Origin: Fidelibacterota bacterium
GTDB lineage: Bacteria > Fidelibacterota > Marinisomatia > Marinisomatales > JABMOV01
Direction: 5' to 3'
DNA: 15,932 bases
Assembly (NCBI GenBank): GCA_046861395.1
Contig: JBHHUC010000052.1
Span: forward strand, 1 to 15,932
Shown: piece after piece, positions 1 to 15,932 of the stretch
How positions within the stretch are numbered: the stretch's first letter is position 1
Layout: each line of letters opens with the position of its first letter
Position numbers and translations under genes: made by a program
The notes under the pieces: model-generated
Told to the model about the DNA's origin: nothing
The model's input: the letters and a program-made list of their open reading frames with translations, nothing else
Databases searched by the model: none

Positions 1-96
1 CCACTAATCAACTGAATTGCAATAGTAACGTTTTGGACAGATGTGGCCTAAAAGCAGCAATCATTTTATTTTATTGGTTCCCAAGGTACAGAATAG

Positions 97-104
97 TAAT
101 TTTG
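97..104 (+). promoter_or_regulatory. Possible FCB/Bacteroidetes-type -7 promoter box (TAnnTTTG)
   Basis: TAATTTTG lies 10 nt upstream of ATG115 and there is no Shine-Dalgarno. This is a motif match only. Confidence 0.3.
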
Positions 105-114
105 CCGCCGCCAG

Positions 115-357
115 ATGAAGACAAATTCACAAAAAGATATTCACATTTTCGAAGGCTGGTCTTTTTCAAAGACAAATTACATCCTTTTTGGTGCCGGATT
201 GGCAACCGTCATTCTGGGATACATTCTTATGGCCATTGGTGATGTGAACAGTACTTTGAGTTTGTCGGTTGCACCAGTCATGCTTTTTGTCGGTTATATT
301 GTGATTATTCCCTTATCCCTGATTTACCGGGATAAGAAGAATACATCCGATCAATAG
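115..357 (+). CDS. Small two-TM membrane protein, DUF3098-like
   Basis: 80-aa ORF with two hydrophobic helices. The pattern F.K.NYIL...G...ILGYILM and LSLSVAPVMLFVGY is recalled as DUF3098-type. Confidence 0.75.
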   Translation: MKTNSQKDIHIFEGWSFSKTNYILFGAGLATVILGYILMAIGDVNSTLSLSVAPVMLFVGYIVIIPLSLIYRDKKNTSDQ

Positions 358-367
358 CCCATATTTT

Positions 368-486
368 AGAATTGTAGTTTCCGCCTGCATCCCGATAGAT
401 CGGGATTACGGCGGACAGGCAGTTGGTTAGAACGTCCCGTCACAAGACGGGAAGGTCGAAATGTTCATGACCGTTGTTTCTCACCA
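368..486 (+). pseudogene. Degenerate tRNA-Asp-like copy interrupted by palindromic inserts
   Basis: 368-379 matches tRNA 502-513 at 10/12. 420-434 is identical to 514-528, and 453-458 is identical to 546-551. There is a 40-nt hairpin insert at 380-419, the anticodon arm is replaced by hairpin 435-452, and the T arm is decayed. Confidence 0.7.
380..419. repeat. Nested REP-like palindrome
   Basis: TCCGCC(380-385)/GGCGGA(410-415) encloses ATCCCGA(389-395)-TAGA-TCGGGAT(400-406). Confidence 0.65.
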
Positions 487-501
487 TGCTTTCGTACATT
501 T

Positions 502-575
<74 letters not shown>

Positions 576-582
576 CTCCTTG

Positions 583-620
583 AAAAGACTCTTTTGTCGA
601 CGACAAACGGATCTTTTTTT
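583..620 (+). terminator. Rho-independent terminator after the tRNA (possibly bidirectional)
   Basis: Imperfect hairpin AAAAGA..TTTGTC-GAC-GACAAA..TCTTTT running into a T tract, between convergent units. Confidence 0.6.
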
Positions 621-726
621 ATCTATCCATTGTTAGATAATTATAAAAATAACAGCCATAACTAAAATATCCCGTCACAAATCCGTCACAATCATCCATG
701 GTTATATCAAATGGTTTTCCTGCCCC

Positions 727-1899
727 TTACTTGTTTTTCCCCCAGGCATTGAGTTTCTTTTTCACCGCAGCATTCAGGAGTGGCGCCAGTCGTCCTTTTT
801 CCCAGGCAATGCGAGTGAACATACCTTGTTTTGTCTTTAGCGGTTTGGTGTATTTTTTCCGTGGTTCCATGCGAATGGCCTGCTTTTCACAGGATGTTAT
901 ACACGCCCCACATCCCAGACAAATATCATCCCGAACCCGGCTGACCCGGTGTGATGAATTGCGGTCCAGGGTAATTGCACGTACATTGCAGGCGGTAAAA
1001 CAGGCACCGCAATAATCGCAAATGTCTTCGTCTATGACAGCCTGATACGGCGATGTTTTGACACCCTGGTAGTATCCGGACTGAACACCTTCCATGATAT
1101 GACAGCAACAACCGCAGCAATTGCATATAAAGCTGGGTTTATGTCGTACATTGTCCGTGATATGCGTTAGATGCAGCGATTCGGCATAGTCCAGGATATC
1201 CAGGAGTTCCTCTGTTGTCTTCCGTTCTGCAAATCCACGCCGGATCAGAAATTCCGCCCCCTTTCCCACCGTCAGACAAAGACCCTTGACCGGAGCACCT
1301 TTCCGGCAGGACTTTCCTTCATGAACCCGTTGATGACGACAATAGCACATGGCGGCAGCGCCGAATTCTGCTTCCCTGACAATGGCTTTGGCACTGTTTA
1401 ATGAAACTACCGAACTGGTCACAGGAACGGCGGAATCATAGACCAGCGACCGGGTTAATTGGGTCTTACTGCCGAAAAACTCCGCTCCCTGGCTGTGTTC
1501 GTCTCCCCAGTGAAAATATTCCGCCATCAATCGTGCGACTTTTTCCAGAGGTAAATCGGTACGATTTTTCATAAATGTGAATTCAAAAAATCCAATGACA
1601 CCGGGTAACAATAAATAATACGTTTCTTTCCTGTACGGCAAATCCATGATTAAGCCCTTGTCAGCCATTTTATCCAGTACCGGCAATAGTGTTTCAACCG
1701 ACATTCCGGTACGGTCGGTTAGCTCAGACAAGGTGGCTTCCAACAAGGGAAAACGGGATGCCACGAATGCTTCTTCCTCAGAAAAAAGCAAAGCCAGGAT
1801 CTCCCTGAGTTTCTAATTATCGACCAATCCAACGGGATATTGATTTAACCGGTCAATCAGGGGAATCAAATTTGATTTGGATCCTACCAGATGTCCCAT
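727..1899 (-). CDS. 4Fe-4S dicluster (ferredoxin) domain protein with N-terminal HTH-like region; frame interrupted by an in-frame TAG at 1813-1815
   Basis: Motifs CYCRH, ICNCCGCCC, CDYCGACFTAC and CLGCGACITSC. The frame extends 36 codons upstream of the tracked TTG1791 to ATG1899: MGHLVGSKSNLIPLIDRLNQYPVGLVDN*KLREILALLFSEEEA. Confidence 0.8.
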
Positions 1900-2031
1900 G
1901 ACATATTCTTTGTATAATACTATCGAACATACATCCTTTTCCAGCCGAATAAAATGAGAATGATACTGAATATTTTCCCCTGTCTTCTGATCTGAAACAA
2001 TCTAAATTTCAAGACTAACTTGGGGAAGTTT

Positions 2032-2448
2032 ATGACACGGGTGAGGCCATTGACACTTGTTCTGTTTATTCTGAATCTATTCGTTGGCGGTGCTGTCCTT
2101 GTAGATACATACTGGTTTTCCAATAAAGCCGAGAGAGTTCCCGAACACATTCAGATGATCATCGCCGACCACTGTAAAATATGCCATGACCGCTCCCAAA
2201 CTGCCACCTTCTTCCGGGCGGAAGCACAGACAGAACTAAAACTTCAGGGCGGTGAAACCTTGAATCCCATTCTTCCCTTCGGTGACTTATCCCAACTTAC
2301 ACCGGCAGAGGTCCGGGCCCTGAAAGGTCGCATCGCTGCCATGCTCGAAAGGAATCTCATGCCCCAGGGGACACAATCCTTTCTATCGGATTTACAATGG
2401 CATGATGATGAGAGAATGGAATTACTGACCTGGGCCAGATCCGACTAA
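2032..2448 (+). CDS. Membrane-anchored or exported mono-heme c-type cytochrome (Haem_bd-like)
   Basis: N-terminal hydrophobic helix, CKICH heme motif, distal MP (NLMPQG) and C-terminal ERMELLTW helix. ATG2032 is preceded by GGGGAAG. Confidence 0.75.
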   Translation: MTRVRPLTLVLFILNLFVGGAVLVDTYWFSNKAERVPEHIQMIIADHCKICHDRSQTATFFRAEAQTELKLQGGETLNPILPFGDLSQLTPAEVRALKGRIAAMLERNLMPQGTQSFLSDLQWHDDERMELLTWARSD

Positions 2449-2457
2449 GGGATGGAA

Positions 2458-2970
2458 TCAGTGTAATATAAACTGGTTCTTGAAATCCTTTACCAAATCG
2501 GCGCCATGAGTAGTAACATCAACCTTATCATAAATTTTAAACACTACGCCATTCCGGTTAATGAGAAATGTTTTCCTACTGGGAAACATGAATCCCTTTG
2601 TCCCGTAAAGTGTTGAGACCGATTTATCCGTATCACTGAGTAAGACAAACGGCAGATGATGATCTGCAATGAATTTGGCGTGCGATTCCGGTGTATCATA
2701 ATTAATGCCCAGCACGACCACACCGGAGTCCGTCAATACGCTGTAATTATCCCGTATACTACAGGCTTCCTTGATTCAGCCGGGGGTCCCGTCCTTGGGA
2801 TAGAAATATACAATAATAAACCGACCGGCATAGTCCGACAAAGAACGGAATACACTGTCCTGGTCCATCAGCCTGAAGTCGGGAGCCTTATCACCGATCT
2901 GGATATCGCCATCTCTGCCCCACAGAAATGAGAGAAGGCCCATCATCATAATTGCAATTGTTGTTTTCAT
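2458..2970 (-). CDS. bcp: Exported BCP/PrxQ-family peroxiredoxin, probable selenoprotein (UGA = Sec, codon 65), 170 aa
   Basis: ORFs 2776..2970 and 2458..2736 share one frame and join as GDKAPDF...VYFYPKDGTPG-U-IKEACSIRD...VLGIN.D...H.KF...LPF.LLSD...RKTFLI. TGA (2776-2778) sits at the peroxidatic Cys position. Confidence 0.9.
2741..2765 (-). promoter_or_regulatory. Candidate bacterial SECIS hairpin
   Basis: Starting 10 nt after the UGA: stem CCUGUA/UACGGG with a GUA apical loop. An alternative fold is CUGUAGU/AUUACAG. Folded by eye. Confidence 0.55.
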
Positions 2971-4025
2971 TCTGATTCTTCCCGTTGGATATAAACAAAA
3001 AACCCTTTCCCGAATGAGCTGGAAAACATTCCATAGCCACCTTCAATATTGGAATCGGGAAGAACCCATTGATTCAGTCCCATGGGATCGCCGCTGAAAT
3101 ACTGAAAAAAGGCATCATCCGTGGCCTGAAGAAAAACAATATGCAGACCATAATAATTAAAATTCAACCAACCCATTTGCGTGGGAGAAACATCGATATT
3201 CCAGACAAACGGGTTGTACCGGTAAGGATTATTGTCTTCGTCTCGTAAATAACTTCCCTTCCATAATTGAAAGACCTTGGTCGTATCATAGATGAGATTC
3301 ACAAAGGTCGAATCCCGGACTTCATTGCGGTTATAATCGGTAAACGGTTCGCCGGAGTCATAGCGGCCGTTCCCGTTTTCATCGCTAAATGGTTCCAGGT
3401 CCTTTTTATCCGCTTCCAGAGCATAAGTAATGGTTTGGATTGTTCCAACCGAGTCGGCGGGAAATTCGAGCAAAAAATAGGGTATGGAAACAAAACTCTG
3501 GGTATAGCAATCCCCGGTTCGGTAGACGACAGTATCAATTGGCCCGGTGGGACGAAGAGTCATCATATCCATATTGTCCACATGAATGCCCGGTACAATC
3601 ACTTCTTCCCCATCGCAGGTAAATACGGAACTGTCTGGACTGGTAATGTCCATGGTCCGGGGTACGGTGGTTTCGGCCCATACCGTATCGCCCTGCCAGC
3701 TGACTTCCAGCCGATAGGTTGTTTGCGGCTGAATAATGATTGAAGGATCGAGGATGTACTGACCGTGCTTCCCCGGGACCGGCCAGGCCCGATAGGACGT
3801 ATCGGCAGTATGAATGAAAACCACTGCGCTGTCGATATAGAGGTCATTGCTGGATACCGCTTCGACCAAGGCGGCTGAACGAGAAACATAAATGGGATTG
3901 ATCATGGGTAAATTGGCCACTAGATGGGCAAAAACAATCAAGCGTTCCTCATAATGTGCTTCTTGGTCCTGAAACGTGCATCCCAGCAAGAATAAAATCA
4001 GAATAATTGTCATTGATTTCTTCAT
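2967..4025 (-). CDS. Lipoprotein partner of the TonB-dependent receptor (DUF4249-like) with an Asp-rich Ca-binding insert
   Basis: Lipobox LLGC, TYRLEV..AETTVP and C-terminal SNIEGGYGMF motifs. ATGA overlaps with both neighbours. Confidence 0.8.
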   Translation of the reverse strand: MKKSMTIILILFLLGCTFQDQEAHYEERLIVFAHLVANLPMINPIYVSRSAALVEAVSSNDLYIDSAVVFIHTADTSYRAWPVPGKHGQYILDPSIIIQPQTTYRLEVSWQGDTVWAETTVPRTMDITSPDSSVFTCDGEEVIVPGIHVDNMDMMTLRPTGPIDTVVYRTGDCYTQSFVSIPYFLLEFPADSVGTIQTITYALEADKKDLEPFSDENGNGRYDSGEPFTDYNRNEVRDSTFVNLIYDTTKVFQLWKGSYLRDEDNNPYRYNPFVWNIDVSPTQMGWLNFNYYGLHIVFLQATDDAFFQYFSGDPMGLNQWVLPDSNIEGGYGMFSSSFGKGFFVYIQREESE

Positions 4026-6334
4026 AAATCGACCGCAATTCCAATTGAAGGAATGAGAGGAAAGATACTTACATCTTCGCGGCGGATGCGACCCTCATCC
4101 TCCTCATCCACATGGGGTTCGCCTACATCGGGAACGCCATTATTATTCAGGTCATCCTTTTCCGCCACCCAGTCGCCGTCATCGTCCAGTCCGTTTTCCG
4201 TACTGCCAATCAAATATACATAACGGAATATATTCTTCCTGTTATAGGCATTGATCATCTGGAGACTAATATCCACCATCTTCCCTTTGACACGAAAACG
4301 GCGCAGCAGGCTTACATCCAACCGATGATACGGAGGATATCGACCGCCATTTCTTGTACCGGGGATGGTCCGAAACCGGGGCGTGGGATCGGCTGGTAAA
4401 TTCTCAACATAGTACCCGAGAATCGGAGTATAGGCCTGACCCGATTGCCAGGTCCATTTTCCATTAAATTCCCAATGTTTGCGGAATCGCCAGGTACCCA
4501 CCAGGTTCAGGGCATGCCGGCGATCCCAATTGGTGAAATATTCCTCTCCCTTGAATTGTTTTCGGGAGATCGACCAGGTGTAGGCCAGCCATCCCGTGAG
4601 GGCGCCACCGGATTTTTGCAGAAATGTTTCAAAGCCGTATGCATATCCATCTCCCGGAATGAAAATATCGCTGAGTTTTTCATCCGAAACTTCGGCGTCC
4701 GAAGTAGCCCTTCTTTCTTCATAGGTCAACATGTTCTGAATGGTTTTGGCATAGGTCTCAACCTGAAAATGCCAGCGATCGGAAACAAACTGTTCATAGC
4801 CGAAAACAATTTGCTGGGAAGAGGCGGGATCCACTGACCGGTCCACTGCCAACCAGTTATCCAGTATCGTCGGATTGAAATCGTCCTGTACCGTCTCGAT
4901 GAATTGGTGATAATTGCCAATGGCGAAATTCAGAAACCGGTCCGTATCCACAATGAATTTCATCCCGAAACGGAGGTCCGGATAAAGGGTGCGGGAATGG
5001 TTGTTATAATAATTTAACCGAAATCCCGGTTCCAGGACAAACTGGGCCACCGGAGTCCATTTCACCTTGATAAACGTCGCTGCCTCCACCGGGGAAACAT
5101 GAATATTAAATAAGAGTGAATCGTTAAAATGGCTATTATAGGTAAAGGCTAGATTTTTCATCTGGGTACCGAACGTCATGGTGATATCCTGACTGTAGAA
5201 ATAGGTAAACCGGATACTGTTCGTCCGGTCCAGAATCAGATTGGTACTTTTGATTCCCGATCCGCCCCCCAGTCCAAAGGCAGTGGAAAATTCACTGCTG
5301 GCGGTTAATATATTGGCCAGCAAACGATCGGTGAATACTTTACGATATGCCAGGCTGTAGGTCTTATTCCCCCAATTGGCGGCCAGTCCCAAATCGTTGA
5401 ATACCAGATCATCCAAACCGGTGTAAAGACTGAAACTGATGCGGTCCTGAGGTGTCAGGTCAGTGAAAACATGACCCTGAATATCATAAAAATAATATGG
5501 AATAAAATATTTCGTTCCTTTCAACACTTTATCAAAATATGTTCGGCGGGTGGAGACCAACCAGGCACCGTTGTAAAAGGGCCCTTCCATCGTTGTTTGC
5601 GCCGCCAGCAGAGAAACAGCGGCCTTGGCATCGATCCGGTTCCGGTTACCTTCCCGGCTGATAATATTAAGGACGGCCGACAGACGTCCGCCATATTCGG
5701 CATTATATCCACCCTTTATGAGTTCCGCTTCCTTTACCGCATCGATGAGAAAGTTACTGAACACACCACCCAAATGGGACGGATTGTATACGGTAATACC
5801 ATCCAGCAGAATGAGATTCTGATCGGTATTCCCACCGCGAATGATCAATCCCGTCGAAAATTCCGATGGTGTGAGGACGCCGGGCAGGGATTGGATGGTT
5901 CGGAATAAATCCGGTTCCACTATGGACGGTAGGGATTTCATATCGCGAGGCTTAAGATTGATCCGACTGGGTTCAACCACCTTCTGTCGGGATATCTGTT
6001 CCCCGCTGACAGTGACTTCATTTAATTCAATTAATTCGCGCTCCAGGGCAATATCTATCTTCACCGATTCCCGGTCCAGTATAACCGGTTTTTCATACCG
6101 TTGATAACCTAAATAAGACGCCACCAATTGATGGGTTCCGGCCGGGATGCCATTGATCACATAATAGCCGTTATGATCCGTCGCCGTACCCCAGGCCGTA
6201 CCATGGATATACACATTGGCGCCAATCAGTGCCTCACCGGTTTCCCGGTCTGTGACGAACCCGGTGATCCGGCCGGCCAGAACCGTAGTTATCAGCAAAA
6301 TATGCAGCAGGATAAACAATGATATCCGGTTCAA
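4022..6334 (-). CDS. TonB-dependent receptor (CarboxypepD_reg-like N domain, plug, beta-barrel)
   Basis: ITGFVTDRETGEALIGANV, plug LPGV..IRGG..QNLILLDG..YNP.HLGG.FS, YHRLD and NAYNRKN. The likely start is TTG6334 (AGGAGG 6 nt upstream, signal peptide follows) rather than 6427. Confidence 0.92.
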   Translation of the reverse strand: MNRISLFILLHILLITTVLAGRITGFVTDRETGEALIGANVYIHGTAWGTATDHNGYYVINGIPAGTHQLVASYLGYQRYEKPVILDRESVKIDIALERELIELNEVTVSGEQISRQKVVEPSRINLKPRDMKSLPSIVEPDLFRTIQSLPGVLTPSEFSTGLIIRGGNTDQNLILLDGITVYNPSHLGGVFSNFLIDAVKEAELIKGGYNAEYGGRLSAVLNIISREGNRNRIDAKAAVSLLAAQTTMEGPFYNGAWLVSTRRTYFDKVLKGTKYFIPYYFYDIQGHVFTDLTPQDRISFSLYTGLDDLVFNDLGLAANWGNKTYSLAYRKVFTDRLLANILTASSEFSTAFGLGGGSGIKSTNLILDRTNSIRFTYFYSQDITMTFGTQMKNLAFTYNSHFNDSLLFNIHVSPVEAATFIKVKWTPVAQFVLEPGFRLNYYNNHSRTLYPDLRFGMKFIVDTDRFLNFAIGNYHQFIETVQDDFNPTILDNWLAVDRSVDPASSQQIVFGYEQFVSDRWHFQVETYAKTIQNMLTYEERRATSDAEVSDEKLSDIFIPGDGYAYGFETFLQKSGGALTGWLAYTWSISRKQFKGEEYFTNWDRRHALNLVGTWRFRKHWEFNGKWTWQSGQAYTPILGYYVENLPADPTPRFRTIPGTRNGGRYPPYHRLDVSLLRRFRVKGKMVDISLQMINAYNRKNIFRYVYLIGSTENGLDDDGDWVAEKDDLNNNGVPDVGEPHVDEEDEGRIRREDVSIFPLIPSIGIAVDL

Positions 6335-6414
6335 TGGATGCCTCCTGCTGGTGTCCGTGTTCTGGTGAAGAGTCAAGAGATGCCCGGGGGTCGTGGGTCG
6401 GGTGAAAACATATT

Positions 6415-7326
6415 TCATTTCAACCATGATAATTGACTAGCAGTGAATCTCTTCGGGTTTATTCCCCATTCGGTCCAAGGTTTTTCTTCAGCGCAATCAT
6501 TACCGGCAACCAGCATAGTAAGCTGGTCCCGGGTAATAGGAAACCAGGCAAACCGATCCAGGAGGGCCAGAACCGGAAATAATAATGCAACGGGAACGGG
6601 GACAAACCATTTCTTGCGACCGCATGCCGCAGCGATCCGGGTCACCATTTCACGCCAGGTCAGGGAATCCGGTCCGCCAACCGGCAGGGTTTGACGGGAA
6701 AATTCTTCCAGTCGGTCAATGACATGTCCTACCAACTCAGCGACATCAGAAACATGGACCGGTGACAGGCGAAATTGGCCGGCCCGAGTAATCTGCCAGC
6801 CTGAAAAAAACAGTGGGACAGGTATCCTGGGCTTTATCATTTGCCGGGCTAGGGTCATCGTCAATTCCTTCCGACCGTTGGCAGGTCCGAATATAAGCGA
6901 AGGCCGGAGAATGGTCCAGGGAATGTCATAGGATTTGAGAATTGATTCTCCTTCCAGTTTTGTCCGTTGATAGGGCGTTCGGGCCCGATCAATACCCCAA
7001 GCACTGATCAGAATAACATGACGCACGTTTTTTACTGCGGCACGGGCCAGAATGTCCGCCAGAAGCGAAACATGGGCCCTTTCAAACGTGATACCGCGAC
7101 GGGAAAAAGCACGTATGATTCCGATGCAATATATCAATACGTCTGCCCGGTTCAGAGCCAAATCAATTTTATTTATATCATCCAATTGACCGGTTATCTG
7201 TTCATAGTCGGAGCTGTCAGGAGTTGGCCGACGGGTAAAAAGTGTCAGGTTGTGCCCCCGATGTGTCAAGGAGCGTGCTAGGTGGGAGCCGACAAATCCC
7301 GTACCGCCAAAAAGTGTAATATTCAC
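6415..7326 (-). CDS. NAD(P)-binding atypical SDR, complex I NDUFA9-like / NAD-dependent epimerase family
   Basis: Motifs GGTGFVG, YQRTK, WTILRPSLIFG, PVHVSDVA and GGPD.LTW. Confidence 0.88.
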   Translation of the reverse strand: MNITLFGGTGFVGSHLARSLTHRGHNLTLFTRRPTPDSSDYEQITGQLDDINKIDLALNRADVLIYCIGIIRAFSRRGITFERAHVSLLADILARAAVKNVRHVILISAWGIDRARTPYQRTKLEGESILKSYDIPWTILRPSLIFGPANGRKELTMTLARQMIKPRIPVPLFFSGWQITRAGQFRLSPVHVSDVAELVGHVIDRLEEFSRQTLPVGGPDSLTWREMVTRIAAACGRKKWFVPVPVALLFPVLALLDRFAWFPITRDQLTMLVAGNDCAEEKPWTEWGINPKRFTASQLSWLK

Positions 7327-7375
7327 GATTTCCCAATTGGCGGTGTAGTTTCCGGCCTAGCGGTTGGGAATGCAA

Positions 7376-9463
7376 TTACCCCATTTTGCATACCGCTTCC
7401 ACAGATTTTGTTTCGCCAAAGATTAAGAGTTGATCGGTCATGTTCAGTATAGTTGAAGCTACCGGTAATATATCCTTAAACGAAGGGCCACGTTGCCGAC
7501 GGATGATTAAAATTTCAATTCCATGTTTTTTACGAATGTGAAGATTCTTGATGCTCTGCCCCACAAATTCCGAGGGACAATTAATACGTGCCATGGTAAA
7601 GCCTGGCAAGACTTCAACCTTTTCGTAATAATATTTATGAACATATTTCATCATGGAAGCGATATGACCCGCGTTCTGGGTCTGAATCAGCATATCCTGA
7701 TATTCTTTCAGAATATCACGACGGAATACCTGCCCGGTAAGTTTCCCGTTTTGGTCCACCACCGGGATACTGGTCAGATCATTATCAATCAGAATGTGAA
7801 GAACTTCATCCACCGGTGTATTGTCGGTAATGGTGGGAAATATCTCCTTTTGGATATCCTTGACAATCGTACCTTCCGGTATTTCTACCTTGTTGGTAAG
7901 AAACCGCCGTACCATACCCAGGGTAACAAGACCGGCCAGTGTGCCATCTTCACGAAAGGTGTAAATTGTTTCGTGTGTACTCTCCGTTATTTTATCCAGC
8001 AGCACACTGATAGGTTCATTTTCGTAAATCAAATCCACCATCTGCTGTTTGAGGACTTTGACTTCCAATTGCCGCAGGACATTCGCATCTGCTCCACGGT
8101 GGATATCTATCCCACGGCGCTTCAGTTTTAAGGTATAAATGCTTCCATCCAGAATATTGGTGGTAATGACGGTAGCAATGATACTTGCCACCATTAAAGG
8201 AAGGATGACAGTATATTCCGATGTCATTTCAAAAATGATGAGAATGGCAGTAAAAGGAGCATAAGTAGTGGCAGCGACCATGGTGGCCATTCCCACCAAG
8301 GCATAGGCCCCCGAAGTGGTTGTCAGGGTCGGGAACAAAGAATGAAATACCAGTCCCATAGTTCCCCCCAGCATGGAACCGATAAACAGCGAGGGCGCAA
8401 AAACGCCACCGGAAGCCCCGGCCCCCAGTGAAATGCTGGTCGCTATAATCTTTCCGCCCAATAAAAGAATCATCAGGAGGAGTGGTAATTGTCCCGAAAG
8501 GACTTTATCCATTGTGTCATATCCCACACCCATCAATTCAGGGAGAAAGACAGCCACAAGGCCCAGCACACCGCCCCCGATTAATCCCTTCAACCATACC
8601 GGAAGCTTAAGTTCATCGAATACATCTTCGGTTTTATATAAGGTGCGTACGAAAATCATGCCGATCAATCCGGCTACGATTCCCAGGAGAATATAGAAGA
8701 ATATTTCCCAGTGTGAAACCAGGTTATACTGGGGTGGAATAAAGGCCGGAAAATCACCGTAAATACTCCGTGAAATGACCGTTCCGAAAACGGAGGATAT
8801 GATAATTGGTCCGATGGCGGCCACACTGAAATCACCCAGAATGACTTCGCTGGCAAAGATGGCGCCGGCAATGGGAGCATTAAAGGTAGCGGCAATCCCG
8901 GCCGCTGCACCACATCCGATAAAGGTATTCATTCGACGCCGCGATACCTGAAATATCTGACCAACCGTGGATCCGAAGGCGGAACCAATCTGAACAATGG
9001 GTCCTTCTCTTCCCACGGCTGCACCGGAACCGATGGAAACTGCCGAAGCAAATGCCTTGACCACGACCACCCGCATCCGAATGAATCCGTTCTGAGTGGC
9101 AACGGCATTCATTACCTCCGGAACGCCGTGCCCTTTTGCTTCTTTGGCAAAGGTATCCACAAATTGGGCCACAACTGCCACACCAATCATGGGAATCAGG
9201 ATTACAACCCATAGAGGAGCTTGGCGGATCATTTCCACCAACGATCCATTACCATCCCAGAAAGATGTCTGGAATTCCTGGATTAGCAACCGAAAGGCTG
9301 AGGCGATATAACCGGCAAATATACCAATCATAATGGCCATCATGATCACGAACAGTTGATCGAAAGCTTTGATTTTTATCAGCGATTCATTAATATAATA
9401 ATATAATCTGTTCCGCAGTTGTAAGTATTGTCGTAGTTGCTGTCGTGTTGGTTTTATCATCAT
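7376..9463 (-). CDS. ClC-family chloride channel/antiporter with a CBS pair and a C-terminal TrkA_C (RCK_C) domain
   Basis: Motifs GHGVPE, GREGP, FNAPIAGAIF..E, GGVFAP and IFEMT. CBS-like IPVVD..G.L.G; C-terminal FVGQSIKNLHIRKKHGIEILIIRR...DQLLIFG. Confidence 0.93.
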   Translation of the reverse strand: MMIKPTRQQLRQYLQLRNRLYYYINESLIKIKAFDQLFVIMMAIMIGIFAGYIASAFRLLIQEFQTSFWDGNGSLVEMIRQAPLWVVILIPMIGVAVVAQFVDTFAKEAKGHGVPEVMNAVATQNGFIRMRVVVVKAFASAVSIGSGAAVGREGPIVQIGSAFGSTVGQIFQVSRRRMNTFIGCGAAAGIAATFNAPIAGAIFASEVILGDFSVAAIGPIIISSVFGTVISRSIYGDFPAFIPPQYNLVSHWEIFFYILLGIVAGLIGMIFVRTLYKTEDVFDELKLPVWLKGLIGGGVLGLVAVFLPELMGVGYDTMDKVLSGQLPLLLMILLLGGKIIATSISLGAGASGGVFAPSLFIGSMLGGTMGLVFHSLFPTLTTTSGAYALVGMATMVAATTYAPFTAILIIFEMTSEYTVILPLMVASIIATVITTNILDGSIYTLKLKRRGIDIHRGADANVLRQLEVKVLKQQMVDLIYENEPISVLLDKITESTHETIYTFREDGTLAGLVTLGMVRRFLTNKVEIPEGTIVKDIQKEIFPTITDNTPVDEVLHILIDNDLTSIPVVDQNGKLTGQVFRRDILKEYQDMLIQTQNAGHIASMMKYVHKYYYEKVEVLPGFTMARINCPSEFVGQSIKNLHIRKKHGIEILIIRRQRGPSFKDILPVASTILNMTDQLLIFGETKSVEAVCKMG

Positions 9464-9646
9464 TGCATCGTATATGGGATTATTTTGAATCGTAAATTTA
9501 CGCCGACTTCGGTCCCAATGTCGTGAAGCAAAATGATTATATTCTCATTTTCTTGGGACAGGTTCTGAGCCGGTTGTGCGCTCTGTCACAGACAATTCCC
9601 TTGGTTTTAGCTGTATATTTCGGACAACGAATACGGAAAAGGATCC

Positions 9647-9928
9647 ATGGACGAACTGTTTAATGACCCAGAGTTCATCGCGCTGATAAAACAGTACATT
9701 TCCTATCTAAAAGAAACAATCCCAACGATTAAAGACCAGTTGGCCGACCGGGACTTCTTTCCGGTACAAAAATTTGGTCATAATATCAAAGGGAGTGGCG
9801 GTGGTTATGGTTATATGGAACTATCCACCATGGGAAAAAACTTGGAAGAAGCGGCAAAAAAAGAAGATGCGGCAGCCTGTGACAGATATCTGGCCGAAAT
9901 CGATGGATTCATCAATAACCTGAATTAA
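9647..9928 (+). CDS. Stand-alone Hpt (histidine phosphotransfer) protein
   Basis: HNIKGSGGGYG motif followed by L...G..LE.AAK; 93 aa. Confidence 0.9.
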   Translation: MDELFNDPEFIALIKQYISYLKETIPTIKDQLADRDFFPVQKFGHNIKGSGGGYGYMELSTMGKNLEEAAKKEDAAACDRYLAEIDGFINNLN

Positions 9929-10287
9929 ACCAGATTTTTCACCAAGTCATTGAGGTCCTGAAAACTGAGGGGCTTTTTCAAACATGCGTCAAAGCCTGCT
10001 TTAATATAGGTTTTACTGGATTCATCGTCAACGTGAGCTGAGACGGCAACCTTATAAATTTCCTTTGTTCGATCGTCTTTATTTAATATTTCAACCAAAT
10101 CGAGTCCGGACATGACCTCTTCCAGAGATATATCAATCAGCATGATGTCGGGATGATGCTCTTTTAGATATTCGATGGCATCGTACCCTGACGAGGCGGA
10201 ATCATATTTAAAACCCAATCGCGATAACATGATTCCCAGATAGTTCACCATGGCAACATCATCATCCACAATCAATACTTTACTCAT
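9925..10287 (-). CDS. Single-domain response regulator (receiver)
   Basis: VLIVDDD, PDIMLID (phospho-Asp), SAH and KKP. ATG10287 is preceded by GGAGGT and preferred over 10299. Confidence 0.9.
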   Translation of the reverse strand: MSKVLIVDDDVAMVNYLGIMLSRLGFKYDSASSGYDAIEYLKEHHPDIMLIDISLEEVMSGLDLVEILNKDDRTKEIYKVAVSAHVDDESSKTYIKAGFDACLKKPLSFQDLNDLVKNLV

Positions 10288-12328
10288 TCTTACCTCCATT
10301 TTTCTTTTTCCTCACCGGAAATGTCACGGTAAAGGTACTTCCCCGCTGCACTCTGCTATTAACGGTAATGGTCCCATGCATGGCACTGACCAATCTTTCA
10401 CATAGGGCCAAACCAATGCCGGCGCCTTCATAGCTGCGATTCAGTCCTTCATCCTGCTGACGGAATAAAGCAAATAAATATGGTAAAAAATCATCTTTTA
10501 TCCCGATACCCGTATCTTTTACCCGGATGATTATGGAAGAGTTCTCTGCTCGGGAATCAACCCTGATAGCCCCTTTTTTGGTAAACTTGATGGCATTGTC
10601 AATGATATAGGAAAACACTTGGCCGATCCGCCCCGAATCACCTTGAATAAAAACATCTTCGGCCTGGAGATTCGCTTCAAGTTCCAGGCCCTTTTCGGCA
10701 GCCAATTGATGAAATTTCGGTAGTAAATCGTGGATGATCGCATCACACGGTACTGGCTCCGATTCCAGCTCAAGCTGTCCCGATTCGATCAGTGATATAT
10801 CGATGATATCATTGATCAGACGATTCAATCTCTTCCCGTTTTCAGTGATGCCTTCAAAAAACCGTAATGTTTCGTCGGAGGGGTCAATTTTCAATTCTGA
10901 TTTCAGGATTTCCAGGTAGCCCAGAATGATATTTAAGGGGGTGCGGACTTCATGAGAAATGGTACGCAGGAAAGAATCCTTTAACCGTTCGCTTGACACG
11001 GCCTGGTCCTTGGCTTTGAGTAATTCCTTTTCCGTTTGTTTCAAGGCCGTAATATCCGTGGCATAATAATGAAACAGACCTAATTTTTCTATTTTATGTC
11101 CCACCCAGAGAATGGAACGGTCACCCAGATCCATTTCATGATCGGGAATTTTCTTATCCAGGGAAAAGGACTTTTTGATGTCATTGATATATGTGTTGGG
11201 CAATATTTCCCTTATATCATTATAGCCTAAAGATGACACCAGATTTTCTGCAGCCCGGTTATAAAAAGTAACCACTCCCTTGGCATTCAATTCGACGACA
11301 GGAGAAGGATTTTCCTGAGGAAATATGGCCAGTCGATCCACTTCCTGACGCGACTCAATGAGTTCATTCCAATCCTTCACACGTTGCAGACCAAAATGCA
11401 GAGCATCAGAAAAAATCTGACAGAGATCGGCACCCAACCAGTGATCAGGAATTGAGGTAATTAAAAAACCCCATTGAAAATCCTGGATGGTGAAGGGAAT
11501 GACCCAGGCTTCACTGAATTTATCTGCTTTTGTCGACAAAATGTTATGTTCCGCCAGGATATCCTCCAGCGGTGCCGCCAGCCGTCCGACATCAGTCCCG
11601 GTGTGTAATTCTCTGATCCGATCGAAATCCAGCCCCGACAAATCTCGGTTCCGGCATTTGATCCGATTCAATCCTTCCCGGCGGGCAAATATGGTATGGA
11701 CGCTGTTTGGTTCAAATAAATCCGGAATAATGAACTCCATCCAGTCCACCTGACTGTGGTGTATAAACTGTTCAATCAGATGAGTATAATATTCGAATAT
11801 ATTGAATGTATCGCTTAAATATTCTTCCGGAATTTTTATGGCTTCCGTGCGTAAAATCTTTTCCAGCCGGGCAATTTCCTTCAAATGTTCCACTTCTTTT
11901 TGCTGGGTCAGATCCGTAATCACCAGTTGGTAGAATTTATGTGTTCTTGAATCGACGAAACCGGCCATGGATATTTCCACCGGTATATCCCGGTGATGAG
12001 ACACTTTCAGGGCCGATTCCAATGCTGTTATATGCCCCGAACTCAACATTGATTTGAATTGTTTCCGGAAAGCGGATCTCACATTATCCGCTATGAATTC
12101 CTGAATCATGATTTGATTCATATTGCCCGGACGTTGTGTCAACTGCTGAAAGCGCTGATTCCATTTCTGAATGCGTCCATCGGAATCAACAATGATCACA
12201 GCTACCGGCAAATTGTGGAACAATATTTCATACATGGATTCCACATCAGCCAGCTTTGACTTCGATTTTGCCGAATCTTCGATAACATTCAGAAGTGCCA
12301 GACGTTCTTCTTTGGAGGGCTTAAACAT
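10280..12328 (-). CDS. Cytoplasmic PAS-domain sensor histidine kinase (PAS, GAF-like?, PAS, HisKA, HATPase)
   Basis: Two PAS starts (LPVAVIIVDSDG..WN and NPSPVVELNAKG..YN), H box SHEVRTPLN, N box DNAIKF, G1 DTGIGI and G2 GAGIGL. No TM segment. Confidence 0.93.
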   Translation of the reverse strand: MFKPSKEERLALLNVIEDSAKSKSKLADVESMYEILFHNLPVAVIIVDSDGRIQKWNQRFQQLTQRPGNMNQIMIQEFIADNVRSAFRKQFKSMLSSGHITALESALKVSHHRDIPVEISMAGFVDSRTHKFYQLVITDLTQQKEVEHLKEIARLEKILRTEAIKIPEEYLSDTFNIFEYYTHLIEQFIHHSQVDWMEFIIPDLFEPNSVHTIFARREGLNRIKCRNRDLSGLDFDRIRELHTGTDVGRLAAPLEDILAEHNILSTKADKFSEAWVIPFTIQDFQWGFLITSIPDHWLGADLCQIFSDALHFGLQRVKDWNELIESRQEVDRLAIFPQENPSPVVELNAKGVVTFYNRAAENLVSSLGYNDIREILPNTYINDIKKSFSLDKKIPDHEMDLGDRSILWVGHKIEKLGLFHYYATDITALKQTEKELLKAKDQAVSSERLKDSFLRTISHEVRTPLNIILGYLEILKSELKIDPSDETLRFFEGITENGKRLNRLINDIIDISLIESGQLELESEPVPCDAIIHDLLPKFHQLAAEKGLELEANLQAEDVFIQGDSGRIGQVFSYIIDNAIKFTKKGAIRVDSRAENSSIIIRVKDTGIGIKDDFLPYLFALFRQQDEGLNRSYEGAGIGLALCERLVSAMHGTITVNSRVQRGSTFTVTFPVRKKKNGGKNE

Positions 12329-12381
12329 CGTAATTAAATCCCATCAATTTCCTACGAAATGACCGGGGCGCAGTTTCCATG

Positions 12382-12780
12382 TTATAAATCAGAAAGATAT
12401 TGCTTTAATAATTCCTGTAGTTGGGGCAAATCATAGGGTTTGGACAAATAGTCGGTAAATCCCCGGTTAAGCAGCTTTTTATGCATTCCACCCCCGTAAT
12501 AGGCCGTTACAGCGATAATGGGAATGTTTTTATATTCTTCTTCCTGTCGTACAATTTCCATCAAATGAAGCCCGGACATTCCCTCCCCAAGATTAATATC
12601 AAACAATCCGCATTTGAACCGGTATAATTTCATGATGTCAATCGCTTCCTCACCACTGGCAGCTGCAACGGTGCTGATATTCAGCTTTTTCAATATAAAT
12701 AATAAATAATTCATATTAGCGGGATTATCTTCTACAGCCAGGACTGTCACCAATTTTTTTTCGTCGGGAATTGCGGGCAT
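12382..12780 (-). CDS. Single-domain response regulator (receiver)
   Basis: VLAVEDN, LFDINL, IPIIAVTA and YLSKP. Confidence 0.92.
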   Translation of the reverse strand: MPAIPDEKKLVTVLAVEDNPANMNYLLFILKKLNISTVAAASGEEAIDIMKLYRFKCGLFDINLGEGMSGLHLMEIVRQEEEYKNIPIIAVTAYYGGGMHKKLLNRGFTDYLSKPYDLPQLQELLKQYLSDL

Positions 12781-13003
12781 GCCTTATTCTTTCAATTATA
12801 GGATCTGAACTTACTAACTATGAAATTCAGTGCAACCAAGAAATTCAGGTTTGAATGTTACTTTACTATGAACAAAATTTCAATACCTGTTTTATTGTAT
12901 TCCTTCAGCGAGAATTTGACCCCAGGAAAATCCATTTGCGGCAATATTACTGTTTGTGCCTACCGCATCATTCATGATTAATGGTAATTTATACAGAGTG
13001 CGG

Positions 13004-13062
13004 AAATAAAAAACCCGGGTTGGATCTTCCCCTCAAACATTGTTCAGTTTATCCAACCCGGG
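13004..13062 (-). terminator. Rho-independent terminator-like hairpin with a large loop
   Basis: Perfect 12-bp inverted repeat CCCGGGTTGGAT(13014-13025)/ATCCAACCCGGG(13051-13062) with a 25-nt loop, followed on the minus strand by TTTTTTATTT. Confidence 0.7.
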
Positions 13063-13089
13063 ATGCTTAACCAAGGTTGTCTAAATGAT

Positions 13090-13105
13090 TACAAGGATTG
13101 TGCCA
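13090..13105 (-). promoter_or_regulatory. Sigma54-like -24/-12 promoter
   Basis: The minus strand reads TGGCAC-AATCC-TTGTA versus consensus TGGCAC-N5-TTGC(A/T). Spacing is exact, with one mismatch at -12. Confidence 0.5.
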
Positions 13106-13206
13106 GGAATATATATTATTGGTATATTATATTATTATTGAACTTATGTATTCGTTGGCGGTGTTGTGATCCCAGGCGGATTGTTACACTTCGTTACGCT
13201 GTAATA

Positions 13207-13413
13207 TTAATATACAAAATAGAGAAATATCAGGACTATACCCACTGCCAGGGAGATTGTGCCGAAGAAAACACGCTTGGCAAGAATCAGAGCGTCGGTA
13301 TAATAAAATTGACTCAGGAATTTTCCCATCTTATCCAGTATTTGCGGTGCCACCAGCGTCATAACGCCGGCCGTTGTCGCGATCACTCCTATAAAGACTA
13401 AGAACATTTCCAT
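13207..13413 (-). CDS. Small two-TM membrane protein (paralog of 14005..14217)
   Basis: Two hydrophobic helices, tight operon spacing and ungapped similarity to the upstream microprotein. Confidence 0.75.
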   Translation of the reverse strand: MEMFLVFIGVIATTAGVMTLVAPQILDKMGKFLSQFYYTDALILAKRVFFGTISLAVGIVLIFLYFVY

Positions 13414-13424
13414 AAATACTTCCC

Positions 13425-14012
13425 CTACTTGTTTAAATCATCGATGTCTACAATAAATGTTTCTTTACGTGTCCAGTCCAGAATTTCCACCCGATTTTTA
13501 TGGATGCTCAATACCCGTGCATAACGAAAACGGGCGAGGTCCCGATTGAAGTATTTTACAATTTCGCCCACCCTGACCCGTTCGCGATTCTGGACGATGA
13601 CGCCGGGGGGCAGCAGATCCAGATCGATTACATAGGGTATATCTGCAATTTGTTCATAATACAGGCTCAGGGCCCGTAACATCATGTTCATGGTTTCTGG
13701 TCCGATTTTTCCATCGACGTGTATTTTATGATCGCGCTGGAATTTCTTCACCATTTGCACATCGGCTGGTTGCCAAAGAGGATCCTCGGCGTTCATGCTG
13801 TAGCCTAATTCCTTCAACAGTATTTTGAACAACATCCGTTCTTCCGGCAGGTATTGTTCATGCCAGAGAATACTTTGCAGGGCATCGTCGGGTAGATTCG
13901 GTATTCCCGCCACATGAGCCGGAATGTTTGTTTCTTCAATATTGTTTGCCTGGCCCGTCAGTCCGGCAAATAAAGAAACAAGGATCAAAAGATAAATGAG
14001 GATGCTAGACAT
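13425..14012 (-). CDS. Exported protein with a PG_binding_1-type peptidoglycan-binding domain
   Basis: Signal peptide; L.ELGY...VKKFQRDHKIHVDGKIGPETM; beta-rich SH3-like C-terminus. Confidence 0.8.
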   Translation of the reverse strand: MSSILIYLLILVSLFAGLTGQANNIEETNIPAHVAGIPNLPDDALQSILWHEQYLPEERMLFKILLKELGYSMNAEDPLWQPADVQMVKKFQRDHKIHVDGKIGPETMNMMLRALSLYYEQIADIPYVIDLDLLPPGVIVQNRERVRVGEIVKYFNRDLARFRYARVLSIHKNRVEILDWTRKETFIVDIDDLNK

Positions 14013-14217
14013 TGAATAGATGGGACTGATATAATAAAAATATACCGCACATCGTCAGAACAATACCAATGAAATACCGACCCCAGGGCTGGTCCTGGTT
14101 CATATTCAACGACTGGTTTGAGTATTCGCTCAGTTTTATTAATAATTTCGGGAAAAACAGTAACAGAATTCCGAAAACGCTTGCGATTTGTCCTAGAATC
14201 AATAAATAGACTTTCAT
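14005..14217 (-). CDS. Small two-TM membrane protein (paralog of 13207..13413)
   Basis: Two hydrophobic helices, AGGA upstream, and an 8-nt overlap with the next gene. Confidence 0.75.
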   Translation of the reverse strand: MKVYLLILGQIASVFGILLLFFPKLLIKLSEYSNQSLNMNQDQPWGRYFIGIVLTMCGIFLLYQSHLFNV

Positions 14218-14229
14218 ACCGACTAATCC

Positions 14230-15624
14230 TTAATATTCATTTAAGGTTGACGCCACAACTTCATAATGAAAACCGGCAAAATAATAGAACGGCACTTCAT
14301 GATGAAGATTCAAATAGCCGGTGGGGAATTTGTTCCCCGGATTATCCACATGATGAACATAAAGGGCCCCTTCAAAAGAGGAATTATTGTTGTTAAATAC
14401 GAACGTATTGGCAGAATAAATCACGCCATGAGCTGACCCATCCAGTTTGATATAGGAAGGACTGATAATCTGCCCCCAGACATCGGCTCCGGAATTGATG
14501 GTAATCTGGTCATTGGAGTAAATGAGATTCACCGTGCTGGGCCAACTGGCAGGATTGAGGGATGAATAGTCGTTTCCATACTGCCCGTCATTTTTAATCA
14601 CGATATCACTATCGCCAATCAGGATGATGTTATCACCTACCACGGTAGGTGAAAAGCCCAACGATTCCAGTGACACTTTACCGGTTACAACCAGAAAACC
14701 AGGTTGAACGAAAGATCCACCCGAAACCGTAACCCCTTTCAGGGTCAATTTCCCTTTTACGTACAACGTGCTGTTGTCATATTGCGATAAATCCAGAGTC
14801 CCTCCGGATATGGTCCAGTCACCTTTATGTTTATTACCCCCGGTCTGCTGGATGGCATAGGCTACATTCAGACGGGTGGTATACGGTGTGATATCCAGTT
14901 GCGGAATAACCCGTGGTGTCGTGGCCTGCCAGCTGAAGTACTGGTCAAAGGAACCTGATACCGTGTAACCGGCAGGGACATACAGTAAGGTCGGTACTCC
15001 CGGTGGGTCCCCCATACTGGCATTATTTTTCACCGATACATTTCCGCCAATGTAGAGGTTATAATTCATCTTGAAATTATTTTGAATATCAAATGTATTG
15101 GACATGCCACCATCATCACCGTGATCATCACCGTGATCGTCGCCATGGTCGTCTCCGTCATCGTCGCCATGATCATCCCCATCGCCGGATGAAGCACTCA
15201 ATGTTTGTACTACACTCAAACCAGGCCAGAAATTCTGTTCCGCCTGGGAATCGAATAACACTTCCAAACGCTTTTTGGTATTCCCGTGTGTTCCGATGGA
15301 AATCAAACGAACGTAGCCATCCGGCAAAGCACTGCCATCATCATAGGTATTGCTGGTAAACAAGGTAACATTGCCGTTGAAAAAGGAGTAGGTCCCGGTA
15401 ATATTTTCAAAATCGTCGGCATTTTCAATGGCATATTCTATTCCCGATAAAGCGGCCCAGTAAGATTGGCTGCCGGAATAGGTATTCGCCGCAATATTGA
15501 TTGTTGTGGATTGGGATTTACTCAGATATATAATGGCCACAGCCAGAACAATGGCCACCACAAAGGCAATGGATGCAAAAATATATCCGTCTTCCCTCTT
15601 CTGTTTCAGCAAATATTTTTTCAT
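14230..15624 (-). CDS. PilX-like minor pilin with a large beta-rich C-terminal domain
   Basis: Basic leader ending KREDG|YIFAS, then a hydrophobic helix lacking Glu5, SYWAALSGIEYA and ISIG..G..KKRLEV. The C-terminus is beta-solenoid-like. Confidence 0.75.
   Translation of the reverse strand: MKKYLLKQKREDGYIFASIAFVVAIVLAVAIIYLSKSQSTTINIAANTYSGSQSYWAALSGIEYAIENADDFENITGTYSFFNGNVTLFTSNTYDDGSALPDGYVRLISIGTHGNTKKRLEVLFDSQAEQNFWPGLSVVQTLSASSGDGDDHGDDDGDDHGDDHGDDHGDDGGMSNTFDIQNNFKMNYNLYIGGNVSVKNNASMGDPPGVPTLLYVPAGYTVSGSFDQYFSWQATTPRVIPQLDITPYTTRLNVAYAIQQTGGNKHKGDWTISGGTLDLSQYDNSTLYVKGKLTLKGVTVSGGSFVQPGFLVVTGKVSLESLGFSPTVVGDNIILIGDSDIVIKNDGQYGNDYSSLNPASWPSTVNLIYSNDQITINSGADVWGQIISPSYIKLDGSAHGVIYSANTFVFNNNNSSFEGALYVHHVDNPGNKFPTGYLNLHHEVPFYYFAGFHYEVVASTLNEY
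15109..15180 (-). repeat. Coding tandem repeat (GDDx)6
   Basis: GDDH GDDD GDDH GDDH GDDH GDDG, with a 12-nt period and varied synonymous codons. Confidence 0.9.
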
Positions 15625-15627
15625 GAT

Positions 15628-15932
15628 CTATTTTGCCGCCACATGGTTGATATGAAAATTTTTCACAAATACTGGTGTATCGAATATCATCGATTCAGAC
15701 AAATAATCCAGTTGTAAAGTCAGTTTGACTGTCCAAATTTCCTGACGATTGGTACTCGACAATGGCAACGGACTCAGCACATTGTCATTCCGGTCGTAAT
15801 AGGAAAACTGACTGTTATTGATATTCACATTGCCGGCCAGCACACTGGCATTCCCCAAACCCGTAATTGAACGGTATAAATAGGAATTGGCAAGTTGATA
15901 TTCAACGGTTTGGTTGTTGGCCGTCTTGAATC
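15628..15932 (-). CDS. C-terminal part of a probable PilW/PulJ-like minor pilin (5' end outside window)
   Basis: The frame is open to the window edge: FKTANNQTVEYQLANSYLYRSITGLGNASVLAGNV...FSYYD...VKLTLQL. It lies directly upstream of the PilX-like gene. Confidence 0.65.
   Translation of the reverse strand, partial: FKTANNQTVEYQLANSYLYRSITGLGNASVLAGNVNINNSQFSYYDRNDNVLSPLPLSSTNRQEIWTVKLTLQLDYLSESMIFDTPVFVKNFHINHVAAK

Follow-up and report, generated by a model that had tools for sequence, protein, structure and literature searches.

In a window of 15,932 nucleotides (the whole stretch of DNA analyzed here, from a Fidelibacterota bacterium), we identify a BCP/PrxQ peroxiredoxin gene on the minus strand (2458..2970) that is interrupted by a single in-frame TGA at the position of its peroxidatic residue. 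We conclude that this is a real and intact selenoprotein gene that has been mis-called, and that its TGA is very probably read as selenocysteine (Sec). The product is probably an exported Sec-PrxQ that acts like the periplasmic peroxiredoxin PprX of Caulobacter but with selenium, a reading for which we infer the read-through, the export, the chemistry and the redox partner.

Translated from 2970 to 2458, the frame gives 170 codons, counting U65, followed by a terminal TGA (2460-2458), and its only internal stop is codon 65 (2776..2778, minus strand), in the context YFYPKDGTPG(TGA)IKEACSIRD. The ORF lister breaks this frame into pieces of 64 and 92 amino acids, and the 64-residue fragment exists as a called gene in the public protein collection. 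A preliminary description of this DNA had joined the two pieces into one gene with UGA in place of the peroxidatic Cys, a second Cys five residues later, an intact conserved Arg and no other lesion, and each of these points stood up to closer analysis. The active-site motif P58-x-x-x-T62-x-x-U65 (P58-KDG-T62-PG-U65; 2776..2799, minus strand), together with the homologue alignment, places the TGA at the peroxidatic column. Five residues past it, Cys70 (2761..2763, minus strand) is the sole Cys of the protein, lies in a column that is nearly invariant across 120 aligned sequences and is likely the resolving Cys of an alpha2-type (UxxxxC) enzyme. The conserved catalytic Arg132 of the SRKTF segment (2575..2577, minus strand) is invariant in 120/120 aligned sequences, and the frame is otherwise intact.

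On read-through, PF00578 aligns with residues 25-143 of the product (E 1.5e-34), a span that includes the TGA. Its best NCBIfam models are PrxQ (NF053650; 113.9 bits, cut-off 260) and Bcp (NF006960; 113 bits, cut-off 140), and the PrxU model NF040737, which has a length of 233, reaches 52.1 bits (cut-off 270); because all of these scores fall short of the curated cut-offs, we do not file the protein under any of the three. Among solved structures, the best phmmer relative is Sulfolobus Bcp1 (3drn; E 4.5e-35), and the top matches are Bcp/PrxQ proteins. An AlphaFold model computed with Cys substituted for Sec and a 120-row alignment reaches a mean pLDDT of 90.4 (about 48 for residues 1-20), places both residue 65 and residue 70 within helix 63-74 and again has 3drn as its best Foldseek match (E 5.5e-19, TM 0.77/0.87). 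Sequence and fold therefore agree on the PrxQ membership proposed at the outset, and the assignment to the BCP/PrxQ peroxiredoxins is supported by the motif, the Arg and the short Prx fold, with peroxidase activity as the predicted function. Bcp1 of Sulfolobus solfataricus and E. coli Bcp (NF006960) likewise have the peroxidatic residue and a second Cys in one helix, but both are Cys enzymes of the cytoplasm and lack a signal segment. An experimentally shown Sec-peroxiredoxin, PrxU of Eubacterium acidaminophilum (NF040737), resembles the predicted protein in that its peroxidatic residue, within a Prx fold, is Sec, although it belongs to a different subfamily model and is an AhpC-type cytoplasmic enzyme.

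Homologue matches were present in all 61 genomes searched, and TGA occupies the peroxidatic column in 7 of the best 30 loci, the present gene among them, with TGC or TGT in the other 23. We enlarged this set with the next 12 loci by rank, 8 hand-picked lower ones, 80 named loci and the genome's own paralogue, for a total of 131, or 126 distinct genes once 5 duplicates are removed. These comprise 29 TGA genes and 97 Cys genes, proportions that reflect in part the patterns used to fetch the 80 named loci, which were biased to the Cys form. The named loci closest to the gene belong to Ca. Neomarinimicrobiota / Fidelibacterota. In a quick tree of all 126 rows, the 42 signal-bearing rows of the order form a clade (SH-aLRT 96) in which 18 orthologues have TGA and 24 have TGC or TGT, bearing out the Cys/UGA alternation that had been anticipated among homologues. 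No U or X residue occurs in the 120 listed protein homologues, which come from a length-limited search of called proteins; as such a search would miss truncated Sec genes, this absence says nothing about the frequency of Sec. One ENA protein of the same clade (P0120) has Trp at the peroxidatic position, presumably because its TGA was translated with the wrong code.

The N-terminal signal-like segment of the preliminary description is also present as a hydrophobic stretch. We predict a signal peptide at residues 1-18 (2917..2970, minus strand), probably cleaved after LWG. The ATG start codon shares bases with the stop codon of the upstream DUF4249 gene (ATGA), and no in-frame ATG, GTG or TTG lies between residue 10 and the start of the domain. 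A hydrophobic extension is found in 42/42 clade members (with a 10-residue mean hydropathy of at least 2.0 in 40 of them) and in 98/120 listed protein homologues; because Cys orthologues carry it too, it is a feature of the clade and is not tied to Sec. A crude scan of the genome returned 202 signal-like N-termini, several of them ending in LFG or LWG as here. Judged from its sequence, the enzyme probably reaches the periplasm.

The alternative that survives best accepts a real Sec-PrxQ but takes the N-terminus to be an uncleaved anchor or to go unused, so that the enzyme would be membrane-tethered or cytoplasmic and recycled by an ordinary thioredoxin. We consider this unlikely, although it has some evidence on its side. 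In E. coli, export can suffer when a mature domain opens with basic residues, and here the residue following the proposed cleavage site is Arg; it is atypical for the genome, where the residue after the signal-like stretch is Gln in 56/202 cases and Lys or Arg in 7/202, whereas Lys or Arg is frequent there in this PrxQ family (22/69). Against an anchor, the stretch is only about 13-15 residues long and has the L-W-G end seen in the genome's signal-like termini; the genome already encodes a separate, signal-less Sec-BCP (on contig C33); and the conserved neighbors of the gene encode envelope proteins.

These neighbors begin immediately upstream with a DUF4249 lipoprotein-like gene (PF14054; 2967..4025, minus strand), which is likely in the same operon as prxQ. 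Next to it is a TonB-dependent receptor gene with CarboxypepD_reg-like and Plug domains (4022..6427, minus strand), a conserved neighbor of prxQ in relatives. A receptor homologue lies within 1.5 kb of prxQ in 21/29 relatives' loci, always on the same strand, upstream of prxQ in this taxonomic family and downstream elsewhere, and 17 of those 21 are at least 46% identical, as compared with 26-41% for the genome's own receptor paralogues. The receptor and DUF4249 pair (2967-6427, minus strand) is conserved next to prxQ across the order, and by eye both members contain Asp/Gly-rich repeats resembling calcium-binding loops. Downstream, a 142-residue ORF on the plus strand (2020-2448) converges on prxQ across a 9-nt gap; it has a hydrophobic segment at its N-terminus, contains a single CxxCH motif, gave no Pfam or NCBIfam match and no homologue in loci L010-L118, and is possibly a small c-type cytochrome. 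Candidate redox partners are encoded on contig C35, where a DsbD-family gene (619 aa) and a TlpA/ResA-like lipoprotein gene are adjacent; both are unlinked to prxQ and score under NCBIfam cut-offs.

We envision a catalytic route in five steps. SelB, acting on a hairpin 16 nt downstream, would deliver Sec-tRNA at codon 65, and the 18-residue N-terminus would direct export and be cleaved after LWG. By homology, the selenolate of Sec65 would be positioned by Pro58, Thr62 and Arg132 and attack H2O2 or an organic peroxide. As alpha2-type PrxQ suggest, Cys70, which shares its helix, would then resolve the selenenic acid to form an intramolecular selenenylsulfide. A periplasmic TlpA-type thioredoxin fed by the DsbD-family protein could then re-reduce the enzyme, as in the ScsB-TlpA-PprX system of Caulobacter. 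The most far-reaching reading would be of a periplasmic selenium peroxidase that is the Sec counterpart of PprX, is recycled through DsbD and TlpA, is co-expressed with the TonB receptor and the DUF4249 protein whose transport it serves or protects, has gained or lost Sec more than once and carries its SECIS over the codon of the resolving Cys; as a complete package, this is speculative and less likely than not.

A different chemistry is conceivable for an exported enzyme of this kind: as a '1-Sec' enzyme, it would have its selenenic acid resolved by a thiol from another molecule, and Cys70 would be conserved in part because folding or the RNA stem requires it. The codon of Cys70 does sit in the 5' arm of the putative SECIS, and in the Sec-BCPs of Binatia the +5 Cys codon has become an Arg codon in 6/7, strengthening the stem (U-G to C-G). 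As the genome's own cytoplasmic Sec-BCP also lacks the +5 Cys, a Sec-PrxQ can evidently be encoded without it, and in a published account of the subfamily about a third of PrxQ have no resolving Cys, with an alpha2 resolving Cys in about 60% (PMC4749874). Yet the Cys is kept at +5 in 18/18 of the TGA genes with a signal segment, even though a change there is compatible with the stem, and it is present in 95/97 Cys genes, a count that includes 80 loci fetched via patterns, one of which contains this Cys. We therefore regard the one-Sec chemistry as improbable and retain Cys70 as the likely resolving residue.

The hairpin itself is a likely bacterial SECIS upper stem of 6 bp with the loop GUA (2751..2765, minus strand; loop 2759-2757), and it begins 10 nt past the UGA, with a spacing of 16 nt from UGA to loop. 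The preliminary description had placed it correctly, G-first loop included, and had judged it to fit bacterial SECIS elements; that judgment holds for the geometry, whereas the energy limit is not clearly reached. The consensus given in the Figure 2 legend of one review calls for a loop of 3-9 nt, an upper stem of 4-16 bp, a G at loop position 1-2, a distance of 16-37 nt from the UGA and a minimum free energy of -7.5 kcal/mol or lower (PMC13188914). The hairpin falls within three of the four constraints of this consensus, those on geometry (3-nt loop GUA, 6 bp, 16 nt), and its energy in 30-40 nt is -5.7 kcal/mol; windows of 50 nt and 60 nt give -7.4 and -9.9 kcal/mol, but via other folds. Folding energy is unremarkable at 36 nt (z -0.88) and 49 nt (z -0.52), and the stem has a pair probability of about 0.6 in a 40-nt window and of 0.05-0.09 in 60- and 100-nt windows. 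Because the folding z-scores are not significant, we used comparative evidence for the SECIS.

For this comparison, we defined the hairpin as a stem of at least 6 bp (at least 5 bp when scoring genes) with a G-started triloop at +17/+18 after the TGA, a rule that was fixed once this gene, paralogues from the genome and the first few orthologues had been inspected, and that was applied to related rows; we therefore attach no weight to its p-value. At 6 bp or more, such a hairpin follows 172 of the 93,254 TGA triplets of the genome (0.18%) and 5 of the 674 TGAs that close ORFs of at least 200 aa, a background that, given how the rule was fixed, is not a blind test. Across the 126 distinct genes, a hairpin of at least 5 bp is present in 24/29 TGA genes versus 3/97 Cys genes, and within the 42-row clade in 17/18 versus 0/24; among relatives, then, it tracks TGA at the peroxidatic column. 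Four of the five TGA genes without it are cytoplasmic Sec-BCPs that, by eye, show the same geometry with one mismatch. A 6-7-bp version occurs in 4/7 other selenoprotein candidates of the genome, which were found without the rule; these four are selD and three Prx-like genes, and the cytoplasmic BCP, SelW-like and thioredoxin-like genes are without it. In 11 same-register sequences every stem cell pairs (all 54 in the 9 distinct ones, as against 11-72% in slid controls). Covariation consists of a single double-sided pair change (U-A to C-G, in 3 rows) that is common to related sequences, accompanied by a one-sided change (U-G to C-G) in 4; 4 of 500 shuffles reach as much. Seven Ca. Binatia loci (L066, L069, L078, L080, L082, L090 and L093; position 3118-3156) encode signal-less Sec-BCPs with the hairpin in the same register.

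The distribution of TGA among orthologues also bears on the simplest dismissal of the gene, namely that the TGA is a nonsense mutation or a sequencing error in what was a Cys PrxQ and is now a pseudogene. A single base change turns TGC or TGT into TGA, and the closest set of the same family has a Cys gene (G002), but 17 further orthologues with the signal segment also have TGA in this column, 16 of them with the hairpin, and the gene has no second lesion. In a comparison of assembled contigs, those of 4/4 runs span the TGA stretch with 0 differing letters and 0 gaps, so that codon 65 is TGA and not TGC or TGT in each; this agreement is not independent, as a single hydrothermal-vent sample, possibly the source itself, yielded all four runs. 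No RNA run figured among the 7 runs listed. A pseudogene is thus largely refuted and very improbable.

Reading the TGA as Sec presupposes the corresponding machinery, and selA, selB, selD and tRNA-Sec (selC) were all found in this genome (G000), which is 94% complete. The selA gene scores over its cut-off at 525.7 bits; selB is split, with an N-terminal part (over cut-off) that runs off the end of contig C75 beside selA and a C-terminal part that opens contig C58; selD is over its cut-off and has an in-frame TGA of its own; and tRNA-Sec scores 67.5 bits against a gathering score of 47. An alternative genetic code, in which TGA is read generally as Trp or Gly and codon 65 is not Sec, can be dismissed despite the Trp in P0120 (presumably an annotation choice), as TGA otherwise acts as an ordinary stop that closes 415 of the 1,099 ORFs of at least 300 aa and this gene also, the sole tRNA with a UCA anticodon found by ARAGORN at default settings is tRNA-Sec, and Trp or Gly would abolish the catalytic residue.

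Among relatives, selA is over its cut-off in 53/60 genomes, including all 17 with a TGA orthologue. It is equally over its cut-off in 22/23 searched genomes with the Cys form, so possession of the Sec machinery does not force the use of Sec here. Two genomes, G046 (81% complete) and G056 (92%), have no selA over the cut-off yet have TGA-containing matches among those listed, which is most simply explained by assembly gaps.

The history of Sec in the exported lineage was examined with a 49-row tree from which one long-branched locus (L141) was left out, and for which the Sec column was removed along with the next 9 residues. The tree needs 3 Sec/Cys changes (bootstrap 2-4) and a single Sec origin has a p-AU of 0.036 under LG+G4, but its starred branches force only 1 change, so that Sec may have changed once or several times, and in either direction. 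In the Cys orthologue of the same family (L012, genome G002), the hairpin loop and most bases of the 3' side are identical and the stem is broken, and judging from these bases it could represent either a Sec-to-Cys reversion or a precursor state. Signal-bearing Cys PrxQ of Methylophaga-like bacteria, Methylophilaceae and other Pseudomonadota (L047, L050, L051, L057, L072, L077, L099 and L107) form a group of their own (SH-aLRT 99) and are further PprX-like enzymes.

Sec-peroxiredoxins as such are well established, as the preliminary description had stated: published lists of selenoprotein families include a 'Peroxiredoxin (Prx)' family of the COG1225 (Bcp)/PF00578 type with a TxxU motif (PMC9312934, PMC13188914, PMC1794560, PMC5029168), and metagenomic surveys count 43 Prx genes in the Sargasso Sea (PMC1088965) and 253 in GOS (PMC2398784). 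The gene described here resembles this family in its PxxxTxxU motif, its BCP-type domain and a likely SECIS located within the reading frame. The supplements of the GOS survey contain close variants of its active site in Dataset S1 (PGUIKEAC 5 times, PGUTKEAC 12, PGUTKQAC 12 and PGUIKQAC 10), and several of the 'Peroxiredoxin' sequences there with TPGUIKEAC or TPGUIKQAC have signal-like N-termini, some ending in LFG; exported-looking Sec-PrxQ sequences have therefore been public since 2008. The main texts of the GOS and Sargasso papers contain no occurrence of 'signal peptide' and appear not to remark on location, recycling route or linkage to a TonB receptor.

The closest counterpart in likely mode of action is PprX (CC1673) of Caulobacter crescentus, a periplasmic BCP/PrxQ that is reduced by TlpA via ScsB (PMC3322552). 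As published, it shares with our candidate the BCP/PrxQ type, an N-terminal signal extension of about 20 residues, a PxxxTxxC-type site and the Arg, and the DsbD-family and TlpA-like pair encoded here recalls its ScsB-TlpA route, in a comparison of the presence of genes alone. It differs in using Cys for catalysis and in having a resolving Cys far along the sequence, whereas here the catalytic residue is likely Sec and the second Cys lies at +5. Because its only Cys is at +5 and not distant, we describe the gene as likely PprX-like in its working and do not file it as PprX.

In kind, then, the enzyme is not novel, as Sec-PrxQ from marine DNA have been catalogued since 2005-2008 and an exported Cys PrxQ has been characterized in PprX. 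We found no described periplasmic Sec-peroxiredoxin and no Marinimicrobia selenoproteome in the open-access literature searched, and just two features appear unremarked there, the likely location in the periplasm and the linkage to the receptor. If export is real, the gene would provide a selenium version of a periplasmic peroxiredoxin pathway that we found described only for Cys enzymes. One family moreover holds a natural Sec/Cys pair (TGA in G003 and Cys in G002, at 54-59% identity to the protein here), which lets one ask what Sec buys in an oxidizing compartment, and the likely SECIS stem over the codon of the resolving Cys offers a modest case in which the same bases are constrained both as RNA and as protein. 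Since gene calling truncates the protein to 64 aa and P0120 is stored with Trp, counts of the antioxidant enzymes of these bacteria come out too low.

Beyond the gene itself, the genome holds at least 8 further candidates with an in-frame TGA at a redox motif, several of which look exported (C70:20688(-), C33:6643(+), C1:8132(+), C1:9725(+), C65:4390(+), C76:2256(-), C8:17610(-) and C121:6682(+)). They include SelD, a cytoplasmic BCP without the resolving Cys and three Prx-like proteins with a UxxC motif, each of which has a signal-like N-terminus and is extended at length at the C-terminus; the remaining three, named from their motifs, are presumably SelW-like, thioredoxin-like and AhpD-like. 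A coding-score census of in-frame TGAs returned 11 cases at a strict setting, mostly adjacent genes in one frame, and 91 at a loose setting, mostly noise, so the list of selenoproteins is a lower bound. Elsewhere in the window, a 464-residue ORF (14230-15624, minus strand) without a Pfam match has, by eye, a pilin-like hydrophobic N-terminus and an internal Asp/His/Gly repeat, and a tRNA-Asp(GTC) gene is located at 502-576 on the plus strand.
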